Positions 1 through 64,000 of a stretch of DNA of 64,000 bases are shown here, piece after piece (the first letter of the stretch is position 1; every line of letters begins with the position of its first letter). The notes beneath the pieces were generated by a model. The model ran no database searches. It had not been told where the DNA came from and worked only from the letters and a program-made list of their open reading frames with translations. The stretch is from Candidatus Saccharimonadota bacterium. GTDB taxonomy: Bacteria > Patescibacteriota > Saccharimonadia > Saccharimonadales > JAXHNE01. Where the stretch lies: positions 4,787-68,786 of the forward strand of contig JAXHNE010000002.1 in the NCBI GenBank assembly GCA_034520885.1, in the 5' to 3' direction. The translations under genes and the position numbers were made by a program.

Positions 1-525
1 GCGTTTGTCGATAAACCACCAGGTCGCCACCATGGCCACGCGGTTTTGCCACAAGCCGGGATGATCCGCCAAATCATACAAAATCGATCGATCGGACTTA
101 TCCGCCAAATACCGCCCGACGATTTTATGCGCCGAACTGTCCACGATATCCCAGTTGTCTATGCCTTTTCGCCGATCTTCAACGCGAAAGTCCGGAGCCA
201 CTTGCCGTGTCGTCCCATATAACGCGGTGTCCATGTAAAAATCGTAAACGACTTTGGCCGTTTTTTGGTTGTATTGATAGGTCAAAATCATGGCCGCTGT
301 CAGGCGGTGTTCGTGAACCGGCGAGTTCAATAATTTTTTGACTTCATTGAGCGCCAAATCCCTAAACGATTTGGCTACCGCGCGCTGATCCGGGGCACGC
401 ACGCCAATGAACTCATCACCTTCGCTATAATGCCCGGGGCCACTTTTAAAAAACCATTCGTTCTTAGCTTTCCGTCCCGGCTCAACGCGGGAATCAAGAG
501 CGCTTTTTACTGCCGCCGCGGTCAT
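1..525 (-). CDS. DNA alkylation repair protein (AlkD/AlkC-like HEAT-repeat family), C-terminus cut by window edge
   Basis: Not in the ORF track because it runs off the edge. Manual minus-strand translation from ATG at 525 gives MTAAAVKSALDSRVEPGRKAKNEWFFKSGPGHYSEGDEFIGVRAPDQRAVAKSF...VHEHRLTAAMIL...IDNWDIVDSSAHKIVGRYL...LWQNRVAMVATWWF. This is the typical FFKTGxGxYxxGDxFxGVRxP / NWDxVD pattern of the family. Confidence 0.75.
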   Translation of the reverse strand, partial: MTAAAVKSALDSRVEPGRKAKNEWFFKSGPGHYSEGDEFIGVRAPDQRAVAKSFRDLALNEVKKLLNSPVHEHRLTAAMILTYQYNQKTAKVVYDFYMDTALYGTTRQVAPDFRVEDRRKGIDNWDIVDSSAHKIVGRYLADKSDRSILYDLADHPGLWQNRVAMVATWWFIDKR

Positions 526-1177
526 TTTTGTTATGAGAATTCTTGTTGCGCCCGTTTTTAGCGTGCTGTTTTTTGTTGCTTGGGCGGTGTTTTCCGCGGG
601 ATCTTTTATCGTGATACTCCAGTTGGGATTTATTGGCCGTTAAATCCACTATGCGGTCTTTGAACTTATTGAAAAGCGCGGAGTAATGTTCGCTGGGAAC
701 CAAAATTTTACCCAACTTCCCTTGTTCTTCCAGATAGTCCAATAACGAACGGAAATCGCCGTCGCCGGACACCAACACCGCCTTTTTGTAGTTCGCGAAC
801 TCGCGCATGGCCCACAAGACCAGGTCGGCATCCACGTTGCCCTTGATGTGCATTTCTTCTTCCGCGGCCTTTTTTTCCTTTTCGGTGGCACCTTCGCGCA
901 TGACGATTTGCGGGCGCGAAAGGTCAAAGGTTTGTTTGAGCACGATCCTGAAGCCGGCTTCGTGCAATTGTTCGTACATCGGCTCGAAATCCGGCACGTA
1001 GCCTATGAACATAAAGGCTTCGTCCACGCCGTGTTTGTCGCGCAAATATTGGCGGAACTTCTTCCAGTCCACCTTCCAGCCCACTTTTTGCACCGACACG
1101 TTCAAGTTTTGGCTATCAATGAAGGCGTAGGTTTTACTCGGTTGCTTTGGTTTTCGCGTAAAAAATCTTTTTGCCAT
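494..1177 (-). CDS. NYN-domain (LabA/DUF88-like) putative ribonuclease with basic C-terminal tail
   Basis: The 227-aa ORF begins YAFIDSQNL and contains GNVDADLVLWAM...AVLVSGDGDF, the NYN/LabA signature. Its 3' end overlaps the start of the AlkD-like gene by 32 nt. Confidence 0.75.
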   Translation of the reverse strand: MAKRFFTRKPKQPSKTYAFIDSQNLNVSVQKVGWKVDWKKFRQYLRDKHGVDEAFMFIGYVPDFEPMYEQLHEAGFRIVLKQTFDLSRPQIVMREGATEKEKKAAEEEMHIKGNVDADLVLWAMREFANYKKAVLVSGDGDFRSLLDYLEEQGKLGKILVPSEHYSALFNKFKDRIVDLTANKSQLEYHDKRSRGKHRPSNKKQHAKNGRNKNSHNKNDRGGSKKRS

Positions 1178-1192
1178 GTTAATGCCATCATA

Positions 1193-1924
1193 TCACTTTT
1201 CGGTTTGTACGCGTATTTCGTCTTGGAGGCGCAGCGCTTCGTCAATGAAAGCCCGCCTTATTTCCGAAGTGAAGCGATTCCCCGACTGTATCGTATAAAA
1301 AAGTTCGTCACTATGGTGCTCCTCCAGCTCGGCAAGGTGTAGCAACCGGCGGAATGACGGAGTACTAAGCTTTTGTTCATGGAGCTTGTTATCCTTAAGA
1401 ATACGGGCAATGAAGAACGCCAGCCCTTGCACGACCGCTATTTCCCTGTCGTGCTCCTCCGCGGACATGCGTGTAATCTTTAGCTTGAATTGCACCGCCA
1501 GCGACTCAATTTCCTTCATGGCTTTCTTGTCGGACACTTCGGGGCAGACCACGAGAACCTCTCCCGCCAAAGAATCCGCCGTTTGCGGACCGAAAAGCGG
1601 ATGAGTCGCCGCTAGTAACTGCTTTGGCAATAGCTTTCTGATGACCTCAATCGGCTTCTGCTTTACCGAACAAACATCCACCAGTATCGTGGACGGCGGA
1701 ATATTCGGCCGCAAATCAGTAAGTACGCTTTCGTACGATTCCAGTGGTACGGCCAAGATCACGTAATCCGAGCATGCGACATCTTCCAAGCTCGCCTTCC
1801 AGCCGTTCGGCTTACCGGAATAGCTAAAAACACGCACTTCGGCGTGCCGATCAAGCTGCTCGGCCAAGAACTTACCAAAACTCCCGAAACCAATAATCCC
1901 GACTGTTTTCATAAAATTAGACAT
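1193..1924 (-). CDS. tyrA: prephenate dehydrogenase
   Basis: N-terminal Rossmann motif VGIIGFGSFGKF, followed by THPLFGP and SAEEHDREIAVVQGLAFF, which are characteristic of the TyrA family. Confidence 0.8.
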   Translation of the reverse strand: MSNFMKTVGIIGFGSFGKFLAEQLDRHAEVRVFSYSGKPNGWKASLEDVACSDYVILAVPLESYESVLTDLRPNIPPSTILVDVCSVKQKPIEVIRKLLPKQLLAATHPLFGPQTADSLAGEVLVVCPEVSDKKAMKEIESLAVQFKLKITRMSAEEHDREIAVVQGLAFFIARILKDNKLHEQKLSTPSFRRLLHLAELEEHHSDELFYTIQSGNRFTSEIRRAFIDEALRLQDEIRVQTEK

Positions 1925-1974
1925 ATAATACCACCTCTGGTTGCAATCTTGCCTATTACGCGCACAATATTAGT

Positions 1975-2511
1975 ATGCATAATCGATACTTCATTGGCCT
2001 GACTTTGCCGGATGAGCTCAGCGAACGGATTCACGAACTGCAAAATGAGTTTCACGAACCGGGCAAAACCATGCAACCGCTGGTGCCGCACATTACGCTG
2101 TTGCCACCGAATTTACTGATGAGCGTTTCACCGATGTATTTACTCCCGAAATTGCGCCCGTTGGGAAAAGCGTTTTTGCCGCTTAACATTCACTTGGCCG
2201 CCACCGATATGTTCGGCGCGCGCGTGCTTTTCCTCACCGTAGAAAACGACCGGTTAAAAAAATTACGCCGCGAAATGCTTGATCTTTTACCCGAAAAAGT
2301 ACAAAAATCGTACTCGACGGAATATTCGTTCACCCCGCATGTCACTTTGCTGCAAGCCAAACCCAAGCAAGCACTACCCGATGAAACTATCAAGGCCTTT
2401 ACGCACCGGCTAGAACCGCTCCTTCCTCGCGAGTACACGGCCAACCGGTTGCACGTTTTTACCCGGACGAAACCGCGAACTTACACGGTCCGCCCCGTAA
2501 ATAAACGTTAG
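1975..2511 (+). CDS. 2'-5' RNA ligase / 2H phosphoesterase family protein
   Basis: Two HxT motifs (PHITLL and PHVTLL) at the spacing typical of LigT/ThpR. Confidence 0.75.
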   Translation: MHNRYFIGLTLPDELSERIHELQNEFHEPGKTMQPLVPHITLLPPNLLMSVSPMYLLPKLRPLGKAFLPLNIHLAATDMFGARVLFLTVENDRLKKLRREMLDLLPEKVQKSYSTEYSFTPHVTLLQAKPKQALPDETIKAFTHRLEPLLPREYTANRLHVFTRTKPRTYTVRPVNKR

Positions 2512-2577
2512 TAGTTTTGTCACCGCTTGAAAAATTTGCTACAATGTAGATATCATGAATTAACATGGAGGAAATAC

Positions 2578-3276
2578 ATGAACGAGGTAAGAAGCCTTAC
2601 TGAACAGTTCTCCGACTCGGCAAACGAGTTTTGGACGGCTATCGGGGATTATTTGCCAAAATTGTTCGGTGCTTTGCTGCTTATTATTGCGGCACTCATC
2701 GTGGCAAAAATCGCGCAATCAATTATTGAGCGCACACTAAAACTACTGCGGGTCGACAAGCTCGCCAAAAACAAGCAAGTGAAAAAAACATTAAAGTCAG
2801 CGGAGCTGAACATTGATTTCGTAGGTGTTGCCGGACGGGCTACCTTCTGGGTCGTCATCATCATTTTCGCGCTGACCATCGCCGACGTACTTGGCCTTAC
2901 CGCCATGAGCGATGTGATCCGTGAACTACTTAACTACTTACCAAGTGTGATTGCTGGTGCAATCGTGCTGACGGTAACGTTCGCTGGTGCACGTTTAGTG
3001 CGTGACGCGGTTGTCGCCACTCTAAAGCACATGCGGGTAGACTTTGCCAGCACCGTAGGTTCAGTCGTATTTTACGTACTGGTTATCTTCGGTAGCATTA
3101 TGGCGCTTGACCAACTTGGGTTCGACACCACAATCTTAGCTGCCAACATCACTGTGATCGTTGCGGGTATTGTGTTTGCTCTGGCCCTGGCCTTTGGACT
3201 CGGCGGCCGAGACACCGCCAAAAAGGTGGTAGACGAAAGTTACGACAACTACAAAAAAGCAATCCACAAAAAATAA
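2578..3276 (+). CDS. membrane protein with conserved TM-helix repeats (MscS-N-terminal-like)
   Basis: Several hydrophobic helices with repeated organisation. I prefer the ATG at 2578, preceded by GGAGGAAATAC, over the TTG at 2527 given in the ORF track. Confidence 0.6.
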   Translation: MNEVRSLTEQFSDSANEFWTAIGDYLPKLFGALLLIIAALIVAKIAQSIIERTLKLLRVDKLAKNKQVKKTLKSAELNIDFVGVAGRATFWVVIIIFALTIADVLGLTAMSDVIRELLNYLPSVIAGAIVLTVTFAGARLVRDAVVATLKHMRVDFASTVGSVVFYVLVIFGSIMALDQLGFDTTILAANITVIVAGIVFALALAFGLGGRDTAKKVVDESYDNYKKAIHKK

Positions 3277-3295
3277 CCAGTAAACAAAAAACGCG

Positions 3296-3328
3296 AAAAG
3301 AGCTGCTATAGCAATGAGCAGCTCTTTT
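3296..3328. terminator. bidirectional intrinsic terminator hairpin between convergent genes
   Basis: AAAAGAGCTGCT (3296-3307) pairs with AGCAGCTCTTTT (3317-3328) around a 9-nt loop. An A-run lies upstream and a T-run downstream. Confidence 0.7.
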
Positions 3329-4545
3329 TAATTATTAACGAGCTTCTGTACTCCTTGCACAAGATCAAGATGTTGAATTACGCCTGTTCGCCCTAAACCC
3401 TGAGCTGCTTGACGAAGTAACACATAAAACATGTCGGCATAGTTTTCACGTTTAACTACTATCCCTTCACCGGTTTCATTTTCATCACCATTCCTGAAGA
3501 GCAAGCCGTCCTCATGGTGCAATATCTGAAAATTCGTGGAAGACTGCGGGAGGTACGGTGAATTAGTCAGCGCACCTCTACCTTTAACTTCGTCCTTTAG
3601 TACTTCTTCAATCCAATCCACTATAAAATCAACTTCACCGGTACCGTAGTCGGCAAAAGGCGCTCGAGAATACGGATCACTGATATGCGTAACTTCGTCA
3701 TGGCTCAATAATTGCACGAGTTTTTCCTGAAACTCACTCAACACTTTCTTCAGTTCGTCTTTACCACCTATACCGATGCAATCCTCAAGCATTGCAGCAG
3801 TAATATCCGGTTCAACTGAATGGTATCCCGCCACCGTGATACCTGCTTCGGGAGAAAACTCTACTTCGCTGCCAACTGGAGAAATGACTACTCCTACCGG
3901 GGACTTCAGTTGCGTCATTCTAAAATCACCGTGCAAGTCTCCACTAACATAAACATCTCGTTTTAGGCCATCATAGACGTACGAGAACTTCGGCTGTTCT
4001 TTTCTGACCTTCGATGTATAGCTTTCTTCCTCCTGAACGACATTTACTGCATAAGCCCCAATGATCGCAGCTGCTTCCTGTCTAGTAGACACACATTCAA
4101 AACGCTCGTGTCCTCTACGCGATAAAGCACCCCGCACCGCATGCCTGCGAGAAAAGTTAAGGCCAATGACGCCTGAAAGAACGTATTGGTCAACCTCCTG
4201 TGCAGGTAAAAACGGTTGAACTTCGGGCACTGAAAGCAACCTGCCCTCACTTTGCATTTGCCCAGTTTTATACGTCCATTGCTGCTGCTTTTGATAAGCC
4301 GAGAAGGCACGTACAAATATTATCGAATCGTCCAAATTTGGCTGGAGCTTTTTCCATGCTTCTTCCGTGGCTTCTTGTTTTATTTCATCAACCGTGTCGT
4401 CAAAAATTCTGAAATTGAAGTCATCCACAAATGCCGACAACAGAGGCTGGAACAAATCATCTTCTAAGAGTCGCTCTTTTAGCTTTTCTGCGCCAAGATC
4501 ATGCGCAATCTCCAACCCTTTTTCGGTAAAGTTATATTTACTCAT
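3328..4545 (-). CDS. hypothetical protein (about 405 aa, lower GC than flanks)
   Basis: Long uninterrupted ORF with no motif I recognise. I prefer the ATG at 4545 to the TTG at 4557. Confidence 0.6.
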   Translation of the reverse strand: MSKYNFTEKGLEIAHDLGAEKLKERLLEDDLFQPLLSAFVDDFNFRIFDDTVDEIKQEATEEAWKKLQPNLDDSIIFVRAFSAYQKQQQWTYKTGQMQSEGRLLSVPEVQPFLPAQEVDQYVLSGVIGLNFSRRHAVRGALSRRGHERFECVSTRQEAAAIIGAYAVNVVQEEESYTSKVRKEQPKFSYVYDGLKRDVYVSGDLHGDFRMTQLKSPVGVVISPVGSEVEFSPEAGITVAGYHSVEPDITAAMLEDCIGIGGKDELKKVLSEFQEKLVQLLSHDEVTHISDPYSRAPFADYGTGEVDFIVDWIEEVLKDEVKGRGALTNSPYLPQSSTNFQILHHEDGLLFRNGDENETGEGIVVKRENYADMFYVLLRQAAQGLGRTGVIQHLDLVQGVQKLVNN

Positions 4546-4610
4546 TACGTTTAGCAATAATACTGCTTACTGTTCGAATAACGCAACGATAAGAGGAATG
4601 CTCATTCTTC

Positions 4611-5165
4611 TCATTTACGTTCTTGCTTTTTAGCCTTCATGTATTCTTTGTATGTTTTATAGGTTTTAGTGTCTTTTACGCGGTCTACAAACAATACGCC
4701 GTTTAAGTGATCGACTTCATGTTGCACAACCTGAGCAACGAGCCCATTGAACGATTCCACCTGTGAAGCACCGTTTTTATCTAAAAATCTTACGCTCACT
4801 TCCTTATAGCGCGGTACTTTAGCAAATAAATCTGCTTTGCCATTGCTGCCCGCACTAATGCAGCCTTCCCACACCTGCTTACGATTGCCTTTTGTTTTAA
4901 TAATCTCTGGGTTGATCATAACAGCCTCAAACGGCTCAACTTCTGGACGATGTTTTGTCGGCTGAATTATAATTATGGTTAATGCTACGTTTCGACCAAC
5001 CTGTGGTGCTGCTAATCCAATACCGAGCTTTTTTTCAACAAGTGTGTGCCTCATGTCGGTTATGAGCTGCTTAATTTCTGCGGACTTGATGTTTTGCACG
5101 CTTAAGCTTTTACATTTTTGACGCAAAACCGGGTTGCCAAATTGGGTAATCGTTAAACGATTCAT
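4611..5165 (-). CDS. def: peptide deformylase
   Basis: All three PDF motifs are present: GIGLAAPQVG, EGCIS and QHEVDHLNG. Confidence 0.95.
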   Translation of the reverse strand: MNRLTITQFGNPVLRQKCKSLSVQNIKSAEIKQLITDMRHTLVEKKLGIGLAAPQVGRNVALTIIIIQPTKHRPEVEPFEAVMINPEIIKTKGNRKQVWEGCISAGSNGKADLFAKVPRYKEVSVRFLDKNGASQVESFNGLVAQVVQHEVDHLNGVLFVDRVKDTKTYKTYKEYMKAKKQERK

Positions 5166-5225
5166 ATTGATTCAATCATAGCAGAAAACCAGATATGCGC
5201 TTGCTTTAGCTTTCTATCACTACCC

Positions 5226-5495
5226 TTATTGCCCGACTTCAAGTGGGCAGTCTTGCGTGCAGTCAAGATAAAACTCATCAACGGAATATACTGCTTGCTC
5301 AGTATTCGGTAAAGCTTCAAAGCACCGGGTAACCGCGCAGGTGCCCATCCCCATTACTGAGCTGCAAAACGATTTCGTCTCCATCTCGTGCTCAGCTATT
5401 TCCCACCGAGCCTCCGTAAGTTCTTGGGGAGATGGCTGCTGAGGCCTCTTCGTCAAAACGAATACTCTGTCTTGTTTTAGCATTCTCTCGATCAT
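5226..5495 (-). CDS. hypothetical small Cys-containing protein
   Basis: The only evidence is the 89-aa ORF; no recognisable motif. Confidence 0.4.
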   Translation of the reverse strand: MIERMLKQDRVFVLTKRPQQPSPQELTEARWEIAEHEMETKSFCSSVMGMGTCAVTRCFEALPNTEQAVYSVDEFYLDCTQDCPLEVGQ

Positions 5496-5613
5496 TACAC
5501 TTATAATACAACTTAATAGTTAGTTTGCAAGCGGATACTGCCCATAGACTTCCATGGTTTAGTACTACTTGCTCACGAGTACAAGGCCTCCTCTTCTTTG
5601 TTATACTTTACGC

Positions 5614-6054
5614 ATGCGAAGGATTGCGGTGCGTGGCATAGCGGTACGCGACAATAAACTTTTGTGTGTGCGTCACAAGATGTACACCGGAAACATTGTC
5701 GGTAAGGATTTTTGGTGCTTGCCCGGCGGAACGGTGGACGAAGGCGAAAACCTTACCGCCGCAATTACGCGTGAAATGATCGAAGAAACCGCGATTACGC
5801 CACTGATCGGCAAACTACTCTACATCAATCATTTTCAAGCCAACAACATGGAGCATTTGGAGTTTTTCTTTCATGTAAAAAACCCGGAAGATTACCGGGA
5901 AGTTGACCTTTCCAAAGCCTCGCACGCCGAGGAAGAAATTGCCGAAATCGACTTTATCGACACCACCAAAAACAATGTGTTGCCCGAGTTCCTCACCACC
6001 AAACCAGCAAACGACTTACTGACGGCCAATGCGGAAATTATCAGCTCTTTGTAG
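5614..6054 (+). CDS. NUDIX hydrolase
   Basis: Nudix box GGTVDEGENLTAAITREMIEETAI. ATG at 5614 lies 6 nt after TGtTATACT (5599-5607). Confidence 0.85.
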   Translation: MRRIAVRGIAVRDNKLLCVRHKMYTGNIVGKDFWCLPGGTVDEGENLTAAITREMIEETAITPLIGKLLYINHFQANNMEHLEFFFHVKNPEDYREVDLSKASHAEEEIAEIDFIDTTKNNVLPEFLTTKPANDLLTANAEIISSL

Positions 6055-6570
6055 CTGCTTTAAATAATTTTGTGCTTGCCTGCTAGAGGTAAAATGCATT
6101 ATTTTTTGTGATTTGTTTTTGTCGTTCATTGATTTTTCTATCTTTTGAACCGTGGTGGAGCGTTTTTTATGATTCCACACATGTTTCAGGAATGCCCAAT
6201 CCAGCTTTTCCCGCCAATCATCGGGCATGTCTTGGCGTTTCTTTTGCCCGCCAAATTCAACGCGTCTTTTTAAGACGCGGTACATAGTAAGCCACCTTGG
6301 TAGGTCAAAATAAATAATGATATCCGCCCGAGCGAGTCGTTCCGGAATCGTGGTACTGTAGTTGCCGTCCATGATCCATTCGTCACGTGCGATTATTTTT
6401 TTGACCCGAGCAAACCATGCTTCTTTGTTTTCGTAATAGTTTTTATCCGTTTGATGATAATAAAAGTCCAGATGGATCAGCGGTAAACCGGTTTTCTCCG
6501 CCAATTCGCGGGCGAAAGTAGACTTCCCCGATCCGGGCGCCCCAATAATAGCAACACGCTTCATATACAT
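6016..6570 (-). CDS. P-loop kinase (adenylate-kinase-like / topology-modulation FlaR-like)
   Basis: Walker A motif VAIIGAPGSGKST at the N-terminus and a small size. It overlaps the NUDIX gene convergently by 39 nt. Confidence 0.7.
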   Translation of the reverse strand: MYMKRVAIIGAPGSGKSTFARELAEKTGLPLIHLDFYYHQTDKNYYENKEAWFARVKKIIARDEWIMDGNYSTTIPERLARADIIIYFDLPRWLTMYRVLKRRVEFGGQKKRQDMPDDWREKLDWAFLKHVWNHKKRSTTVQKIEKSMNDKNKSQKIMHFTSSRQAQNYLKQLQRADNFRIGRQ

Positions 6571-6638
6571 TATTCTACACCCTGCCCTTCCGGCTTACTC
6601 CCAAAGAACCAACAAATTAATAGTAGCTGGGCCCAAAG

Positions 6639-7076
6639 CTACGTTAGAGAGAGTTCTTTTTGTTTAGCAAGCAAGCCACCGAATTGCTCATCAAAGTAGT
6701 CTTTAAAGTAAGTCTCAGAAGCTTGATAATACTCGCCATTATTGCCATCTTTGATTCGCAAATTCGTAATTTGGGCAATAAACCCGCCGCTCATGTTTTC
6801 AGACAATTGTTTCGTAGCAGGAGTCAGGTCTTCATCGTTAACCAGGCAAAATCTTACTTCATAAATCCCGGACTTGTTGATGACTGAACTGACTCGAGCA
6901 GCATGCTTAGCTGCCGTTCGTTGATTGCCAGCCAGAGATATTGCTGCCATGCATAGCATATCTGGCTGAATATCATGTTCGATCAACCGCGCTTCTTGTC
7001 CTTTAATATATTCCTGGATCGTACACAGTCCGGACTCTTCAAAAAATGGCATAGATATTAGTTTTATACATCTCAT
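6639..7076 (-). CDS. hypothetical protein
   Basis: The ORF-track version (to 7220) overlaps the next gene. The internal ATG at 7076 (MRCIKLISMPFFEE...) removes that overlap. Confidence 0.5.
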   Translation of the reverse strand: MRCIKLISMPFFEESGLCTIQEYIKGQEARLIEHDIQPDMLCMAAISLAGNQRTAAKHAARVSSVINKSGIYEVRFCLVNDEDLTPATKQLSENMSGGFIAQITNLRIKDGNNGEYYQASETYFKDYFDEQFGGLLAKQKELSLT

Positions 7077-7098
7077 TTCCCTTTGCAAGCATTTGCGC

Positions 7099-7548
7099 TT
7101 ACAACTCCATCTCTTGGCGGGCTTTTTCGGGCGGGTTGTTTTTTTCGTCAAACAGCACAATTTTGCTTGGCGTGAATTTATACAATTGATGTTCGTTATC
7201 CCCCGCTTTGAATCTTTCAATAAAATCTTTGCCAGCGCCGTACTTCTTTACGTATTTTGGAAGAATTTCCTCCACGATCTTTCCATCACGAACGACCTCC
7301 GCCCTGCCCTCCGCCTGAATACCAATTACCGGCTGATCGTGTTTGACGGCAATCGCGATGGCGACTTTATCGTTTTTAGCGATTTCCCGGCTGTGCCGGC
7401 GCTCCGGCCAACTGAGCCAATACAAACTAAAATCATCATCCGCCACAAAATAAACCGTACAGACCCACGGCTGCAATTCAGCAGAAGTAGCAACCTGCAT
7501 GAGTGAGGCAACTTTAAAAGCGTCCGAGATGTTATGCCGGGTGGCCAT
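7099..7548 (-). CDS. pyridoxamine 5'-phosphate oxidase-like FMN-binding split-barrel protein
   Basis: Size and pattern (LATSxxxxQPWVxTVYF...AIAIAV...IQAEGRAEVV) resemble the PNPOx / general-stress-protein-26 family. Confidence 0.6.
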   Translation of the reverse strand: MATRHNISDAFKVASLMQVATSAELQPWVCTVYFVADDDFSLYWLSWPERRHSREIAKNDKVAIAIAVKHDQPVIGIQAEGRAEVVRDGKIVEEILPKYVKKYGAGKDFIERFKAGDNEHQLYKFTPSKIVLFDEKNNPPEKARQEMEL

Positions 7549-7550
7549 AA

Positions 7551-7817
7551 TTAGCTCTCCCCTTGTTCGCGCCTCATCTTGAGTTCTATAATGAGTTCAG
7601 GAGCTTGACCTGGACAATTACCGTTAGTACAAGCTTCAACCAAATTTCCGAGAGCTTCGCGAATTTTGCTTGCTGCCAAACGCTTACGAATACTCATATC
7701 CTCGTATTCAGCAATGGCGAAAAACTCATCATCTTCGAACATCTTACACACGACCGGACACGTTTCGACCTCGTTACTGCACTCTGAAAAATAATCTTTT
7801 TTAAGCGGCAAGTTCAT
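7551..7817 (-). CDS. hypothetical small Cys-rich protein
   Basis: 88-aa ORF with Cys clusters (CxxxxxxCxxxC ... CxxxxC). It is tightly packed, overlapping the glyQS stop by 17 nt. Confidence 0.45.
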   Translation of the reverse strand: MNLPLKKDYFSECSNEVETCPVVCKMFEDDEFFAIAEYEDMSIRKRLAASKIREALGNLVEACTNGNCPGQAPELIIELKMRREQGES

Positions 7818-9147
7818 CTATTTTAACTCGTTTTTGTTTGGTGGTGTCACGATCTCTTACGGTTACCGTGTTATCTTCTAATGTATCGAAGTCTATGACG
7901 ATGCATTCTGGGGTGCCGATTTCGTCTTGGCGGCGGTATCGTTTACCGATGTTACCGTTGTCGTCCCACATAACTCGTCCGCTGTACAGCGGATTCTTCT
8001 TCAACAAATCGTAAACTTCACGCGCCTTTTTGACCAGTTCTTCCTTGTTTTTCAAAAGCGGCGACACCGCTACGCGGTACGGAGCAAGCTCGGGTTTCAG
8101 TTTAAGCACGGTCCGTTCTTCTCCGTTGATTTCCTCTTTGTGGTAAGCATCAACTAATACGGCCAAGAATAGCCTGCCGAGCCCCATGGAGGATTCGATT
8201 ACGTATGGAATAAATTTATCGCCGGAAACTTGGTCATGATATTGCATATCCTTGCCGCTCACCTTTTGGTGGTTGTCAAGATCATAATCCGTGCGGTCAT
8301 GCGTTCCCATCAACTCCTTAAAGCCGAACGGAAACTTAAAGTAAATGTCGTGTGCCGCTGCCGCATAGTGTGCGCGCTCGTTTTCGTCATGCTCATGCCA
8401 CTGGACGTTTTCTTCGCCGATTCCCATGCGATTGGTAACAAAATCCCAGGCAAACTCACGCCAATGCTCGTAAGAAGGCTTTTCGTCGACGGGGTTGATG
8501 AAATATTGCATTTCCATCTGTTCCAGCTCCCGAACACGGAAGATGAAATCACGCGGGGATATTTCGTTGCGAAACGCCTTGCCGATTTGCGCGATGCCGA
8601 ATGGCAGTTTGGCGCGCATGGTTTCTTGGACGTTTTTAAAGTTCGTAAAAATAGAACCCGCGGTTTCCGGACGAAGGTAAGCAATGGAATCTTCATCCTC
8701 GATCGGGCCGATGTAGGTTTTCATCATCATGTTGTAGGTACGCGGCTTAGTAAGATCAGTTTTGCCGCAGTTGGGGCATTTTTTGCCCTCCAACAGACCT
8801 TTTAGCTCATCCAGATCGGTCGAATCCGTACCCGCTAAATGATCGGCGCGGTGGCGAGCACCGCAGTTTTTGCAATCCACCAGCGGGTCGGTAAATCCCG
8901 CAACGTGTCCACTCGCTTCCCAAAGTTTGGGATTTTGAATAATCGCGCCGTCAACGCCGAAAACATTGTCGTTTTCGGTAACCATGGCGCTCCACCACTC
9001 GGCCTTTATTTTGTTTAACAGTTCCGTTCCGAGCGGTCCATAATCATAAAATCCGGCCAAGCCGCCATAAATATCGCTGGCAGGAAACACGAACCCACGA
9101 CGTTTACATAGGCTAACGATATCTTCTAGCTTTGTGTCCTCATTCAT
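7801..9147 (-). CDS. glyQS: glycine--tRNA ligase (dimeric class II type)
   Basis: N-terminus ...CKRRGFVFPASDIYGGLAGFYDYGPLG, full length of 448 aa, and a C-terminal anticodon-binding region. Confidence 0.95.
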   Translation of the reverse strand: MNEDTKLEDIVSLCKRRGFVFPASDIYGGLAGFYDYGPLGTELLNKIKAEWWSAMVTENDNVFGVDGAIIQNPKLWEASGHVAGFTDPLVDCKNCGARHRADHLAGTDSTDLDELKGLLEGKKCPNCGKTDLTKPRTYNMMMKTYIGPIEDEDSIAYLRPETAGSIFTNFKNVQETMRAKLPFGIAQIGKAFRNEISPRDFIFRVRELEQMEMQYFINPVDEKPSYEHWREFAWDFVTNRMGIGEENVQWHEHDENERAHYAAAAHDIYFKFPFGFKELMGTHDRTDYDLDNHQKVSGKDMQYHDQVSGDKFIPYVIESSMGLGRLFLAVLVDAYHKEEINGEERTVLKLKPELAPYRVAVSPLLKNKEELVKKAREVYDLLKKNPLYSGRVMWDDNGNIGKRYRRQDEIGTPECIVIDFDTLEDNTVTVRDRDTTKQKRVKIDELAA

Positions 9148-9292
9148 CCCGTATGAAACAGATCGCGATCTGCCCTCCTTGCTAAAGTTATCTTGAATGA
9201 ACCCCCAGAAACTGAAATTAACAGACTAGGCGTTAACGAATATTTGCGATCGCGGTTTCTGACGGAACTCATCTTAAGACTATTCTATCAGA

Positions 9293-9754
9293 TTAGCTTT
9301 GATATTCTTGTTCTTTCGCGGAGGAGGCGGTGGTTCCCCCTGCTATAAACACAAAGCCGAGGAAAGCACCGAATCCCGCAAGATAGGTAGAGGATTCTTG
9401 GCGTTCGGCTTGTTGAGCTTGCTCGTATTCTTCGGGATCAACCCTGTTATCAGCTAAAAATTGTTCACCACTGGGGGTTTCATAATATAGCGTGCCACTA
9501 GTGCTCACCGTGCCGTCCGATCGTTCGGTAATCTCGCGCCCTACGAAGTCAAACGCATAGTCGAACTGTTCACAGGCCACTGGCAAAACTTCCCTGCTAA
9601 GCGGTACCTCGCCCAGCGCACGAGCACAATCTTCAACGTCTTCGTTGACTTCTTCGGCCGTATCACTAAGCCACTCGTCAAATTCATGGGCACCTAAGTA
9701 AAAAGTGCTTCCAAACATTAACGCACCAACAATTCCGTATTTCAACCTTTCCAT
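9293..9754 (-). CDS. hypothetical protein with N- and C-terminal TM helices
   Basis: 153-aa ORF with hydrophobic ends and an acidic middle. Confidence 0.5.
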   Translation of the reverse strand: MERLKYGIVGALMFGSTFYLGAHEFDEWLSDTAEEVNEDVEDCARALGEVPLSREVLPVACEQFDYAFDFVGREITERSDGTVSTSGTLYYETPSGEQFLADNRVDPEEYEQAQQAERQESSTYLAGFGAFLGFVFIAGGTTASSAKEQEYQS

Positions 9755-9922
9755 ATGCTTAATATATTCGTTTTACGGATAAAAACGCAAGCACGAGCAC
9801 TTACATACGACCCCTGAAGCACCTCACAAAAATTTTCAAAATTGTAACGATCGTTCAAAATTTGAGATTTTTATTTCGTGCGTGGTTAGAACGATAAGAG
9901 CTGTGGTGGTGGTAGCGTTTTT

Positions 9923-10618
9923 TTACAAAAGGTTGTGTTCGATCATTTTGCGACAGAGTCCGGAACAGTTCAACGTAATTGTTGGTTCCACATAAATATT
10001 GGATAACTTTTTTATGTCTTTGCGCGTTAACGCAACGCGCAATAACTTAATGTGCGGAGCCGTAAACGTACCGTTTTCCGCCGGCGCGAACTGCATATCC
10101 GCCACGTTAAAATCATAGGTTTTGGATTCGTCCAGTGAATTCCCCGCCGTATCCCGCCGAAGATCGGGCACCGCGCCGAAAATATCCAGTACGTGCAAAT
10201 AAAACCAGACGTCCACCAAGTGATGATCCAGCTTGAGATCGTTCAACCCTTCCAGCCCGCCAGTCAACACACCAAAATACTCGCTGGCCTGGTCATGATT
10301 TTCATCGGCAATTTTATCGATAAGCTTTAGGTAGTCGTAGGCCTTCATGGTGCGGTCGATATCCTTGACGATATCGCCGAACTGCGTGTGCACGCGCGAG
10401 GACGTGAGGGTACGTAAATCACTCCTCCCCGTTAAAAGCGTTAGGTCATTCACCGCGAACAGCTCAATGCCTCCCGCCAGTTTGGACTTACTTTTGCGCA
10501 CGCCTTTGGCCATAACGCTTAATTTGCCCTGGTCTTTCGTGAGAACGGTGAGAATCCGATCCGCCTCCTGATAATTAGTGCGGCGCAACACGATGGCGCG
10601 AGTGGTAAGGTGGCTCAT
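9923..10618 (-). CDS. recO: DNA repair protein RecO
   Basis: The N-terminal OB-fold pattern TRAIVLRRTNYQEADRILTVLTKDQGKLSVMAKGVRKSKSKL is typical of RecO. Confidence 0.85.
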   Translation of the reverse strand: MSHLTTRAIVLRRTNYQEADRILTVLTKDQGKLSVMAKGVRKSKSKLAGGIELFAVNDLTLLTGRSDLRTLTSSRVHTQFGDIVKDIDRTMKAYDYLKLIDKIADENHDQASEYFGVLTGGLEGLNDLKLDHHLVDVWFYLHVLDIFGAVPDLRRDTAGNSLDESKTYDFNVADMQFAPAENGTFTAPHIKLLRVALTRKDIKKLSNIYVEPTITLNCSGLCRKMIEHNLL

Positions 10619-11031
10619 GACCGTACCGGGTTCGTCACTGATCGCACGGTTGAAACCAGTTGGGCGAGAGAGGCCTCCGGCTTGCGTAGATATGCCGCGA
10701 TACCCAGTTCGCTTAACACGGCTTCGTCGGAGGTAAATTGACCCGGGTCAACGTACGTGTGGAGCACCACGGGAATGTCTTGCAGATCACCGTAGGAGCG
10801 TAATTCGTGCAGAAACTCCACCCCGTTATGAGCGCCGAGCAAAAGTTCCAAGACGATGACGTCCGGCGAGGTTTCGTCCACGGCGGAAATCGCGGACTGC
10901 GCATCGCCGGCCACGTGGCACGTTCCGAGCGAACCGAGCGACTGGCAATACTGTTCGGCGAGCAACTTATCGGGTTCGATTACTAAAATCCGCATACCTC
11001 TAGAATACCGTTTCGTTGATTTGAATTCCAT
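10615..11031 (-). CDS. stand-alone receiver-domain protein, atypical (Glu at the phospho-acceptor position)
   Basis: MRILVIEPD...PDVIVLELLLGAHNGVEF...PVVLHT follows the receiver fold pattern, with LELL where LDL is expected. The stop overlaps the recO start by 4 nt. The start could instead be ATG 10995. Confidence 0.7.
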   Translation of the reverse strand: MEFKSTKRYSRGMRILVIEPDKLLAEQYCQSLGSLGTCHVAGDAQSAISAVDETSPDVIVLELLLGAHNGVEFLHELRSYGDLQDIPVVLHTYVDPGQFTSDEAVLSELGIAAYLRKPEASLAQLVSTVRSVTNPVRS

Positions 11032-11106
11032 TATTTTTTGTGGCTTGGCGAGCGTCTTTAAAGGGCAACAATCCCACGGAGTCCACTCCGTGCAAACCCC
11101 ACGCTG

Positions 11107-11826
11107 CTAAAGAAGCGAAAGCTGCGGACTGGGTGCCAGCGTAACCGCCAGCCCGTGCATTCCTTTGTGGCGCGATGGTCGCAAACTTACGTTGAGTTGG
11201 TTGAATAAGGCATCGGCAATAGCCACGCCGCTCATTGGCGAATGCGAGGTAGCCGGAAGCAGTTGGCGCGACGTACCGGCCAGGTCTTTTTGACGCTTGA
11301 AGGCTTTGGGGCGTACCGGCACGTCCGGTGAATACACGCCCGCCGTGAGCCCCCACCGAGTTCTATGTACGCCGAAAATAACTTCCGAGTCTTCGGTGTG
11401 TTCCGCGGCCTCAATGAACGCTAACCCCAAGGCACTAAGTCCGGAAGAAAGCAGCTTGGTATCGGTGTTTATGGGAGCGTGACGGCCTTGCGGTTGCAGC
11501 TTTAAAGAAGTTTGCTGTTGGCGGGCAATGCCGCTTAATTGTTCTGTCACCCGGTGCATCACGGCCGACAAGCCGATTTGAACGTTCAAAACCGGTTCGC
11601 CCCGTTCCTGGGCGTAACGCCGCCACGTAAGGTAGTGTTCTACCAAAAGTAAGCCGGCATCGGCCGATGTTTTAAGCGCGCTCACATCAAGCGCCGTAGT
11701 ATCCCGCTCGGCCAGTTCCGCGGCTTGGCGGGCGTACAAAAGCGGCCGCTTTACGTGCTCGGCAATCGCCGCCAAAAGCCGCTCGTCTTTTGCCTTAAAA
11801 CCGTCCACCGACATTCGTTGCGCCAT
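11107..11826 (-). CDS. soluble histidine-kinase-like protein with an H-box but a degenerate ATPase domain
   Basis: IAEHVKRPLLYARQAAEL resembles a HisKA H-box. I saw no clear N/G1/G2 boxes downstream and no TM segment. Confidence 0.5.
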   Translation of the reverse strand: MAQRMSVDGFKAKDERLLAAIAEHVKRPLLYARQAAELAERDTTALDVSALKTSADAGLLLVEHYLTWRRYAQERGEPVLNVQIGLSAVMHRVTEQLSGIARQQQTSLKLQPQGRHAPINTDTKLLSSGLSALGLAFIEAAEHTEDSEVIFGVHRTRWGLTAGVYSPDVPVRPKAFKRQKDLAGTSRQLLPATSHSPMSGVAIADALFNQLNVSLRPSRHKGMHGLAVTLAPSPQLSLL

Positions 11827-11907
11827 AAACGCTCGTTACCCTCTTGATTTACCGTGTAGTATAGCACCTCACGCGGCCTTCGTACCAACCGGCCCGTTAA
11901 CGGATGT

Positions 11908-12594
11908 TTACGGAACGAAGCTCATGTTTTTAAGAATAGCGTTGTTGAAATCTTTAATGAACGTATCGGTCAATACGCTGACCTTTATGGTTTTATCGCG
12001 CAGCGGGAAGAGCACCACACTCCCCTGTTTATCCCGTTCTACTTCGCCATCAATTCGCGAGCCGGAAACGTCGGGAACTTTATCCAGCGTTATGGGCGAC
12101 ACTTCTACTTCGCCGTCTTCCGCGGCGTTTGAGAAATCGTCCAACTCTTTGTCGTACGAACTTTCCAGAACTTCCAGTCTTAACGCAAAGGAAGTACCGG
12201 AATCCACGCCCGGTACGTAACTGGGGTGGAAGTAGCCGTTAATCGGCGTGCTGCCACTTTTTTTCTCGTTAACGTAAGCCGACCACGTTTTCGGGTAGTT
12301 GATGGAAACGGTGCCGAACTCACTCGGACCGGTGTAGTTTACTAGCGGCTCTTTCTCGCGTTCCTGGAAATCGGCTTCCAGTTCGGCTTTTTGCTCCTCT
12401 TTGGCGGTATTTACGGCTTCGTCGATTTTTGCCTGCGTGTTATCACGGTAGTCATTGCGGCTTTGCATCATCATGAAACCCCATACCAAAGCACCGATCA
12501 ACGCGAGTGACAGCACGGTAACCGCGATAATCCAGGCCCATGGTCTTTGCCCTTTTATCTGTGATGCGGACCGGGGTTGTTGTGGCGGCTGCAC
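11908..12594 (-). CDS. membrane-anchored hypothetical protein (Pro/Gln N-terminus, one TM, extracytoplasmic domain)
   Basis: 228-aa ORF starting at GTG. The TM is WAWIIAVTVLSLALIGALVWGFMMM. It has the same architecture as the gene at 31783-33003. Confidence 0.6.
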   Translation of the reverse strand: MQPPQQPRSASQIKGQRPWAWIIAVTVLSLALIGALVWGFMMMQSRNDYRDNTQAKIDEAVNTAKEEQKAELEADFQEREKEPLVNYTGPSEFGTVSINYPKTWSAYVNEKKSGSTPINGYFHPSYVPGVDSGTSFALRLEVLESSYDKELDDFSNAAEDGEVEVSPITLDKVPDVSGSRIDGEVERDKQGSVVLFPLRDKTIKVSVLTDTFIKDFNNAILKNMSFVP

Positions 12595-12746
12595 CTGCCC
12601 GGAAGACGGTTGCGACGGGCCTTGTGGCGCGCTGGGTTGGAATAAATCAGGCCGTTGGTTTTGGTTCGTTTTCCGGTGCTCCCACGGTTATGTTCTACAT
12701 GATACCAGGATCCAGTACTTCCGTACAAGAAGAGCCCGGCGCTGCA

Positions 12747-13202
12747 TTACTTCTTTATCACCCTACCGGGAACTTTAAAGGCAAAGCTCACTAGTTTGAT
12801 TGATTTACCAGAATATTCTTGGGTAATTTTATTATCCAGTTTTTTCATGTATCGCTGTAATAAAAATACGAAGATCGCATCGGCTTCCGGCATTTTTTTA
12901 CGCCAAAAATTACCCCACACTATCTTTACCTGACCCCTGTACTTACGCGTGCGAACCCAAGAAAACAACGCTAGTACCGGATTCAGTTCATAGCCGACCA
13001 CTTTGTAGCCGCGTTTTGCCGCTGCTGCGACCACCCGGCCGTCTCCGCAGCCAAGCTCCAGCAATGTCTCCCCTTCTTTAAGATCCGCTAAATTCAGCGC
13101 CCTATCAATCTGCGGCGAAAGCGTCGGCAAATACGGCGCCCCGAAAAACACCACGAAAGCGAAGCCCAAAAAAACTCCGACAATGGCAAAAACAATCAAC
13201 AT
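12747..13202 (-). CDS. class I SAM-dependent methyltransferase (small, N-terminal TM)
   Basis: Motif I: LLELGCGDGRVVAAAAKRG. Confidence 0.75.
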   Translation of the reverse strand: MLIVFAIVGVFLGFAFVVFFGAPYLPTLSPQIDRALNLADLKEGETLLELGCGDGRVVAAAAKRGYKVVGYELNPVLALFSWVRTRKYRGQVKIVWGNFWRKKMPEADAIFVFLLQRYMKKLDNKITQEYSGKSIKLVSFAFKVPGRVIKK

Positions 13203-13236
13203 ACTCCAGCCATTGTAGCGTACGCCCGAGTTTTAG

Positions 13237-14286
13237 CTACGTTTTGGTGACATTGGCATTGGCGTCAATAATTCCACCGAGTTCACAGGTATCCGAACCG
13301 TGTTTTGCCACGGCATTCACATCCGTCACGACGCCGAGCATATACGGCGCACTCAAATTATTCGCTTTATTGGGAGCGAATACCGGCGAGCCTTCGGCGA
13401 TGTCGGCACTACATGAGGACGAGGCTTCCTCCTCGTCAGCTTTAAAAGCCAGCAGGCCGCTTCTCCCCGGCAAAAAATCTATAGTACGCGTATCGAGTTG
13501 CCCGTTGTTAGCAATTGGCAGTTCTCCGACGCCTCTTTCCGCTTCACTGGCAACTACCAGCCCGCGGCCGTCATGCAAGGAAGCCGCTTTGGCGGGAGTA
13601 ATCAGTCCTTGTTCCTCGGCGTCGCGCAACAGTTGGGCGTCCGCGAGGGGAACGAACGCCACGGAAGTAGAAAGATTACTTGGGGCGCCATAGAAATCTT
13701 CCGGAAGTAAATTAATTGGAAGACTCCCCCGCTCTCCGTCTACCGAACGGAGAGGAACCTCGATACGCACGGCGCAATCGTCTTTTCGCCGTTCTTTGGT
13801 GACCAAGCCCGTAGAGGTTACGATTGCCAACCCGTTTTTGGTATCTAATAGCCCGGCTTTACCGCTTTGGCGGACTTCCCAATCCTCCGCACCGACTTCG
13901 CTGCTACACACCGTCGACAGCGCGAGATCACCGGCGTTTATTATGGCCAGTTTTTCCTGCTTGATTAATGTCGGCTCGGTATCCAGTTCGTCTTCCAGTT
14001 CCTCGATAACGTTTGGTGAGTCCATAGGAACGGCGGGTGCGGGCGTATCAGGAACGGTGATTTCCCGTTCCGCGTTGTACGCTCCATACAAAAGGCCGTA
14101 AACGATAACGGCACCGAGTGCCGGGAACAAAAACTTCGAGTCCCGAACTCGCTCAATTAAACCGCGCCGCGAGGCATCGTTTTGCGCAGTATCTTGATGA
14201 GCAAACTCATCCCAGGCCGCGGGATCATTAACGATCGGGTTCTTGACGCGCTCCAACTGCTCCGGGCTAAAATAAAAATCTGACAT
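13237..14286 (-). CDS. membrane-anchored hypothetical protein
   Basis: 349-aa ORF with one TM (FLFPALGAVIVYGLLYGAY). No motif I recognise. Confidence 0.55.
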   Translation of the reverse strand: MSDFYFSPEQLERVKNPIVNDPAAWDEFAHQDTAQNDASRRGLIERVRDSKFLFPALGAVIVYGLLYGAYNAEREITVPDTPAPAVPMDSPNVIEELEDELDTEPTLIKQEKLAIINAGDLALSTVCSSEVGAEDWEVRQSGKAGLLDTKNGLAIVTSTGLVTKERRKDDCAVRIEVPLRSVDGERGSLPINLLPEDFYGAPSNLSTSVAFVPLADAQLLRDAEEQGLITPAKAASLHDGRGLVVASEAERGVGELPIANNGQLDTRTIDFLPGRSGLLAFKADEEEASSSCSADIAEGSPVFAPNKANNLSAPYMLGVVTDVNAVAKHGSDTCELGGIIDANANVTKT

Positions 14287-14331
14287 ACGAAAATGTATTA
14301 TATAACTAATTACATAACTTTCAAGTTTTTG

Positions 14332-14520
14332 TTATTGCTCGATCTTCTTTATCTTGTTCTCGGCCGCCTTGAGCTTGGCTTCCAGCTGCTTAATCAATTC
14401 GGCGCCGCGTTCGTACTTTTTAAAAGCTTCGTCGATATCGATATCTTCCGACTCCAGCTCCGCAAACACCTCGTCCAGTTCTTCGCGTAGTTGCTGATAA
14501 GTTTTATCTGTCATGACCAT
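14332..14520 (-). CDS. xseB: exodeoxyribonuclease VII small subunit
   Basis: 62-aa helical protein; ...LREELDEVFAELESEDIDIDEAFKKYERGAELIKQL is the typical XseB pattern. Confidence 0.85.
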   Translation of the reverse strand: MVMTDKTYQQLREELDEVFAELESEDIDIDEAFKKYERGAELIKQLEAKLKAAENKIKKIEQ

Positions 14521-14935
14521 TAGTTTATAGGTTTTAGTGGTTAGATGCTAGAGATTAGGGGTTAGAGGTTAGTAGGTGGAAGGCGGTAAGCGACTTCGTC
14601 GCAATAGACGATAGATGAGAATTAATAGGTGATAGATGAGGGGTGATGGGTCGTATAGTTGGTAGGTGGCAGTTCTATAGTTCTGAGTAGTGAGTGGTGA
14701 GCTTCAGATAATACTAGAATTAATATCTAGTATTAATTCTAGTATTATTGAAACTTACCAGGCACGAACTGGAAGATAGCAGTTGGCAAGCGGGAAGCTT
14801 TTAGACCCGGAACCGCCGCCACCTCGTTTATCACCTATTAATTCTCATCTATCGTCCTATTGCCTACCGAAGTCGCCTACCTCTTATCTATCACCTATCG
14901 ACTATTATCTATTAACTCTCACCTATGCGGCTTTG
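14521..14935. mobile_element. foldback (MITE/IVS-like) element with heptamer-word arms, a long inverted repeat and a 42-bp AT palindrome
   Basis: The left half is C-poor and the right half is its G-poor complement. 14590-14634 is the inverted repeat of 14829-14876. The near-perfect palindrome is at 14708-14749. There is no ORF, and the element separates xseB from xseA. Confidence 0.7.
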
Positions 14936-16057
14936 CCGCACCTCCCCTTTGCGTGCCGTAAATCTACCCTTGCTTAGTTGAATATCCAGCTCTGCCCCAC
15001 CGGGGATTTTACTTGCGTCACGGGCGGCTTTTCCGTTATGCCGCACCACGGCGAAACCGCGTTTTAACACGTGCTGTGGACTATAAGCTTGTAATAATTT
15101 TTTGCGCTGCTCTAGCGCCTCACGCTGGACGACAAGTTTATCCCGTAACACGTCAAATAGCTGCCGTTTTTGCCGATCCAGCTCGGTTTTGCCCGCGTGC
15201 AACAGTGAACGCAGCAGCCTCGCCAACTCCTGCTGAGAACTTAAAAGTTGCCGGCGTTGATCGCGCTTATCCGGCACCAGCAATTCCGCCGCGTTGCTGG
15301 GCGTGCTGGCGCGCTGATCGGCGGCCTGCTCCGCCAAACTGGTGTCTACCTCGTGCCCGATGGCCACCAAAGTCGGGATCCGGCTGGCGGCAACGGCGCG
15401 CGTCACGTGCTCGTCACTAAAAGCAGCTAGGTCGTCGGCGCTGCCGCCACCTCTGGTAATCACCAGCACGTCAACCGCGTAGTCGGAGTGCGTGTTAAAT
15501 AATTCGATGGCACCGGCGATTTGCCTGGGCGCCACCTCGCCCTGGACTTGGACGTCTTTGTGCAAAATCTCAATCCCCTGCCAACGCGCATTCAACACCT
15601 TTATAAAATCCTTGTAGGCGGCCGATTCGCCGGAGGTGATCAATCCGATTCGTTCCGGCGGATACGGCAAGGTTCGCTTACGCGCGGGATCGAACAGCCC
15701 TTCTTTCGTCAGCTTGGCTTCCAAAAGCGCGGCGGCTTTTTTAATGCTGCCCTCCCCGCTAGGGCGCACACTCCGCAAGTTAATACTGAACCCGAAACGC
15801 GGGTGCAAACGTGGCGTACCGTTAATTTTTACCAGCATACCGTCTTCCAGCGGCCCCGGGAGCTGATACACGCTGCCAAAACACTTTACGCTGGCTTCGT
15901 CATCTTTGACATCGAAATACACCCACTTGTTTTTGCTAATCCGAAAGTTGGCAATCTCACCCTCTACGACCACGTGCGAAAGCGCGAACTCTAGCGTTTG
16001 ATTCACCGTGGCCACGAATTCGACCGGCCGCATCACCAATTCTTCTTGCTCATGCAT
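14912..16057 (-). CDS. xseA: exodeoxyribonuclease VII large subunit
   Basis: OB-fold N-terminus, GLITSGESAAYKDF, VLVITRGGGSADDLAAF, and a coiled-coil C-terminus. The last roughly 8 codons and the stop lie inside the foldback element. Confidence 0.9.
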   Translation of the reverse strand: MHEQEELVMRPVEFVATVNQTLEFALSHVVVEGEIANFRISKNKWVYFDVKDDEASVKCFGSVYQLPGPLEDGMLVKINGTPRLHPRFGFSINLRSVRPSGEGSIKKAAALLEAKLTKEGLFDPARKRTLPYPPERIGLITSGESAAYKDFIKVLNARWQGIEILHKDVQVQGEVAPRQIAGAIELFNTHSDYAVDVLVITRGGGSADDLAAFSDEHVTRAVAASRIPTLVAIGHEVDTSLAEQAADQRASTPSNAAELLVPDKRDQRRQLLSSQQELARLLRSLLHAGKTELDRQKRQLFDVLRDKLVVQREALEQRKKLLQAYSPQHVLKRGFAVVRHNGKAARDASKIPGGAELDIQLSKGRFTARKGEVRQSRIGES

Positions 16058-16098
16058 GATTTTATTATTCCATCTTTTCGAGCAACAACCAAAAAAGC

Positions 16099-17154
16099 TT
16101 ATGTTGTAGTGTTGTTTGCTTGCTCTTGGAGGTTCTTTTGGTAGAAGAAGTAGCCAACGGGAAGCTGGATGCCCATGCTGACCACCCGGAACGCCAAGAC
16201 AACGGGCAAACTCAGGGCGGCCGGAACGCCCGACGCCGCGAACACACCGGTCATCAAGGCCTCGTAAATGCCCACGCCGCCCGGGAGAACCGAAATAATT
16301 CCCGCAAAGTTAGCCACCGCGTACGCAATAATCACTGCCCCCGGATTTATAAAGCTCCCGAATGCCATAAAGACGCTCATAATCGCGCTAACTTCCGCCA
16401 AATTGGCCAAAAGCGCGAACAGCAGCGGTTTTTTTAGCTGCGTAAAATCTTTTCTGATCTTCATGTAGTTTTCGTGCAGCTCGGTGAACATACCTTTTAC
16501 GCGGTCAACATTTATGGTTTCGGGGTGTTTGGGCCGAACGAAATGAATCGCCCGATTCAAAAACTTGGTCAGCGCCGTAAAAAAGCCGTTGATGCGTTTT
16601 TTGCTGCCGATAATATAAGCCACCACCGCGGTGCCAACCAGCAATAGCGTGGCCAGCGAACCGGACACCAAAATCACGAAGTCGTTGGCATCGCCCCCTA
16701 AAGCAAGCAGTAAAAGCCCGATTCCTAGCAAAACTTGAAAGGCTATGAATAATAGTACGAAGCGCATCAGCTGCACCAAGGTGGTTTTCCCACTGGTAAC
16801 CCGCTCGCTCTTCATGCGCAGGCCAAGATACGAAAAGCCGCTTACTCCCCCGCTGGGGAACACGTTGTTGACGAAATTAAGCTCCAGACTGAGTCGAAAC
16901 ATCGCTTTGATACGAAAACGTTCGCCGAAAATCCGAAACACTGATTGGTACATGCGCCCCTGTGAATAGTGATTCGTAATGGCCAGTGGCACCAAAGCAC
17001 CGATCCACAGTAAGTTGGCATTACGCAAGTTGGTGATGGTTTCCGATATTTGCTCACGCAGGGCATAGACCGCCAACGCCAAGGCAATGAAAGTGATGAC
17101 CGTCAGAACGATCCTCCAGTTTAACCGTCTTTTTACTTCACGCATCCCGTCCAT
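16099..17154 (-). CDS. flippase-like / lysylphosphatidylglycerol-synthase TM-region family membrane protein (UPF0104)
   Basis: 351 aa with about 8 TM helices and a general UPF0104-like layout. Confidence 0.6.
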   Translation of the reverse strand: MDGMREVKRRLNWRIVLTVITFIALALAVYALREQISETITNLRNANLLWIGALVPLAITNHYSQGRMYQSVFRIFGERFRIKAMFRLSLELNFVNNVFPSGGVSGFSYLGLRMKSERVTSGKTTLVQLMRFVLLFIAFQVLLGIGLLLLALGGDANDFVILVSGSLATLLLVGTAVVAYIIGSKKRINGFFTALTKFLNRAIHFVRPKHPETINVDRVKGMFTELHENYMKIRKDFTQLKKPLLFALLANLAEVSAIMSVFMAFGSFINPGAVIIAYAVANFAGIISVLPGGVGIYEALMTGVFAASGVPAALSLPVVLAFRVVSMGIQLPVGYFFYQKNLQEQANNTTT

Positions 17155-17211
17155 TGTAGCGCAAGGGGTCGCTTCGTGCGAGTAATAACAAGATAACGTA
17201 TACTTGGTGTC

Positions 17212-18513
17212 ATGAAGTCACTGGCAATTTTAGGACGGCAACCGGCAATTGGCCTTGCGGAGCTGGAGTCGCTGTATGGCGCCGAAGCCGTACGACCCGT
17301 CGGCGAAAACGCCGTTACCGTTAACATCGCCCCCGATCAAATTGAGTTCAGGCGGCTGGGGGGCACGGTAAAGCTCGCCAAATTATTGACAGTTTTAGAT
17401 TTTACGAACTGGGATAAAATTGAAGATTTTCTGGCCGAGGAACTCCCCAAGCACACCTGTTGCATTACGGAAGGCAAACTGACGCTGGGGCTGAGCGCCT
17501 ACGGGTTCAAAATGAGTCCCAAAAAATTAAACGCCACTGCCCTGTCGCTGAAAAAGACCATCAAAGCCACCGACCGGCCGGTAAGAATTGTACCCAATAA
17601 GTCACTGGAGCTTTCCAGTGCACAGGTACTGCATAACAAATTATTTACCTCGCACAATTGGGAGCTCATTTTGCTGCGTGACGGCAACGAAACCTACCTG
17701 GCACAAACTACCAACGTGCAAGATATCGACGCTTACGCCGCCCGCGACCAAGCCCGGCCGGCCCGGGACGCAAAGGTCGGCATGCTCCCACCGAAATTAG
17801 CCCAAACGATAATTAATTTGGCTGTAGGCCAAATTAAAAAGATTGAAGATCGAGGACAGGAGAACGAAGAAAAAAACCCTCAATCCTCAATCCCCCATCC
17901 TCTATCAGTTTTTGATCCGTTTTGCGGAACGGGCGTGATACTACAAGAAGCGCTACTAATGGGATATCAAGTGACTGGAACGGATCTCGATGCACGTATG
18001 GTCGAATACGCCCGGCGCAACATGGACTGGCTCCAGCAAAAATGGAAGGTGGAAGGTGGAAGATGGAAGGTGGCAGGTGGCAAATGGAAGGTGGAAAATG
18101 GCGATGCAACGGATTACTCCTGGCCTGCGCTCTCAGCTTCCGGCTCTCGGCTCTCGGCTACCATCGCTTGCGAAACGTACTTGGGACGACCGTTTTCTTC
18201 CGCGCCGGATCACGCTACGCTGCAAAAAGTCATGCGTGACGTGGACACCATCCACGAAAAGTTTTTAAAAAACGTGGCCTCGCAGACGGAGTCGGGTTTT
18301 CGAATGTGCCTCGCCGTGCCGGCATGGGCACGCCACAGACAACAGACAACAGACAACAGACAACAGACTTTTAGGCATTTACCGGTGCTTGAAAAATTGA
18401 ACGAACTGGGGTATACTCGATTAAGTTTTGCTCACGCAAGAAACGAGGAGTTGATCTATCACCGAGAAGGTCAAATCGTCGGCCGTGAGCTCGTCGTTCT
18501 AAAAAGAACGTAA
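17212..18513 (+). CDS. RNA (guanine-N2-type, Trm11/UPF0020-like) methyltransferase carrying three in-frame low-complexity inserts
   Basis: N-terminal THUMP-like region and SAM motif I VFDPFCGTGVILQEALLMG. The inserts are at 17841-17906, 18038-18165 and 18335-18368. Confidence 0.7.
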   Translation: MKSLAILGRQPAIGLAELESLYGAEAVRPVGENAVTVNIAPDQIEFRRLGGTVKLAKLLTVLDFTNWDKIEDFLAEELPKHTCCITEGKLTLGLSAYGFKMSPKKLNATALSLKKTIKATDRPVRIVPNKSLELSSAQVLHNKLFTSHNWELILLRDGNETYLAQTTNVQDIDAYAARDQARPARDAKVGMLPPKLAQTIINLAVGQIKKIEDRGQENEEKNPQSSIPHPLSVFDPFCGTGVILQEALLMGYQVTGTDLDARMVEYARRNMDWLQQKWKVEGGRWKVAGGKWKVENGDATDYSWPALSASGSRLSATIACETYLGRPFSSAPDHATLQKVMRDVDTIHEKFLKNVASQTESGFRMCLAVPAWARHRQQTTDNRQQTFRHLPVLEKLNELGYTRLSFAHARNEELIYHREGQIVGRELVVLKRT

Positions 18514-18720
18514 AGCAAGAAGTTAATTAACAAACTGATGCCGAGAAATTCAGGGTTTTCCCTGCGCCGATGAATGGCGGTTTGACAGCGAAGCACGGAC
18601 CGAGCCGTACTACAAGTACGGTGAAGGGGGTACTGGAGCTGGCAAACCGGCAGTCGCGGCGAGCTCATGCGGAGTCAGATGCTCTGCATCTGAGCAGGCA
18701 TTAGCGACAGGAGAAGCCTG

Positions 18721-18993
18721 ATGAGTCATGTGAAGGCTGGCGGTACCGCCAAAAATGTTCACGATAGCGCCGGCAAACGCCTCGGCGTAAAACTATACGG
18801 TGGCCAAAAGGTCAAAATTGGCCAAGTTATTATTCGCCAAACCGGCGCTACCAAGCGTGCCGGCGATGGCACATTCATGAGCAAAAACTACACCATCCAC
18901 GCCGCGCGTGATGGCGTAGTTCGCTTTCAAAAACGCAACTTCAAGCGTTTCACCGGAGCATCAGCTCCCCGCACCGAAGTTACCGTTGAGTAA
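18721..18993 (+). CDS. rpmA: 50S ribosomal protein L27
   Basis: MSHVKAGGTAKNVHDSAGKRLGVKLYGGQ... is the canonical L27 sequence. SD AGGAGA lies upstream. Confidence 0.95.
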   Translation: MSHVKAGGTAKNVHDSAGKRLGVKLYGGQKVKIGQVIIRQTGATKRAGDGTFMSKNYTIHAARDGVVRFQKRNFKRFTGASAPRTEVTVE

Positions 18994-19022
18994 GTAACCC
19001 GCTTTTATGCGTACTTTTTAAG

Positions 19023-19463
19023 ATGCATTCTATAGAGTTGCCGCCAAAACTTCACCTGCCCGATAGCTTTGTTTCGGTAGACTCGTTTCGTGATTTTTTA
19101 AATAAAGAGTTCTCGCGCGAAACCCCACAACACTGGGTGCTCCCCGCTGAAACCTTTGATAACTCCCATACCTATTTTGAAAATCAAAAGGTCGCCCGTT
19201 TCATGATGAACGAGGCGAATTTCGCGTGCCGTGGCAGTTTCCGGGCAATCGAATACATGCTTGCGGGAGCGGAACGAATCGAGAAAAGCACACTCGCCAA
19301 GACTTTGCGTGAAAGCCGGGCACCCCTTGACGACTACGTGGAGTGGCTGGAACATGAACCAACCAGCCAGCGATTCCTTACGTTTCAAGAAGTCACGAGC
19401 GACAAACGCGACACCGTCCAGCTCGTAGACGTGAGCAAAACGTTGCAAAGCTTTGGCCGCTAA
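19023..19463 (+). CDS. hypothetical protein
   Basis: 146-aa ORF with lower GC and no motif I recognise. Confidence 0.45.
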   Translation: MHSIELPPKLHLPDSFVSVDSFRDFLNKEFSRETPQHWVLPAETFDNSHTYFENQKVARFMMNEANFACRGSFRAIEYMLAGAERIEKSTLAKTLRESRAPLDDYVEWLEHEPTSQRFLTFQEVTSDKRDTVQLVDVSKTLQSFGR

Positions 19464-19490
19464 AGCACGCCTCGTATCCAGAAATTTAGT

Positions 19491-21011
19491 TTAGAGCTTT
19501 GCCTTTCTTTTATTATTTTCTTGTCGCTCTACACCTCTCGACGCTCTAAATGATTTAATCGGAGCAAACTGATCTAAGAATTTGGAAATATCTACGTACT
19601 CGCCACTTGCCTTCGTAGAGGTGAATCTTGTTGGTATAGCGGTTGTCTGCTTATTATACTCAAGCGGTTTGGTGGTTAATATTCCTGAATACATCATCGT
19701 CTCGTCGGTACCATATGCCGTTGCCCTGCTATCCGCGGAGCGAATCCGATCGATCCATACGCGCCCTTCTTTGTCATACGCCATGTGCCAATGCACGCGT
19801 GCGCCATTTATGGAAGCCTCGTAAACCTCTTTTGTAATCTGCCCAAGATGAGGGTGGCTGTCCATATACGTCTCTACCGGTGAGTCGAACGTGGGCACTC
19901 CTTCCTCTTTTGATAGTTCACTATTTATTTTTTCAACGTAGTCACTGAGCGCATCACCGGCTTCTCCTGCCCCGACACCGAGTTGTTCGGCAACGTCTTG
20001 CTCTCCAAGAGTTCCGGTTCGTACTTGCTGTAAAAGCCCATTTAATTCGCGATTACCGAACCCAAGAACTCCAACTTTCTCATAAAATTCATTCATACTG
20101 ACCACGGCTTCGTGATGCGCCATAAAAAGTTCTCGAGGGTCGGTGTACGGAGCATGATCTCCATAAAACTCACTGGCTTCCTCTACGATTTTCCTAAACT
20201 CCGGGTGCAGTTGGGTATCTTGCGTGTATTGTGCGAGTGAACCGGTTTCGGGTCCTTTTACGAAACGCTGACTTTGGCTTTCAATACCTTGCGAAACCCG
20301 CAAACTTCCTTCCGAATTTGAGCGGTAAACAAAAAAAGTGTGCGAATTGCCTTCCTTGTCCGTGGATTCGAACACAAGCGATCTTTCCCGTTCGTTTACG
20401 GCGAACGCCCCTCTTAGCTCGTAGGATACGTCATCAATTTTACGTTCAAAATTGCCTTCTTTTTCTTGACTTTCAGGGGTTTCAAGTGGATTCGTAATTA
20501 CTGATGTGCCGTTAGTTGATTCTAGATCGGTAATGTTTACGCGGCCGTTCTCGTAAGACACCGAAAAATGGTTCCTGGAGACATGATCGTCCTCAAGACC
20601 GAGACGTTTCGCGTGGTGGGCTCTCCCGTACACCTTTTCACCGCTATTCTCGCGAACCGGCATAACAGCGTCCGAAGCCGGCCGCGCCTCATCTTCATCG
20701 GCTTTAGTATCCGGGTCGTACTCTTGGGAGCCAAGAAACAAAAAACCGTTCGGGTTGATCCTGCCACTCTCGGCGGGTGCCCACAATTTAACCCCTCTGC
20801 CCGCAACATCCATTACCGCTACGAGAGCCGAGGTTTCACGCATCTCTAGTGGCTCAACTGTGCTCAGATCAATGGAAAGAGCACCTTCGCCCAAGTTATG
20901 CAATTCTAGCTGTTGGTGTCGCGCTTCCGTTTCCTGGTCTATATCAGTTACGAACGGCTTTACTTGCTCAACGGCGTCAGAAGAGAGTGGGTCTTGTTCA
21001 AAGCTTTTCAT
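19491..21011 (-). CDS. FHA-domain protein with a large uncharacterised C-terminal region
   Basis: The central segment VYGRAHHAKRLGLEDDHVSRNHFSVSYENGRVNITDLESTNGTSV matches the FHA pattern (GR...S..H....N...D..S.NGT). Confidence 0.7.
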   Translation of the reverse strand: MKSFEQDPLSSDAVEQVKPFVTDIDQETEARHQQLELHNLGEGALSIDLSTVEPLEMRETSALVAVMDVAGRGVKLWAPAESGRINPNGFLFLGSQEYDPDTKADEDEARPASDAVMPVRENSGEKVYGRAHHAKRLGLEDDHVSRNHFSVSYENGRVNITDLESTNGTSVITNPLETPESQEKEGNFERKIDDVSYELRGAFAVNERERSLVFESTDKEGNSHTFFVYRSNSEGSLRVSQGIESQSQRFVKGPETGSLAQYTQDTQLHPEFRKIVEEASEFYGDHAPYTDPRELFMAHHEAVVSMNEFYEKVGVLGFGNRELNGLLQQVRTGTLGEQDVAEQLGVGAGEAGDALSDYVEKINSELSKEEGVPTFDSPVETYMDSHPHLGQITKEVYEASINGARVHWHMAYDKEGRVWIDRIRSADSRATAYGTDETMMYSGILTTKPLEYNKQTTAIPTRFTSTKASGEYVDISKFLDQFAPIKSFRASRGVERQENNKRKAKL

Positions 21012-21052
21012 TGTTTTATAGTTGTTTAACTATAAAAACACTAGCATTATTT

Positions 21053-21061
21053 TGCTATAAT
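21053..21061 (+). promoter_or_regulatory. extended -10 promoter (TGcTATAAT) facing the 191-bp tandem array
   Basis: TG at 21053-21054 and TATAAT at 21056-21061. On the opposite strand, TTGACA (21066-21061) could serve the FHA gene. Confidence 0.5.
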
Positions 21062-21100
21062 GTCAACTTGCGTTCAGAACAAAGCAGGCTCGACGGTATG

Positions 21101-21600
21101 AGTACTAAACCTGGCGTCCTGACTTTGTGCCAGATTGAAATTTTATCCGCGAAGCGCCAAGGAAGCGTACTGAACGTACGGTGACTGCGACTCGTAAGGA
21201 TAAAATACTCAAGCTGGCCAAGAAACATGAATCGCGCGCCTAGTGCTCACACTTGAGTACAGTTTGGTCGTTCTTTTCGAGGAGCGGACCGAGTACTAAA
21301 CCTGGCGTCCTGACTTTGTGCCAGATTGAAATTTTATCCGCGAAGCGCCAAGGAAGCGTACTGAACGTACGGTGACTGCGACTCGTAAGGATAAAATATT
21401 CAAGCTGGCCAAGAAACATGAATCGCGCGCTTAGTGCTCACACTTGAGTACAGTTTGGTCGTTCTTTTCGAGGAGCGGACCGAGTACTAAACCTGGCGTA
21501 CTGACTTTGTGCCAGATTGAAATTTTATCCGCGAAGCGCCAAGGAGGCGTATTAATATACGGTGACTGCGACTCGTAAGGATAAAATATTCAAGCTGGCC
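21101..21600 (+). repeat. tandem repeat, 191-bp unit x about 2.6 (candidate multi-unit ncRNA)
   Basis: Units start at 21101, 21292 and 21483 and are nearly identical by eye. Each has several hairpins, including GCGTAC-TGAAC-GTACGGTGACTGCGA. Confidence 0.85.
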
Positions 21601-21605
21601 AAAGA

Positions 21606-21656
21606 CAAACATCCAGTGGTATTTCTGGTTTTACCAGAAAACAGACTGGATGTTTG
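21606..21656. terminator. long bidirectional hairpin terminator
   Basis: CAAACATCCAGT (21606-21617) pairs with ACTGGATGTTTG (21645-21656), with an inner stem CTGGT/ACCAG. It lies directly after the receiver-gene stop and at the end of the tandem array. Confidence 0.65.
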
Positions 21657-21658
21657 GG

Positions 21659-22117
21659 TCAGGACGCCAGGTGGGCTTTAACGCGTTCTACCACGTCCGC
21701 AATAACCACCTGCGACTTCACCAAATAATCATCAACGCCCAAATCCTGGGCGCGTTGTTTGTCGCTGTCCTGGCTAAGCGCGGTTAACATTACCACCTTT
21801 ACGTTGGAGGTTTCCGGCGTATTACGCAAAATGTCCAGCACGTCGAACCCGCTGACCTTGGGCATCATCACGTCCAGCAAAATGATATCCGGCTTGTATT
21901 CCATGGCCGAGGAAAGCGCGTCTTCCCCGTTGGGAACCCGTTTGGTATCAAACCCTTCGGCCTGGAAACGCGTGGTGTAGACACTTGCCAGCGCGTCGTC
22001 ATCTTCAACCAGCAGTATTTTCTTGGCCTTTGGCTGCGGATCATTGGACGGATTGGCTTGCGTTTGCTGATTTTCTTGCGGCGCTTGGCCTTGATTTTCT
22101 TGGTTTTCGTCGTTCAT
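21659..22117 (-). CDS. stand-alone response-regulator receiver protein (canonical Asp) with Gln/Asn-rich N-terminus
   Basis: KILLVEDDDALA...PDIILLDVMMPKVSGFDVL...VVMLTALS...DYLVKS. ATG at 22117 is preceded by AAGGAA. Confidence 0.85.
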   Translation of the reverse strand: MNDENQENQGQAPQENQQTQANPSNDPQPKAKKILLVEDDDALASVYTTRFQAEGFDTKRVPNGEDALSSAMEYKPDIILLDVMMPKVSGFDVLDILRNTPETSNVKVVMLTALSQDSDKQRAQDLGVDDYLVKSQVVIADVVERVKAHLAS

Positions 22118-22215
22118 TGAAAGTTCCTTGTTACTACTAGTGTTTATGATGACGCATTCTAATAATTTAAGCAAGCCCCGTGGCGGACTCTTTCACGATA
22201 TTTCGGCAAGTGGCG

Positions 22216-23832
22216 CTATCTGCGAGAGTTCACCTTAAAACAGGCTTCGATAAACCCGTTGAACATGGGGTGTGGCCGATTGGGGCGAGATTTGAACTCC
22301 GGGTGAAACTGGCTGGCCAAAAAGAACGGATGATCCACGCCTTCAATGACCTCCACCAGTTTTTCGTCCGGGCTGGTGCCGCTGGCCGCGATTCCCCACT
22401 GCTCGTATTTATCGCGGTACTCGTTGCTGCACTCGTAACGGTGGCGGTGCCGTTCGGTAATCGCGCCGGTTCCGTATACTTTACGTGCCACGCTACCCTT
22501 GGTGAGTTCGCACGGATAGTCGCCGAGCCGCATGGTGCCGCCAGTGTTTTCCAAGCCTTTTTGCCCGGCCATGGTGCTAATTACTACGTGCTCGCTTTCG
22601 GGATCAATTTCCTGGCTGCTGGCATCTTTGACCCCCGCATTGCGGGCGGCGGCCACTACCGCCATTTGTAAGCCCAAACATAATCCCAAGTACGGAAGTT
22701 TGTGCTTGAGCGCGTACTGAGCGGCAATGATTTTACCCTCCAGCGCCCGGGTACCGAAACCGCCTGGCACCACGATGCCGTCCACGTTTTCCACGAAATG
22801 TGACAACGAACCCTCGGCCTCCACTTTTTCGGCATCAATCCATTTTATATGTAACTTGACATCTTGCCACCAAGCCGCGGCGTAGAGCGCCTCGAACACC
22901 GACATGTAGGTGTCTTCGTTATCCATATATTTGGCCACCACACCCACGGTGAGCTTCTTTTTATGATTGCCCTTGGCCTTTTTGACCATCTTCTCCCAGT
23001 CCTTGAGTTTCGGCCGACCGGCTTTTATTCCCAAACGTTTGATAATTACCTCGCTAATACCGGCTTTTTCCAGCGTCAGCGGTACTTGGTAGATTGACGG
23101 CGCGTTCGGAAGCAAAGCAATCGCTTCCGGCGGTACGCCGCTAAACATACTCAGCTTATTAATCACGGCCTTGGGAGCGGAAGATTCGCTGCGAGCGACC
23201 AGTACGTCGGGAACGATTCCCAAACCGCGCAAATCCTTTACGGCGTTTTGCGCCGGCTTGGTTTTGATTTCCTTACTGGCGCCCAGATACGGCAGATACA
23301 CCACGTGCACGAACGCGTAGTTTTCGCGCCCCACGCTTTGGGCCAGTTCACGAATGGCCTCCAAAAAGCTCAAGCCTTCATAATCACCCACCGTGCCGCC
23401 AATTTCCACGATGTGCACGTCATAGCCTTCGCCGGCTTTCATGATCTCTTTTTGAATGGCTTTGGTAACGTGCGGGATAAATTGCACGGTTTTGCCGCCG
23501 TATTTTCCGTTGCGTTCGTCCTGGAGCACTTTTTCTAGGACGCGGCCGCTCATTAAGCTGCTGCTTTGGGTCAGCTCCTGATCCATAAAACGCTCGTAAT
23601 GACCAAGATCCAGATCGGTTTCCGCGCCGTCTTTGGTCACGAAGCACTCACCGTGTTCCGCCGGGTTCAATAAGCCGGCGTCACGGTTTAAGTACGGATC
23701 GCATTTTTGAACGTTGACGCTCAAGCCGCGGGATTTTAGGAGACGGGCGATGGAGGCGGCGGTGATACCTTTGCCGAGTCCCGACAAAACGCCACCGGTA
23801 ACAAACATAAACTTCGTCGGCTTTCGCATCAC
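22216..23832 (-). CDS. pyrG: CTP synthase
   Basis: FVTGGVLSGLGKGITAAS at the N-terminus and the glutamine amidotransferase motif GLCLGLQ. 538 aa. Confidence 0.95.
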   Translation of the reverse strand: MMRKPTKFMFVTGGVLSGLGKGITAASIARLLKSRGLSVNVQKCDPYLNRDAGLLNPAEHGECFVTKDGAETDLDLGHYERFMDQELTQSSSLMSGRVLEKVLQDERNGKYGGKTVQFIPHVTKAIQKEIMKAGEGYDVHIVEIGGTVGDYEGLSFLEAIRELAQSVGRENYAFVHVVYLPYLGASKEIKTKPAQNAVKDLRGLGIVPDVLVARSESSAPKAVINKLSMFSGVPPEAIALLPNAPSIYQVPLTLEKAGISEVIIKRLGIKAGRPKLKDWEKMVKKAKGNHKKKLTVGVVAKYMDNEDTYMSVFEALYAAAWWQDVKLHIKWIDAEKVEAEGSLSHFVENVDGIVVPGGFGTRALEGKIIAAQYALKHKLPYLGLCLGLQMAVVAAARNAGVKDASSQEIDPESEHVVISTMAGQKGLENTGGTMRLGDYPCELTKGSVARKVYGTGAITERHRHRYECSNEYRDKYEQWGIAASGTSPDEKLVEVIEGVDHPFFLASQFHPEFKSRPNRPHPMFNGFIEACFKVNSRR

Positions 23833-24078
23833 GTTGCCCTGCTTCCTGACAAAGTCAGAAACCTTGTCAACGTTTGTGGCGCGATACTGCGTTGACAGCT
23901 CCGTTGCTCATTCACCGTACCGTTAGTACGCCTCAGTCCGCTACTCACTGTCGCCTTGTCTCGCATCCACATGCAAAATCCTCCGGTCGGCTTCTTTGCC
24001 ACGCTCGCTACTCCCTCTAAACTATTCTTTAAATACTAACCCAGACAGAAGAAATCATCAAGAAAGCATTCCAATTAG

Positions 24079-24807
24079 TTAGCTTTGTTCTGCAAGGGCT
24101 ATATTGCCGATTTTTGGTGCAGACACGCCGAGTGATTCAAGCGCACTTGCACCACGTTTGATAAGCTCTAACACGGCTGCATGCTCACCAAGCTCGCGGT
24201 GGATTGTAGGTAATTGGATCCTTTCAAACTCCAATAATTTTGCCTGATACATTAAACGCTTTTCGATATCGGTACTTACTGGTTTTCTGTCAATGAATTG
24301 GAGCAAACCATTTACTTTTTCAAATGTCTTGTGCGTAAGTATTTTTGGAGGTTTTGGGTGAGTATCGTCGTTAGCTGGCCGCTCAATAACCTGCCAACCA
24401 AGCACTTTTACTTCTTTGACATAGTCTTTTTCACGAGTATTGTATTCCCTTTTCATGTAAGGTTGCACTAATATACTTGGATTTATTCTGCTTCGTTCGT
24501 CAACTACTGGCACTGGCTGTCCGTATACTTTATGATATTCAAGATACGACGCAGAACTCATCTCGCTATGTCTTCGTAGTCGCACAACAGCTGAATCGCG
24601 ATCGTGATTAAAATGCGCCCAAGGGTTATCCTCAATATAACCTAGATACGTGTTGAAGAGTCTTTCGTGTTCAGCCCGCAACGGCTCAATATCACCTAGA
24701 ATTCTCTCTCGAATAGCGTCAGTTTCGTAAAAAACAGGGCGGCTTGCGACTTCATACTGCCTTTCCCACGAAGATACAAGTCTTTCCGATATTGGTTGCG
24801 TTGACAT
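24079..24807 (-). CDS. hypothetical protein (lower GC)
   Basis: 242-aa ORF with SD AGGAG upstream and no motif I recognise. Confidence 0.5.
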   Translation of the reverse strand: MSTQPISERLVSSWERQYEVASRPVFYETDAIRERILGDIEPLRAEHERLFNTYLGYIEDNPWAHFNHDRDSAVVRLRRHSEMSSASYLEYHKVYGQPVPVVDERSRINPSILVQPYMKREYNTREKDYVKEVKVLGWQVIERPANDDTHPKPPKILTHKTFEKVNGLLQFIDRKPVSTDIEKRLMYQAKLLEFERIQLPTIHRELGEHAAVLELIKRGASALESLGVSAPKIGNIALAEQS

Positions 24808-24898
24808 AAAGAGCTCCTATTACTTCCCATCATTATGCACGCAAAAAGCAACGATGCGCAAGCATCAGCGTTTTCTAGTCTCTTGTTTACTTATGGGC

Positions 24899-25102
24899 GA
24901 TTCCAGGCTCTGAAGCAACCTGGACGAGCGTTGTGAGAATCAGGCGCCCTTGGGTGCGAGGACTGTTTGAGTAAAAATGGTGCCTGTCGGCACTATTTCT
25001 GTGAGTTCCAAGATCGTGGCTTTTCTAAAATGTTCACTATAGCTTCTTCACTGAAAACTGACAACGAACAACCGACAACTGTTATATAACTAGTTATATA
25101 AC
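24899..25102. repeat. solo copy of the 'unit-2' structured module, followed by GACAAC words and a 22-bp AT palindrome
   Basis: 24901-25008 is about 88% identical by eye to 60826-60932. GTTATATAACTAGTTATATAAC at 25081-25102 is a perfect palindrome. Confidence 0.7.
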
Positions 25103-25121
25103 ACTCAAACGATAAACTGGG

Positions 25122-26366
25122 TCAGTTCTTGAGTTCTTTCAAAGCGGCGTCGAGTTGGGGGTCGCGGTCGGCTTCGAAATCTTCTATGGTGCGCTCTACT
25201 TTTTGATCGGGTTCTATGCCCTCTTCGTCGATATTACGGCCGTTCGGGGTAAACCAGCGAGCCACGGTGACTTTTAGTTCCGACCCGTCGCCAAACTCGA
25301 TCAGGCGTTGCACGCTGCCTTTGCCGTAGGTCTTTTCGCCGATAAGCGTGGCTTTGCCGTGATCATGCAGGGCGCCGGCTAAAATCTCACTGGCACTGGC
25401 ACTGCCCTCGTTGATGAGTACTACCGTTGGAATATCGCCAAAAACCGAGTTACCGGAGACCCGCTCGGTTTCCACGCTTTCGTCGGATCGGCGCTGGTCA
25501 ACGATTACTTCGCCGCTATCCACCCACAAACTGGCCACGGCTACGGAGGCGTCCATTAACCCGCCGGGGTTACCGCGAACGTCCACGATTATGCTTTCTA
25601 CGTCTTGGTTCATTAATTCCGTGGCCGCGTCGTTCACGAGACCGGTCGTATCCGTGCCGAACCGAGAGATTTTTATATACCCGATGTTGTCCTCGCGCAC
25701 TTCATATTCCACGCTGGGAATGGTGATTTCATCCCGCGTGATTTCTACCTCAATGCGTTCGGTTTCGCCGCGAATAATGGTGAGTTCTACCGTGGTACCC
25801 TTTTCGCCGCGAATTTTATCCACGGCTTCGGATATGGAAATGTCGTAGGCGTTTTCGCCGTTAATTTCGGCAATCACGTCACGGGGTTGCAGCCCGGCTT
25901 TTTCCGCCGGGAAACCGCTCAGTGGCGCCACGATAACAATGGATTGTTCGTCCTTGCCCAGTTCCGCCCCGATACCGGTAAAGCTGCCGCTTAGCCCCTC
26001 CTCGAACGAGGTCGCTTCTTCTTCGTCAAGATATTCGGTGTATGGATCGCCGCTGGCTTTAACCAGTCCATTTTTTAGGCCTTCAAGGAGCTCGTCTTCG
26101 CTTAGCTCGCCGTCAAAGTTGGTACGCAAGCTGTCGTAGACGGTTTCTACTTCATCGTAAGACAGATCCTCCGGTAGCTCATCACGCTCTACGCTGCCTT
26201 GTTGGATGCTGCGCCGTAGCTCCTCCCGCCCCACAAAGCCGGCACCGATGCCCAGTACGAAAATGAGCAACCCGGCAACACCGAAAAGCGCTACTTTTTT
26301 TAAGCCTTTGGACTTTTGCCCGGACTCACTACCGACCCGTTTTTGAGTGTTCATTTCCTCATTCAT
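25122..26366 (-). CDS. ctp: S41 carboxyl-terminal processing protease with PDZ domain
   Basis: N-terminal TM, a PDZ region, and NEGSASASEILAGAL ... KGSVQ catalytic-region motifs. Confidence 0.9.
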   Translation of the reverse strand: MNEEMNTQKRVGSESGQKSKGLKKVALFGVAGLLIFVLGIGAGFVGREELRRSIQQGSVERDELPEDLSYDEVETVYDSLRTNFDGELSEDELLEGLKNGLVKASGDPYTEYLDEEEATSFEEGLSGSFTGIGAELGKDEQSIVIVAPLSGFPAEKAGLQPRDVIAEINGENAYDISISEAVDKIRGEKGTTVELTIIRGETERIEVEITRDEITIPSVEYEVREDNIGYIKISRFGTDTTGLVNDAATELMNQDVESIIVDVRGNPGGLMDASVAVASLWVDSGEVIVDQRRSDESVETERVSGNSVFGDIPTVVLINEGSASASEILAGALHDHGKATLIGEKTYGKGSVQRLIEFGDGSELKVTVARWFTPNGRNIDEEGIEPDQKVERTIEDFEADRDPQLDAALKELKN

Positions 26367-26434
26367 GCCGCACCATTATGCCACAAAACCGCTCACGGTT
26401 CACACATGTTTTTTTACAAATCTTACTATGTCTT

Positions 26435-27568
26435 CTAAGGGGCTACATTATAGTCACAAGCACTTGGTCCACCGGACATATGTCCGTAGACACTAATATG
26501 ACCACCCGGGTGTTCAACAATTGCTACGTATCCATAAGCGTTGTTTCTCGTATCCAATAAATCATTCGAGCAACCACGGTACATATACCCGCTATCGATA
26601 GCCCGCACTGCGCCGTCTCCACCAGCATAATCTATACCCGAGTGATAGCCGCTTGCGTACCACGTATTTGGCCAATTATAACCCTGTGAAACATAAGATC
26701 CGCGCACAGGAATGTGCTTTATGTACGGTGCAGGATTCCTGGTTGAGTTGTTTAGTCGCACCTCTAGGTGCAGGTGAGCTCCCGATGAAAATCCGGTATT
26801 CCCCACGTTGCCGATTATTTCACCACCAGAAACCGGGCCAACGGGTGCTGATTTATAAGTACCGTTTCTTACTGCAGCAGCTAAAGCAGCTTGTGCAGCA
26901 TAAAGTTCTTCGAGACGTTCGTTATTTTCCTGGATTTCTTGGTTTACCTCGGCTCGCTCTGCTCGGTTCAAATTAAGCAATCGGTTCTTTTCCTCTTTTT
27001 GCTCGGCAATTTCGGAACGCAGTTGTTCGTCTTCCTTAATGAGTCGCTGCACTTCTTCACGTTGCCCCTGTAACTTCAGGCGAAGTTCGGTAATTTTATC
27101 GACTTTGTCTTTAATTTTGTCTTTCACGACATCACGGTACTGCTGCTTATCCACGAACTGGCTCAGGTCTTTACTGGTGGCCAGCATTTCCAGGGTACTA
27201 ATGTCACCCTCTATGTACATGGCTTTGATGTTTTGGCCGAGCACATCTTTTTGGTATTCAAGCTCTTTTTCGGCTTTCTTTATATCCTTTTTAAGCTGTG
27301 CACTTTTAGCTTTATTGTCCTGTATTCGCGCCTGCAATTTGTCAATATGGTCTTGTAGGCCATCTATCTTTTCCTGGATGTTTTCGGCTTTAATAAGTAG
27401 TTCGTGAGTATGCTCCTCGGCCTGGGCATTTTCTTCTTGTAGCTCTTCAATCTCATTGGAGTAGCGATCGGCGTGCACGAACGGCACCATGGCCACGGAA
27501 AAAACGAATAGGCCAATAACCAGCAGTAGCCTTTTACGCGCGAACAGATGTTTTACGTTGTTTTTCAT
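26435..27568 (-). CDS. coiled-coil M23 metallopeptidase (EnvC/PcsB-like) with unusual motif order
   Basis: Signal/TM, a long coiled coil, then GNTGFSSGAHLHLEVR (HxH) followed by YHSGIDYAGG...VYGHMS (HxxxD). I prefer the ATG at 27568. Confidence 0.8.
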   Translation of the reverse strand: MKNNVKHLFARKRLLLVIGLFVFSVAMVPFVHADRYSNEIEELQEENAQAEEHTHELLIKAENIQEKIDGLQDHIDKLQARIQDNKAKSAQLKKDIKKAEKELEYQKDVLGQNIKAMYIEGDISTLEMLATSKDLSQFVDKQQYRDVVKDKIKDKVDKITELRLKLQGQREEVQRLIKEDEQLRSEIAEQKEEKNRLLNLNRAERAEVNQEIQENNERLEELYAAQAALAAAVRNGTYKSAPVGPVSGGEIIGNVGNTGFSSGAHLHLEVRLNNSTRNPAPYIKHIPVRGSYVSQGYNWPNTWYASGYHSGIDYAGGDGAVRAIDSGYMYRGCSNDLLDTRNNAYGYVAIVEHPGGHISVYGHMSGGPSACDYNVAP

Positions 27569-27706
27569 TTTGGAATTTTGTTTTGTTTTTTCGTTTTTAA
27601 ATCTAAGCAGTAGCATAATACCACACCCTCCTTGTTATGACAAGCGATATTTGTTTGTTTATACTACTGTTTGTTGTGGACTTGAATGAGTCGTATTTAG
27701 CTTAAC

Positions 27707-28675
27707 TTACTTTGAAGATTTGAACTTCAAGTAGCGCCGCGTGGCAATGTAGGACGATACGGCTCCAATGAGTATACCGATAGCCAATTGCGAAGTCAAA
27801 ATAAGCACAAAGTTTTCGTTAAAGTAGGAATAAGCGTAGCTTATGTCCAAAAGTCCCAAACTATTGGCGGCGAAGGCGTTGGAAGCAATGGAAAACAGCG
27901 AAGCCCCGATGGAAACGGAAACGATAGCGGACACAATTCCGTAAATAATCGTCTCCACGATGAATGGCCCACGAATATAACTGGTATTAGCACCGAGCAG
28001 TCGCATAATGCGGAGTTCTTCGCGGCGGTTAAATATGGCCATTTGAATGGTGTTAAAGATAATTAACATGGATATCACGGTGAAAATCACCACGGCGGCA
28101 ACCCCCACCTGCCGTAAAAAGCTGGTCGCGCTGGTAATGCTGTCAATCGCCTCTTTTCGATCGGCGGAATAAGAGGTTTCGTCGGATTGCAGTTGCTTGA
28201 TATCCGGCTGCTCCACGAAACTTCTGATCTCCTCTATGCGGTTAACGTCCTTGGGTTTAATGCGCAAGCTCGCCGGGAGCGGATTGTCGGTTTGGGAAAT
28301 CGCCAACAGTAAATCGATATTGTTTTCGTTGGCAGCGCGGTATTCCTCCAGGGCTTGTTCCTTGGACACGAACTCCACGGATTCCACGTTGTCCAGCCCG
28401 CGCACCTGCTGTAATAGTCCGGAGCGCGTTTCTTCATCGACTTCATCTTTTAAATACACCGAGATATCAATTTTGTCGGTGATTTGCGTAATGGTGTTGT
28501 TAAACGTGGCGCTGGCCACTACGGAAAACAAAATAATCCCCAGCGTAATGACCATCACCGCCATGGCGGCAATGCTTAACCAGGCGTTGCGCACGAAGTT
28601 TTGCAAACCGGTTTTTAAAATACGCAAAAACGTAATGAGCCGGTGGCTGTTTGGCGGTTTGACCGGGCGGCTCAT
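27707..28675 (-). CDS. ftsX: cell division permease-like protein FtsX
   Basis: Four TM helices plus a large extracytoplasmic loop, with a 4-nt overlap with ftsE. Confidence 0.9.
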   Translation of the reverse strand: MSRPVKPPNSHRLITFLRILKTGLQNFVRNAWLSIAAMAVMVITLGIILFSVVASATFNNTITQITDKIDISVYLKDEVDEETRSGLLQQVRGLDNVESVEFVSKEQALEEYRAANENNIDLLLAISQTDNPLPASLRIKPKDVNRIEEIRSFVEQPDIKQLQSDETSYSADRKEAIDSITSATSFLRQVGVAAVVIFTVISMLIIFNTIQMAIFNRREELRIMRLLGANTSYIRGPFIVETIIYGIVSAIVSVSIGASLFSIASNAFAANSLGLLDISYAYSYFNENFVLILTSQLAIGILIGAVSSYIATRRYLKFKSSK

Positions 28676-29361
28676 ATCTTACCCTCTTTGTATTTTCCAC
28701 CGGCGCGGTCACTGATAATTTTACCGTCTTCCAACACCACGACCCGCCGCTTGAGCTTATTAACGATGTCTTGGTTGTGCGTAGTCAAAAGCACGGTGGT
28801 GCCGTAGTGGTTGATTTTTTCCAATACTTTAATGACTTCCCAGGCGTGCTTGGGGTCAAGATTACCGGTAGGCTCGTCGGCTATTAAAATCTTTGGCTGG
28901 CGAACCACGGATCTGGCAATGGCCACCCGCTGTATCTCGCCGCCGGAAAGTTCATGCGGATAACGCTTGTCTTTGCCCCGTAGGCCGACGATTTCCAAAA
29001 CTTTGGGAACGGTGTGCTGGATTTCCTTGTTGCCGTAGCCGACAATCTCCAGCGCGAAAGCCACGTTTTCGTGCACCGTTTTATTGGGCAGCAGTTTAAA
29101 ATCCTGGAAGACCACGCCGATTTTGCGACGCAGCAGCGGAATGTCCCTGTCTTTCAGTTTGTCGTAGTCGATACCGCCGACCACGATCTTCCCGGAAGTT
29201 GGCCGTTCCTCTTTGGTGAGCAGCTTTAGAACGGTTGATTTGCCCGCCCCGCTGGCGCCGACCAATACCACGAATTCACGCGGTTCTACGTGTAGACTTA
29301 CGCGTTCCAGGGCGCCGTGGCTGCGGCCGTATACTTTGGTGACCCGATCCAGTAGAATCAT
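28672..29361 (-). CDS. ftsE: cell division ATP-binding protein FtsE
   Basis: Walker A GASGAGKST, the signature LSGGEIQRVAIAR, and Walker B ILIADEPTGNLD. The true start is MILLDRVTKVY at 29361, not 29412. Confidence 0.95.
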   Translation of the reverse strand: MILLDRVTKVYGRSHGALERVSLHVEPREFVVLVGASGAGKSTVLKLLTKEERPTSGKIVVGGIDYDKLKDRDIPLLRRKIGVVFQDFKLLPNKTVHENVAFALEIVGYGNKEIQHTVPKVLEIVGLRGKDKRYPHELSGGEIQRVAIARSVVRQPKILIADEPTGNLDPKHAWEVIKVLEKINHYGTTVLLTTHNQDIVNKLKRRVVVLEDGKIISDRAGGKYKEGKI

Positions 29362-29368
29362 TAGCGTT

Positions 29369-29397
29369 ATTATACACTCGTGACACATGCACCACAA
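29369..29397 (-). promoter_or_regulatory. sigma70-type promoter of ftsE giving a leaderless or near-leaderless mRNA
   Basis: Minus-strand TTGTGG (29397-29392), a 17-nt spacer, then TATAAT (29374-29369) preceded by TG. Seven nucleotides later comes the ATG. Confidence 0.6.
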
Positions 29398-29460
29398 CGG
29401 GCAAAAAGGCAAACAAAGTTCGCTTTATTGCCGTTGCTCTTGGCTCAATAAGTAATTTTC
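29378..29460. repeat. 83-bp direct repeat, copy 1 (overlaps the ftsE promoter)
   Basis: Identical by eye to 29673-29755. Confidence 0.85.
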
Positions 29461-29672
29461 CTTTGTGAGTACTCCCTCACCGTATCTCGATACGCCTCAG
29501 TCCGTTCCTCAAGGAGAAATTACTTCTTGAGCTCAAGTGCATGCCTCACGAAACCCGTATATCCATATCCAATTTTCTTCTGCGGTTCTCCTTCACCGTA
29601 CGGACAAGTACGGCTCAGTCTGCGTCCTCAAAGATAAATTGAATCTGGGATCACAAATGTGAGAGTGGTTTA

Positions 29673-29755
29673 TCGTGACACATGCACCACAACGGGCAAA
29701 AAGGCAAACAAAGTTCGCTTTATTGCCGTTGCTCTTGGCTCAATAAGTAATTTTC
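29673..29755. repeat. 83-bp direct repeat, copy 2
   Basis: Identical by eye to 29378-29460, with a period of 295 bp. Confidence 0.85.
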
Positions 29756-29956
29756 GTTTGCGGTGTTCACTCACCGTACCGAAAGTACGCCTCGCTGAAA
29801 CTCCTCACGAGAAATACCAAATGAGCCTCAAGTGTGTGGCTCTGATTGCAAATCGATTATTTAAGGAGAAATTGCTTCTTGAGCTCAAGTGCAAGTCTTA
29901 GGTTACACGAATTTTTATAGCAATTATAACGGTTTTGGAAGAGCCGGATTTTTAAT

Positions 29957-30592
29957 TTATTTTCGGGGTGCCCCTTCCGCGGTGCGGGCTTGAAAAATCG
30001 GATCGATTATTTCCGATTCAATTTCCGAAAGTACGGCAACTTTATGAGAGTCAACGCGTTCGTCGCCTTTTGGATGTGTGGGTATAAAATTCATATAGAA
30101 TGGCTCCAGCCCCAACTCCGGATGAACGCGTACCGAACGCGGATCGTAGGTGCGTTCGTTGGGCGTCTCGGATTTATCATGGTAATCGAGTGAAAGCAAA
30201 GGCTGCGGCTCTAGTGACGCGCTGTTGTCATCGTAGCTAAAACGAGTCACGATTCTGTCCTGGAAACGACGCCCGCCAGCCCCTGGAGGGGATAGCAGCA
30301 TGCGCTCAACTCTTGCTTTTAAAACCACATGTGGCCTCGTATCGGCTAGCGTTCGCAATGTCACCCAGCCCTCCTCGTCTTTAGTAGACCCGTCTGAATC
30401 TGTGGTATTTACCGCCACGCCGCTATAAAGCATCTTGTCCGTAAAGCTCCTTACTCTTTTAAGTAGCTCTTTGTTTTCGGCAACGCTTTGTTCTTCGGCA
30501 TTTTGGCGCTCGCGGGCTTCACGCCTTTGGCGTAAGGCCTCGTTATCTTCCGGTGACATGCGCAACTTTAAAAACTCCGGTGATTTTCTCAT
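29957..30592 (-). CDS. hypothetical protein
   Basis: 211-aa ORF with no motif I recognise. Confidence 0.5.
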   Translation of the reverse strand: MRKSPEFLKLRMSPEDNEALRQRREARERQNAEEQSVAENKELLKRVRSFTDKMLYSGVAVNTTDSDGSTKDEEGWVTLRTLADTRPHVVLKARVERMLLSPPGAGGRRFQDRIVTRFSYDDNSASLEPQPLLSLDYHDKSETPNERTYDPRSVRVHPELGLEPFYMNFIPTHPKGDERVDSHKVAVLSEIESEIIDPIFQARTAEGAPRK

Positions 30593-30661
30593 AAAATAAC
30601 TCCCCGTTATTAACGGGTATTATTATCTATGAACCACTTCTAAACCGCAAGCGTGAGCGGT

Positions 30662-31750
30662 TTAGTCTTTGCCAAGGGTGGCTTCTAAATATGCTTGGAT
30701 GAATTCGTCTATTTGTCCGTCCAGGACTTTGTCGGGATCGGACGACTCGTGCTTGGTGCGCACGTCTTTGACCTGCTTGTACGGGTGCAGTACGTAATTA
30801 CGGATTTGGTTCCCCCACTCCGCGGCTTCGTTCGGCCCTTTCAATTCACTGATTTTTTCGGCGTGTTGCTGAATTTGCAGTTGTGCGAGCCGGGAACGCA
30901 AGATATTCATGGCCGTTTCCTTATTTTGCAGTTGGCTGCGTTCGTTTTGAATGGCCACCACGATACCAGTAGGTTCGTGCGTGACGCGCACCGCGGAATC
31001 AGTGGTGTTAACGCTTTGTCCGCCTTTACCACCGCTGCGGTAGACATCGATTTTCAGGTCTTTTTCGTCTACCTCGACTTCCTCGGGCTCATCGATAACC
31101 GGCATGACTTCCACTTTGGCGAAGCTGGTTTGGCGCAAGTTATCGGAATTGAACGGGCTCAAGCGTACCAACCGGTGCACGCCGTGTTCACTCTTTAATT
31201 TTCCGTAAATATTGGCTCCGGAAACTTCCAACAGCGCGCTTTTGATTCCCGCTTCGTCCCCCGCGGATTGTTCTAATAAATGAACGTCCAGGTTTTGTGA
31301 TTCCGCCCAGCGGGTATACATCCGCAGCAACATTTCCGCCCAGTCCTGCGCGTCCGTCCCGCCCGCGCCGGCATAAATACTCAGGTAAGCGTCGTGGTCA
31401 TCGTACGGCCCGCTTAAAAGTAGCTCGCCCTTTAATGATTCGTAGGTTTTTTGGTTAACGGCCAGTTGGGCTTGGATGTCATCTTGCAGCGCCGGATCGT
31501 CCAGTTCGGCAAGTTCTAACAAATCCGCGGTGTTTTTTCGTAGCTGCGCCCACGGTGTCACCCGTTTTTCCAGCTTGGCGATTTTTTTCATGGCCGCTTG
31601 GGCCGCCAAGTTATCCTGCCAAAAATCCGGCGCTTGGGACTCCACGCGCAACTTCTCCAGCTCTTGGCTTGACCGCTCAATTCGTAGTTGTTCGCAGGCG
31701 TCGTTTACGACCGAATACAAAGCCCGCACTTCATCTAAAACTGTCGACAT
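30662..31750 (-). CDS. prfB: peptide chain release factor 2 (single intact frame)
   Basis: SPF motif (RLSPFNS), GGQ motif (GGKGGQSVNTTDSAVR), and 362 aa from the ATG. Confidence 0.95.
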   Translation of the reverse strand: MSTVLDEVRALYSVVNDACEQLRIERSSQELEKLRVESQAPDFWQDNLAAQAAMKKIAKLEKRVTPWAQLRKNTADLLELAELDDPALQDDIQAQLAVNQKTYESLKGELLLSGPYDDHDAYLSIYAGAGGTDAQDWAEMLLRMYTRWAESQNLDVHLLEQSAGDEAGIKSALLEVSGANIYGKLKSEHGVHRLVRLSPFNSDNLRQTSFAKVEVMPVIDEPEEVEVDEKDLKIDVYRSGGKGGQSVNTTDSAVRVTHEPTGIVVAIQNERSQLQNKETAMNILRSRLAQLQIQQHAEKISELKGPNEAAEWGNQIRNYVLHPYKQVKDVRTKHESSDPDKVLDGQIDEFIQAYLEATLGKD

Positions 31751-31782
31751 GCCTTACATTATACGCAAGATGAACCCGCGAA

Positions 31783-33003
31783 CTAATTTTTGATTTGAAA
31801 GGAGTCAATAATCTTTTGGGCGTTGGCGGAAATTTCGGGATCGTCAACATGACCGGCCACCGCTAACATAATAAAATCGTTATCGGTTAAGCGGGATATA
31901 AGCACGAAATCTCCCAGTTTACTCCCGTCGCGGAACAGATCGCCTTTGATTCGCTCCGCTGGCTCACCGATCAATTCGGTATCCGACTCATCGACGTTTC
32001 TCAGTTCGCCTTCGTTATCACTGGCAACGGTGTCTTTGAACGTTTGACTCAAGTTCTCGTAACTACTCCTAAAAAGGTCACGTTGCTCCTGGGGAAGATT
32101 TTGCGGAATATCATAATAGTAAACGATTACTTGTGATTGGGTGTCCTCGTCCTGGCCTTCTTCCAGTGGTTCGCTGAATACCACGGACTGGTCATCTTCT
32201 TCTTGTTCGTACCCCTCCGGATAACTTATGCTGAACTTTTCGCCTTCGTAGTCCGCCAAAGTCAGGCTATTGCCGAAGACCTGCAGTCCCAGAAATACGC
32301 CGGCCGCGGTAAGCGCCACTAATACGGGTATGGCAATGAAAAGCAGTAGTTTCTTTTTACTTTTGGATTTTTGCGGCGCGGCTTGTTGTGGCGGTTGTGT
32401 ACCACCCATACCGGAGGTTTGCGGTTGCGCGGTTGGTTGTTGGCCTCCACTCGGCGGCGTTGGTGATTGTTGCGGTGGGGTTGGTTGTTGTGGCGGTTGT
32501 GGCGGAGTTGGCTGTTGTGGTGGTTGTGGTGGCGTGGGTTGTTTGCCGGACGTCGTGTCGCCGGTCGGTGGTGTCCCCACAGGGGCGGCCGGCGAAGCTG
32601 CGGGCGCTTGGCTTGGTTGCTGTGGAGCGGTTTGCTGTTGGCCGGGAGACACGGGAGCCGGCTCACCGGCCGCGCCACCGGCTTGTTCCGGTTGCGGAGA
32701 TTGCGGCTGCCCGGCCGAAGCCGGCGCGGGCTCGCTTTGGGTTTCATTATTTTGGGGCGTAGCGTTAGACGGCGGTGTCTCCGAGGGCTTCGGTTCGCCG
32801 GATTGTGGCGCGTTTTTCGGCTGTTCTTCGGGCGGTGGTGACTGCGGCGTTATGACTTGTGGCCGCGGAGAAGCCGGTGGCTGGGACTCCGGCGCGGGGG
32901 GTTCATTATTCTTTTGTGCATCCGGCTGAGGTTGGGGTTGCTGCGGCTGCGGGGTTTGTTGGGGCGCGGCATTATTGGCCTGGTCTTCTTGTTTGGGATC
33001 CAT
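31783..33003 (-). CDS. membrane-anchored protein with a roughly 215-aa Pro/Gln-rich disordered N-terminus
   Basis: PQ-rich low complexity with QPTPPQPPQ repeats, one TM (LLLFIAIPVLVALTAAGVFLGL), and a roughly 165-aa C-terminal domain. Confidence 0.65.
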   Translation of the reverse strand: MDPKQEDQANNAAPQQTPQPQQPQPQPDAQKNNEPPAPESQPPASPRPQVITPQSPPPEEQPKNAPQSGEPKPSETPPSNATPQNNETQSEPAPASAGQPQSPQPEQAGGAAGEPAPVSPGQQQTAPQQPSQAPAASPAAPVGTPPTGDTTSGKQPTPPQPPQQPTPPQPPQQPTPPQQSPTPPSGGQQPTAQPQTSGMGGTQPPQQAAPQKSKSKKKLLLFIAIPVLVALTAAGVFLGLQVFGNSLTLADYEGEKFSISYPEGYEQEEDDQSVVFSEPLEEGQDEDTQSQVIVYYYDIPQNLPQEQRDLFRSSYENLSQTFKDTVASDNEGELRNVDESDTELIGEPAERIKGDLFRDGSKLGDFVLISRLTDNDFIMLAVAGHVDDPEISANAQKIIDSFQIKN

Positions 33004-33071
33004 ATATTTCCTTTATGCTAACTGACCGCCAGTATAAAGCCGTTTCCGGTTAAGCTCAAGCGTTTTGGGAA

Positions 33072-34355
33072 CTAAAAGAGTTTGCCGACTTTTTTATGCA
33101 GATCGGCGGCGGTTCGTTCACTGGCATTGCCCAGTAAACCCATACCCCAGACATTATCGGCGAACATGGCTTCGGTAATGGCCACGATGCGGTTTTTGGA
33201 CACCGCCCGGATACGATCCGGCACGCTATAAAAATCCTCGATCTCGCCGTCGAAAAAGTAACGGCCGCTGTAGCTACCGGCTATACCGGCCACCGTTTGC
33301 CCGCTGCGCTGGTATCTTCCAAGAGCGTACTGTTTGGCCGCGGTAACGTCGTCATCGTGCAGATCGCCCCTGAAAACTTTTCTCAGTTCCCGGGCAATGA
33401 TGTCGTACAGCGCTTCGGCATTTTGCGGCATAATCTGCGCGCCGATCCACCAGTTGCTACTATCACGGGTTTGGCCGTAACCGGAACTCACGTGGTAGGC
33501 CAGGCCGCGTTCCCGCGCGTTACCCAAAATTCGCGAATACAGGGTTTCGGTGAACATCATATTAATAAGACTCAGCGCGTCTTGCTCCGGATCGCGCATC
33601 CGGCGATTCATGAAAGTATCGATGTAAAAATACAGATTTTCCACGGTTTTGTTTTTAATCACCAGTGGCTTAGTGAGCGTACGGGGCACTTCATGGGGTA
33701 GCTCCAAGCGGGTGTCGCCGGGGGCAAGTTCCAGATTTTCAAGATACTGCTTAATGAACTTGCGCCGTTTCGGGGTGATTTTTCCGGCAATCACGAAACG
33801 CAAATTTTGCAGCGTATGCGTGGATTTGTAGTGGGCTTTTATGTCGGGCAAATTGACGTTTTCAATTAGTCTGAGCCGCTCATGATCGGTCATGGCGTAA
33901 AACCCGAAGGCCTCGCGCAGCGCCAGGCTCAAATGCCGGAAATGCCCGTTGCTGCGGGCCATAAGTTCCTCGCGGACGTTGCCGTACTCGGCTTTGAATT
34001 CCTCCTCCAAAAATAGCGGCCGGCTCATGGCGGTACCGATTAAGTCCAGAATGCGATCCCACTCAAAGTCGGCGCACTCCGCTTCGTAGGTAATGTCGTA
34101 CGCGCCGGTGCTAGCGTTACAATAGGCGCCGTTTTTTTCGAACTCCTCCTGAAACGTGCGGGCTTTGCGGTGCGACTCGTTGGCGCCCATCATCAGGTGC
34201 TCCATTAAATGCGGGGTTTCCCATTTGTCGCGATCCACTAAATACTCCCCCGCCCGAAAATTGAATTCAAAATTCATCACGCTGGCATCGGGAACATGAA
34301 TCAATAACCCGGCCGCGCCGCTGGGGAGGGTTACTTCGCTGACTTTGTGCTTCAC
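33072..34355 (-). CDS. M16 (pitrilysin/insulinase) family zinc peptidase
   Basis: Inverted zincin motif HLMEH near the N-terminus, 427 aa. Confidence 0.85.
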   Translation of the reverse strand: MKHKVSEVTLPSGAAGLLIHVPDASVMNFEFNFRAGEYLVDRDKWETPHLMEHLMMGANESHRKARTFQEEFEKNGAYCNASTGAYDITYEAECADFEWDRILDLIGTAMSRPLFLEEEFKAEYGNVREELMARSNGHFRHLSLALREAFGFYAMTDHERLRLIENVNLPDIKAHYKSTHTLQNLRFVIAGKITPKRRKFIKQYLENLELAPGDTRLELPHEVPRTLTKPLVIKNKTVENLYFYIDTFMNRRMRDPEQDALSLINMMFTETLYSRILGNARERGLAYHVSSGYGQTRDSSNWWIGAQIMPQNAEALYDIIARELRKVFRGDLHDDDVTAAKQYALGRYQRSGQTVAGIAGSYSGRYFFDGEIEDFYSVPDRIRAVSKNRIVAITEAMFADNVWGMGLLGNASERTAADLHKKVGKLF

Positions 34356-34508
34356 TGCGTCAACTCCTTTCGGAGTTGAAGTATGAAGTATTTCGTATGA
34401 AGTATAAAGGTTAATGAACTCCCGGCTTGGTCCTCACTTGAGATAAAATGCATATGTCTTACTTCTTAATCCGTGCTTCTTTTTACGTATTACTTTTTGC
34501 TTTACTCG

Positions 34509-37106
<2,598 letters not shown>

Positions 37107-37199
37107 ATTTTCGTACTAACCCCTCTCCACGGTCTGTCATATGTCGATTACGTCAGCGTACATTCTACCTTAAATTATGGACAGATGTAAGAGTGTTTA

Positions 37200-37420
37200 T
37201 GCGTTCGAGTAGTGAGTTATGAGTGCTGAGTAGTGAGTTCTGTGTAAATGATAATAAAGACTTTTTGTGTTCCTTCGCGGAATTATCGCCTTCCTCTCTT
37301 TTTAAAACCGTGAATTACTAAAAACCAAAACTACACCCCTAAAAATTTAATTTAAATTTAATTTAAATTAAATTTCCTACCTCTGTTTTAACGCCTATTC
37401 TTTGCACATAATTATGCAAA
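37200..37420. repeat. foldback-family fragment with GAGTAGTGA words and a 33-bp AT-only near-palindrome
   Basis: GAGTAGTGAGTTATGAGTGCTGAGTAGTGAGTT at 37207-37243 (compare CTGAGTAGTGAGTGGTGAGC at 14684-14703). AAATTTAATTTAAATTTAATTTAAATTAAATTT at 37343-37375. A TTTGCA/TGCAAA hairpin at 37401-37420. Confidence 0.6.
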
Positions 37421-37473
37421 AACTTAAACTTTACCCCTGTTTAGCACACTAATCGGTGTTGTTGCGGTTTTGA

Positions 37474-37842
37474 CTAGACGCTGGATCGGTTATTCCGCTT
37501 CATGCGGGCGAGCACTTTGTGGTGAAACTTTTTGTGAGTGTGCTTGTCTTTGTACTTTCGCATTTGGTTTTTTAGTTTTGCCTCCACGATATCCACCGCG
37601 GCAAAAGGATTCACGGTAGTTTCCTTAGCGGTAAGCGTTTCTTGTTTAAGCTTTAAAACGACTTCGGCAGTGTGCTGCGGTTTGCCCTTGTTTTTGGATT
37701 CTTTAATAAACACTTCCCCGTGCGCCGATTCGCGGGCGTGCTTGGGTAAAAAGCGATCCAGTTTACCAATCTTTTTATTAATGTACTTTTTTAGATCGTC
37801 CGAAACTTGCGTGTGTACACCGGTTAGCTCCAGCTTGATCAT
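37474..37842 (-). CDS. hpf: ribosome hibernation promoting factor (HPF/RaiA family)
   Basis: MIKLELTGVHTQVSDDLKKYINKKIGKLDRF... is the typical sigma54-modulation/HPF fold pattern. Confidence 0.85.
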   Translation of the reverse strand: MIKLELTGVHTQVSDDLKKYINKKIGKLDRFLPKHARESAHGEVFIKESKNKGKPQHTAEVVLKLKQETLTAKETTVNPFAAVDIVEAKLKNQMRKYKDKHTHKKFHHKVLARMKRNNRSSV

Positions 37843-37862
37843 GTTTGCCCTCCTAAACTTTT

Positions 37863-39164
37863 TTAGATTATTTCCGCACCGTTCATGTACGGGCGCAGCA
37901 CCTCCGGCACCACGAGCTTCCCGTCATCGGTTTGGTTATTCTCAATAATCGCCACCATAATTCTCCCCAGCGCAAATGCGGTGGCGTCGTTGGTATGCGC
38001 GAATTCTAGTTCGCCGTCTTCGCGTTTAAAGCGCGTTTTTAATCTTCGAGCCTGGTAGTCCGTCATGTAATCCGCGGTGTGTGTTTCGCGGTATTTGCCC
38101 TGACCTGGCATCCACGTATCAATGTCAACACCACGTGCGTTGGGTTTACCGATATCCGCAGTACATTTTTGAACAAGTTGATACGGCAGCCCTAATCGTT
38201 GCACTAAATATTCCTGTATGGCTATGAAGAATTTGTGCTCATTCAAGCCATGAGCCGCGAGCGTAAAGCTTTCCATTTCCAATTTATCAAACTGGTGCAT
38301 GCGAATAATGCCTTCGGTGTCTTTTCCGTAGGTTCCAGCTTCTTTGCGAAAGCTGGTCGCAAACCCAAGGTAACGACGCACCGGGCCGTCTTCTTCGCGT
38401 AGAATTTCATCCGCGAACATAGAACCGATAGTGTGCTCGGCACTCCCTTGTAACCACAGTTCCTCGCCTTCAATTTTGTAGCGATCATCACGCGGCTCCA
38501 AGCGATCCATCGCGTCATACATATCGGTATTAATCAGGTACGGCGGTAAAATCGGGGTGAAAGGCGTTGGTTGAACGGCAAGTTCGTTATCGGCAATGAT
38601 CTTTTCCAGTACTTCTTTATCCGTCAATTGCGATAACACGAACTGAATGATCGCGAATTCCAGTAAAACGAGATCACCGGCCAAGTAAGCAAAGCGGGAA
38701 CCGGCTACCTTGGCAGCCCGCTCTTTATCGATCCAACCCCTTTGCTCTCCAAGCTCCCAATGCGACTTTGGTTGAAAATCAAATTCCGGTTTATCGCCCC
38801 ATGTTTTCACTACTTGGTTTTGTTCTTCGCTCTCCCCCACTGGGACGTCGTCCAGTGGCATGTTGGGGACTTGTTTGAGCAGCTCGTGATATTCTTTGTC
38901 GATGCTGGCGAGCTTGTGCTCCAAATCAGCGGACTTTTCTTTGAGCGTTTTGCCGGCGGCGATTTGCTCGTCACTGGGCTTTTGCCCTTTGGTGTTTTCC
39001 GCCAGTTCGTTACGTTGGCGGCGGACTTCCTCTACCTCTTGAATCAAATCCCGGCGCTTTTCGTCGAACCCCAGAAGCTGCTTGACGTCGACCGGATAGC
39101 CCTTTTGCGCGGACTTTTCTTGGACGAGATCAGGATTCTCCCGAATAAACTGTACGTCGATCAT
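37863..39164 (-). CDS. serS: serine--tRNA ligase
   Basis: MIDVQFIRENPD at the N-terminus, a coiled-coil arm, and class II motifs. 433 aa. Confidence 0.95.
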   Translation of the reverse strand: MIDVQFIRENPDLVQEKSAQKGYPVDVKQLLGFDEKRRDLIQEVEEVRRQRNELAENTKGQKPSDEQIAAGKTLKEKSADLEHKLASIDKEYHELLKQVPNMPLDDVPVGESEEQNQVVKTWGDKPEFDFQPKSHWELGEQRGWIDKERAAKVAGSRFAYLAGDLVLLEFAIIQFVLSQLTDKEVLEKIIADNELAVQPTPFTPILPPYLINTDMYDAMDRLEPRDDRYKIEGEELWLQGSAEHTIGSMFADEILREEDGPVRRYLGFATSFRKEAGTYGKDTEGIIRMHQFDKLEMESFTLAAHGLNEHKFFIAIQEYLVQRLGLPYQLVQKCTADIGKPNARGVDIDTWMPGQGKYRETHTADYMTDYQARRLKTRFKREDGELEFAHTNDATAFALGRIMVAIIENNQTDDGKLVVPEVLRPYMNGAEII

Positions 39165-39364
39165 ATGCCCCAGTATAACGCATTTGAGGATTGAAATTGA
39201 GTCTTACTTTTTGGATTTAATAGCGTCGATGGCCAACTGCGTGCAGACCCAAGCTTTTTTTGAAAGCTACCAAAAAAGCAATACTTGCAAGTGTTTGCAA
39301 GGAGCCTCCTTGCAAACAAAGAAAATGTGGTGTGGTAGGTTTTACGGCTTTCGTTGTTTCATCC

Positions 39365-40150
39365 TTACCGAGATTTAATGGCGTCGATGGCCAGTTTGGT
39401 GCGAGTTTTGGCGTATTCGCAGTGTTCGCAGGGGCCGCCCATGGCCGCGGTACCGACCTCCGGCATGTCGCCGTCCATGGCTTCTTTCATTTTCACTAAT
39501 GTATCATCCACCCAGTCGGAGCTTCCGTGGTGCGGGAACACGTGCGTTTCGAACTCTACCCGGTCGTTAAACCCGTCGCGGTCCTGCATGCCGGTGGCGT
39601 ACACGAAATACCCGGTGTCGCTTACTTGGAACCCGTTTTGCTTGAGCAGCCACTGATAAATTTCCATTTGCCTACGGTACATATCATGCCACGTGCCTTC
39701 CGGACGCAGGGCTTTGACCGGCTCGGCTTTGGACGTCGCCTTATAATCCACCACGATTAGCTCGCCGGCGGGATTGATCCATACATCGTCAACCGCGCCG
39801 AAGATATGCAAGTTGGTCGGCTCGTGCCGGGTTGCCACGCCGGTAAAATTGGCGCGCCAGGTGTCCATGTCCTTGTGTTTGTACGGAATGGCGTCCACTT
39901 CGAACTTTTTCATGAGCGGGTGCGGCGTACCGGCTTCGCGGTGAATGTCGAACTCTTTTTTGAATAACTCGTCGATTGCTTTATTGATATTAAACGGCGG
40001 ACTGCTGGGGCGTCTGATTTTTAGCCGTACGTCCAACCAAAAACAGCGCGGGCACTGCATGAACAGCTCGATCTTGCTGCGCGATACTTTGAACGGCTCT
40101 TTTTGCCCGGGCTGATACGGCTGATTGCGTTGCTTCCAATAATTCCCCAT
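39365..40150 (-). CDS. PD-(D/E)XK nuclease family protein (Cas4/RecB-like with Cys cluster)
   Basis: QCPRCFW ... GAVDDVW...VVDYKAT ... CEHCEY, i.e. a nuclease core plus four-Cys ligands. Confidence 0.75.
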   Translation of the reverse strand: MGNYWKQRNQPYQPGQKEPFKVSRSKIELFMQCPRCFWLDVRLKIRRPSSPPFNINKAIDELFKKEFDIHREAGTPHPLMKKFEVDAIPYKHKDMDTWRANFTGVATRHEPTNLHIFGAVDDVWINPAGELIVVDYKATSKAEPVKALRPEGTWHDMYRRQMEIYQWLLKQNGFQVSDTGYFVYATGMQDRDGFNDRVEFETHVFPHHGSSDWVDDTLVKMKEAMDGDMPEVGTAAMGGPCEHCEYAKTRTKLAIDAIKSR

Positions 40151-40156
40151 AGATAA

Positions 40157-40843
40157 CTATTGTACCAGTTTTGCGCTAGCGGTGATGGCCGCGGTTTCTC
40201 CGCGGAGCGTGAAGTCTCCCAAGTGCAAATAAGCCAAGCCGTAATCTTGGAACGACTGTTTTTCCGCGTCCGACCAGCCGCCTTCCGGGCCGATGAGCGC
40301 TCCGGCCGGCGAGCTCATGATATCTTGATTGTCTTCGCCCTGATTGCACACCAACAGCCGGACTTTGTCTTTATAATCCTCCACCGCGGTTTTTAAAAGC
40401 ATCGGCTCGCGGATCGAAGGAATGTCACTGCGCCCGCACTGCTCCGCGGCTTCAATGACGATTCTTTGTGCCCGCTCCATGTTGAATCCCTTCTTTTCGG
40501 AGCGATCCGCTAAAATCGGCACGAAATGGCCGATGCCCAGCTCGGTGCATTTTTGCAAAATCAGTTCGTTGTTGTCCTTTTTTAATAACGAGAAAAACAT
40601 GTACGCGTCCCGCATTGGCACGTGGCGCTGAAAGTCGGTTACCCGCTCCAAATGAGCGGCCGACTTTTCCATTTTGGTAATTTTATATAAGCGCTCGTGC
40701 GCCACGCCATCAAACAACACCACTTCGTTGCCTTCACTTAGCCGTAAAACCTTTTGCCACTGATGCAACAAGGCGGCGTCACGCATCCAGAAACTTTCGC
40801 TGAGCTCTAATTGATCACCAACGTAAAATCTGTGCAGCCGCAC
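40157..40843 (-). CDS. rsmE: 16S rRNA (uracil1498-N3)-methyltransferase
   Basis: MRLHRFYV at the N-terminus and a C-terminal GPEGGWS motif. Confidence 0.9.
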   Translation of the reverse strand: MRLHRFYVGDQLELSESFWMRDAALLHQWQKVLRLSEGNEVVLFDGVAHERLYKITKMEKSAAHLERVTDFQRHVPMRDAYMFFSLLKKDNNELILQKCTELGIGHFVPILADRSEKKGFNMERAQRIVIEAAEQCGRSDIPSIREPMLLKTAVEDYKDKVRLLVCNQGEDNQDIMSSPAGALIGPEGGWSDAEKQSFQDYGLAYLHLGDFTLRGETAAITASAKLVQ

Positions 40844-40877
40844 TTTTTCAAATCCTCCCTACCTATCCAAGACTTAA

Positions 40878-41471
40878 CTAGTTGCCATATTGATAGACGC
40901 CGTCTTCACATTTATCTTCGTAGAGATCATGATATTCATATGACTCGTCGCAAACTTGGTTTATGTTCGACTGGTTCGACCGCGTAGAATTATATCGTGA
41001 GCTTGAGGATCCGTAGTAGATATTCGGTTCCACTTCGTAGCACTTCTCCCCTTGGCTCCAGCTATATTCTGATACGTAAAGACTGCTCGGTGTGTAGTTT
41101 GATTGATAATCACCGTATCCGTATTGGCTTGCGAAACTCCCCGTAAAGCCTCGTAGAACAATGTCCCCGGCACTTAAATTCGGACCGGAAGCGCTGGAGT
41201 AGTTTACGCAAAATCTATATTGGCTGGAAGACTGTCTTTCGAAACTTATTTCTTCGGGTATATCACCGCTGTACGCCTCGGATAATTCGGAAGGAATTGT
41301 CCGTTGCTGACGAACATATTCGTTCAGATCATCCGCAATTTCAACCGCGGTTTCATTGACTTCTTTGTCCCGCTTATATTCAGCCCCCTTAGTGGCAACG
41401 TATGCGAATAAAACCAGTGTCAAGATAGCAACTAAGCCGAGCCCGACGTAGTATTTTTTGATACCGCCCAT
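40878..41471 (-). CDS. membrane-anchored Tyr/Ser-rich hypothetical protein
   Basis: 197-aa ORF with an N-terminal TM. Confidence 0.5.
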   Translation of the reverse strand: MGGIKKYYVGLGLVAILTLVLFAYVATKGAEYKRDKEVNETAVEIADDLNEYVRQQRTIPSELSEAYSGDIPEEISFERQSSSQYRFCVNYSSASGPNLSAGDIVLRGFTGSFASQYGYGDYQSNYTPSSLYVSEYSWSQGEKCYEVEPNIYYGSSSSRYNSTRSNQSNINQVCDESYEYHDLYEDKCEDGVYQYGN

Positions 41472-41472
41472 A

Positions 41473-42069
41473 TTATCGACTCATCCGGTGTTCATCAAAC
41501 CAATAATAAGTGAACATGCCACCCCACACGAGGACAAACATGAATGCGCTGGCAATGGTTTTGCCTAAGTCATCGCTTTCACCGCCAATTGCCGCGAGTA
41601 AGCTGGCGACGATTCCCAACAACGCGAAGAAAATAACCGCGAACGAAATGATTTGGGTGATTTGCGTAAAACGCCGCTTGGATGATTCCGCCCGTAGTGA
41701 CGGATCCGCTAATTCCGCCTTTTTTAATCTTATAAAAAACAAAGCGAACACGGGAAGACTTACTATCAAAAGTGCCAACGGAGCGGATAGTGCTACAAAA
41801 CCGGTAGAACCGTTTACCAAAGCGACTAACACCCAGTTCACCGCAACGGCGATGGCCCAAAGCATAAAGGTCATAATAGCGTATTCGACACCGCGAATAC
41901 TCCACACCTTCACGACCGGAACCGATTCTTTATTATTACTATTGGCCGATTTGCTGAGTTCACTCCTCATACTACCCTGCATCGGAGCACTCACTGATTG
42001 AGGCCGTACGGATGGCGCCGCTGCCACCTGCCCATCATTGCTGGGTGGGACTTGATTTTGATCATGCAT
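41473..42069 (-). CDS. hypothetical multi-pass membrane protein
   Basis: I prefer the ATG at 42069 (MHDQNQ...), preceded by AAAGGAAAG. About 4 TM helices. Confidence 0.5.
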   Translation of the reverse strand: MHDQNQVPPSNDGQVAAAPSVRPQSVSAPMQGSMRSELSKSANSNNKESVPVVKVWSIRGVEYAIMTFMLWAIAVAVNWVLVALVNGSTGFVALSAPLALLIVSLPVFALFFIRLKKAELADPSLRAESSKRRFTQITQIISFAVIFFALLGIVASLLAAIGGESDDLGKTIASAFMFVLVWGGMFTYYWFDEHRMSR

Positions 42070-42171
42070 CTGCTTTCCTTTCATAAGTAAAGCTATTATT
42101 ATGCCGGAGATTATAGACAAAGGATAAGCATGAAGCAACTGCTAACGGGTATGCCAGGTTCCGCTCGTCCT

Positions 42172-44313
42172 CTAGCCGGCTTTGTGTGGTTGTGGAAACG
42201 TTGCGTGCGTCGCCTTCCCTTGCCGGCTAAGTTTGTACCTTTGATGATGTCCGTGGTGGCGGACCATTAATACGACACCCGCGCCCAAGCCGATCAGCGC
42301 CGCGCCGCCCCCGATATATGCCAAAAGCGGCGTATCGCCGGCATCGCGCCCTTCGGCAATGGCTTGTTCGGCGTTAGCGATATAGGTGTCCGCCAGGCGG
42401 TGCGCCGGGAAGGCTTCATCCACCTTTTTGAACTCTACCAGCGCGTCGGAAAATTGGTTTTGGGCGTATAAATCCAACCCCTTTTCCCAGTCAATTTGCA
42501 CCGATCCGTCATGGGTGAAATTAACGTCGTTGTCCGACGCTACGGCCCGGAGATCCTCGATGGCGCGAATGTAGCTTTTGGCCGCGTCCTGGCGGGTTTC
42601 ACTTTTAAACCGATAAGTCAGCAACCCGAAAGCCTGCCCGTCCGGCGTAAGTGCCGGCCCGCCGCTATTGCCGCTGGAGGCGTCGGCATCGGACTGATAC
42701 AGCGTGTAGCGCCCACCCGCGGATTGGCGGATCGCACTAATGGAACCGTTGGTGACGGTGGTGTTGAGCGCCGTATTGTCGGTCAATAAATTGTCGGCGT
42801 CCCCCGGAAAGCCAAGCAGCGCCACGGCCATATTTTGCGTGACCGTGCCGTTGAACAATTCTATGAACGGCGTGTCGCTGACCGGCGCTTTTAGGAGCGC
42901 CACGTCGCTGGAGCTGAATCCGGCTTCGTCCCCGGAACTCACCACGTACAAATCCTTGCTGGAATAATCGGAACCTATCATTTGCGCTTTCACCAGACTG
43001 TCGCTATTGAGGCGGTTTTGCAGCCGTGAAATTTCCGCGCGGCCATTGATTTCCAGCGGCTCATCGCCAAGGGCAACGAAGTAGGTATGGGATTCGTTTT
43101 GCAGCTGTATGGCGTTTTTGGGCAGCTCGTAAATCTCCGCGATGAGCGAAGCCAAAAGCGTAGGCCGGTCCCGCAAAGAACTCACCTGTTGTTCGCTCAT
43201 GCCCACGACTTGCGTCAAAAAACTACTCAGGGTTTGCGGATTACTCAGCAAGACGCTCACGAAGGCGTCCTCCGCGGAATATTCCACCACGTGTCCATTG
43301 GTGGCAACGTGCCCGCGGGAAGACACCAAAAACCCGCTCCCGGTATTAAAGTTACAGTTTTGCCCACCGACTTTCTGATCAAAAGCCACCAGCGTGCCGC
43401 AGGTCGCATGGTAGATTTTCACGACCGCGGGCGAGACGCGCTCAATTCCGTACTGATCGGTGGTTTGCGCCGCGGCTTTATTGTTCCAGAGTCCGCTTGC
43501 CACGGTATCCACGCCCAGAACGCTTCCCTGGACGTTCGCCGAGCCAATACGGAGCGTGTTGAATACGTCGTCGAACGCCGCGGGAACGGTGGCACTCCCT
43601 ATCAGCCCGCGCAAATGCACGTTAAAAGCCCGGTCACCCTGAACACCGATCCACTGCACGGAGTAAGTGGGCGCTAATCGGCTTTGGTTCACTGGAACGT
43701 AGCGATACGTCCGTTTTATAACTTCCGCTCCGCCCAGTGTGGTTTCGGATTCGTCGGTAAGCTCGGTTTGAAAGCCCTCTTCTTCGGCCAGTGGATACAA
43801 CTGCACGGCGACCCGCGAATCGGACACGCTATCCGGTGCGGCTTGGCGAGCCGACGTAAACTCCTTCTGGTCTTCGTTAACGTCCACGGAAAGCCGGGCG
43901 GCGCCGTCACGCAAAAAGCTTCCCTTAAAATGCGGCCGTAGGGTAATCGAACTGATCGGCTCAACGCCTTCCGTTTCGGATGCGTGATCCTCCACGGTTT
44001 CCCGGTAAACCTCTAGTAATTCTTTATCGTAGGCGAACGAAAACCCGTAAGACGAGCGCACGGCGGCGACTCGTGACTCCGCTTTGTCGGTACCGTGCGC
44101 ACCGGTCGTCGATGAACTACGTGGCTGCGTTTTACCAAAATACACCCCCAACTGAAACATCGACAGAGCCCCAAAAAATATTGCCAGCAGCAATAAACCG
44201 ACGTGCCGCACCCGGAACGGTTTGTGGTGTTTCTTGCGCTGGGCATAGTCGCGCCGATGCCGTGCGTGCCGGGGCTTTTGTTCGTGATGATAACTTTTTT
44301 TGCTTTTTCTCAC
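42172..44313 (-). CDS. membrane-anchored trypsin-like (S1C) serine protease with C-terminal helical-repeat region and a second TM
   Basis: GSGFLVSSRGHVATNGHVV (His region) and DADASSGNSGGPAL (Ser region), with TM helices near both ends. Confidence 0.75.
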   Translation of the reverse strand: MRKSKKSYHHEQKPRHARHRRDYAQRKKHHKPFRVRHVGLLLLAIFFGALSMFQLGVYFGKTQPRSSSTTGAHGTDKAESRVAAVRSSYGFSFAYDKELLEVYRETVEDHASETEGVEPISSITLRPHFKGSFLRDGAARLSVDVNEDQKEFTSARQAAPDSVSDSRVAVQLYPLAEEEGFQTELTDESETTLGGAEVIKRTYRYVPVNQSRLAPTYSVQWIGVQGDRAFNVHLRGLIGSATVPAAFDDVFNTLRIGSANVQGSVLGVDTVASGLWNNKAAAQTTDQYGIERVSPAVVKIYHATCGTLVAFDQKVGGQNCNFNTGSGFLVSSRGHVATNGHVVEYSAEDAFVSVLLSNPQTLSSFLTQVVGMSEQQVSSLRDRPTLLASLIAEIYELPKNAIQLQNESHTYFVALGDEPLEINGRAEISRLQNRLNSDSLVKAQMIGSDYSSKDLYVVSSGDEAGFSSSDVALLKAPVSDTPFIELFNGTVTQNMAVALLGFPGDADNLLTDNTALNTTVTNGSISAIRQSAGGRYTLYQSDADASSGNSGGPALTPDGQAFGLLTYRFKSETRQDAAKSYIRAIEDLRAVASDNDVNFTHDGSVQIDWEKGLDLYAQNQFSDALVEFKKVDEAFPAHRLADTYIANAEQAIAEGRDAGDTPLLAYIGGGAALIGLGAGVVLMVRHHGHHQRYKLSRQGKATHATFPQPHKAG

Positions 44314-44406
44314 ATCCGGGAGTCCGCTTTATCAGTTGCTACTCCTTAAATAATAGCAACCCGCGCTTATGCTTGCAAAAACGCTTTTCGCGTACCGATT
44401 ATCGAG

Positions 44407-45348
44407 TCAGACGAAAAAGATGAGCGACAAGACGACCAGCAACGTCGCCTGCAAGACAACGATCACCTTTTCAGCGGCTATAAAGTCCTTACCCAGCGAG
44501 CCGGATTTAGTAATTTGCTGCCGATGCACTTGCCCGAGCGCCAGGTAAGCCAAAAATCCGGCGGCCAACAAGGCATAGACGGAGGCGCTCAAAGTAACGA
44601 ACCCGTACAGGTAAGTGTGTAAAATGCTGATACCGATGATAACCCATGGCAAAAGCAGTGCTTCGATGGCGATTTTTTGTTTCAGCCTCGTACTGCGACC
44701 GATCAAGTTATAACGATCGGTCAAATACCCCAAGACGGCGGTAAATGCCGGAATGCTCGCCAAAAGAAGCAGCGTCATAACGTCGCGCACGCCGACCGCC
44801 GCGGCGATCACCGCGATAACCAACGGGCCGAAAACCGCGTGTTCTACCCAGTTCAAACTGGTAAATTTATTCTTTACTTGCGCGCTATAACGAGCGAATA
44901 ACCTTGTCGATAAAGCGGCGTGCCATAAAGCTCCGGCAATCAACACGCCCGCTGCCACGTACAACAGGTTAACCGCGAACAATTCGGTGGCCGCCGGCAA
45001 AAGCGATCCGGTTTCGGTCAAAGTATTCTCCGCCAGGTAGCTGGAGTTAATTCCCACCACCGCGTCATTGCCGTAGCTAAATAAGAATCCGGCCAACACG
45101 GCCATTAATAATCCTAAGAACACGTGCAGTTTTTTAAGCTGCATGAACGCGTCTTTTACGGGCGCGGTTTTTTTGCCCTTGGCCGTAGCCGCTGATTTTT
45201 TAGCGGTCGTTTTGGCCGTAGTTTTCTTGGCCGCCGTTTTCTTGGCGGGTTTTTTAGTGGATTTACGAGCCGTGCTCGCCCTGGAAGTCTTGGTCTTCGT
45301 TTTGGTCGTTGTTTTCGCTTTACTCGGTTGTTTCTTACTTGTAGCCAT
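44407..45348 (-). CDS. heliorhodopsin-like 7-TM protein with Lys/Ala/Thr-rich N-terminal tail
   Basis: Seven predicted TM helices. RYSAQVKNKFTSLNWVEHAV and LPWVIIG resemble heliorhodopsin segments as I remember them. The start is ATG 45348; the ORF-track extension to 45591 is spurious. Confidence 0.55.
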   Translation of the reverse strand: MATSKKQPSKAKTTTKTKTKTSRASTARKSTKKPAKKTAAKKTTAKTTAKKSAATAKGKKTAPVKDAFMQLKKLHVFLGLLMAVLAGFLFSYGNDAVVGINSSYLAENTLTETGSLLPAATELFAVNLLYVAAGVLIAGALWHAALSTRLFARYSAQVKNKFTSLNWVEHAVFGPLVIAVIAAAVGVRDVMTLLLLASIPAFTAVLGYLTDRYNLIGRSTRLKQKIAIEALLLPWVIIGISILHTYLYGFVTLSASVYALLAAGFLAYLALGQVHRQQITKSGSLGKDFIAAEKVIVVLQATLLVVLSLIFFV

Positions 45349-45578
45349 AATGAATGAACTATAGCATATTCCAGCTGATATAATAATAGTATGGTGCAAA
45401 GAGCTGAATGGAGGGATGCCGTGAACTACGCACGTGAGCATAGTTTGGCAGTTCTTCGCGAGCATCGTAAAAGAGGCGTACTTAACGGTACGGTGACTGC
45501 GAAGCGCAGAGAAAACTGGCAAAATATGCCACGAACAGCAACAGCACCACATGCTTGGCATGTGGGCAGGATGCTGTG

Positions 45579-46112
45579 ATGCGTAGTTCACAGGTCGCTA
45601 CTTTGGCCGGTGGTTGTTTTTGGTGCTTGGACGCGATTTTCCGCCAAACCAAAGGGGTAAAATCCGTTCAAAGCGGTTTTAGCGGCGGCCATGTTGAAAA
45701 CCCTAGCTACATGCAAACGCATGATGAAGACACCGGCCACGCCGAAGCCGTACAAATCGAGTTTAACCCTGACGTCATTAGCTACGAAACGATCTTACGA
45801 ATATTTTGGACGAGCCATAACCCCACCACGCTCAACCGTGATGGCGCCAACGTCGGGCCGGAGTACCGAAGCGAGGTGTTCTATCACGACGAAACCCAGC
45901 GCAAAACCGCGGAGAACGTACTACGTGACTACGCCGAAAAACTGTGGGACGATCCCATCGTCACCAAAATTACCAAGTACAAAAACTTCTACCCCGCCGA
46001 AGAACATCACCAGGATTATTTTAATAAAAACCCACAGGCCGGCTACTGCCAAGTCATCATCAACCCCAAAATCACTAAGTTCAAGGAAAAATTCAAGGAC
46101 TATTTAATCTAG
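45579..46112 (+). CDS. msrA: peptide methionine (S)-S-oxide reductase
   Basis: Active-site GGCFWC motif and the size of the MsrA family. Confidence 0.9.
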   Translation: MRSSQVATLAGGCFWCLDAIFRQTKGVKSVQSGFSGGHVENPSYMQTHDEDTGHAEAVQIEFNPDVISYETILRIFWTSHNPTTLNRDGANVGPEYRSEVFYHDETQRKTAENVLRDYAEKLWDDPIVTKITKYKNFYPAEEHHQDYFNKNPQAGYCQVIINPKITKFKEKFKDYLI

Positions 46113-47621
46113 CTTCACTTCGGGATAGATTGATTTGGTGACTTCGTCGGTTTCGCGGCGTAAGTTAGGAAATGGCACGCCTTCGCGGGCGCTGACGCCT
46201 TCGAACTGCCAAAACACCCGTTCCGAAAACCCAAGACCACAGGATGGCGGCATACCGTATTCCAGCATTTCCACGTAGTCAATATCTAACATTTGCGCTT
46301 CGTCATCACCGGCATCGCGCATAGTTTGCTGTTCTTGAAAGCGCTGCAATTGATCAATTGGGTCGTTTAATTCGCTCCACCCGTTACATAATTCACTTCC
46401 CATAATCACCGCTTGAAAACGCTGTACATAATCCGTACTTTCGTCGCTCATTTTGCTCAGCGGTGAAATAAACGTCGGCGTATTGATCAACCACACCGGG
46501 CCGACCACGTCTTTGCGGATATTCTTCCAGAGCTTGTCTATTCCACGGGGAATGTTGTCGGTTTTTTCGACTTCTAGTTTATTTTCTTTTAATTTGGCGG
46601 CAACTTGCTCAATCGTACAATTAAACACGTCGATGCCGTACTCTTTTTTAATCACTTCCGCGTAGTCCCACTGCTCCCATTTTTGAGACATGTCAACAGT
46701 CTGTCCTTTAAACTCAAAAGTCAGCCTGCCAAAAGCGGCCTGCAATACGTCCTTGAACATACGTTCCATCATGCCCATGCCGTCTTCCCAGTCAGCGTAA
46801 GCCCAATACCACTCCATAGCGATGTGTTCTGGGAGGTGTTCTTCGCTGTAGTTTTCGTTCCGAAACCGCGGACCGATGTCATATACTTTTTCGTACCCCG
46901 CGCCGATTAAACGTTTGAGCGGTAATTCGTGGGAAATTCGCAAATAGAAATCCTCGCCCAAAGCGTCCATGTGCGTCACGAACGGGGTGGCATCGGCGCC
47001 GCCAGTAGTGTGTTCCAGCACCGGCGTGTTGATTTCGATAAAACCATCGTTGTTTAAGAAGTCACGCGTAGCTTGCCAAAATTTGCTGCGACGGATGAAC
47101 CGTTCGCGCACTTCGTCGTTGACGTTCATGTCCACGTAACGGCGGCGCAAGCGTTGTTCTTTATCGGTAAATCCGTCCTGCTCGGTAGGGAGTGGCCGCA
47201 AACTTTTGGCCAAAAGCCGCAATTTTTTGCAATTTACGGATATTTCCCCGGTTTGGGTTTTAATGATTTCCCCACTGCACTGCACGAAATCACCACTATC
47301 TAGCAGCGTAATTTCATCCGGCATTATTAGTTCGGAGTTACTCCGGTCGGCTTCAGTAGAGGGTTCGCCTTTACGAATGAATAACTGCAACTCGCCTTGG
47401 TCGTCCTTAATAACAATGAAAGCCAGTTTGCCGAACTTACGAATGGATTTAATACGGCCGACCACCGTCGCGGACTGCCCTTCCAGCTCACTAAAGTTAT
47501 CCGTGATTTCTCGTAGCTTATGCGTGCGTGTGGAACCGGCCGGATACGGATTAACACCCAAATTCCGAATATCTTCCAGTTTGCGCAGTCGTTCGTCTCT
47601 AAGTTCTTTTAGTGTCGCCAT
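46104..47621 (-). CDS. lysS: lysine--tRNA ligase (class II)
   Basis: 505 aa with an OB anticodon-binding domain followed by class II core motifs (FLRISHELPLKRL, GLGFSER). Confidence 0.95.
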   Translation of the reverse strand: MATLKELRDERLRKLEDIRNLGVNPYPAGSTRTHKLREITDNFSELEGQSATVVGRIKSIRKFGKLAFIVIKDDQGELQLFIRKGEPSTEADRSNSELIMPDEITLLDSGDFVQCSGEIIKTQTGEISVNCKKLRLLAKSLRPLPTEQDGFTDKEQRLRRRYVDMNVNDEVRERFIRRSKFWQATRDFLNNDGFIEINTPVLEHTTGGADATPFVTHMDALGEDFYLRISHELPLKRLIGAGYEKVYDIGPRFRNENYSEEHLPEHIAMEWYWAYADWEDGMGMMERMFKDVLQAAFGRLTFEFKGQTVDMSQKWEQWDYAEVIKKEYGIDVFNCTIEQVAAKLKENKLEVEKTDNIPRGIDKLWKNIRKDVVGPVWLINTPTFISPLSKMSDESTDYVQRFQAVIMGSELCNGWSELNDPIDQLQRFQEQQTMRDAGDDEAQMLDIDYVEMLEYGMPPSCGLGFSERVFWQFEGVSAREGVPFPNLRRETDEVTKSIYPEVKLD

Positions 47622-47650
47622 ACCTGCAAGTGTACCCCAAGAACGTCTTC

Positions 47651-48112
47651 TTAGCTAATATCGTCGATTTTGTAGGTAACCGTTTCAGCGGGCGTTTTAA
47701 TCTCTACGTCATCACCCAGTTTTTTGCCCATAAGCGCTTGCCCGATTGGCGATTCGTCGGAAATCCGGCCGTTCATGGGGTCGGCTTCCACCGTGCCCAC
47801 GACTTCGAACTCTTTGGTCTTGCCATTGGATTTAAGTTTTACCTTGGAGCCAAGCTGTACTTTTTTGGCGCCGTCCTTGGGCTTTTCGATCACTTCCATA
47901 TTTTGTAGGATTTGCTCGATTTCTGCGATGCGCGCTTCGTTCTTACCCTGTTCTTCGCGAGCGGCGGCGTACTCGGCATTTTCGCTTAAATCCCCGAATT
48001 CACGGGCGGTTTTAATGCGATCGGCAATTTCGCCGCGCTTCGCGGTAAGTTCGTCCAATTCTTTTTTGAGCTCTTCCACACCTTCTGCGGTCAGATGAAA
48101 CTGTTTATTCAT
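47651..48112 (-). CDS. greA: transcription elongation factor GreA
   Basis: LTAEGVEELKKELDEL..., REFGDLSENAEYAAAREEQ, and C-terminal ISDESPIGQALMGKKLGD. Confidence 0.95.
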   Translation of the reverse strand: MNKQFHLTAEGVEELKKELDELTAKRGEIADRIKTAREFGDLSENAEYAAAREEQGKNEARIAEIEQILQNMEVIEKPKDGAKKVQLGSKVKLKSNGKTKEFEVVGTVEADPMNGRISDESPIGQALMGKKLGDDVEIKTPAETVTYKIDDIS

Positions 48113-48192
48113 CGGTCATCTCCTTCGCCTTGGTTGGTTATGTGTTTTACTTACACGCCCCCATTGTATCAAAAAATGTTCGCACGGACGGG

Positions 48193-49455
48193 TTAGGCAA
48201 GCTTTTGGTTCAGTCCGTCGCCGTTTATGAACTCGGCGTCTTTTGAAGTTCGATATTTATACTCTATATGAGATTTTTCCAAAGTTTTTTGGCTGATTAC
48301 TACGCGATGCGGGATGCCCATTAAGTCGGCATCGGCAAACTTTTGCCCGGGCCGTACGTCGCGGTCGTCATACAGTACCGAAATTCCTTGGTTTTGCAAA
48401 GTTTCGTATAACTCGTTTGCCGCTTTTACTACGTTTTCGTCGGTCCCCAGCGACGCGAGATACACGCGAAACGGCGCGATATTGTCGGGCCATACCAACC
48501 CGTTATCGTCGGAGAACTTTTCGGCAATGACTCCCATAACCCGGGTCACACCGATTCCGTAAGACCCCAAGTGAACGAACTGTTTTTCACCACTCGGATT
48601 CGTAAAGGCGAAGTCCATTTGCTCGCTCTTTTGCGTCCCGAAGTTGAAGATATTCCCCACTTCCGCGGCGGTCACTTCTTCCAGCTCATCCCGCGTGACA
48701 CCCAGTTTTTGCATGGTTTCGTCATTTAACACCTCTTCGTTGATGGCGATGTTTTTCTTGCGGTTTACGTAAATAGTGTCTTCCCCCGCATCGCACAACG
48801 TCTGGAATTCGTGGCTGAACTGAGTAAAGGCGCCGCCGCTGGCGAACGTCACGTAGGTATCCTCGCCTATTCCTAAGCGTTCGTACACTTTGTTATAGGC
48901 CTCGATAGTCGCTTGGTAAAACTTCTCGTGTTCATCTTCGTCCGTACTGCAAGAATACATGTCTTTCATGACGAATTCCCGGCCGCGCATAATACCGCTT
49001 TTGGCGCGCAGTTCATTGCGTAATTTAGTTTGGAACTGATACACGTTGGCGGGGACGTCTTTATAGCTGGCGATGTGATGTTTCATCATCTCCACGATAG
49101 GTTCCTCGTGACTCCAGCCGAACCCGACTTCGCTTTCGTCCTGCAGCTTGGATTTGAACCAGACGTCGACCTTTTCATCATCCCAGCGATCCGTCGACTC
49201 CCACACTTCCTTGGGTTGCAGCGAGGTCATGAGCAGCTCCTGCCCGCCCACGGCGTTCATTTCTTCGCGTACGATTTGCTTGATATTTTCCACCACGCGC
49301 AGACCCAGCGGCAAAAAAGCGTACACGCCGGCCATTTCCTTGTTGATATACCCGGCCTGAATCAGCAGCTGAGCGTTCCGCGCGGTTTCGTCCGCGGGAT
49401 GATCCTTACGGGTTTTGGTAAATAATTGTGTTCGTCTTATGGATTGCATTGTCAT
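48193..49455 (-). CDS. proS: proline--tRNA ligase (short form without editing insertion)
   Basis: 420 aa with N-terminal QLLIQAGYINKEMAGVYAFLPLGLRV and class II motifs. Confidence 0.9.
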   Translation of the reverse strand: MTMQSIRRTQLFTKTRKDHPADETARNAQLLIQAGYINKEMAGVYAFLPLGLRVVENIKQIVREEMNAVGGQELLMTSLQPKEVWESTDRWDDEKVDVWFKSKLQDESEVGFGWSHEEPIVEMMKHHIASYKDVPANVYQFQTKLRNELRAKSGIMRGREFVMKDMYSCSTDEDEHEKFYQATIEAYNKVYERLGIGEDTYVTFASGGAFTQFSHEFQTLCDAGEDTIYVNRKKNIAINEEVLNDETMQKLGVTRDELEEVTAAEVGNIFNFGTQKSEQMDFAFTNPSGEKQFVHLGSYGIGVTRVMGVIAEKFSDDNGLVWPDNIAPFRVYLASLGTDENVVKAANELYETLQNQGISVLYDDRDVRPGQKFADADLMGIPHRVVISQKTLEKSHIEYKYRTSKDAEFINGDGLNQKLA

Positions 49456-49580
49456 CTCTTTCTTGTGCGAGTAAATTTTATAAAAAAACGGTTAAAGAAT
49501 ATTTAAACTGCACCGCTACGCGGCATGAGTCCTCGCACGACTTTGTTGACCCGACCGTAATTCATACCCGTATTTTAAAC

Positions 49581-50399
49581 TCAGGCCACTTTGAATACAA
49601 ATACCAAAGTAAAGGCCACCAAGTTTTTAATGCCGTGTAAGAAAATGGCCGGCCATAAGCTTTTGCTTTGTTCACGCAAATACACCAACACGCCGGAGAG
49701 CGCGAAGGTATCTATGGCCGCCGCCCAATTCAAAGGATTCTCCCCGCCCCACTCCAGGTGCGCCGCCGCAAACACTAACGACACGATCAACATGGTCATG
49801 GGGAGTTTCAACTTTTTACGAAGCCCGGTAAACAGGACGCCGCGCATCAGCACTTCTTCGTAAAAGGCCGGTAAAATGACCAGACAGAACCCGATAATCC
49901 ATAGTGAAGCGCCGGTGGCCATGCGGTCGAACCCCAACTGCTGTGGCTGATCCAAGTCCACCTGGGGAACGAACAATCCCACGATAAAAGTCACCGACAA
50001 AAACAATAAAAAGTACCAACCGTACCCAATGAGCGCCTGCCCGAAATAACCCGGCCGCGGTTTGTTCAGCCCGATTTGCCGCCAGGACGTAGCGGTAATT
50101 TTCAACAACCCCCACACCATCAGGAACACCAAAGCGACGATCAGGGTAATCAAAACGCTTTGGGCGAGCAAACTGTCCTGAAAAGCTTCGAATGCTTGGC
50201 GGGAGCTACTGCCACCCACGACTTTCGCGGCAATGTAAATATTAATGGCCACTACCTGAGCGGCAAAATAAATGAATAGTACGCTGAGCACGGAAGTAAT
50301 CGGCGTTAATCCGAATACGGGAGTGCGCGGTTTTTTTGCCGGATTTTTTTCCGGCTTTTTTATGTCCCGTTCGTTTCCGGTGTTTTTTAGTTCACTCAT
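49581..50399 (-). CDS. CPBP family intramembrane glutamic endopeptidase
   Basis: EEVLMRGVLF, AAAHLEW and FLHGIKN motifs in a multi-TM protein. Confidence 0.8.
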   Translation of the reverse strand: MSELKNTGNERDIKKPEKNPAKKPRTPVFGLTPITSVLSVLFIYFAAQVVAINIYIAAKVVGGSSSRQAFEAFQDSLLAQSVLITLIVALVFLMVWGLLKITATSWRQIGLNKPRPGYFGQALIGYGWYFLLFLSVTFIVGLFVPQVDLDQPQQLGFDRMATGASLWIIGFCLVILPAFYEEVLMRGVLFTGLRKKLKLPMTMLIVSLVFAAAHLEWGGENPLNWAAAIDTFALSGVLVYLREQSKSLWPAIFLHGIKNLVAFTLVFVFKVA

Positions 50400-50411
50400 T
50401 GCGATTCGCCC

Positions 50412-51521
50412 CTAAAAGAATCGGCGCACATCAACGATAGTAATTAACACGATCACGCCCATCAAAAACAGAAAGCCGGTGCCATGAATCAGCTCTTCGG
50501 TTTTTTGCGTCAGCGGCTTTTTCACGGCGCGGAATGCGAGCGTCACGAACGCGCGGCCACCGTCCAATGCCGGAATGGGCAAAATATTAACCACCGCCAA
50601 ACTGACGGATATCAGGCCGATGATGTGAAAAACCCGTATTAAGCCCATGGAGGAAGAATCACTCAATATTTTAAACACCGCCACCGGACCGCCAACGTTA
50701 TCGGTCGCTCGGTCGGTTTGCCCCGCGAACAAGCTTTGCACCACGTAGCCCAGACCACGCAAAGTCACGTCGGCGAACTGGAAGGTCGTTCCGGCTCCTA
50801 CGACCGGTGCCGACCACCCATAACGCAGAATCGTAGAATTTACCGGCGCCACGCCCAAATACGCCTGGTCTTCTTGGCGCTCTTGGTTTAACTCGGCGCG
50901 GACGACACCGCTTTCTCCGCTGCGCTCGTAAGCCACGTCAATCGTTTGGCCGCTATATTTTTCGGTAAGATTCGGCAGCTGCTCCGCGTCGGAGACATTG
51001 TCGGTGCCGATCCGGGTAATTTCATCGCCCGACTGAAGCCCCGCCTCGGCGGCGGGCGACCCGTCGACTACCGAAACCAATACGTTATTCGCTACCTGCG
51101 TTTCATCGGATGCCACGGTGAATTGTTCTTGCTCGTAAAATGGCAGAGCTTCCAGGTTGGCCCGGGGCATACCGAATAACGCGACAATAGTGAACAGCAC
51201 CCAAGCCGCCAGCAAGTTCATCACCACGCCGGCCACCATAATTTTCATTTTGGTCTTTAGGCCGGCCGCGCCGTAGCTGCCGGGGCGCGTGTCGCTATCG
51301 TGTTCGCCCTTTAGTTTGACGAACCCGCCGAGCGGCAACCAATTCAAGGTGTATTCCGTGCCATTTTTGCGCGTAAGGGTTTTGGCTTTTGGCGGGAACC
51401 CGATACCGAACTCCTCGACCTCCACGCCGTTACGGCGCGCGGCGATAAAGTGGCCGAACTCGTGCACTACCACCAAACCGATGAATAAAATCAGGCCGAT
51501 AATCAAAAAAGGTATTGCCAT
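50412..51521 (-). CDS. rseP: RIP metalloprotease RseP (M50 site-2 protease with PDZ)
   Basis: HEFGHFIAAR, a PDZ segment, and NILPIPALDGG. Confidence 0.92.
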   Translation of the reverse strand: MAIPFLIIGLILFIGLVVVHEFGHFIAARRNGVEVEEFGIGFPPKAKTLTRKNGTEYTLNWLPLGGFVKLKGEHDSDTRPGSYGAAGLKTKMKIMVAGVVMNLLAAWVLFTIVALFGMPRANLEALPFYEQEQFTVASDETQVANNVLVSVVDGSPAAEAGLQSGDEITRIGTDNVSDAEQLPNLTEKYSGQTIDVAYERSGESGVVRAELNQERQEDQAYLGVAPVNSTILRYGWSAPVVGAGTTFQFADVTLRGLGYVVQSLFAGQTDRATDNVGGPVAVFKILSDSSSMGLIRVFHIIGLISVSLAVVNILPIPALDGGRAFVTLAFRAVKKPLTQKTEELIHGTGFLFLMGVIVLITIVDVRRFF

Positions 51522-51542
51522 TTATAAATCTCCACCCATTAT

Positions 51543-52268
51543 TTAAGTTCCGAAACGTCTCTTTCTCGTACCGTACCAGTCTAGCGCATCCTGGAAATCT
51601 TGTAACGTAAAATCCGGCCATAGTTTTTGCGCGAAATACAGTTCGCTATACGCCGCGCGTAAAAGCATGAACCCGCTGGTGCGTTGTTCCCCGGAGGTGC
51701 GAATCACTAAATCCACCGGTGGAATCATGTCGCCTTCATACAAAAGCGAGTGCAAAACGTCCTTGCTCATGTCCTCCGGAGCGATTCTCTTTTCCAAGGC
51801 TTTTTTGTAAACGTCAATCAACTCGTCTTCCCCGCCGTAGTTAAAACACAGCGCCAACGTGCCTTTGGTATTATCTTTGGTTTTTTCTTCCGTTCGGGCA
51901 ATGGCCCGGGCCACGTTTTTGGGGATGTCGGTTTTACGCCCCAAAATTACGATTTTGATTCCCGCTTTATGAAAAGTGTCCAGGTAGTTTTCCACCGCTT
52001 TGGTGACCAACTTCATTAAATACCCGACTTCTTCTTCGGTGCGTGACCAGTTTTCGCTGGAAAACACGAACGCCGAAAGGTACTTTACGCCGCGATCAAA
52101 CGCCCCGAGCGCAATCTCCTTAAAAACTTCCGCGCCTTCCCGGTGCCCTTCCATTGTCGGCAAGCCCTTGGCTTTCGCCCACCGCCGATTACCGTCTAGA
52201 ATTATTCCAACGTGAGTGGGCACGGATTGGGGATTGAGGATTGGGGATTGAGGAGATTCAGTTGGCAT
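51543..52268 (-). CDS. uppS: isoprenyl transferase (undecaprenyl diphosphate synthase)
   Basis: HVGIILDGNRRWAKAKG and RTSGEQRTSGFMLL. The start is either ATG 52268 or GTG 52223; the 15 codons between them are encoded by heptamer-word repeat. Confidence 0.9.
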   Translation of the reverse strand: MPTESPQSPILNPQSVPTHVGIILDGNRRWAKAKGLPTMEGHREGAEVFKEIALGAFDRGVKYLSAFVFSSENWSRTEEEVGYLMKLVTKAVENYLDTFHKAGIKIVILGRKTDIPKNVARAIARTEEKTKDNTKGTLALCFNYGGEDELIDVYKKALEKRIAPEDMSKDVLHSLLYEGDMIPPVDLVIRTSGEQRTSGFMLLRAAYSELYFAQKLWPDFTLQDFQDALDWYGTRKRRFGT

Positions 52269-52626
52269 TTTTACTCCGTAAAGAACCGTTGAGTGCATGA
52301 AGCATACGGGATATTATCGCACATTCTTTCAGTATTTCATCGGCCGGTAGTCGGTATACTTTTTGTGCAGTGATCACCTGTGTTTCGAGTTCGGCCAGCG
52401 AACCAAGAGCAATATCATTAAATCGGATCGTGTCTTTGTTCCCGAACCTTTTTTGACCTTCAGCGATATTTGACGCTACCGAGACTGCCGCCCTTTTCAT
52501 CTGATCGGCAAGAGCAAATTGTTCCGTCTTTGGTAGCTGTGTAATGAGTTCATAGTTTGTCACCGCGAGCTCGACCGCTCGCTGCCACACTTCCAGCTTT
52601 TGATATTCATGAGCACCCATACTCAA
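52258..52626 (-). CDS. four-helix-bundle protein (23S rRNA intervening-sequence protein / Avd-like family)
   Basis: YQKLEVWQRAVELAV...QMKRAAVSVASNIAEGQKRFGNKD...LGSLAELETQ is the family signature. The gene is flanked by inverted heptamer-word repeats. Confidence 0.85.
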   Translation of the reverse strand: MSMGAHEYQKLEVWQRAVELAVTNYELITQLPKTEQFALADQMKRAAVSVASNIAEGQKRFGNKDTIRFNDIALGSLAELETQVITAQKVYRLPADEILKECAIISRMLHALNGSLRSKNAN

Positions 52627-52673
52627 CCTTCCTCAATCTTCAGTCTTCCATCCCCTATCCGAAATAATGACGT

Positions 52674-53237
52674 CTAAACGGTCATTATTTCTGACTCTTT
52701 AACCTTGGCCGTCTCTTCGATTTCTTTTTTGACCTCGTTCATGGCTTGATCAACTTGGTCGCTTAAGCGCTTGGCGTCATCTTCGCTGACGTCGCCGTCT
52801 TTTTTGGCTTTGTTGATAGTGTCCATGGCGTCATGACGCGCGTTACGCAAGCTGATCATGGCATCTTCGGTTTTACCGCCCACGATTTTTACGTATTCGC
52901 GGCGGCGTTCCTCGGTCAGCGGCGGCACCGGAATACGCACTACTTTGCCGTCATCCATGGGGTTCATACCCAGGCCTTGGTCTTCGCGGATGGCTTTGCT
53001 GATAGCTTCCAGGTTGTTGGGGTCGTACGGCGTGATTTGCAAAAGCTGTGGTTCGGGCGCACTTACGCCACCGACCTGAATCAGCGGCATGGGCTGCCCG
53101 TAAGCTTCCACCGTAATGTTGTCCAGCATACTGGGATGCGCTCGCCCCGTACGCACCTTTTTGAGCTCTTCCATGAAGTGCTCCTGCGCCTGCTTAAATC
53201 CTTTTTTCGCGTCGTTAACCACTTGTTCCGGCGTCAT
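52674..53237 (-). CDS. frr: ribosome recycling factor
   Basis: 187 aa; the ...MLDNITVEAYGQPMPLIQVGGVSAPEPQLLQITPYD... pattern is typical of Frr. Confidence 0.95.
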   Translation of the reverse strand: MTPEQVVNDAKKGFKQAQEHFMEELKKVRTGRAHPSMLDNITVEAYGQPMPLIQVGGVSAPEPQLLQITPYDPNNLEAISKAIREDQGLGMNPMDDGKVVRIPVPPLTEERRREYVKIVGGKTEDAMISLRNARHDAMDTINKAKKDGDVSEDDAKRLSDQVDQAMNEVKKEIEETAKVKESEIMTV

Positions 53238-53280
53238 TTATCCTCCAATAATTTACTGGTATCAGTATACAGGATGTAGA

Positions 53281-54100
53281 GTTTGGACGGTAGAGGCGAG
53301 GAGTTGGTAGGTAGTAGATAGGAGATCGGGGATTGAGGATTGAGGATTGAGGAAAGAGTTCTGGGTTCATAGTTCATGGATAGGGTTTAGGGGCTAGGAG
53401 TTGGAAGATGGAAGTTGGAATTTGGTAGATAGAAGATGGTAGTTGGGAGTTAGTATTTCGTAGACAGTTGTCAGTTGTCCGTCTTCAGTAGTTGCGTTGT
53501 TCCAGGCTCTGGCTGAACTGATTGGACGATACGGGCAAAACCAGCAAACAAGCCTCAAGCTTGTTTTTTATGTAGTTACAACTGCCCTCGGCAGTTGTTC
53601 ACTTGGGCTCCAGGCTTCGAAAGCCTCCCCGGTAGTAGAACCAGTTCACTACGGGGCACGCCTGAGGAGCGAGTGTCAAAAGCACAATTTCTGCCGAGGA
53701 CTTGTTTGAGGGGTTGCCGGCTGAAGTATTTTGGCATACCCCGAGTTGTCCGAGCATTGTGCTTTTTGATAATGAGATCATAAAGAGGTTTTCGCGCCTG
53801 TGGCCTTTTTGGGGCACTTTTTGGCTACGCAAAAAGTGTCTGGGGGTGAAGCTGACCAGTCAGCTTCAATAATGACAGAACAAGATAGTGGGTCGGGAAA
53901 GCAAAAGCGAAGCTTTGCGCCGAAAAAACATACTTTGGGGCACTTTTTGGCCATGCAAAAAGTGCCTGACGGGAAGCTGACCAGACAGCTTCATATAATT
54001 CGTTACTGCCTACGATATTGATCGTATAGTTACAGTTGTCTAGCCCCTGTTGCAGAGCAATAATACTAGAATTAATACTAGTATTAATTCTAGTATTATT
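53281..54100. mobile_element. one-armed member of the foldback family: heptamer-word arm, roughly 590-bp structured non-coding core, perfect 42-bp AT palindrome
   Basis: Word arm at 53281-53470, hairpin modules at 53497-53995, palindrome at 54059-54100. The only ORFs here are short and inconsistent. Confidence 0.7.
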
Positions 54101-54120
54101 GAAGTTCCCCGCGAATGTTC

Positions 54121-54357
54121 TTACGCCCGGTCTCTCCCCCTGTCGCTAATGGCGGCACCGACCAAAAGCCCGAACCCGCCGGCTACCTCACCGTTGATAC
54201 TCTGTCCCGCGGCTTCGAAAAGTTCGGTTGAAACGCCGAAGACTCGCTCCGCAACAACCGCTACGCCCAACAACCCCAATCCGACCGCACCAGCCCATCT
54301 ACCAATGCGCTCCATCCTATTTACCGACCGGGGCGATTCAAAGTCTTCGAATTCCAT
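54121..54357 (-). CDS. small Gly/Ala-rich membrane protein
   Basis: 78-aa ORF with hydrophobic Gly-zipper-like segments, located 3 nt downstream of a similar small ORF. Confidence 0.45.
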   Translation of the reverse strand: MEFEDFESPRSVNRMERIGRWAGAVGLGLLGVAVVAERVFGVSTELFEAAGQSINGEVAGGFGLLVGAAISDRGRDRA

Positions 54358-54360
54358 TAC

Positions 54361-54540
54361 CTATGAGTCCAGTACTGATTTAACCGCGCCCACCGTGGCG
54401 ACCAGCGCGCCCGCAAGTGCCGCCGGGACCGAGTCAATATAAACGCCACCCATCAGTAAAGCGGCGCCTCCAAAAGCCATAAAGCGATCCATGGCCAGTT
54501 TTCGTTCTTGTGACTCCGCGTCTCGTTCCAAGTGATTCAT
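54361..54540 (-). CDS. small Gly/Ala-rich membrane protein (59 aa, below the ORF-track cutoff)
   Basis: Manual translation gives MNHLERDAESQERKLAMDRFMAFGGAALLMGGVYIDSVPAALAGALVATVGAVKSVLDS. Its layout matches the 78-aa neighbour. Confidence 0.4.
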   Translation of the reverse strand: MNHLERDAESQERKLAMDRFMAFGGAALLMGGVYIDSVPAALAGALVATVGAVKSVLDS

Positions 54541-54569
54541 CGGTTCGTTCCTTGCTTTAAATAAAAAGT

Positions 54570-55184
54570 CTATTCGCCAGTTTCGCCCAGCTCAAAGCGT
54601 GAAAAACGCCGTACCACGATGTTTTCACCCAAGCGGGCAATGTGTTCTTTGACGAACTTACCGACCGTTTTGTCCGGATCCTTGACGAACGATTGCTCCA
54701 TCAGGCAGCGCTCGGCAAAGTGCTTTTTTAACATTCCGTCGGTAATTTTATCAATCATGTCCTCCGTCCGCTGGCCAGTGGATGCCTCGCTCTTGGCTTT
54801 TTCGGCGAATTCTTGTTTTTTCTCTTCTTTTACGTCTTCGGGAATGGCTTCCATGTCCAGAAATTCCGGAGCGCTGGCGGCGATATGCATACACAAATCT
54901 TTCACCAAATCGGTAAAAATTTCGTTGCGGGCCACGAAGTCGGTTTCGCAGTTGACTTCCACGAGCACCCCGATACGACCGTCGTGGTCATAGGTGCTAA
55001 TCAGGCCGCTGCGGGCTTCGCGTTCACCGCGTTTTTCGGCTTTGGTCATACCTTTTTTGCGCATGGCTTCCAGCGCTTGGTCGTAGTCGCCACCCGCGTC
55101 TTCCAGCGCGGCTTTGGCGTCGGTTAATCCTACGCCGGTCAAGGCTTTCAATCGTTTTACGTCCTCAATATTTACTGCCATCAT
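54570..55184 (-). CDS. tsf: translation elongation factor Ts (short form)
   Basis: VKRLKALTGVGLTDAKAALEDAGGDYDQALEAMRKKG (UBA-like N-terminus) and VEVNCETDFVARN. Confidence 0.93.
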   Translation of the reverse strand: MMAVNIEDVKRLKALTGVGLTDAKAALEDAGGDYDQALEAMRKKGMTKAEKRGEREARSGLISTYDHDGRIGVLVEVNCETDFVARNEIFTDLVKDLCMHIAASAPEFLDMEAIPEDVKEEKKQEFAEKAKSEASTGQRTEDMIDKITDGMLKKHFAERCLMEQSFVKDPDKTVGKFVKEHIARLGENIVVRRFSRFELGETGE

Positions 55185-55411
55185 TCTTCTCCTTCATTGC
55201 TTGTTAGTTTGATGATCATCTTCGTTAATTCAGCTGCCGTTTGCGACAACTCTTCATCGCTCATTTTATCTTCTTCACCGAGAATTGAGCTCGCAAGGTT
55301 ATCGTGCCTAACCGTAATGTCCGCTAACTCATCCGGAGAGATAGTAGTTCCCTCTTCCTGGGCAAAGCGACTCAAATCCAGACCTTTACTTACTAACCGT
55401 TCGCTTAACAT
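55181..55411 (-). CDS. small acidic hypothetical protein between rpsB and tsf
   Basis: 76 aa from ATG 55411, preceded by GAAGGA. Its stop overlaps the tsf start (ATGA). The longer ORF-track form overlaps rpsB and is rejected. Confidence 0.5.
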   Translation of the reverse strand: MLSERLVSKGLDLSRFAQEEGTTISPDELADITVRHDNLASSILGEEDKMSDEELSQTAAELTKMIIKLTSNEGEE

Positions 55412-55430
55412 GATTATTCCTTCGTGTTGA

Positions 55431-56384
55431 TTAATCGGTTTTGGCTTGCGCGGGCTTCTTGGCCGCTGATGCGCTCGCCCCGTTTGATCCGCCGGTTGGC
55501 GGATTCTTTCCGGCGTCCTCTTTTTTGGCGGGCGCTGCTTTGGCTTTGGCCTTCCCTTTTTCAATCGCCGCCACCATGTAATCGGTTACCAGCTTAATGG
55601 CTTTAATGGCGTCATCGTTGCACGGAATCGGGTGATCAATGTCAGTCGGATCGGTGTTGGTGTCCACCAAGGCGACCACTGGAATATTCAGCCGGCGAGC
55701 TTCGCGTACGGCGTTGGCATCTTCGTTGATATCAATCACGAACATTGCGCCCGGCTTAGCGGTCATGTCTTTGATACCGCCGTAATTGTGGTTCATTTCG
55801 TCAATGTCTTCCTGGAACCGCTGCACCTCCAGCTTGTTGTACTTGGCCTCCAGCTGGCCGTTTTCCATGCGCTTTTCCAAATCTTTCAAGTGTTTGATGC
55901 GCGCGCCGATGGTGCTTTTATTGGTCAGCATGCCGCCGATCCAACGCTCTACCACGTAGGGCATGGCGGTTTGCTTGGCCGCGTCCTTAATAACGTCATA
56001 AGCTTGGCGCTTGGTGCCGACCATCAGTACCTGCTTGCCGTGAGCCGCGGTATTTTCCATGAACTTCATGGCGTCCTCAATCGCTTCCACCGTTTCGGTC
56101 AAGTCAATAATGTGCGTACCGCCACGTTTGCTGTGGATGTAGGGCGCCATTTTGGGGTGCCAGCGGCTGGTTTTATGGCCGAAATGCGCACCGGACTCCA
56201 TTAATTTTTTAATATCTACCCCGTCAGAAACGTTATTTGTCGGGGCTGATTTTTTGTTTTTAGTAGAAACGCTTTCACTGCGTGCGTTTCCTTCGGGGTC
56301 CACCCCGTCAGAAACGGTTGGTTTCTTCTGGGTAGCTTTTTTAGTTGCCCCGTTTTCTACGGGGTCGACGTCTGTCGTCGCCAT
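55431..56384 (-). CDS. rpsB: 30S ribosomal protein S2 with N- and C-terminal extensions
   Basis: LMESGAHFGHKTSRWHPKMAPYI, VLMVGTKRQA and IPVVALVDTNTDP. I prefer the start MATTDVDP at 56384. Confidence 0.93.
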   Translation of the reverse strand: MATTDVDPVENGATKKATQKKPTVSDGVDPEGNARSESVSTKNKKSAPTNNVSDGVDIKKLMESGAHFGHKTSRWHPKMAPYIHSKRGGTHIIDLTETVEAIEDAMKFMENTAAHGKQVLMVGTKRQAYDVIKDAAKQTAMPYVVERWIGGMLTNKSTIGARIKHLKDLEKRMENGQLEAKYNKLEVQRFQEDIDEMNHNYGGIKDMTAKPGAMFVIDINEDANAVREARRLNIPVVALVDTNTDPTDIDHPIPCNDDAIKAIKLVTDYMVAAIEKGKAKAKAAPAKKEDAGKNPPTGGSNGASASAAKKPAQAKTD

Positions 56385-56617
56385 GATGTATATCCTTTCA
56401 ACTTCGTCTTGGCGTTTGCCATAAAAGTTCCAAGCGGAAATCAATTATGGAGGATGTGCGTCCGGTGGTGATTTTTGTGCTTTTTATATCTTTGTTATGC
56501 AAAGACCACGAAAATCTACTACCGGGCCAAAACTGCTTAATTTATGACCACCGAATAGTAACAGGTTTGTTCACTTCGAGCAAGTAGTGGTATACTGCTG
56601 CTTTAAGAGGAGTAGCT

Positions 56618-56803
56618 ATGCGTAAAGGCAGAGAGGATATGGGTGGAGTAAGTTCTAACGAGGACTACACGCCTCCAGTTGGTCCAGACTCAAGCTCTCT
56701 ACCTCCCGCAGGGAATTTTCGAGATATAGACCCAGGGCTCGTGCCGCGAGTTACAGAGGATAGAGCACGTGACGTTGGAAGAATCGCCAACAAAAAGGAC
56801 TAA
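56618..56803 (+). CDS. possible small hypothetical protein
   Basis: 61-aa ORF with GAGGAG upstream and no other support. Confidence 0.3.
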   Translation: MRKGREDMGGVSSNEDYTPPVGPDSSSLPPAGNFRDIDPGLVPRVTEDRARDVGRIANKKD

Positions 56804-56925
56804 CGCGGTCTTGAATATTCCTTAACAGAGGTGTATACTTGCCCGAGTTACAAAAAACGTACGCTGACTGCAGCCAGGCTCACTGCTAACCAGCGCCAAT
56901 CATTAACGAGCTAGGATTTTGTTTT

Positions 56926-57276
56926 ATGAAAAAGGATATTCATCCCCAGAACTACCGCCCCGTGGTGTTTCAGGACTTAAACAACGACTGGGCAATTTTG
57001 ACCCGCTCCACCGCCGCGAGCGAGGAAACCATTAAGTGGGAGGACGGCAACGAATACCCGCTGGTAAAAGTACACATCTCCAGCAGTTCGCACCCCTTCT
57101 TCACCGGCCAGGAAAAACTGGTCGACATTGAAGGCCGAGTTGATAAGTTCAAGGCACGCCAAGATGCCGCCAAGTCCAAAGCCGACGCCATGAAAAAAGC
57201 CGCCGGCAAACAGCGCAAAAAACAACCCAAAGCCGACGAAACCCAGAAGATGGGTACGCTCAAGCGCAATAAGTAG
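56926..57276 (+). CDS. rpmE: 50S ribosomal protein L31 (type B, no Cys motif) with Lys-rich C-terminal extension
   Basis: [17 protein letters not shown]...[20 protein letters not shown]. Confidence 0.9.
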
Positions 57277-57312
57277 TTGACAGTAATCAGTTGACAGTAG
57301 ACAGTTGTTGAT

Positions 57313-57651
57313 ATGAGTTCGTACCGTGACCTAAAAGTCTGGAAAGATTCATTTGAGCTAACAAAATTAGTTTATAAAGCTACTGTCAAGTTACCTTCAA
57401 ATGAAAAGTTCGGTCTCGCTTCACAAATACAGCGTTGCGCAGTCTCGATTCCGTCAAATATTGCAGAAGGCCAACAACGAAAAGGTGCAAACGAATTTAA
57501 ACAGTTTCTTGGGATAGCCCGCGGTTCTGCGGCCGAACTTTCAACGCAACTTCTGCTTGCCCAGGACATCTATTCTATCGAACTGGAAATACTTGTAGAA
57601 AAAACTGAAGAAATTCAAAAAATGCTCTATAGCTTGCAGCAAAAACTGTAA
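57313..57651 (+). CDS. four-helix-bundle protein (23S rRNA intervening-sequence protein / Avd-like family)
   Basis: YRDLKVWKDSFELTKLVY...QIQRCAVSIPSNIAEGQQRKGANEF...GSAAELSTQ. The gene is flanked by GTTGACAGT / CTGTAACCT word repeats. Confidence 0.85.
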   Translation: MSSYRDLKVWKDSFELTKLVYKATVKLPSNEKFGLASQIQRCAVSIPSNIAEGQQRKGANEFKQFLGIARGSAAELSTQLLLAQDIYSIELEILVEKTEEIQKMLYSLQQKL

Positions 57652-57702
57652 ACTGTAACCTGTAACCTGTAAACTAACCATTGTTACCTGTAAACTAGCC
57701 AT

Positions 57703-58753
57703 ATGGATAAAAAGGAACAAGACCTACGCGACGAGCTCGCCGACATTATGAAACAGCTGGAAGATCCGGCTATTTTCAGCACGCCCGAGTATCCCAAAAT
57801 GCCGCCAAAAAAAGATAGAAGACATACTCGCGCTTTACGATGAACTGGCAAAGAGCAAAGAGCAAAGAGCAAAGAGCAAAGAGCTTCTGGACTCTGACGA
57901 TGAAGAATTGGCCGAACTCGCCAAAAGCGAGATAGAAGATCTGGATTTGAAAATTGAAACCCTCGAACTTAAACTAACGGAGGCTTTGACTCCAAAGGAT
58001 CCCAACGACGAAAAAGATGCCATTATAGAAATTCGCGCCGCGGCCGGTGGCGATGAAGCCGCCCTGTTCGCCGGCGAGCTATACCGCATGTACGCCCGTT
58101 GGTGCGAAACGCACGGCTACAAAATAGAACTTATCAACGAAAGTCCCGCGGAAGTCGGCGGGTTCAAAGAAATCAGCTTTTTGGTGCGCGGCGAAGACAC
58201 CTATAAATTCTTTAAGTTCGAAGGCGGCGTACACCGCGTTCAGCGCGTGCCGGAAACCGAAAGCCAAGGCCGCGTGCACACCAGCACCGTGACCGTGGCG
58301 GTCATGCCCGAAGCCGAAGAAACCGACATTGAAATCGACCAAAACGACCTTCGCGTAGATGTCTACCGAGCCGGCGGCCACGGCGGGCAATCCGTAAATA
58401 CTACGGACTCCGCCGTACGCATCACCCACGTGCCAACGGGGGTCGTTGTTACCAACCAGGACGAAAAATCGCAAATCAAAAACAAGCTCAAAGCCATGAA
58501 CGTATTACGTTCCCGCCTGCTCCAGCACAAAATTGACGAAGAAAACGCCAAGCTATCAGCTGAACGCAAAAAGCTGGTCGGCAGCGGCGACCGCAGCGAG
58601 AAAATCCGCACCTACAACTTCCCGCAGGACCGCATTACCGATCACCGTATTGGCTACTCCCGCAGCAACATCCCCGGAGCTTTGGACGGCCAAATAGACG
58701 ACCTCATAGAAGAACTCCACAAAGCCGAACACGAACTAATGAGTAACGAGTAA
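57703..58753 (+). CDS. prfA: peptide chain release factor 1, reading frame broken by one extra base at an A7 run (57807-57813)
   Basis: Frame 1 (57703-57813) encodes MDKKEQDLRDELADIMKQLEDPAIFSTPEYPKMPPKK. Frame 2 continues IEDILALYDEL...PKDPND...GGHGGQSVNTTDSAVRITH... to 58753. Frame 1 stops at 57841. Confidence 0.85.
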
Positions 58754-58820
58754 ACTAGCTAAGGCGTAAGTTTATAGCCAATTTTATCGGCCACACCATG
58801 CACCCATTTGTCCAGACGCT

Positions 58821-59003
58821 CTAGTTGACGCCCCTCACCAGTCGCTCGTCGTCATCGAGCTCTAACTTCTTTTCGATGCTATCCAAACGATTTAATATCT
58901 TGCCTATGTCGTCTTTTGTCGCCATATTTTCCGTTTGCGCGTCGAGTTTTTCTTCCACGCGCGTCATGTATTTAAACAACTTAGTGAATTCATCTTGGCT
59001 CAT
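58821..59003 (-). CDS. small coiled-coil hypothetical protein
   Basis: 60-aa ORF in a low-GC insert between prfA and prmC. Confidence 0.4.
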   Translation of the reverse strand: MSQDEFTKLFKYMTRVEEKLDAQTENMATKDDIGKILNRLDSIEKKLELDDDERLVRGVN

Positions 59004-59120
59004 GGCTATAGTGTAGCATGAGCTATGTTCGCCTTAGGCGCAGTCAAATAACGATTTAATTAAGAACCCCACGAAGCCGAACACCAATTAATGTCAGACG
59101 ATAAACAAGTTCTTTAACTT

Positions 59121-59558
59121 CTACTGGATAGGCTGAACTTCAATCTCACCCATACTAGAAAGCTCACCCATTAACGAAGCCAGATTCTGCAGACTATCAC
59201 TATCTTCAAATGAATCTTCAGCATCTTGCTGGTTAGGCCCTCCTGGAAGCGGATAAGGATCTTCACCTTCTGAACCGACCCATAAGCCACGCTTCAATAA
59301 CGCGTTTAGCTCTTCGTTCTGATCATCAGTATCGACATGCCCTAAAATGCAAAAATTACCATGGATATCATTATTTATCTTAATAAATGATTGATTCTCA
59401 GGGTCTAGAAACTTAACGTGCGTAGAGAGTCCTTCGCTTTTTCTGTCCTGGACTAGAGAAGTTCCAGCGGCTGTCGAATGCATATCCTCCGCTAGGCCGT
59501 GAACCTCTCGAAGGTTTGTTTTGAGCTGTTCTGATCTACCCATAAACATTCCTTTCAC
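59121..59558 (-). CDS. acidic hypothetical protein
   Basis: 145-aa ORF in the same low-GC insert. Confidence 0.45.
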   Translation of the reverse strand: MKGMFMGRSEQLKTNLREVHGLAEDMHSTAAGTSLVQDRKSEGLSTHVKFLDPENQSFIKINNDIHGNFCILGHVDTDDQNEELNALLKRGLWVGSEGEDPYPLPGGPNQQDAEDSFEDSDSLQNLASLMGELSSMGEIEVQPIQ

Positions 59559-59637
59559 ATTTAATACTATGTTAATTTAGTATATTTGTACATAATTGTC
59601 AAGCATTTTTATGGGTTTTGTGGTATACTCACCTCTG

Positions 59638-60513
59638 ATGATTACCATTTCTAGGTGGATGGCTAAAAAAACTAAAGCGCTAGAGAGCGCCGGGATTTCC
59701 ACCGCTCGACTGGATTGTTTGGTGCTTTTAGAGGACGCGACCGGTAAAGATCGTTCATGGTTGCTGGCGCATCCGGAGCACGAGTTAGAAAGTTCAAAAG
59801 TTAAAAAGCTGAAAGAGCAAGTTCAGCGGCGGGCTAAGCATGAGCCGCTGGCCTATATTCGTGGGCGGAGTGCTTTTTATGGCCGGGAGTTTTTGGTGAA
59901 CGAACATACTTTGCAGCCCCGGCCGGAAACGGAAACGATGATCGACCACTTAAAATCACTGTACAAGGTTGAACCTTGTACAGAAGCTAAAAGCTCTGAG
60001 CGAAAAGCTCTGAGCATAGTAGATGTAGGGACTGGATCTGGTTGTATTGGGATTACCGCCAAGCTGGAGCTGCCGGATGCGGAAGTGTATGCCACGGACA
60101 TTTCCGAAGAATGCTTAAAAATAGCCCGAAAAAACGCCCGAAAACTAAAAGCCAATGTGGAGTTCCACAAAGCTAATCTCCTCCTCTCCCAAAAAAATAA
60201 TTCTCACTTTTTGAACGATCGTTCAAAAAGTGAGAATATTGTTTTGCTGGCTAATTTACCTTATGTTCCGGAAGGTTTCACTATAAACCAAGCCGCGATG
60301 TTCGAGCCGGACGTTGCCATATTCGGCGGTAAGGACGGATTGGATTACTACCGCGAGTTATTCGCCCAGATTGAAACGCTAAAAACTAAACCACATTTCA
60401 TTTTTACCGAAAGCCTACCAACGCAGCACAAAGACCTGACTGCAATCGCAGAAAAACACGGGTTTCGGCTTCATGAATGCCAGGATTTTATTCAAGTATT
60501 TATTAGGCGTTAG
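59638..60513 (+). CDS. prmC: release-factor glutamine methyltransferase PrmC/HemK
   Basis: EPLAYIRGRSAFYGREF, VDVGTGSGCIGI, and NLPYV in place of NPPY. ATG at 59638. The stop TAG (60511-60513) lies within the terminal motif of the downstream foldback element. Confidence 0.85.
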   Translation: MITISRWMAKKTKALESAGISTARLDCLVLLEDATGKDRSWLLAHPEHELESSKVKKLKEQVQRRAKHEPLAYIRGRSAFYGREFLVNEHTLQPRPETETMIDHLKSLYKVEPCTEAKSSERKALSIVDVGTGSGCIGITAKLELPDAEVYATDISEECLKIARKNARKLKANVEFHKANLLLSQKNNSHFLNDRSKSENIVLLANLPYVPEGFTINQAAMFEPDVAIFGGKDGLDYYRELFAQIETLKTKPHFIFTESLPTQHKDLTAIAEKHGFRLHECQDFIQVFIRR

Positions 60514-61393
60514 ATGCTAGACGTTAGAGGGTAGAGGGTAGAAGTTGGAAGTTGGAATTTGGAAGGTGGAAGATGGTAGGCGACTTCTTCGCAAAAGGTG
60601 AGAGTTAATAGATAAGGGTTAATAGATGATAGATGAAGGGTGGTAGATGGAAGATGGAAGATAGAAGATGGAAGATGGGGAAAATAATAAGTAAAACATA
60701 AATAGTAAGTTTCCGGGCTCTGCCTGAAACGATTGGACGGCGCCTCGGGTAAAAACCGACAAACAAGCTTCAAGCTTGTTTTTTATGTAGTTACAACTGC
60801 TCCGGAGCAGTTGTTCACTTGGCCTCCAGGCTCTGGAACAACCTGGACGGACGTTGTGGGAATCAGGCGCCCTTGGGTACGAGGACTGTCTGAGCAGAAA
60901 TGGTGCCTGGCGGCACCATTTCTGTGAGTTTCACAGTAAGCCTGATTGTGACAACGGCCGTAGCTGTTGTTTCAGCCGCCTGTCGGCTTTTGTTGCAATC
61001 TTTTGCCGACTCAAAAGATTGCTGACGGGGAGCTGGTCAGTCAGCTTCGCTATTGGCGGAACAAGATAGTGGGTCGGGAAAGCAAAAGCGAAGCTTTGCG
61101 CCGAAAAAACATACTTTGGGGCACTTTTTGGCCATGCAAAAAGTGCCTGGTGGTGAAGCTGACCAGACAGCTTCTATTAGTAGTTACCTACTACTTTGAT
61201 TGTATAGTTATGGCCGTATCGCCCTTGTTAAAACGTAATAATACTAGTATTAACTCTAGTATTAATACTAGTATTATTTTTACTAACTATGAGGTGCTAT
61301 CTTCCATATCCTAAATTCCATCTTCCAAGCACTATCTTCTAGCCCCTGTCTTCAATCTTCAATCCCCAATCTTCATTCCGTAACAACTATGAA
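60509..61393. mobile_element. complete foldback-family element: two inverted heptamer-word arms, structured core, 42-bp AT palindrome
   Basis: Left arm 60509-60700 (C-poor), core 60712-61176, palindrome 61237-61278, right arm 61285-61393 (G-poor, the reverse complement of arm-type sequence also seen at 53300-53440). It fills the whole prmC-htrA convergent spacer. Confidence 0.75.
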
Positions 61394-62566
61394 CTAACTA
61401 CTGGGTGCAGCTTCCAAAGTGGCGGTCAGATCGATTTCCTCGCCGCCGCGAATTACTTTCATAGTGATTTCGTCGCCTACTTGATTGCGTCCGACCAACG
61501 TTACCAATGAGTTTTCTTCGTTCACCGGCTCCCCGTTGACTTCCACGATAATGTCTTCTTCTTGTAGTCCCGCCTGCTCGGCCGGGCTGTCCGCGGCAAT
61601 GCCCGGTTGGCCGGTGGAGCCGGTAGTGATATACGCCCCGGACTCTTGTTCTATATCAAGCTCCCGGGCGATTTCCGCGTTCAGTTGAATATAGCGAACG
61701 CCGAGATATGCCCGCTGAAACTCGCCCGTTTCCAGCACACTGTTTATTAATCCTTTTATGTCGTCGATCGGGATGGCAAAGCCGATGTTTTCCGCCCCGC
61801 CACTGGCCACCGCGGTGTTCACGCCGATGACCTTGCCTTCGCCGTTAACAAGCGGGCCGCCGGAATTTCCCTGATTAATCGCCGCGTCCGTTTGAAACAG
61901 GTTTTGCAGCGTGTCCGACCCCGATTGGTCGCGCGCGGTAATACTGCGGCCGAAGCCGGAAATAATCCCGCTGGTCACGGTGTTTTGGAATTGCCCGAGC
62001 GCGTTGCCGATAGCTATCACGCGCTCCCCGACCTTCGTATCACTGGAATTTCCCAGAGTAACCGGGGTGAGATCATTTCCTTCGTCATCATTGATCTTCA
62101 AAAAGGCAATGTCCAAAGGATCACTGCTGGCCGTCCGCCCTAAGACTTCCACGTTCTCCAGTTCCGTACCGTCGGAGAGCGTGACGCTCACTTCACTCGC
62201 CCCTTCGGGCACCACGTGCCGGTTGGTCAGCACGATACCGTCCCGGCTCAAGATAAAGCCGGTGCCCGCACTCTCCTGGGTGAACGGCTCTGACGGTCCG
62301 AAAAAGGAACGCGCGCTGGCTTCACTTTCCACGTTCACCGACACCACCGAAGCGCCGACGTCTTCGGCGATTCCGATGATGAGTTCGCTTTGCGCATCAA
62401 TAGTTCGCTGCTGAGCTATATTGATATCCTCCTGGTGTTGTTGGCTCTGCGCACCGAACCAACCCCCCAGAAAACCGGCCGATATGCTGGCCAACGCGCA
62501 CAGCACCACGAGCGCCAGCTTGCTTCGTTTCGGTGAATTATTGGATTTGGCCGTCTGCTTGGCCAT
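61394..62566 (-). CDS. htrA: HtrA/DegP-family serine protease with PDZ domain
   Basis: GTGFILSRDGIVLTNRHVV and GNSGGPLVN, followed by a PDZ domain; N-terminal TM. Confidence 0.92.
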   Translation of the reverse strand: MAKQTAKSNNSPKRSKLALVVLCALASISAGFLGGWFGAQSQQHQEDINIAQQRTIDAQSELIIGIAEDVGASVVSVNVESEASARSFFGPSEPFTQESAGTGFILSRDGIVLTNRHVVPEGASEVSVTLSDGTELENVEVLGRTASSDPLDIAFLKINDDEGNDLTPVTLGNSSDTKVGERVIAIGNALGQFQNTVTSGIISGFGRSITARDQSGSDTLQNLFQTDAAINQGNSGGPLVNGEGKVIGVNTAVASGGAENIGFAIPIDDIKGLINSVLETGEFQRAYLGVRYIQLNAEIARELDIEQESGAYITTGSTGQPGIAADSPAEQAGLQEEDIIVEVNGEPVNEENSLVTLVGRNQVGDEITMKVIRGGEEIDLTATLEAAPSS

Positions 62567-62588
62567 GCATGCCCCCTTTTTTTGCGCG

Positions 62589-63350
62589 CTAAATTGCTTG
62601 GTCTCCCCAATCGGAAAACACGATCACCACCACGGTAACTGCGATCATCAAAAACAGAATTTGCCGTTGAATGAGCGTGGAAAGTTTGTCTTTACGCTCC
62701 AGATAATACAGCGCGGCCAAGGAAAACCCTATACAAGTTAACAGTACCGCGATTTGGGCCACGACTTCCACGTAATACAGCGTCCAATGCCCGAGTACCC
62801 AGGTAAGGGCCGCGCAAAAATAGCCCCAGGAGTGCGCGTACAACGGTGCGTGGGCTTCGTCAAAGTTGGCCAAAAAATGCCGGGCGGAAAGATAGCCGAT
62901 GGCGCCGGCGGCCAGCACCAAAAGCGCGAGTGGAATCCCGTCGCCCAACAGAAACAGCACGATAAGCGAACTCGTCTGCGCCAGCAAAGCTTGCAGTGAC
63001 ACGTAAATCGGCGTGGAACGCGGCTTGAGGAGCAACAACCACAGGCCGTAAAGCACCGCGAGCAAAGCCTGCATACCCCCACTGGAAGTCTCCACCATGG
63101 CGCCGAGCGTCGACAGTCCCACCATCATGTCCACCGCGTTGGCCCGCAAATACGGCCACCAGTGGCGCGGGCGCACGGCAAAAACCCGCCACTTACCGAG
63201 CAACACGATCAGCAAGGCCACGGGAATTAAATCTATGCGCACCGTGATATACATCATCGTGGGCACGAAGGCCACGAAAAACAGGTGGACAAAGTAGGAA
63301 AACCCGCTTTTGGGCTTAATTTTGAAGGCGACGTTCTTCATTGGTACCAA
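62589..63350 (-). CDS. hypothetical multi-pass membrane protein
   Basis: 253-aa ORF with about 7 hydrophobic helices. Confidence 0.5.
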   Translation of the reverse strand: MVPMKNVAFKIKPKSGFSYFVHLFFVAFVPTMMYITVRIDLIPVALLIVLLGKWRVFAVRPRHWWPYLRANAVDMMVGLSTLGAMVETSSGGMQALLAVLYGLWLLLLKPRSTPIYVSLQALLAQTSSLIVLFLLGDGIPLALLVLAAGAIGYLSARHFLANFDEAHAPLYAHSWGYFCAALTWVLGHWTLYYVEVVAQIAVLLTCIGFSLAALYYLERKDKLSTLIQRQILFLMIAVTVVVIVFSDWGDQAI

Positions 63351-64000
63351 GTATTATAACAAAGTCGGCGTTGCCGGGATCGATGTCGTTACCGGGCAAA
63401 TTATTCACCGCACTCACCCCGAAACGATTTTCCAGGTACTTTTTGGTGTATTCTTTTTTGCCGCCCGTCATATCGACCACGATAGTGTTTTGCATGCCTT
63501 TGGTCGGGGCGTCGGCCACGGTACCGACGTTATAGCCGAAGGACTTAAGATGTTCGGCGGTTCTGCCGGCCAAACCGGTAACCAACGTTCCATTATAGAC
63601 GTCCACGCTGGCGTTTTCTTTTTCCAGGAAGCCATCACGCAGCGTGTTGCGTACGAAGTACCTAATGTCATCGAACTGAAGATTGCCGGCGGTCGGTATC
63701 ACTACCGATTCACCGCCAAAGTTTGCCGTGGTAACGAGCCGCTGTGGTTCGTCCGCCAACCCCACGGAGGCAATTTGGTCGCTGGGGACTTCCTGCATGA
63801 TTTCATACACCCGCATAATTTCCTCGGTCGTAAAATTAGTGGTTACGCTGTTGCCGAGATCACCCAACAATTCGTTGACTTTTACCGGATTACCGTACGT
63901 TCCCAAGCTAAAAACCCTGTCCTTAAGAGCAATCATCATAAGCCGCTGGCGCTTGGACCGTTCAAAATCAGAACCAATCGCACGGGTACGCGAATACATG
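63316..64000 (-). CDS. LytR-CpsA-Psr (LCP) family protein, N-terminus beyond the window edge
   Basis: The C-terminal part of an LCP domain (RTRAIGSDFERSKRQR) plus a LytR_C-like domain (VDVYNGTLVTGLAGRTAEHLKSFGYNV). The reading frame is open to position 64000. Confidence 0.75.
   Translation of the reverse strand, partial: MYSRTRAIGSDFERSKRQRLMMIALKDRVFSLGTYGNPVKVNELLGDLGNSVTTNFTTEEIMRVYEIMQEVPSDQIASVGLADEPQRLVTTANFGGESVVIPTAGNLQFDDIRYFVRNTLRDGFLEKENASVDVYNGTLVTGLAGRTAEHLKSFGYNVGTVADAPTKGMQNTIVVDMTGGKKEYTKKYLENRFGVSAVNNLPGNDIDPGNADFVIILGTNEERRLQN

Follow-up and report, generated by a model that had tools for sequence, protein, structure and literature searches.

A Candidatus Saccharibacteria metagenome-assembled genome (MAG) carries a tandem array of 191-bp units, flanked on one side by the start of an FHA-domain gene (19491-21011, minus strand) and on the other by the stop of a convergent response-regulator gene (21659-22174, minus strand). 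The question raised by this locus is whether the array is a gene in its own right or a repeat which has multiplied in place. All coordinates refer to the window, that is, the whole stretch of 64,000 nucleotides (64 kb) which was analysed. A preliminary description had presented the array as roughly 590 nt of structured, probably non-coding RNA with its own promoter and terminator, a possible decoy or sponge. The extent of the array was confirmed by Tandem Repeats Finder, which places it at 21100-21602 with a period of 191, 2.6 copies, 97% matches and a score of 950. Units 1 and 2 differ at two positions (21208 and 21240). The differences between unit 3 and the others are clustered at the apex of a hairpin, where CGTAC/GTACG has undergone a double change to CGTAT/ATACG, and the end of this unit is also distinct. 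The double change had been noticed before and stands; the loop then given as TAATA is in fact TAAT (4 nt), one base shorter than in the other units, and the same cluster includes an A>G change. While selection acting on the array's own hairpin could account for the compensatory C:G to T:A exchange, the clustering of the changes and the presence of the same T:A variant in the copy at 29477 mean that a conversion patch fits equally well.

The copy number of the array rests on one MAG assembly, and a single 191-bp unit might have been expanded, or a longer array collapsed, during assembly. The array was found in no second assembly searched, an array-specific 23-mer gave 0 matches in metagenomes, and in an independent short-read Logan assembly (SRR26473340) the contig stops at the repeat edge, at window position 21129. 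Judging from the coordinates this break falls about one k-mer into the repeat, which is the behaviour expected at a genuine repeat junction, and the units are not identical (two SNPs between units 1 and 2, and an apex and end peculiar to unit 3); an assembly artefact is accordingly considered improbable.

The array is non-coding, as had been supposed. A 28-codon ORF is present on the plus strand (21098-21184) and each unit possesses an ATG-initiated ORF on the minus strand, specifying 41-59 amino acids and beginning MFLGQLEYF, which might be taken to indicate small proteins. Against this, the period of 191 is not a multiple of three, no Shine-Dalgarno sequence was seen, and in unit 3 the loss of one nucleotide from the loop changes the minus-strand frame after TSRSHR. 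Related elements elsewhere also vary freely in their stems and loops, through compensatory changes and through changes in loop length that are not multiples of three. We give the small-protein reading almost no credence.

The 609-nt stretch folds at -251 kcal/mol versus -176 kcal/mol in shuffled sequences (z = -7.5), and a single unit also folds better than its shuffles (z = -4.3), in agreement with the strongly structured units described earlier. Each unit comprises one rod-like hairpin of approximately 117 nt and the truncated 5' half of a second member of the same family. To describe these elements we use R1, a covariance model trained on 25 elements of other genomes and on most of the copy that precedes pyrG in the window, and including no array sequences; its calibration was shortened, so that the E-values over 64 kb are rough. 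All three rods lie on the plus strand, on which all units fold, and match R1 in full length: 21116-21232 (38.6 bits, E 9.6e-7, model positions 1-116, folding as one long hairpin), 21307-21423 (37.1 bits, E 2.2e-6) and 21497-21613 (30.7 bits, E 7.1e-5), the last with the CGTAT/ATACG apex. The truncated half, also on the plus strand, is located at 21248-21297 and again at 21439-21488; in local alignments with the 5' halves of the copies at 29771, 45488 and 29477 it scored 29-40 versus shuffled maxima of 24-30. The apex GA-R-S-CGUAC, loop, GUACG-G-U-GA is present in every unit, as the variant CGUAU/AUACG in unit 3. The basal module reads CAGAUUGAA ... UUCAAGCUGG; in the R1 alignment the 5' AGAU is retained and the GGCG/CAAC part is replaced. 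Two of the small hairpins proposed in the preliminary description did not survive this analysis. GCCAG (21130-21134) finds its partner in the downstream CTGGC (21213-21217), with which it closes the rod at its base, rather than in the CTGGC upstream of it, and ACTCAAG is part of the rod and unpaired with CTTGAGT.

Elsewhere in the window the apex (GA-R-S-CGUAC...GUACG-GUGA) occurs a further six times, upstream of rpmA, pyrG and msrA and at three sites upstream of an ABC ATPase gene, which bears out the claim that a motif of the array is common to several 5' leaders. With at most one mismatch the core motif GTACGGTGA has 32 matches in the window versus 10 expected, nine of them in full hairpin context. 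The copy upstream of pyrG (23865-23979, minus strand, sense) is canonical, matches copies in other genomes column for column and scores 77.4 bits with R1, though most of it is in the seed alignment (A3). Partial copies precede rpmA (18584-18645, plus strand, apical half; 37.4 bits, model positions 28-89) and msrA (45455-45513, plus strand; 27.8 bits), the ORF downstream of the latter (45555-46112) matching PMSR. Three copies lie on the minus strand upstream of the ABC ATPase gene (29431-29543, 29548-29662 and 29752-29811, a cluster spanning 29431-29811; 24.8, 32.9 and 30.0 bits), together with an 88-nt repeat of 99% identity (29378-29465 and 29673-29760) which indicates a second local duplication. 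The window copies are atypical of the family in being mostly sense, upstream of genes and devoid of A/U tracts, and could have been recruited as leaders. No tRNA or tmRNA genes were found in the window.

The extended -10 box TGcTATAAT, from which the array had been proposed to be transcribed, is present on the plus strand (21053-21061) as a possible divergent start toward the array; were it to fire, an RNA of roughly 0.55 kb with three rods would result. The box is, however, on the opposite strand of the spacer of the FHA-domain gene promoter (21038-21066, minus strand; TTGACA at 21066-21061, 17 nt, TAGTGT at 21043-21038). This promoter is near-identical in L121, a relative without the array, at an equal distance from the start codon, and L121 has TGCTAAAAT at the position of the box. 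A promoter scan found no -35/-10 pair at the box. Since it falls within a conserved promoter spacer that is alike in arrayless L121, the box provides no evidence for a promoter owned by the array. The hairpin that had been taken as the array's terminator is likewise real (21606-21656; -29.7 kcal/mol on the minus strand). It begins 3 nt past the response-regulator stop codon, and the U-rich tail that follows it, GUUUGUCUUUGG, belongs to the minus strand, while the plus strand continues GGGUCAGG. The better reading assigns it to the response-regulator gene as its terminator. A U-run is absent from the plus strand both after the rods and after this hairpin. With the box in the divergent FHA promoter region and the hairpin oriented as the terminator of the convergent gene, the description of the array as a self-contained transcription unit is not supported.

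These results bear directly on the proposal that the array is a dedicated non-coding RNA gene whose three binding rods, transcribed from the TGcTATAAT box, would serve as decoy or sponge for the factor of the copies in the rpmA, pyrG, msrA and ABC-transporter leaders. The box is directed at the array, the three rods fold on the same strand as the box, the motif is found in sense orientation upstream of four genes, the hairpin of unit 3 is retained through its double change, and the array has the placement usual in its family, between a gene start and a convergent stop. We nevertheless regard this gene as unlikely, for the box is part of an FHA promoter which is conserved in a relative lacking the array, the plus strand has no U-tract terminator, and the 97-99% identity between the units is that of a recent duplication. 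The comparison with the CsrB, RsmY and RsmZ sponges, on which the proposal was modelled, rests on the logic of several binding modules per transcript which also occur singly in mRNA leaders. It breaks down in its particulars. The array has no GGA-in-loop motifs, the four GGA triplets per unit being wholly or mostly in predicted stems, and no Rfam match; and its 191-nt units of 97-99% identity are a recent duplication and not an evolved set of degenerate sites. When two CsrA sequences were run by tblastn against the window, 64 kb of the genome, no match scored below E 2.6.

Beyond the window, a scan with the apex pattern detected at least 119 loci at which the apex caps a structured element of 115-185 nt, and additional copies without the exact apex lie within the same 8-kb loci. 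Among the loci listed the hosts include Patescibacteria, with many copies, Acidobacteriota, Nitrospirota, Myxococcota, Burkholderiales and others. The elements are rod-shaped (115-185 nt) and consist, from the base upward, of P1, tandem G.A pairs, a 3-bp helix, an A-rich loop, P2, a variable P3 and the apex, GA-G-(C/G)-CGUAC...GUACG-G-U-GA, which holds a second tandem G.A and a G.U pair. The basal module, defined as AGAURC-WAGGCG opposite AAC-NNN-G-YAGAUG with its tandem G.A pairs, is conserved across phyla though it lies outside the scan pattern. In 86 matches to R1, 91.1% of cells are paired versus 68.0% after shuffling and 24-42% in slid controls, and double-sided changes occur in 18 of the 21 pairs. 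Apparent orthologous copies (L033/L080 and L022/L038/L114) keep their helices via double changes. The family is real and structured, and the full-length R1 matches of all three array units make these diverged members of a large, multi-phylum family of rod elements.

This family is apparently uncatalogued. A check of the units against Rfam 15 gave no match, nor did any part of the window at the gathering threshold, in line with the expectation that the units fall outside known families; the array region, examined at E up to 10, returned a chance miRNA-like match to the terminator hairpin only (E 0.013). Eight loci with canonical copies contained no Rfam family, and neither did L024 (6130-6400) at E up to 10. 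No description of the rod element was found in the literature by sequence or by topic, and the family is not covered in the part consulted of the gLM2 intergenic-feature preprint. As to arrays at other loci, a two-apex pattern returned a single pair of diverged copies on the same strand (L124), besides two 41-nt repeats of an unrelated kind. A phage origin was rejected, as the apex pattern had 0 matches in 2.9 million viral contigs. The family consensus does not fit the hammerhead or a K-turn with a 3-nt bulge, and the resemblance of GAGCCG..CGGUUC to domain V of group II introns was judged coincidental.

Two kinds of tandem array built of structured RNA units called for comparison. TIGR systems occur in Patescibacteria and have tandem G.A (box C/D) motifs, their arrays consisting of 36-nt units with two spacers beside a Tas (Nop-domain) gene (PMC12045711). 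The repeats of type III antitoxin (ToxI-like) arrays measure 34-40 nt; for the two systems taken together the units are put at 36-40 nt, and they are accompanied by a Tas or a toxin gene. The units described here are 191 nt long and near-identical without variable spacers, and their neighbours are FHA and response-regulator genes. A TIGR array was ruled out on unit size and neighbours. So was a ToxI-like array, given the period of 191 nt and a next gene which is a convergent response regulator rather than a same-strand toxin endoribonuclease.

Dispersed repeats offer a further parallel. REP/BIME, ERIC and MITE repeats (ERIC, Correia, RUP) are multi-copy imperfect palindromes of approximately 100-190 nt, intergenic and often just after genes, which form long hairpins when transcribed and whose copies differ among related genomes. 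Bryobacterales copies of the rod element are indeed MITE-like, stand-alone units of 185 nt with ends CCCGCWTTTCTCACCGC, terminal inverted repeats of roughly 20 bp and a 4-bp flanking duplication (CTAG/CTAG or TTAG/TTAG). One Bryobacterales copy contains a real group II intron with its own domain V. In contrast, neither terminal inverted repeats nor target duplications were found in the Patescibacterial copies, so that the MITE model was rejected for these; their outer stems are not alike within a single genome, and putative mobility in Patescibacteria would be read from presence and absence only. The family has a conserved centre and variable ends, which is the reverse of a MITE, and it lacks the GTAG-headed REP unit of 20-40 nt, its consensus not fitting REP/RAYT. 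Furthermore, the core and its non-Watson-Crick pairs are common to several phyla and accompanied by strong covariation, unlike in these repeats. Integron attC sites are also structure-defined imperfect palindromes of similar size which follow the ORF stop codon directly and fold on the strand antisense to the ORF. Reading of the alignments showed the RYYYAAC and GTTRRRY boxes (R''/R') to be absent from the family consensus and the units, and attC was discarded because the consensus does not fit it. The rod elements follow housekeeping genes, and no integrase context was seen.

In Patescibacteria, roughly 25 of 30 loci have the element no more than about 10 nt from the stop codon of a convergent gene. 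Elements of the family follow such housekeeping genes as rpoC, nusG, rpoD and infC, and their folding strand is antisense to the adjacent gene. The neighbours of the array have the orientation typical of the family, and its last rod ends 45 nt from the response-regulator stop codon with a separate hairpin in between. The usual setting of the family would be a gene end, with many copies flanked by an A-tract and a U-tract in the manner of two-way intrinsic terminators; in a typical copy, which starts at the stop codon, the stem has a GC-rich base and is accompanied by an A-tract and a U-tract. The family differs from such terminators in its hairpins of at least 100 nt with conserved internal loops and in its many intercistronic or leader copies, and U-tracts are lacking from the array units as well as from the pyrG copy. 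A simple terminator was therefore rejected for the window copies, the pyrG copy moreover being in a leader. No positional peak of -10-like hexamers was observed upstream of 56 copies, which speaks against a promoter of their own. Composition or mutation bias was dismissed as the cause of the strand asymmetry, since the bias to be expected would run in the opposite direction, although the G.U excess is mostly in three semi-conserved pairs.

A role in cis can also be considered for the rods of the array, which might insulate, or terminate in addition, antisense transcription from the FHA promoter into the response-regulator and pyrG genes, or might stabilise the 3' end of the response-regulator mRNA. 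The position next to convergent stop codons, the A- and U-tracts of many family members and the location of the array exactly between the promoter region and the 3' end of the convergent gene are in keeping with such a role. It is, however, unlikely. The array rods have no U-tract after P1; the locus already has a separate terminator hairpin; three copies are unnecessary for the purpose; and several members of the family are intercistronic or in leaders, that of pyrG among them, at which complete termination would kill the cell. As to the family as a whole, the most likely role would be that of a single-stranded hairpin module read by a conserved host factor. A bolder proposal, which we put forward as speculative, is that the rod with its GAGCCGUAC...GUACGGUGA apex constitutes a new, ancient and widespread structured class, with dozens of copies per genome in Patescibacteria and representatives in Acidobacteriota, Nitrospirota, Myxococcota, Burkholderiales and others, that would act via a conserved partner such as a reader of tandem G.A pairs; the array would then be a three-unit concatemer titrating this partner from the rpmA, pyrG, msrA and ABC-transporter leaders.

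The history of the locus can be approached through three syntenic relatives, which keep the gene order S41 peptidase, pyrG, response regulator, FHA, L27 and methyltransferase. Their spacer measures 122-152 nt and contains a plain terminator at the same place and no element, and R1 found no match in the three loci at E up to 1. The leader copies are likewise absent, a further point against a dedicated sponge gene. The relatives are distant, their FHA proteins being 37-43% identical, yet the family is present at another locus, L039, whose contig prefix (DATIJK01) is that of the assembly of relative L123. The locus shows turnover of the family. Because the gene order is kept and the spacer is empty, the array appears to be a lineage-specific insertion followed by amplification, and with membership of a multi-phylum family taken into account insertion plus tandem duplication is the simplest reading. 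In the lineage of the window, one full and one truncated copy would have arrived between the response-regulator terminator and the FHA promoter, and unequal recombination or replication slippage between the neighbouring homologous copies may have given rise to 2.6 near-identical units of 191 bp. The truncated second copy in each unit, and the three copies and 88-nt repeat in the ABC leader, point to duplication-prone clusters, and identity of 97-99% between units argues for recent duplication rather than long-term maintenance. On balance the array probably arose through a tandem amplification, recent and lineage-specific, of a dispersed structured repeat. The array is explained without any array-specific role.

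In isolation the array amounts to a small duplication of recent date in a single MAG. Following it exposed a covarying element with two conserved tandem G.A motifs, a position at gene ends, a fixed position there, a spread over several phyla and many copies in Patescibacteria, of whose non-coding repertoire, to our knowledge, almost nothing has been described. The element family, more than the array, is the interesting result. Should the family prove to be a functional module of RNA or single-stranded DNA, it would rank among the more widespread uncatalogued ones, and the paradox of an element which folds antisense to its adjacent gene would point to a mechanism outside the usual categories of terminator, riboswitch and sRNA; if it is a selfish repeat, it would be an unusual one in having a centre conserved across phyla. 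With a model and more than 100 loci in hand, the family is now directly testable.

The array occupies 21100-21602, between the start of a minus-strand gene for an FHA-domain protein (19491-21011) and the stop codon of a minus-strand gene for a receiver-domain response regulator (21659-22174), beyond which pyrG is the next gene. A Candidatus Saccharibacteria MAG encodes a protein 100% identical to the FHA-domain protein, whose next homologue shares only 43% identity. The near-identical 191-bp tandem units of the preliminary description were confirmed by Tandem Repeats Finder (period 191, 2.6 copies, 97% matches, score 950; the only array that it reports there), and a second repeat finder recovered the same array. 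Two positions distinguish unit 1 from unit 2; unit 3 ends after ca. 120 nt, and its differences are one C>A near the start and a cluster at the apex (A>G, C>T, loop TGAAC to TAAT, G>A). Relative to shuffled sequence, the 609-nt stretch folds with z = -7.5 and a single unit with z = -4.3. The array had been described as probably non-coding; protein coding can now be excluded, since 191 is not divisible by three, unit 3 is frameshifted relative to the other units, and compensatory changes, along with differences in loop length that are not multiples of three, separate family members elsewhere.

The proposal that this array has a promoter and terminator of its own fared less well. The presumed extended -10 box, TGcTATAAT at 21053-21061, is the opposite strand of the spacer of the FHA gene promoter, which was read from the sequence on the minus strand as TTGACA (21066-21061), 17 nt and TAGTGT (21043-21038). 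L121, a relative that lacks the array, has nearly base-for-base the same FHA gene promoter, with TGCTAAAAT at the position equivalent to the box, and a consensus promoter scan gave no -35/-10 pair at the box. Divergent transcripts may start from it, but it does not count as evidence for a promoter owned by the array. The long hairpin at 21606-21656, taken as the array's terminator, starts 3 nt past the stop codon of the response regulator gene and has a U-rich tail on the minus strand only; the relatives carry a plain terminator at this position.

The units belong with a larger set of rod-shaped hairpin repeats of 115-185 nt, here called rod elements. Their central hairpin and its flanks (GA-R-S-CGTAC...GTACG-GTGA, the apex) are found at nine places in the window, of which three lie in the array, three precede an ABC ATPase gene and the others precede rpmA, pyrG and msrA, one each. 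All copies outside the array are sense relative to the downstream gene. A covariance model of the family (R1), built from 25 copies in other genomes and most of the pyrG copy, recovers all nine. The three array rods align over the full length of the model with scores of 38.6, 37.1 and 30.7 bits (E-values, which are approximate, of 1e-6 to 7e-5), and are diverged family members in which the apex and overall architecture are retained and the basal GGCG/CAAC block has been replaced. In each array unit the 74-nt spacer can be aligned with 5' halves from other family copies, so that a unit consists of one full element and one truncated one.

The leader of the ABC ATPase gene also contains an 88-nt repeat (29378-29465 and 29673-29760; 99% identity) spanning a terminator-like hairpin and the ORF's first codons; it is a second recent local duplication adjoining family copies. 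The minus-strand heliorhodopsin gene (44407-45591) was called with a 150-amino acid N-terminal extension; because this overlaps a family copy at 45455-45513, the true start probably lies further downstream. Other repeats were seen in the window. Heptad-period repeats (7, 14 and 21 nt; types TGGAAGG and GGTAGAT) are found at 18039-18101, 14520-14930, 53260-53460 and 60500-60700; one codes for WKVEGGRWKVAGGKWKVENG as part of a methyltransferase-like ORF (17212-18513), and the others are intergenic. A 12-nt unit, TAATACTAGTAT, forms short tandem arrays at three intergenic sites (14709-14747, 54061-54098 and 61235-61276), and dispersed intergenic repeats of 83-94% identity, bearing no relation to the rod family, pair 53537-53968 with 60752-61149 and 24902-25010 with 60825-60933. 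The region 56926-58753 contains, in order, an L31 gene, a gene for a protein of the 23S rRNA intervening-sequence family (57313-57651) and an RF-1 ORF; this release-factor gene looks N-terminally cut or split, since its PCRF match begins only at profile position 65.

That the repeats are structured, as had been suggested, is upheld across the family. Compensatory double changes affect 13 of the 21 consensus pairs among 26 sequences. In an alignment of 86 R1 hits to the model, which favours the R1 structure (a plain MAFFT alignment yields the same pairs), 18 of the 21 pairs show changes on both sides, 91.1% of cells pair versus 68.0% in shuffles, and the covariation score is 0.535 versus 0.146; sliding the partners by 1-3 columns leaves only 24-42% pairing. 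The consensus structure has a nearly invariant G.U pair and two tandem G.A/A.G motifs, which lie above the basal helix P1 and below the apex helix, respectively. Apparently orthologous loci (L033/L080 and L022/L038/L114) keep their helices through double substitutions. These patterns of substitution clearly point to a family under selection for structure.

The strand which folds well is the GA...GUGA strand. It has the better fold for 84 of the 85 sequences (mean energy -64.9 versus -51.3 kcal/mol for the other strand) and has 396 G.U pairs versus 198. At consensus pairs, with the invariant one left out, there are 108 G.U versus 32 A.C, 71 of the 108 lying in three semi-conserved pairs. In Patescibacteria the folding strand is antisense to the abutting gene, so that the RNA certainly made at these copies has the reverse-complement sequence. 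Upstream of the elements no -10 peak was found. Possibly the folding strand is carried by short divergent or antisense transcripts; other possibilities are that the folded form is single-stranded DNA, or that in the sense RNA the conserved mismatches are recognised as pyrimidine loops.

In low-GC loci, those of the Patescibacteria type, the element's 3' end falls between -9 and +12 nt from the stop codon of an opposite-strand gene in about 25 of 30 cases; both neighbours are antisense in 20 of these loci, five copies lie between convergent genes, and five are arranged otherwise (gene calls were longest ORFs, which are unreliable for high-GC genomes). The abutted genes are ordinary housekeeping genes, which from their translations we take to be rpoC, nusG, rpoD, infC, clpP, RNase J, smc, pgk, ssb, ndk, rpsG, priA and metK. 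In many copies the GC-rich base of P1 is preceded by an A-tract and followed by a U-tract; a canonical terminator comes after at least six copies, and several are intercistronic, the next start codon being only 9-55 nt away. Back-to-back divergent copies, 59-115 nt apart, were seen at L029 (3801-4091) and L026 (6047-6392); the left copy of L029 overlaps the stop codon of its own gene, and 21 nt separate the end of the right copy from a start codon preceded by TATAGT. The window's genome has the reverse of the Patescibacterial orientation, its copies being sense, in leaders, and free of A/U tracts.

In Bryobacterales the repeat unit is exactly 185 nt long with unrelated flanks, and one chromosome holds at least ten copies of 85-100% identity. 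The unit ends in inverted repeats of roughly 20 bp (CCCGCWTTTCTCACCGC) and is bordered by identical tetranucleotides (CTAG/CTAG or TTAG/TTAG), the signature of a 4-bp target duplication. In L065 (2253-4192), and by the same insertion in L098, a group II intron interrupts a copy 13 nt inside the end of the element; the intron has a domain V of its own, a 5' GUGCG and a 506-amino acid reverse-transcriptase/maturase ORF. Patescibacterial copies showed no ends of the Bryobacterales type, and their stems differ among copies of one genome.

Three relatives share with the window the order S41 peptidase, pyrG, response regulator, FHA, L27, methyltransferase. Their response regulator-FHA spacers, 122-152 nt, hold only a terminator and the FHA promoter, and R1 found no element in their 9.5-kb loci, the orthologous stretch of the window having five. 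Since these loci are empty, the pyrG, rpmA and array copies are gains in the window's lineage; judged by contig prefix, the assembly of one relative has the family elsewhere (L039). The rod family extends over several phyla; the array itself was found neither in the syntenic relatives nor in any other assembly. A search of JGI metagenomes for two apexes 165-200 nt apart gave one relevant match, a same-strand diverged pair split by a terminator (L124). Of the fetched loci, L080 alone has two same-strand copies less than 500 nt apart. A chance match to the two-apex pattern, on a JGI metagenome contig (L125, 1807-2167), is an unrelated 41-nt tandem repeat of about nine copies with TCACCGTAC and GTAC blocks. 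Near-identical tandem units look peculiar to this genome, with its two duplicated clusters. It is unlikely that the array is a gene for a sponge RNA analogous to CsrB/RsmZ, as had been proposed, given that CsrA-type features were not found in the window and the locus is not conserved. The simplest account is that family copies inserted into the response regulator-FHA spacer, and that recent unequal recombination or slippage between neighbouring copies would then have produced a non-coding array of 2.6 units.

A scan for the apex pattern, with one genome per GTDB species, gave at least 119 loci, against a chance expectation of ~70 for the whole collection as estimated from pattern degeneracy. 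The first 80 matches listed (taxa named as in the record titles) comprise ca. 32 from Patescibacteria (Saccharibacteria, Paceibacteria, Kaiser-, Uhr-, Lloyd- and Zambryskibacteria) and ten from Bryobacterales, the rest including other Acidobacteriota, Nitrospirota, Myxococcota/Deltaproteobacteria, Gammaproteobacteria, Burkholderiales (Variovorax, Xylophilus, Janthinobacterium and Herbaspirillum), Clostridia, Synergistota and Omnitrophota. An identical apex is shared by these seed loci by construction of the pattern; nearly all have a long hairpin beneath it, and two blocks outside the search pattern, a 5'-side AGAURC-WAGGCG and a 3'-side AAC-NNN-G-YAGAUG, recur across phyla. Beyond the seeds, low-GC loci of the Patescibacteria type contain roughly one extra copy per 25 kb. 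The pattern found no copy in 2.9 million viral contigs. Rfam 15 had no family matching the window, the array region or the loci of canonical copies, and no description of the rod element was found in open-access text, though an earlier one may exist. The rod family is a multi-phylum one, uncatalogued in Rfam 15 or in the open-access literature that could be searched, and it is this element family itself, rather than the array, that is the notable result.

Follow-up and report, generated by a model that had tools for sequence, protein, structure and literature searches.

The physiological role of heliorhodopsins (HeRs) is largely unknown according to recent literature (PMC9385722, PMC10308929). 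References given in PMC10308929 describe HeRs that bind and regulate glutamine synthetase and photolyase. HeRs from CPR bacteria were surveyed in PMC9166423. To be counted as a bona fide HeR in such surveys, a protein must contain an SxxxK motif in its seventh transmembrane helix (TM7) (PMC8612252; PMC9166423), and one survey filter also demanded the arginine of TM3 (10.1101/2021.02.16.431466). Our literature searches found no description of lysine-less HeRs, only filters excluding such sequences. Lysine-less proteins are described among type-1 rhodopsins: Rh-noK of betaproteobacteria, the haloarchaeal "blind" opsins (PMC4915679) and the freshwater flotillin-associated rhodopsins (PMC10308929, 10.1101/2025.04.29.651185). 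In these proteins, the fold has been selected after the loss of the lysine, implying a light-independent role.

Here, we analyzed a gene located in a stretch of 64,000 nucleotides (hereafter the window) that, like those of lysine-less type-1 rhodopsins, encodes a protein whose fold has been kept under purifying selection after lysine loss. In contrast to them, the protein belongs to the HeR family with its inverted topology, lacks the arginine of TM3 as well, and carries a polycationic tail. No functional paralogue was found next to its gene in the window; the gene lies instead at a locus orthologous to that of lysine-bearing HeRs.

Gene, fold and predicted topology

The features of the locus are listed in Table 1. 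The gene position proposed in the earlier note was borne out. A 394-aa open reading frame starting with GTG at 45591 in a mechanically generated list was considered to be an artefact; the ATG at 45348 was preferred because homologues begin with "MAT..KK", and 51 of 84 tailed homologues have exactly the same "MAT" start. The NCBI entry for the protein is MDZ7785608.1, labelled "hypothetical protein U5L95_00600"; it comes from a MAG assigned to Candidatus Saccharibacteria. NCBI naming is uneven, as some lysine-less homologues are called "heliorhodopsin HeR" and the window protein "hypothetical"; the latter scores 67.6 bits with the NCBIfam equivalog NF038020 ("heliorhodopsin HeR"), below the curated cut-off of 100.

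Table 1. Features of the lysine-less heliorhodopsin locus (positions are those of the window).
Feature	Position	Strand	Basis
Whole gene, lysine-less heliorhodopsin homologue (313 aa + stop)	44407..45348	-	start ATG 45348, stop 44407-44409
Disordered polycationic tail, residues 1-66, predicted cytoplasmic	45151..45348	-	composition, pLDDT
Heliorhodopsin 7-TM domain, residues 67-313	44410..45150	-	AlphaFold2, Foldseek, Pfam
Asn166 codon, position of the near-invariant TM3 arginine (48C12 R104)	44851..44853	-	alignments
Glu169 codon, kept counterion position (48C12 E107)	44842..44844	-	alignments
Leu304 codon (CTG), position of the Schiff-base lysine (48C12 K241)	44437..44439	-	alignments
MsrA (peptide methionine sulfoxide reductase), divergent neighbour	45555..46112	+	
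713-aa membrane-anchored trypsin-like serine protease, downstream, 93 bp away	42172..44313	-	

A resemblance to HeRs, recognised in the earlier note from three segments, proved to be far above chance, and computed alignments reproduced all three segment matches. The Pfam profile PF18761 covered residues 71-302 with an E-value of 4.9e-20 and 72.3 bits (gathering cut-off 26.7), so the absence of a significant HeR profile match, which would have spoken against the resemblance, does not apply. Searches of PDB chains with phmmer retrieved TaHeR (6is6, 1.4e-11) and 48C12 (6su3, 1.7e-9), and hhalign aligned the profile of the clade to which the protein belongs with canonical HeRs at a probability of 99.94% (E = 4.8e-37). 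When the predicted model was submitted to Foldseek, the best 10 PDB matches were all HeRs, with target-normalised TM-scores of 0.80-0.87 (0.87 for TaHeR, 6is6), whereas type-1 rhodopsins reached only about 0.5. These results support the identification of the window protein as a genuine heliorhodopsin-fold homologue.

In the AlphaFold2 model, the 7-TM core has a pLDDT of about 90 or above and contains TM1 (64-92), TM2 (128-147), TM3 (164-184), TM4 (190-213), TM5 (221-248), TM6 (255-280), and TM7 (289-312), together with an AB beta-hairpin (97-107 and 116-127) and a short BC helix between TM2 and TM3 (151-159). The model thus has the architecture of the solved HeRs (48C12, 6su3/6uh3; TaHeR, 6is6), including seven TM helices and a long AB beta-hairpin, and a comparable N-in charge pattern is predicted. 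Seventeen Lys/Arg residues fall on predicted cytoplasmic segments versus one outside (Arg188, the only Lys/Arg of the 7-TM domain found in an extracellular loop), in addition to the +22 of the tail. As judged solely by the positive-inside rule, the N-terminus is predicted to be cytoplasmic, corresponding to the inverted HeR topology, which has been described as obeying a "positive-inside, negative-outside" rule (PMC7049168).

Residues at the retinal-binding site

Leu304 was placed at the position of 48C12 Lys241 by four independent analyses: HMMER, MAFFT, hhalign, and the E230+11 spacing rule, an alignment-free locator of the Schiff-base position. The 48C12 sequence that served as reference in the local alignments passed 39 of 39 checks against published residue numbers. 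The serine of the SxxxK motif (Ser237) is replaced by Gln300 (Gln or His in the clade), and both the alignment and the AlphaFold2 segments place no lysine within the membrane. Lys294, the K of "AEKV", was examined as an alternative Schiff-base lysine and rejected: it aligns with 48C12 Arg231, where TM7 begins on the cytoplasmic side, and this position varies between Lys, Gln, and Arg inside the clade. The absence of the retinal-binding lysine asserted in the earlier note therefore stands, as a proper alignment puts none of the nearby lysines, which the note had itself raised as an objection, at the Schiff-base position.

Two further features had escaped the earlier note. The TM3 arginine, kept in 81 of 82 lysine-bearing relatives, is also gone (Asn166), and the counterion glutamate is retained (Glu169), with Glu present in 9 of 11 clade representatives. 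Among other residues of 48C12, His23 is replaced by Met82, Asn101 by Thr163, Tyr226 by Phe, and Gln213 by His275, the last being invariant in the clade. In contrast, the equivalents of Tyr92, Trp105, Glu107, Asp127, Pro172, Trp173, Gln216, and Glu230 are kept, and a polar cluster on the cytoplasmic side (Tyr154, Trp167, Asp211, Gln278, Glu293) is largely preserved. From its residues, the window protein would be unable to form a retinylidene Schiff base and is presumably retinal-free. The conservation of Glu169 is unexpected for a site that was simply abandoned, and it counts against the retinal-free reading.

A survey of relatives, suggested in the earlier note, showed that the lysine is absent from 72 of the 154 nearest representatives having a residue at the Schiff-base column. 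Lysine-less HeR homologues are thus common rather than a single oddity, which the note had not foreseen. An acidic counterion was found in 62 of 82 lysine-bearing relatives versus 17 of 61 other lysine-less relatives (Fisher p = 1.3e-8, without phylogenetic correction), and this correlated loss supports the view that losing the lysine was a genuine change of function family-wide. Because censuses dropped lysine-less sequences by design, the frequency of retinal loss has probably been overlooked, as has its concentration in retinal-auxotrophic CPR bacteria. The naming of lysine-less homologues at NCBI also bears on metagenomic counts of phototrophy potential.

Clade, chromosomal slot and N-terminal tail

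The window protein belongs to a monophyletic group of Saccharimonadales that forms 11 clusters at 50% identity. None of them has the lysine: its site is occupied by Leu or Tyr throughout, and the reading frames are intact. Scans with the clade alignment recovered only three further loci in GTDB genomes and one in JGI metagenomes, and the clade is therefore rare. Nine of its sequences, at 45-63% identity, share 44 invariant columns. In the TM domain, pN is 0.22-0.26 and pS is 0.83-0.89; since synonymous sites are saturated, no dN/dS value is given and the statement is limited to pN being well below pS. The clade is under purifying selection, and the data support the view that the window gene is not a pseudogene. 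A dark habitat was considered as a cause of lysine loss, but the sample names (beach sand, "Mix_sand", JGI soil-type sets) were uninformative.

The HeR-type gene occupies a common chromosomal slot, ProRS-GreA-LysRS-(MsrA)-HeR-...-RsmE-PDDEXK-SerRS. In different Saccharimonadia, this slot harbours lysine-bearing HeRs (P0007 and P0016) or lysine-less ones, namely P0006 (Ser), P0034 (Ala), P0039 (Ser), and the clade of the window gene. Since both versions are found in one slot, retinal binding was lost in place and more than once: synteny shows that the lysine disappeared at the ancestral HeR locus, as it repeatedly did in related lineages. The two lysine-bearing occupants also share with the window gene the MsrA neighbour and a "MAT..KK" Lys/Thr/Ala tail of 60-80 residues; they differ from it in keeping Lys241 and Arg104, in using Asp as the counterion, and in having only 29-32% identity to the window protein.

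Seven of 10 clade loci have an MsrA gene immediately upstream, and such a gene likewise adjoins lysine-bearing and other lysine-less Saccharimonadia HeRs. The trypsin-like protease is found downstream in all nine clade loci with downstream sequence, and P0016 likewise has a trypsin-like protease nearby, so this neighbourhood is probably ancestral synteny. Both genes say little about function, because they also flank lysine-bearing homologues in a highly syntenic housekeeping region; a functional coupling to the protease was downgraded for the same reason. No carotenoid or retinal biosynthesis gene was detected in the window, and rhodopsin-bearing Saccharibacteria have been reported without blh (10.1101/2022.02.13.480300).

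The tail (residues 1-66) is composed of 32% Lys, 24% Thr, 20% Ala, 9% Ser, and 5% Pro, has a net charge of +22, and contains short imperfect repeats of 4-5 residues; a pLDDT below 50 over residues 1-55 predicts disorder. Solved HeRs have, in contrast, about 10 N-terminal residues. Composition and the "MAT..KK" start are conserved among 84 homologues, and pN in the tail (0.37-0.46) is lower than pS (0.73-0.96). Among the nearest 157 sequences, the tail was present in 49 HeR homologues with the lysine and in 36 without it, and those of known source are Saccharimonadia. Being common to both types, the tail characterises this group of HeRs; it is not linked to lysine loss and did not evolve as an adaptation to a retinal-free state. 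The clade received it from ancestral HeRs of this group that still had the lysine, and it is older than the loss of retinal binding.

Lys/Ala-rich basic tails are known from the C-terminal domain of histone H1, the C-terminus of mycobacterial HupB, Chlamydia Hc1, and the Rv3852 family. The window tail shares with them a low-complexity, disordered, and strongly basic composition rich in Lys, Ala, Ser, Thr, and Pro; it differs in being Thr-rich rather than Pro/Ala-rich and in being fused to a 7-TM protein, and the likeness is one of composition alone, with no significant similarity. A search with the tail alone gave nothing at E <= 0.01, and no homology to DNA-binding proteins was found (H2B tails, E >= 0.5; Rv3852_fam, E = 3.5). 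Matches to histone H2B, DUF6465, and Rv3852 were rejected as non-significant and compositional. Of the "histone-H1-like tail" claimed in the earlier note, the long basic Lys/Thr/Ala tail is real, and the likeness to histone H1 is compositional. Judging from its composition, the tail may bind nucleic acids or another polyanion.

Possible functions of a lysine-less heliorhodopsin

We consider it probable that the window gene is a selection-maintained HeR orthologue of a small Saccharimonadales clade whose product is no longer able to form a retinylidene Schiff base. The protein would then not be a retinal photoreceptor and would act independently of light, most likely as a membrane scaffold or regulator, by analogy with characterised HeRs that are reported to bind cytoplasmic partners. 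Its working parts would be the conserved cytoplasmic face and the polycationic disordered tail of ~65 residues, whose polyanionic ligand could be a nucleic acid or the anionic head groups of lipids.

A different reading, which we regard as rather unlikely, takes the tail not as a nucleic-acid binder but as a membrane or topology device that binds anionic phospholipids and enforces or stabilises the unusual N-in orientation, with the 7-TM domain serving a light-independent, lipid-related activity such as phospholipid scrambling. It would agree with the charge rule described for HeRs and with the presence of the tail on lysine-bearing and lysine-less proteins, which suggests that it serves something common to both. 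No other real open reading frame in the window has a comparable tail, arguing against a general habit of the proteome, and a light-independent scramblase activity is among the results reported for a proteorhodopsin (PMC10730872). However, canonical HeRs (48C12, P0008) reach the N-in orientation with N-termini of about 10 residues, and a tail of 60-80 residues carrying +17 to +22 far exceeds the needs of topology.

Still less probable is a role as a light-blind regulatory subunit that forms a heterodimer with a lysine-bearing HeR encoded elsewhere and modulates this light-sensing partner. HeRs have been described as dimers (PMC13295031), such a role has been hypothesised for a type-1 Rh-noK adjoining a functional proteorhodopsin, and a functional paralogue accompanies both Rh-noK and FArhodopsins (PMC10308929; 10.1101/2025.04.29.651185). 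A single CPR genome may also encode several rhodopsins, 115 having been counted in 86 genomes (PMC9166423). Nevertheless, neither a second HeR nor a type-1 rhodopsin was found in the window or in the flanks of 20 related loci, and since other Saccharimonadia have a lysine-bearing HeR in this slot, the gene looks like a replacing orthologue rather than an added paralogue. The dimer interface gives a mixed picture, as Asp127 is kept as Asp189 whereas Tyr179 is changed to Ser in most of the clade.

We give little credence to a reading in which the pocket was remodelled and still holds a chromophore or small ligand without a covalent bond, His275, Gln/His300, Tyr268, and Glu169 making up a putative binding or sensing site, for instance for a metal, a proton, or a hydrophobic metabolite. 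The clade has acquired fixed polar residues exactly at positions that formerly contacted retinal or the Schiff base, the glutamate persists in the clade yet decays in most other lysine-less lineages, and work cited in PMC8612252 reports that HeRs bind zinc, at a site not yet assigned. On the other hand, larger residues partly fill the pocket (pocket positions are approximate); the pocket glycine Gly169, for example, is replaced by Leu in all clade representatives but two, which have Val. Finally, a decaying relic, either an incipient pseudogene or a spurious family match, might be suspected from the "hypothetical" label and the sub-threshold NCBIfam score, but is effectively refuted by the intact frame in every recovered clade member, the invariant columns, the low pN against saturated synonymous sites, the high-confidence fold prediction, and the monophyly of the clade.

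Returning to the selection-maintained, Schiff-base-deficient orthologue, the fold, topology, cytoplasmic face, and tail have been kept under selection without the TM7 lysine and the TM3 arginine, which argues that part of HeR function needs no light. These two residues are regarded as the most conserved of the family, and the clade has discarded both. It also provides a natural "dark" control for discovering what heliorhodopsins do. A broader proposal, which we put forward tentatively and do not hold to be likely, is that the core job of the HeR fold in Saccharimonadia is light-independent, with retinal sensing a dispensable add-on that was shed repeatedly, and that the Schiff-base region of the window clade was rebuilt as a putative polar site (Glu169, His275, Gln/His300) for a non-retinal ligand. 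Roughly one in two of the nearest clusters at 50% identity is without the lysine. If the proposal is true, the core job might be the regulation of partners, the tethering of the membrane to the nucleoid via the tail, or lipid scrambling, the last in bacteria thought to rely on host lipids.

Heliorhodopsin fold and purifying selection

The gene proposed in the earlier note was recovered as an intact reading frame on the minus strand. A mechanical ORF list opened it at a GTG at position 45591, which was rejected: the ATG at 45348 gives a product starting with MATSKK, and it is taken as the real start because 'MAT' followed by a Lys-rich stretch is the N-terminus in 51 of 84 tailed homologues. 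At NCBI the product is MDZ7785608.1, named "hypothetical protein" and derived from a MAG of Candidatus Saccharibacteria.

Features of the window discussed in the text
Feature	Position	Strand	Description
ORF	16099-17154	-	matches transmembrane region of lysylphosphatidylglycerol synthase
FHA-domain protein	19491-21011	-	506 aa, phospho-threonine-binding domain
Trypsin-like serine protease	42172-44313	-	713 aa, immediately downstream of the HeR-type gene
HeR-type gene	44407-45348	-	intact, 313 codons and stop
LysRS	46104-47621	-	class II (PF00152 and OB fold)
ORF	57313-57651		112 aa
'CCTGTAA(A/C)' motif	57640-57700	+	several copies, between the 112-aa ORF and the release-factor start
Release-factor gene	57703-58753	+	PCRF and RF-1 domains, reading frame broken at a run of A near 57806-57814
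prmC	59596-60513		843 bp downstream of the release-factor gene

The resemblance to heliorhodopsins (HeRs), first suspected from the sequence alone, was borne out by several comparisons. Pfam PF18761 matched residues 71-302 (E = 4.9e-20, 72.3 bits, cut-off 26.7), the score against the NCBIfam HeR equivalog (67.6 bits) fell below its cut-off of 100, and the significant phmmer matches among PDB chains were exclusively HeRs (TaHeR 6is6, 1.4e-11; 48C12 6su3, 1.7e-9). The three segments that the earlier note had likened to 48C12 were found again in the computed alignments, and the profile of the protein's clade aligned with that of canonical HeRs by hhalign (probability 99.94%, E = 4.8e-37). An AlphaFold2 model built from a 23-sequence alignment (mean pLDDT 80.3, pTM 0.73, core blocks mostly >90) displayed seven TM helices, a long TM1-TM2 beta-hairpin and a short TM2-TM3 helix, the last two elements having been described as HeR-specific (PMC13295031). 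The ten best Foldseek matches in the PDB were all HeRs (target-normalised TM-score 0.80-0.87, rmsd 2.5-3.8 Å), whereas type-1 rhodopsins reached only about 0.5. By sequence and by fold, the protein belongs to the heliorhodopsin family.

Among 1.84 billion representatives clustered at 50% identity, 394 matched at E <= 1e-3, and the eleven closest clusters, all at 37% identity or more, were monophyletic on a neighbour-joining tree. This clade is rare, with 1-3 members per 90% cluster; scans of GTDB species and JGI metagenomes added three loci, all from Saccharimonadales MAGs, and one locus, respectively. Nine clade sequences, 45-63% identical to the window protein, have 44 invariant columns in common, including the motifs LGYL(T/S)DRY, GVRD, LLPW and H..QI. 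For the closest pairs, pS was saturated (0.83-0.89) versus a pN of 0.22-0.26 in the TM domain, and the N-terminal tail (pN 0.37-0.46) evolved faster than this domain but more slowly than synonymous sites. The protein has the HeR fold with seven TM helices, is N-in by the positive-inside rule, and is maintained by purifying selection.

A remodelled Schiff-base region

Residues were mapped onto 48C12 numbering. The reference sequence used agreed with Kovalev et al. 2020 (PMC7049168) in 39 of 39 residue identities and numbers, and aligning the PDB chain by HMMER gave a consistent result. Four independent procedures placed Leu304 at the Schiff-base Lys241: the HMMER pairwise alignment, MAFFT alignments of 9 and of 157 sequences, hhalign, in which Leu304 was paired with the Lys that is invariant in the canonical profile, and an alignment-free rule taking the residue 11 positions past Glu230, which designated the same residue as the alignment in 153 of the 157 sequences. 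The retinal-binding lysine, which the earlier note suspected to be missing, is indeed absent. Across the eleven clade clusters, this position is Leu in all but one (Tyr). Lys294 (in 'AEKV'), which the earlier note had named as a candidate Schiff-base residue, was rejected as a substitute; it aligns with 48C12 Arg231, where TM7 begins on the cytoplasmic side, and its position is K, Q or R across the clade. According to the model topology, no K/R residue of the 7-TM domain lies within the membrane, all being in predicted cytoplasmic segments except Arg188, in an extracellular loop. No lysine is available for a Schiff base.

Other residues were also replaced: Arg104 of TM3, an Arg in 81 of 82 lysine-bearing relatives, by Asn166; Ser237 by Gln300 (Gln or His throughout the clade); His23 by Met82; Asn101 by Thr163; Gln213 by His275 (a His in each of the 11 clade representatives except P0014, which has Arg); and Tyr226 by Phe289. 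The protein thus lacks the features that define a retinal-binding HeR, namely the Lys in TM7, the SxxxK motif and the Arg in TM3. The counterion Glu107 (Glu169), His80 (His143), Tyr92 (Tyr154), Trp105 (Trp167), Asp127 (Asp189), Pro172/Trp173 (Pro234/Trp235), Gln216 (Gln278) and Glu230 (Glu293) were kept. The Schiff-base region is remodelled and the cytoplasmic face conserved.

Lysine loss, basic tails and gene order among relatives

Lysine-less homologues, which the earlier note had suggested surveying, proved common: among 157 aligned sequences, the lysine column held Lys in 82 and another residue in 72 (Leu 15, Thr 13, Gln 12, Ser 7, Ala 5, Val 5, Arg 5, and others). This cannot be put down to misalignment, since most of them keep a canonical '..SALAWQ.' TM7 motif around the replaced lysine. 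Lys and non-Lys tips were intermixed on a rough tree, with a Fitch minimum of 33 changes that is certainly inflated by tree error yet still indicates that the lysine changed many times independently. Outside the window's clade, the acidic counterion was present in 62 of 82 lysine-bearing but only 17 of 61 lysine-less relatives (Fisher p = 1.3e-8, uncorrected for phylogeny), a co-loss that would be expected of a real functional shift rather than of sequencing error. The window's clade is unusual among lysine-less HeRs in keeping the counterion Glu. Two homologues with Thr (P0028, MDQ3093794.1) or Ser (P0039, MBA3757600.1) at the lysine position are nonetheless named "heliorhodopsin HeR" at NCBI, and database names therefore overstate retinal-binding potential. 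Separately, a canonical lysine-bearing HeR (SLLAKSFLAW) was found in a Bdellovibrionales MAG (locus L010, 5989-6861, plus strand), with near-identical genes on three JGI contigs (L018-L020). The Bdellovibrionales are a diderm lineage, and this gene touches the debate on whether HeRs occur in monoderms only.

The Lys/Ala/Thr-rich N-terminal tail described earlier was confirmed: Lys accounts for 32% of residues 1-66, Thr for 24%, Ala for 20%, Ser for 9% and Pro for 5%, and the segment has one acidic residue and a net charge of +22. Its DNA includes short imperfect repeats of 12-15 nt, and the tail is disordered in the model (pLDDT <50 over residues 1-55). No other real ORF in the 64-kb window carries such a tail. 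When every N-terminal extension of 35 or more residues and a K+R content of 20% or above was counted, 85 of the 157 sequences had such a tail. As 49 of these keep the lysine and 36 lack it, tails in this sequence set are not tied to lysine loss; 84 of them had a median length of 60 residues and a median net charge of +17. At least one homologue, P0013, was wrongly called tail-less through a gene-calling artefact, its tail lying in frame upstream. The disordered polycationic cytoplasmic tail is thus an inheritance from lysine-bearing ancestors. The window also encodes an FHA-domain protein, whose connection to the Thr-rich tail would be pure speculation, and an ORF matching the transmembrane region of lysylphosphatidylglycerol synthase (the MprF-like family), which may be relevant to the membrane surface charge that the tail meets.

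The window, the other clade loci and five further homologues occupy one housekeeping slot, in the order ProRS-GreA-LysRS-(MsrA)-HeR-(TrmA and/or trypsin-like protease)-RsmE-PDDEXK-SerRS-HPF-SecA. As P0007 and P0016 are lysine-bearing and P0006, P0034 and P0039 carry Ser, Ala and Ser, respectively, the ancestral Saccharimonadia HeR locus has repeatedly lost retinal binding in place. The gene immediately upstream is MsrA in 7 of 10 clade loci, and a membrane trypsin-like protease lies immediately downstream in all nine with downstream sequence. Since both also accompany lysine-bearing homologues, we attribute them to ancestral synteny and give them little weight as clues to function; they are consistent with a published proposal linking HeRs to oxidative-stress genes (PMC8612252). 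The window's protease is basic and His-rich at both ends. One hydrophobic stretch comes after its N-terminal segment, and another, near the C-terminus, precedes the C-terminal end; its residues 60-440 had no Pfam match.

Other observations concern translation genes. LysRS is of class II in the window and at L001, L011, L013 and L021, and of class I (PF01921) in the same slot at L003/L005, L014, L015 and L023; L015 is the locus of the protein most closely related to the window's HeR-type protein. This appears to be a non-orthologous displacement in place among closely related Saccharimonadales. In the split release-factor gene, a first 46-codon ORF stops and the protein resumes in another frame ('..KKIEDILALYDELAKSKEQ..'), because of an assembly error in the homopolymer or a real frameshift; an AAAGAGC-type tandem repeat follows.

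Functional interpretation

The window protein is very probably functional and at the same time unable to form a retinal Schiff base. Rather than acting as a retinal photoreceptor, it would work independently of light, the most plausible role being that of a membrane scaffold or regulator engaging cytoplasmic partners, and its tail would bind a polyanion (nucleic acid or anionic lipid). Characterised HeRs are reported, in references cited by PMC10308929, to bind glutamine synthetase and photolyase. We hold this explanation as a whole to be the best, with reasonable though not strong confidence; the specific scaffold and polyanion-binding mechanism is tentative. No carotenoid or retinal biosynthesis gene was found among the 50 window ORFs scanned against Pfam, in what is a housekeeping region, and rhodopsin-bearing Saccharibacteria have been reported to lack blh and to rely on external retinal (10.1101/2022.02.13.480300).

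That the tail serves membrane or topology purposes and the 7-TM domain has a lipid-related activity seems unlikely. Still less probable is a heterodimer with a lysine-bearing HeR encoded elsewhere in the genome, the 64-kb window itself containing no second rhodopsin, and a new non-covalent ligand site formed by Glu169, His275 and Gln/His300 would be more surprising again. A pseudogene or decaying relic is effectively excluded by the intact frame, the 44 invariant columns and a pN well below the saturated pS.

Our full-text literature search found no description of lysine-less HeRs, which a subscription review might mention; the main HeR censuses demanded SxxxK, or Lys and Arg, or dropped lysine-less sequences (PMC9166423, PMC8612252, PMC13295031, 10.1101/2021.02.16.431466). 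Among type-1 rhodopsins, the lysine-less Rh-noK, haloarchaeal "blind" opsins and freshwater FArhodopsins are likewise conserved and presumably retinal-free (PMC4915679, PMC10308929, 10.1101/2025.04.29.651185). Whereas those lie beside a functional paralogue, the window protein is encoded at the orthologous HeR locus, and it is the HeR counterpart of this class.

Follow-up and report, generated by a model that had tools for sequence, protein, structure and literature searches.

The window, that is, the whole 64-kb stretch of DNA that was analysed, contains two genes for four-helix-bundle proteins, here called 4HB1, which has frr and uppS as its neighbours, and 4HB2, which is flanked by rpmE and prfA (Table 1). 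Each gene is bracketed by arrays of tandem heptamers of opposite polarity, which we refer to as the 5' and 3' arms, and a gene together with its arms is called a cassette in the following. The locations and the opposite polarity of the flanks had been described in a first-pass annotation of the window and were borne out, with the qualification that the array at 52627-52660 is degenerate. An Rfam search (gathering and E-value thresholds) revealed no rRNA in the window and no known RNA around the cassettes, and it assigned no family to the window's repeated non-coding elements; tRNAs were likewise not found in the window. As there is no rRNA and both copies lie between protein-coding genes, the host of the cassettes is mRNA and not rRNA, in agreement with the annotation, which had compared the two loci with the intervening sequences (IVSs) of 23S rRNA.

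Table 1. Features of the two cassettes and their neighbours, with positions in the window
Feature	Position	Strand	Description
uppS	51543..52268	-	ATG 52268-52266, 6-8 nt upstream of the 4HB1 stop codon
Cassette 1, 3' arm	52224..52254	-	CCTCAATCCCCAATCC repeated on the mRNA
4HB1, PF05635/TIGR02436 four-helix-bundle gene	52258..52620	-	120 aa from ATG 52620
Cassette 1, 5' arm	52627..52660	-	degenerate G-rich heptamers on the mRNA, GGATAGG GGATGGA AGACTGA AGATTGA GGAAGG
frr (ribosome recycling factor)	52674..53237	-	upstream neighbour of cassette 1
Extra array with the cassette-1 word, upstream of frr	53316..53353	-	GGATTGA x3.4 on the + strand
rpmE (L31)	56926..57276	+	upstream neighbour of cassette 2
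Cassette 2, 5' arm	57275..57309	+	ACAG-core heptamers GTTGACA GTAATCA GTTGACA GTAGACA GTTG
4HB2, PF05635/TIGR02436 four-helix-bundle gene	57313..57651	+	112 aa
Cassette 2, 3' arm	57643..57702	+	CTGT-core heptamers AAACTGT AAACTGT AACCTGT AACCTGT AAACTAA ...
prfA (RF1)	57703..58753	+	downstream neighbour of cassette 2

HMM searches confirmed that the two genes are paralogues of one family, as both products scored above the cut-offs of PF05635 (4HB1, E=3e-31, 108 bits; 4HB2, E=1e-35, 122 bits; cut-off 33.8) and TIGR02436 (105 and 116 bits, respectively; cut-off 24). The proteins are about 40% identical to each other, have the length that is typical of the family (about 110-125 aa), and share the motif S-x-x-S-N-I-A-E-G, of which S45, S48, N49, A51, E52, and G53 do not vary among 36 homologues. 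A six-frame search with an HMM built from 86 family sequences, carried out with filters off, detected no third or degraded four-helix-bundle gene in the window and no gene remnants in the window's other heptamer shells. The family is large, as one search yielded over 3800 members (E below 1e-10), and its function is called uncharacterised in the literature consulted, the studied copies being the few inside 23S rRNA.

Structural modelling was carried out with 4HB2, and 4HB1 was compared by sequence with the solved homologue 2GSC (E=1e-16). The AlphaFold2 model of 4HB2 (pLDDT 96.9) consists of four helices and overlays with 2GSC at a TM score of 0.92 and with the DGR accessory protein Avd (4DWL) at a TM score of 0.77 (rmsd 2.2 Å, identity 12%), so that an Avd-like fold is confidently predicted. 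The relation to Avd that had been claimed in the annotation thus holds at the level of the predicted fold, with scores of the Avd models NF033474 (27 and 18 bits, cut-off 80) and PF22296 (20 and 18 bits, cut-off 40) below their cut-offs. As the annotation had also noted, the window contains no reverse transcriptase, since no YxDD-bearing ORF of 180 aa or more is present in it. With these sub-cut-off scores, no reverse transcriptase, and frr, uppS, rpmE, and prfA as neighbours, we rejected the interpretation as a DGR. The entries 2GSC and 2RLD, both solved homologues, contain five chains each, and judging from these chain counts the Avd-like protein is probably pentameric.

In cassette 1, the ATG at 52620 is the likelier start of 4HB1, with a TTG at 52626 as the alternative (ORF 52258-52626). 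The NCBI record P0121 has 120 aa and corresponds to the ATG-start form, and an exact-sequence look-up of the TTG-start form gave no record. The Shine-Dalgarno sequence of 4HB1 is included within the 5' arm. The 3' arm, which Tandem Repeats Finder describes as period 7 with 4.4 copies (100% match as period 14), falls within the 5' part of the uppS coding sequence and encodes the N-terminal extension SPQSPILNPQS. This extension is found only in cassette-bearing orthologues, and UppS proteins of relatives with an empty site align from residue 11-17. As the uppS start codon precedes the stop codon of 4HB1, the two ORFs share 11 nt (52258-52268), and this suggests that they are translationally coupled. 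The GGAG Shine-Dalgarno sequence of uppS is within the 3' end of 4HB1, and the same stop/start overlap occurs in the orthologous loci L130, L131, and L132.

The arms of cassette 1 are paired in the MFE fold as well as in the centroid fold. Their duplex has an energy of -36.7 kcal/mol (z=-3.0), which was reached by only 1 of 500 dinucleotide shuffles, and among 82 tested 3' arms its own 3' arm was the best partner of the 5' arm. However, the extra array upstream of frr pairs equally well with the G-rich arm (-38.0 kcal/mol), and the MFE fold of the 1166-nt frr-4HB1 RNA picks this array as partner. The competing helix would enclose frr rather than 4HB1 and therefore counts against an IVS-type stem. 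The extra array is absent from the orthologous loci L130-132.

In cassette 2, the 5' arm begins at the rpmE stop codon (57275-57307 with Tandem Repeats Finder; period 7, 4.7 copies), and the 3' arm (period 7/21) extends from the last three codons of 4HB2 to the prfA start codon. The only element common to both arms is the ACAG/CTGT core, in opposite polarity. The arms are paired in the MFE fold, but the duplex of -18.6 kcal/mol is not significant in this genome, being no better than shuffles (114/500), and 24 foreign 3' arms pair better with the 5' arm than its own, which ranks 25th of 82. This weakness also counts against an IVS-type stem. The claim that the flanks are complementary when folded hence stands for cassette 1 and is only weakly borne out for cassette 2 in this genome, although the orthologues of cassette 2 have strongly pairing arms. 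A promoter-like site was predicted on the rpmE side (56811-56839), and no terminator-like site was predicted between the two cassettes and their neighbours. prfA itself contains a translated GCAAAGA x5 array (57848-57884). An apparent frameshift near 57801 in prfA is not biological, as the gene is in frame in an independent assembly.

For each cassette, orthologues were found at the very same site in at least three or four further Saccharibacteria lineages, also distant ones, namely L042, L043, L044-47, and L048-49 for rpmE/prfA and L130, L131, and L132-134 for frr/uppS. The orthologous four-helix-bundle proteins are 59-73% identical, which matches the flanking housekeeping genes, and both ORFs are intact. 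The suggestion that a selfish cassette colonises operons is therefore not supported for these two copies. Heptamer arms accompany the orthologues: those in L130-L132 use the same GATTGAR word as cassette 1, which is thus retained between loci with a Frr identity of only 49-64%, and cassette 2-type arms are present in L042, L043, L044, L048, L050, and L051. Each orthologous cassette can form a stem of -15 to -39 kcal/mol, and the helices differ at variable positions, for example GTGAACAG/CTGTTCAC, GGTTACAG/CTGTAACC, and GTAGACAG/CTGTCTAC. The arms remain complementary, and these positions change together. Orthologues without flanking repeats, which would have spoken against the annotation, are thus not what was found.

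The cassettes are also not ordinary members of these operons throughout the phylum, as none of about 27 Saccharimonadales loci that were found through Frr carries either gene and as their presence is patchy on the host-gene tree. In the closest relatives, the sites are empty and contain a terminator hairpin, a promoter, or, at the rpmE/prfA site of L010, an ORF-less hairpin with heptamer arms. The copy number of the arm repeats differs between close relatives (L067 and L070). At another site, a paralogue with 57% identity has the word CTTAGAG instead, which argues against a simple code that links protein to word.

Heptamer arrays are not restricted to the two cassettes. About 24 arrays were found in the window, which amounts to 13.4 bp/kb in comparison to 0-10.6 bp/kb in relatives; several of them are translated inside coding sequences and have no four-helix-bundle gene, and arrays also occur in relatives that lack these genes, including inside prmC. 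The cassette 1 word in the form GATTGRGG has 14 tandem matches in the window, where 0.34 are expected, and recurs at three further places without a four-helix-bundle gene. Such gene-free arrays weaken the comparison with IVSs. They would fit the view that 4HB1 and 4HB2 are ordinary conserved operon genes, syntenic in several lineages, and that the repeats are a by-product of heptamer slippage throughout the genomes of this lineage, with no functional or historical link to the genes. We consider this view very improbable, not only because of the patchy distribution described above but also because the association holds in unrelated bacteria.

This became evident from a sample of 82-86 distinct PF05635-family genes of various bacteria. 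Of 86 genes, 68 were preceded by a period-7 array, and such an array followed 49 of 82. The median copy number was about 4 (4.3 for the upstream and 3.9 for the downstream arrays, interquartile range about 3.3-4.9), and 155 of the 170 arrays called in the flanks had period 7 or 14. The lag-7 autocorrelation of the flanks was 0.46, compared to 0.26 at other lags, whereas control genes did not show the signal (0.27). Both arms were called in 40 loci. In 26 of these, the downstream word matched the upstream word as its reverse complement, allowing for at most one mismatch, and the direct orientation fitted only 1 of the 40. Own arms paired better than foreign arms (-26.1 vs -19.5 kcal/mol, p=1.4e-9), that is, arms are reverse-complementary within a locus and not between loci, and the best arm duplex had a median length of 26 bp. 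The results with control genes, with own and foreign arms, and with reverse-complement words largely refute an origin by unlinked slippage.

The sampled genes are mostly parts of apparent operons, as 74 of 78 loci have a same-strand ORF no more than about 250 nt upstream and 66 of 76 have one at such a distance downstream, and their neighbours are housekeeping genes. Cultured cyanobacteria show the same build, with cassettes that separate nrdB from nrdA and, in Picosynechococcus PCC 7003, cas10 from cmr3, and it also occurs in viral contigs; among plasmids, most matches to 4HB2 belong to Nostoc, Calothrix, and Anabaena. Taken over different bacteria, cassettes occupy very many unrelated intergenic sites and are found even inside long ORFs. 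The array words have a conserved AGT core in 53 of 67 cases, AGT(G) with a polarity that is fixed relative to the gene, and the G-rich arm is always 5' of the family gene. A plain requirement for double-stranded RNA accounts for neither the 7-nt periodicity, nor the AGT core, nor the 5' position of the G-rich arm, and these features therefore count against a mere IVS-type stem.

The shared core and its fixed polarity would be in line with arrays that are chiefly protein-binding sites rather than a substrate of RNase III. The probable pentamer could bind its own repeats as RNA or single-stranded DNA, with about one subunit per 7-nt unit, and thereby regulate itself and its neighbours or sites with the same word, which would be compatible with a stem. 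The narrow range of array copy numbers, the five chains of 2GSC and 2RLD, the match of the fold to Avd as part of the DGR ribonucleoprotein (8UB7), the retention of the word across diverged orthologues, and the recurrence of GATTGRGG at gene-free places are in line with such binding. On the other hand, the pentamer is deduced from chain counts, word retention among orthologues can reflect descent alone, and the paralogue with the CTTAGAG word leaves no simple protein-to-word code visible. In our view, this sequence-based explanation is unlikely as the chief role of the arrays.

The two strands of the arms were also compared. There was no sense-strand bias in duplex energy, the antisense strand being equally good, and transition mismatches between arms were mostly of the antisense-strand G-U type (62 vs 33, p=0.004). 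This is the opposite of what selection for a stem in the sense RNA predicts and weakens the comparison with IVSs. An enrichment of sense-strand G-U pairs, considered as a signature of an RNA stem, was thus dismissed. The strand data are more easily reconciled with arms that act at the level of DNA, as hairpins or terminal inverted repeats that promote the insertion and precise loss of an element, mobile now or in the past, by hairpin formation or slippage. The four-helix-bundle protein would be accessory, and dispersed ORF-less arrays would be derivatives, by analogy to RAYT genes and REP sequences. The patchy presence and absence at identical sites, the multitude of unrelated insertion sites, the ORF-less hairpin of L010, the dispersed arrays with the same word in the window, and the variable copy number of arms, which is seen with L067 and L070 as well as with Coxiella strains, point in this direction. 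However, the 25 Pfam families that were matched most often by 136 flanking ORFs include no transposase, integrase, or reverse transcriptase, no near-identical copies at different sites were seen, as paralogues within a genome or contig differ in word and have low identity, target-site duplications could not be defined, and the four-helix-bundle genes have diverged in step with the host genes. An action of the arms at the DNA level is thus quite improbable, even more so than a chief role as binding sites.

The explanation that we favour, with restrained confidence, is that both loci are IVS-type cassettes, in which a PF05635 gene lies in the loop of a stem formed by heptamer arms of opposite polarity within a polycistronic mRNA. 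The architecture is conserved, with pairing-preserving changes in the arms, and recurs around most sampled family members, and the intact ORFs are conserved like their housekeeping neighbours. We infer from this, and from the Coxiella precedent, what the cassettes might do. The arms would pair in the transcript to a duplex of roughly 20-30 bp, which RNase III may cut. The cut would separate the flanking cistrons, release the four-helix-bundle mRNA, or otherwise tune the expression of the neighbours. In cassette 1, where the 3' arm follows the uppS start codon and is part of the reading frame, cutting the stem would break this frame and decapitate the uppS mRNA. An rnc gene was not seen in the 64-kb window, which is too small a stretch to be informative in this respect. 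The cassettes presumably entered their sites long ago and were then inherited vertically with repeated loss. The Avd-like protein is probably made, and as to its role, the best guess is that it binds the repeat arms of its own cassette.

A wider and only tentative possibility is that PF05635 genes across phyla are the cargo of one type of element, a stem-loop cassette with heptamer arms that resides in operons, rRNA, and long ORFs. The Avd-like oligomer would recognise its own arrays, and ORF-less heptamer hairpins, such as STRRs and the solo arrays of the window, would derive from cassettes. If true, three puzzles that have so far stood apart would be linked, namely the IVSs of 23S rRNA, the heptanucleotide repeats of bacteria, and the orphan family TIGR02436. 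If RNase III-type cassettes indeed sit in ordinary operons, they would represent a widespread and unrecognised means of shaping mRNA processing and cistron coupling, would provide a concrete origin or partner for the heptanucleotide repeats, and would give a direct experimental handle on the role of IVS-encoded proteins. In our literature search, only the Coxiella paper (PMC4990558) tied heptamers to the PF05635 family, and neither a description of the family-wide heptamer-arm pattern nor a link of the family to HEPN or STRRs was found, which is not a proof of novelty.

Among known systems, DGR Avd proteins (bAvd; 4DWL, 8UB7) share the four-helix-bundle fold and a weak HMM similarity, but differ in that no reverse transcriptase and no template/variable repeats were found in the window or among the neighbours of family genes. 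RAYT/REPIN systems resemble the cassettes in that a gene is bracketed by an inverted short repeat that is also dispersed in the genome. They consist, however, of an IS200/IS605-like Y1 transposase and REP hairpins, whereas the cassettes combine a PF05635 protein with tandem heptamers and gave no evidence of mobilisation. The STRRs of cyanobacteria, as in the hupS-hupL spacer, and the TAACTGA repeats of Beggiatoa are tandem 7-nt units in operon spacers that can form hairpins and often abut start codons (PMC2670836, PMC4679880). The arrays of the window are likewise tandem 7-nt units above chance, but in these two papers STRRs and the Beggiatoa repeats were described without a four-helix-bundle cargo, whereas the arrays of the cassettes form inverted pairs around a PF05635 gene.

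The ORF-bearing 23S IVSs, known from helix 45 of Coxiella burnetii with its S23p ORF and also from Leptospira, contain a PF05635 ORF in the loop of an inverted-repeat stem, as do the cassettes. The Coxiella IVS has 3-4 tandem GACAGAT heptamers before the ORF, in a strain-variable number, and a 28-bp terminal stem that is cut by RNase III at the first heptamer (PMC4990558). This supports the topology that had been noted in the annotation. The host is different, as 23S IVSs reside in helices 9, 25, or 45 of 23S rRNA and the cassettes in protein-coding operons, and the 3' arm of cassette 1 is, unlike an IVS arm, translated as part of UppS. Moreover, the Coxiella ORF is decaying and probably not expressed, whereas the ORFs of the cassettes are intact and conserved like their essential neighbours, with 4HB1 apparently coupled to uppS. 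RNase III cuts the stem of the Coxiella IVS and may cut that of the cassettes. In both systems, tandem heptamers directly precede the ORF, and the ORF is enclosed by a stem, which is about 26-28 bp long in the Coxiella IVS and around the sampled family genes and which is clear in cassette 1 and, though weak in this genome, strong in the orthologues of cassette 2.

The source genome belongs to the Saccharimonadales (CPR/TM7), and the Frr of the window is at most 75% identical to the Frr of Saccharimonadales MAGs. The two four-helix-bundle genes, 4HB1 and 4HB2, matched PF05635 (E=3e-31 and 1e-35, respectively) and scored above the TIGR02436 model cut-off, which bears out the family assignment of the first-pass annotation. 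For 4HB1, ATG 52620 is the likelier start, giving 120 aa as in the NCBI record P0121. The AlphaFold2 model of 4HB2 (pLDDT 96.9) has four helices and superposes on 2GSC and 2RLD with TM 0.92 and 0.83, respectively, and 4HB1 matched 2GSC by sequence with E=1e-16. The suggested kinship to the DGR accessory protein Avd stood in structure, with a TM of 0.77 at 12% identity between the 4HB2 model and Bordetella phage Avd, but not in the DGR Avd models, with which both proteins scored under the cut-off. A search of the window with the family HMM turned up neither a third gene of this type nor a remnant of one.

The observation that both genes lie between heptamer flanks of opposite polarity was also confirmed. 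In cassette 1 (frr-4HB1-uppS), the arms were paired in both the MFE and centroid folds, and their duplex of -36.7 kcal/mol (z=-3.0) was equalled by only 1 of 500 shuffles. The arms of cassette 2 (rpmE-4HB2-prfA) have only an ACAG/CTGT core in common, in opposite polarity; they were paired in the MFE fold, but the duplex (-18.6 kcal/mol) was not better than shuffles (114 of 500). The expected complementarity on folding was thus found for cassette 1, whereas the stem of cassette 2 is weak here. The layout carries signals of cotranscription, as there are no terminator-like sites between 4HB1 or 4HB2 and their neighbors and rpmE is preceded by a promoter-like site. The uppS ATG (52268) is located just upstream of the 4HB1 stop, resulting in an 11-nt ORF overlap, and the 3' arm of cassette 1 is itself translated, giving UppS an N-terminal extension. 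Upstream of frr, the cassette 1 word occurs in a third array. Its pairing with the G-rich arm of cassette 1 reaches -38.0 kcal/mol, on a par with the pairing within the cassette, and is the one adopted when the entire frr-4HB1 RNA is folded (MFE). This pairing could enclose frr, the two stems being mutually exclusive. As orthologous loci lack the array upstream of frr, the pairing around 4HB1 is the ancestral one.

Heptamer arrays, four-helix-bundle genes, and related elements in the window and in comparison loci (L handles)
Feature	Position	Strand	Remarks
4HB1	52258-52626	minus	between frr and uppS
4HB2	57313-57651	plus	between rpmE and prfA
Cassette 1 array	52224-52254	minus	TRF period 7, 4.4 copies
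Cassette 1 G-rich arm	52627-52660	minus	degenerate array; contains 4HB1 Shine-Dalgarno sequence
Cassette 2 upstream array	57275-57307	plus	TRF period 7, 4.7 copies
Cassette 2 downstream array	57643-57702	plus	TRF period 7
Array upstream of frr	53316-53353		word GGATTGA
Arrays without gene	14534-14577; 60503-60535		word CTTAGAG/GCTCTAA
Methyltransferase-like ORF	17212-18513	plus	intact
Arrays in this ORF	17841-17906; 18039-18101; 18129-18159; 18335-18368	plus	first: G-rich/C-rich pair with cassette 1 word
prfA frameshift	57793-57830
prfA array	57848-57884		GCAAAGA x5
Hairpin-rich elements	53470-54060; 60690-61240	plus	about 550 nt each
Long imperfect hairpin	14520-14930		arms 14607-14641/14822-14856
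Paralogue cassette	L135-L137 3446-3900		between response regulator and folD
Cassettes in long ORF	L075 1-3501; L073; L071; L063; L094; L115 1414-5340; L141 1-3480; L144 397-3480
prmC arrays, examples	L016 333-359; L017 1959-1980; L018 1906-1935; L028 5892-5914

About 27 Saccharimonadales loci found via Frr kept the synteny prmC-prfA-rpmE / rpsB-tsf-frr-uppS-rseP, and none encoded a four-helix-bundle protein within up to 20 kb. Their frr-uppS spacers measure 18-92 nt, frequently with a -10-like GCTATAAT, and most of their rpmE-prfA spacers contain a terminator hairpin; the rpmE-prfA spacer of locus L010 has a hairpin with heptamer arms and no ORF. Orthologues of 4HB2 (68-73% identical) occupy the exact rpmE-prfA site in four other lineages and orthologues of 4HB1 (59-67% identical) the exact frr-uppS site in three, the latter with the same uppS stop/start overlap and translated 3' arm. 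These identities equal those of the flanking host proteins, and the cassettes are distributed patchily on the host-gene tree. The first-pass annotation had proposed a selfish cassette that colonizes operons. The data do not support this for these two copies: the pattern as a whole fits old insertions with vertical inheritance and repeated loss and does not agree with recent mobility.

Every orthologue carries heptamer arms, with one word family per site (GATTGAR/YTCAATC at frr, ACAGnnn/nnnCTGT at rpmE), so the anticipated objection that orthologous cassettes might lack flanking repeats does not apply. The architecture is conserved with changes that preserve pairing, as the helices use different variable positions (GTGAACAG/CTGTTCAC in L043, GGTTACAG/CTGTAACC in L042, and GTAGACAG/CTGTCTAC in L050). 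Arm energies lie between -15 and -39 kcal/mol, and the weak cassette 2 stem is peculiar to this genome. A 4HB1 paralogue (57% identical) is flanked by the word CTTAGAG/GCTCTAA, which also occurs in window arrays without a gene. The loci L067 and L070, whose similar 4HB genes are each about 51% identical to 4HB2, have an identical upstream arm and more than 10 versus 4 units in the 3' arm; copy number is thus variable among close relatives, as has been described for strains of Coxiella.

A metagenome scan yielded 80 loci from diverse bacteria, with proteins mostly 47-56% identical, and the statistics refer to 82-86 distinct genes. Lag-7 autocorrelation of the flanks was 0.46 versus 0.26 at other lags and 0.27 for flanks of control genes at the same loci. 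TRF called a period-7 array upstream in 68/86 and downstream in 49/82 cases. The downstream count is too low: in a group located upstream of hisS, the 3' arm is translated and lengthens the four-helix-bundle protein at its C terminus. Period 7 or 14 accounted for 155 of the 170 arrays called, with a copy number of about 4. The median distance from the end of the upstream array to the start codon is 19 nt, and that from the stop to the beginning of the downstream array is 2 nt. Where both arrays were called, the downstream word was the reverse complement of the upstream word (at most one mismatch) in 26/40 loci and in direct orientation in 1/40. Own arms paired better than arms from other loci (-26.1 versus -19.5 kcal/mol, p=1.4e-9), with a median best duplex of 26 bp. 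The genes are nearly always co-directional and between housekeeping genes, and neither of two flanking-ORF sets had a transposase, integrase, or RT among its 25 commonest Pfam families. The same build recurs in cultured cyanobacteria at nrdB/nrdA and cas10/cmr3 and in viral contigs.

In one subgroup, the entire cassette is contained in a very long ORF that uses a different reading frame and encodes an Eco57I/MmeI-type restriction-modification methyltransferase. Frame +2 is stop-free in 8/86 family genes (mean stops, 5), which points to dual coding or to selection for read-through, and the 7-nt arrays at both ends could serve as frame switches.

With slightly better than even confidence, we favor an IVS-type reading, in which the arms would pair in the polycistronic RNA and the paired arms would be processed by RNase III; we infer this cleavage and its consequences. 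Several findings argue against an RNase III stem: stability showed no sense-strand bias, transition mismatches (62 versus 33) ran opposite to the predicted direction, a cut in cassette 1 would land within uppS, and a need for dsRNA leaves the periodicity, the AGT core, and the fixed arm polarity unexplained. This counter-evidence leaves two rivals. The Avd-like, probably pentameric protein may bind the heptamer arrays, which we consider unlikely, even though 2GSC and 2RLD each contain five chains per entry and the 4HB1 word is dispersed through the window. Less likely still, the arms might act at the DNA level in cassette gain and loss.

Apart from the cassettes, the window is rich in heptamer arrays (about 24; 13.4 bp/kb versus 0-10.6 in relatives). 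Four are translated in frame in a methyltransferase-like ORF, and the prfA array is translated as AKSKEQRAKSKE. In the window, prfA is frame-shifted; it is in frame in L001, a second, independently made assembly of this sequence with 4 extra bases (ATCGCCCGCCGCC against ATGCCGCC), and the frameshift probably reflects an artefact of assembly or strain. Arrays of various words inside prmC of several Saccharimonadales (among L002-L029) make coding-sequence arrays a lineage trait beyond this genome. Two mosaic, hairpin-rich non-coding elements matched no Rfam family and are 81% identical overall, including a nearly identical block of about 130 nt; the shell around each consists of heptamer arrays rich in G, TAATACTAGTAT 12-mers, and heptamers rich in C. 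A central module of the first also occurs in the rpmE-prfA spacer of L004, the cassette 2 site. A long hairpin with 94% complementary arms has the same shell without the core and looks like an empty carrier.

Gene-less 7-base repeat hairpins are known from operon spacers of filamentous cyanobacteria (PMC2670836) and heptamer repeats next to start codons from Beggiatoa (PMC4679880). Within the literature searched, only the Coxiella paper links heptamers with the PF05635 family, and we found no description of the family-wide arm pattern. The S23p ORF in the 23S IVS of Coxiella burnetii belongs to this family; 3-4 tandem GACAGAT heptamers, varying in number among strains, stand before it, and a 28-bp stem around the ORF is cut by RNase III at the first heptamer (PMC4990558). 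The IVS-like topology noted at first reading therefore holds: as in Coxiella, a PF05635 ORF is preceded by heptamers and enclosed by a stem, whereas the cassettes of the window are located between protein-coding genes.
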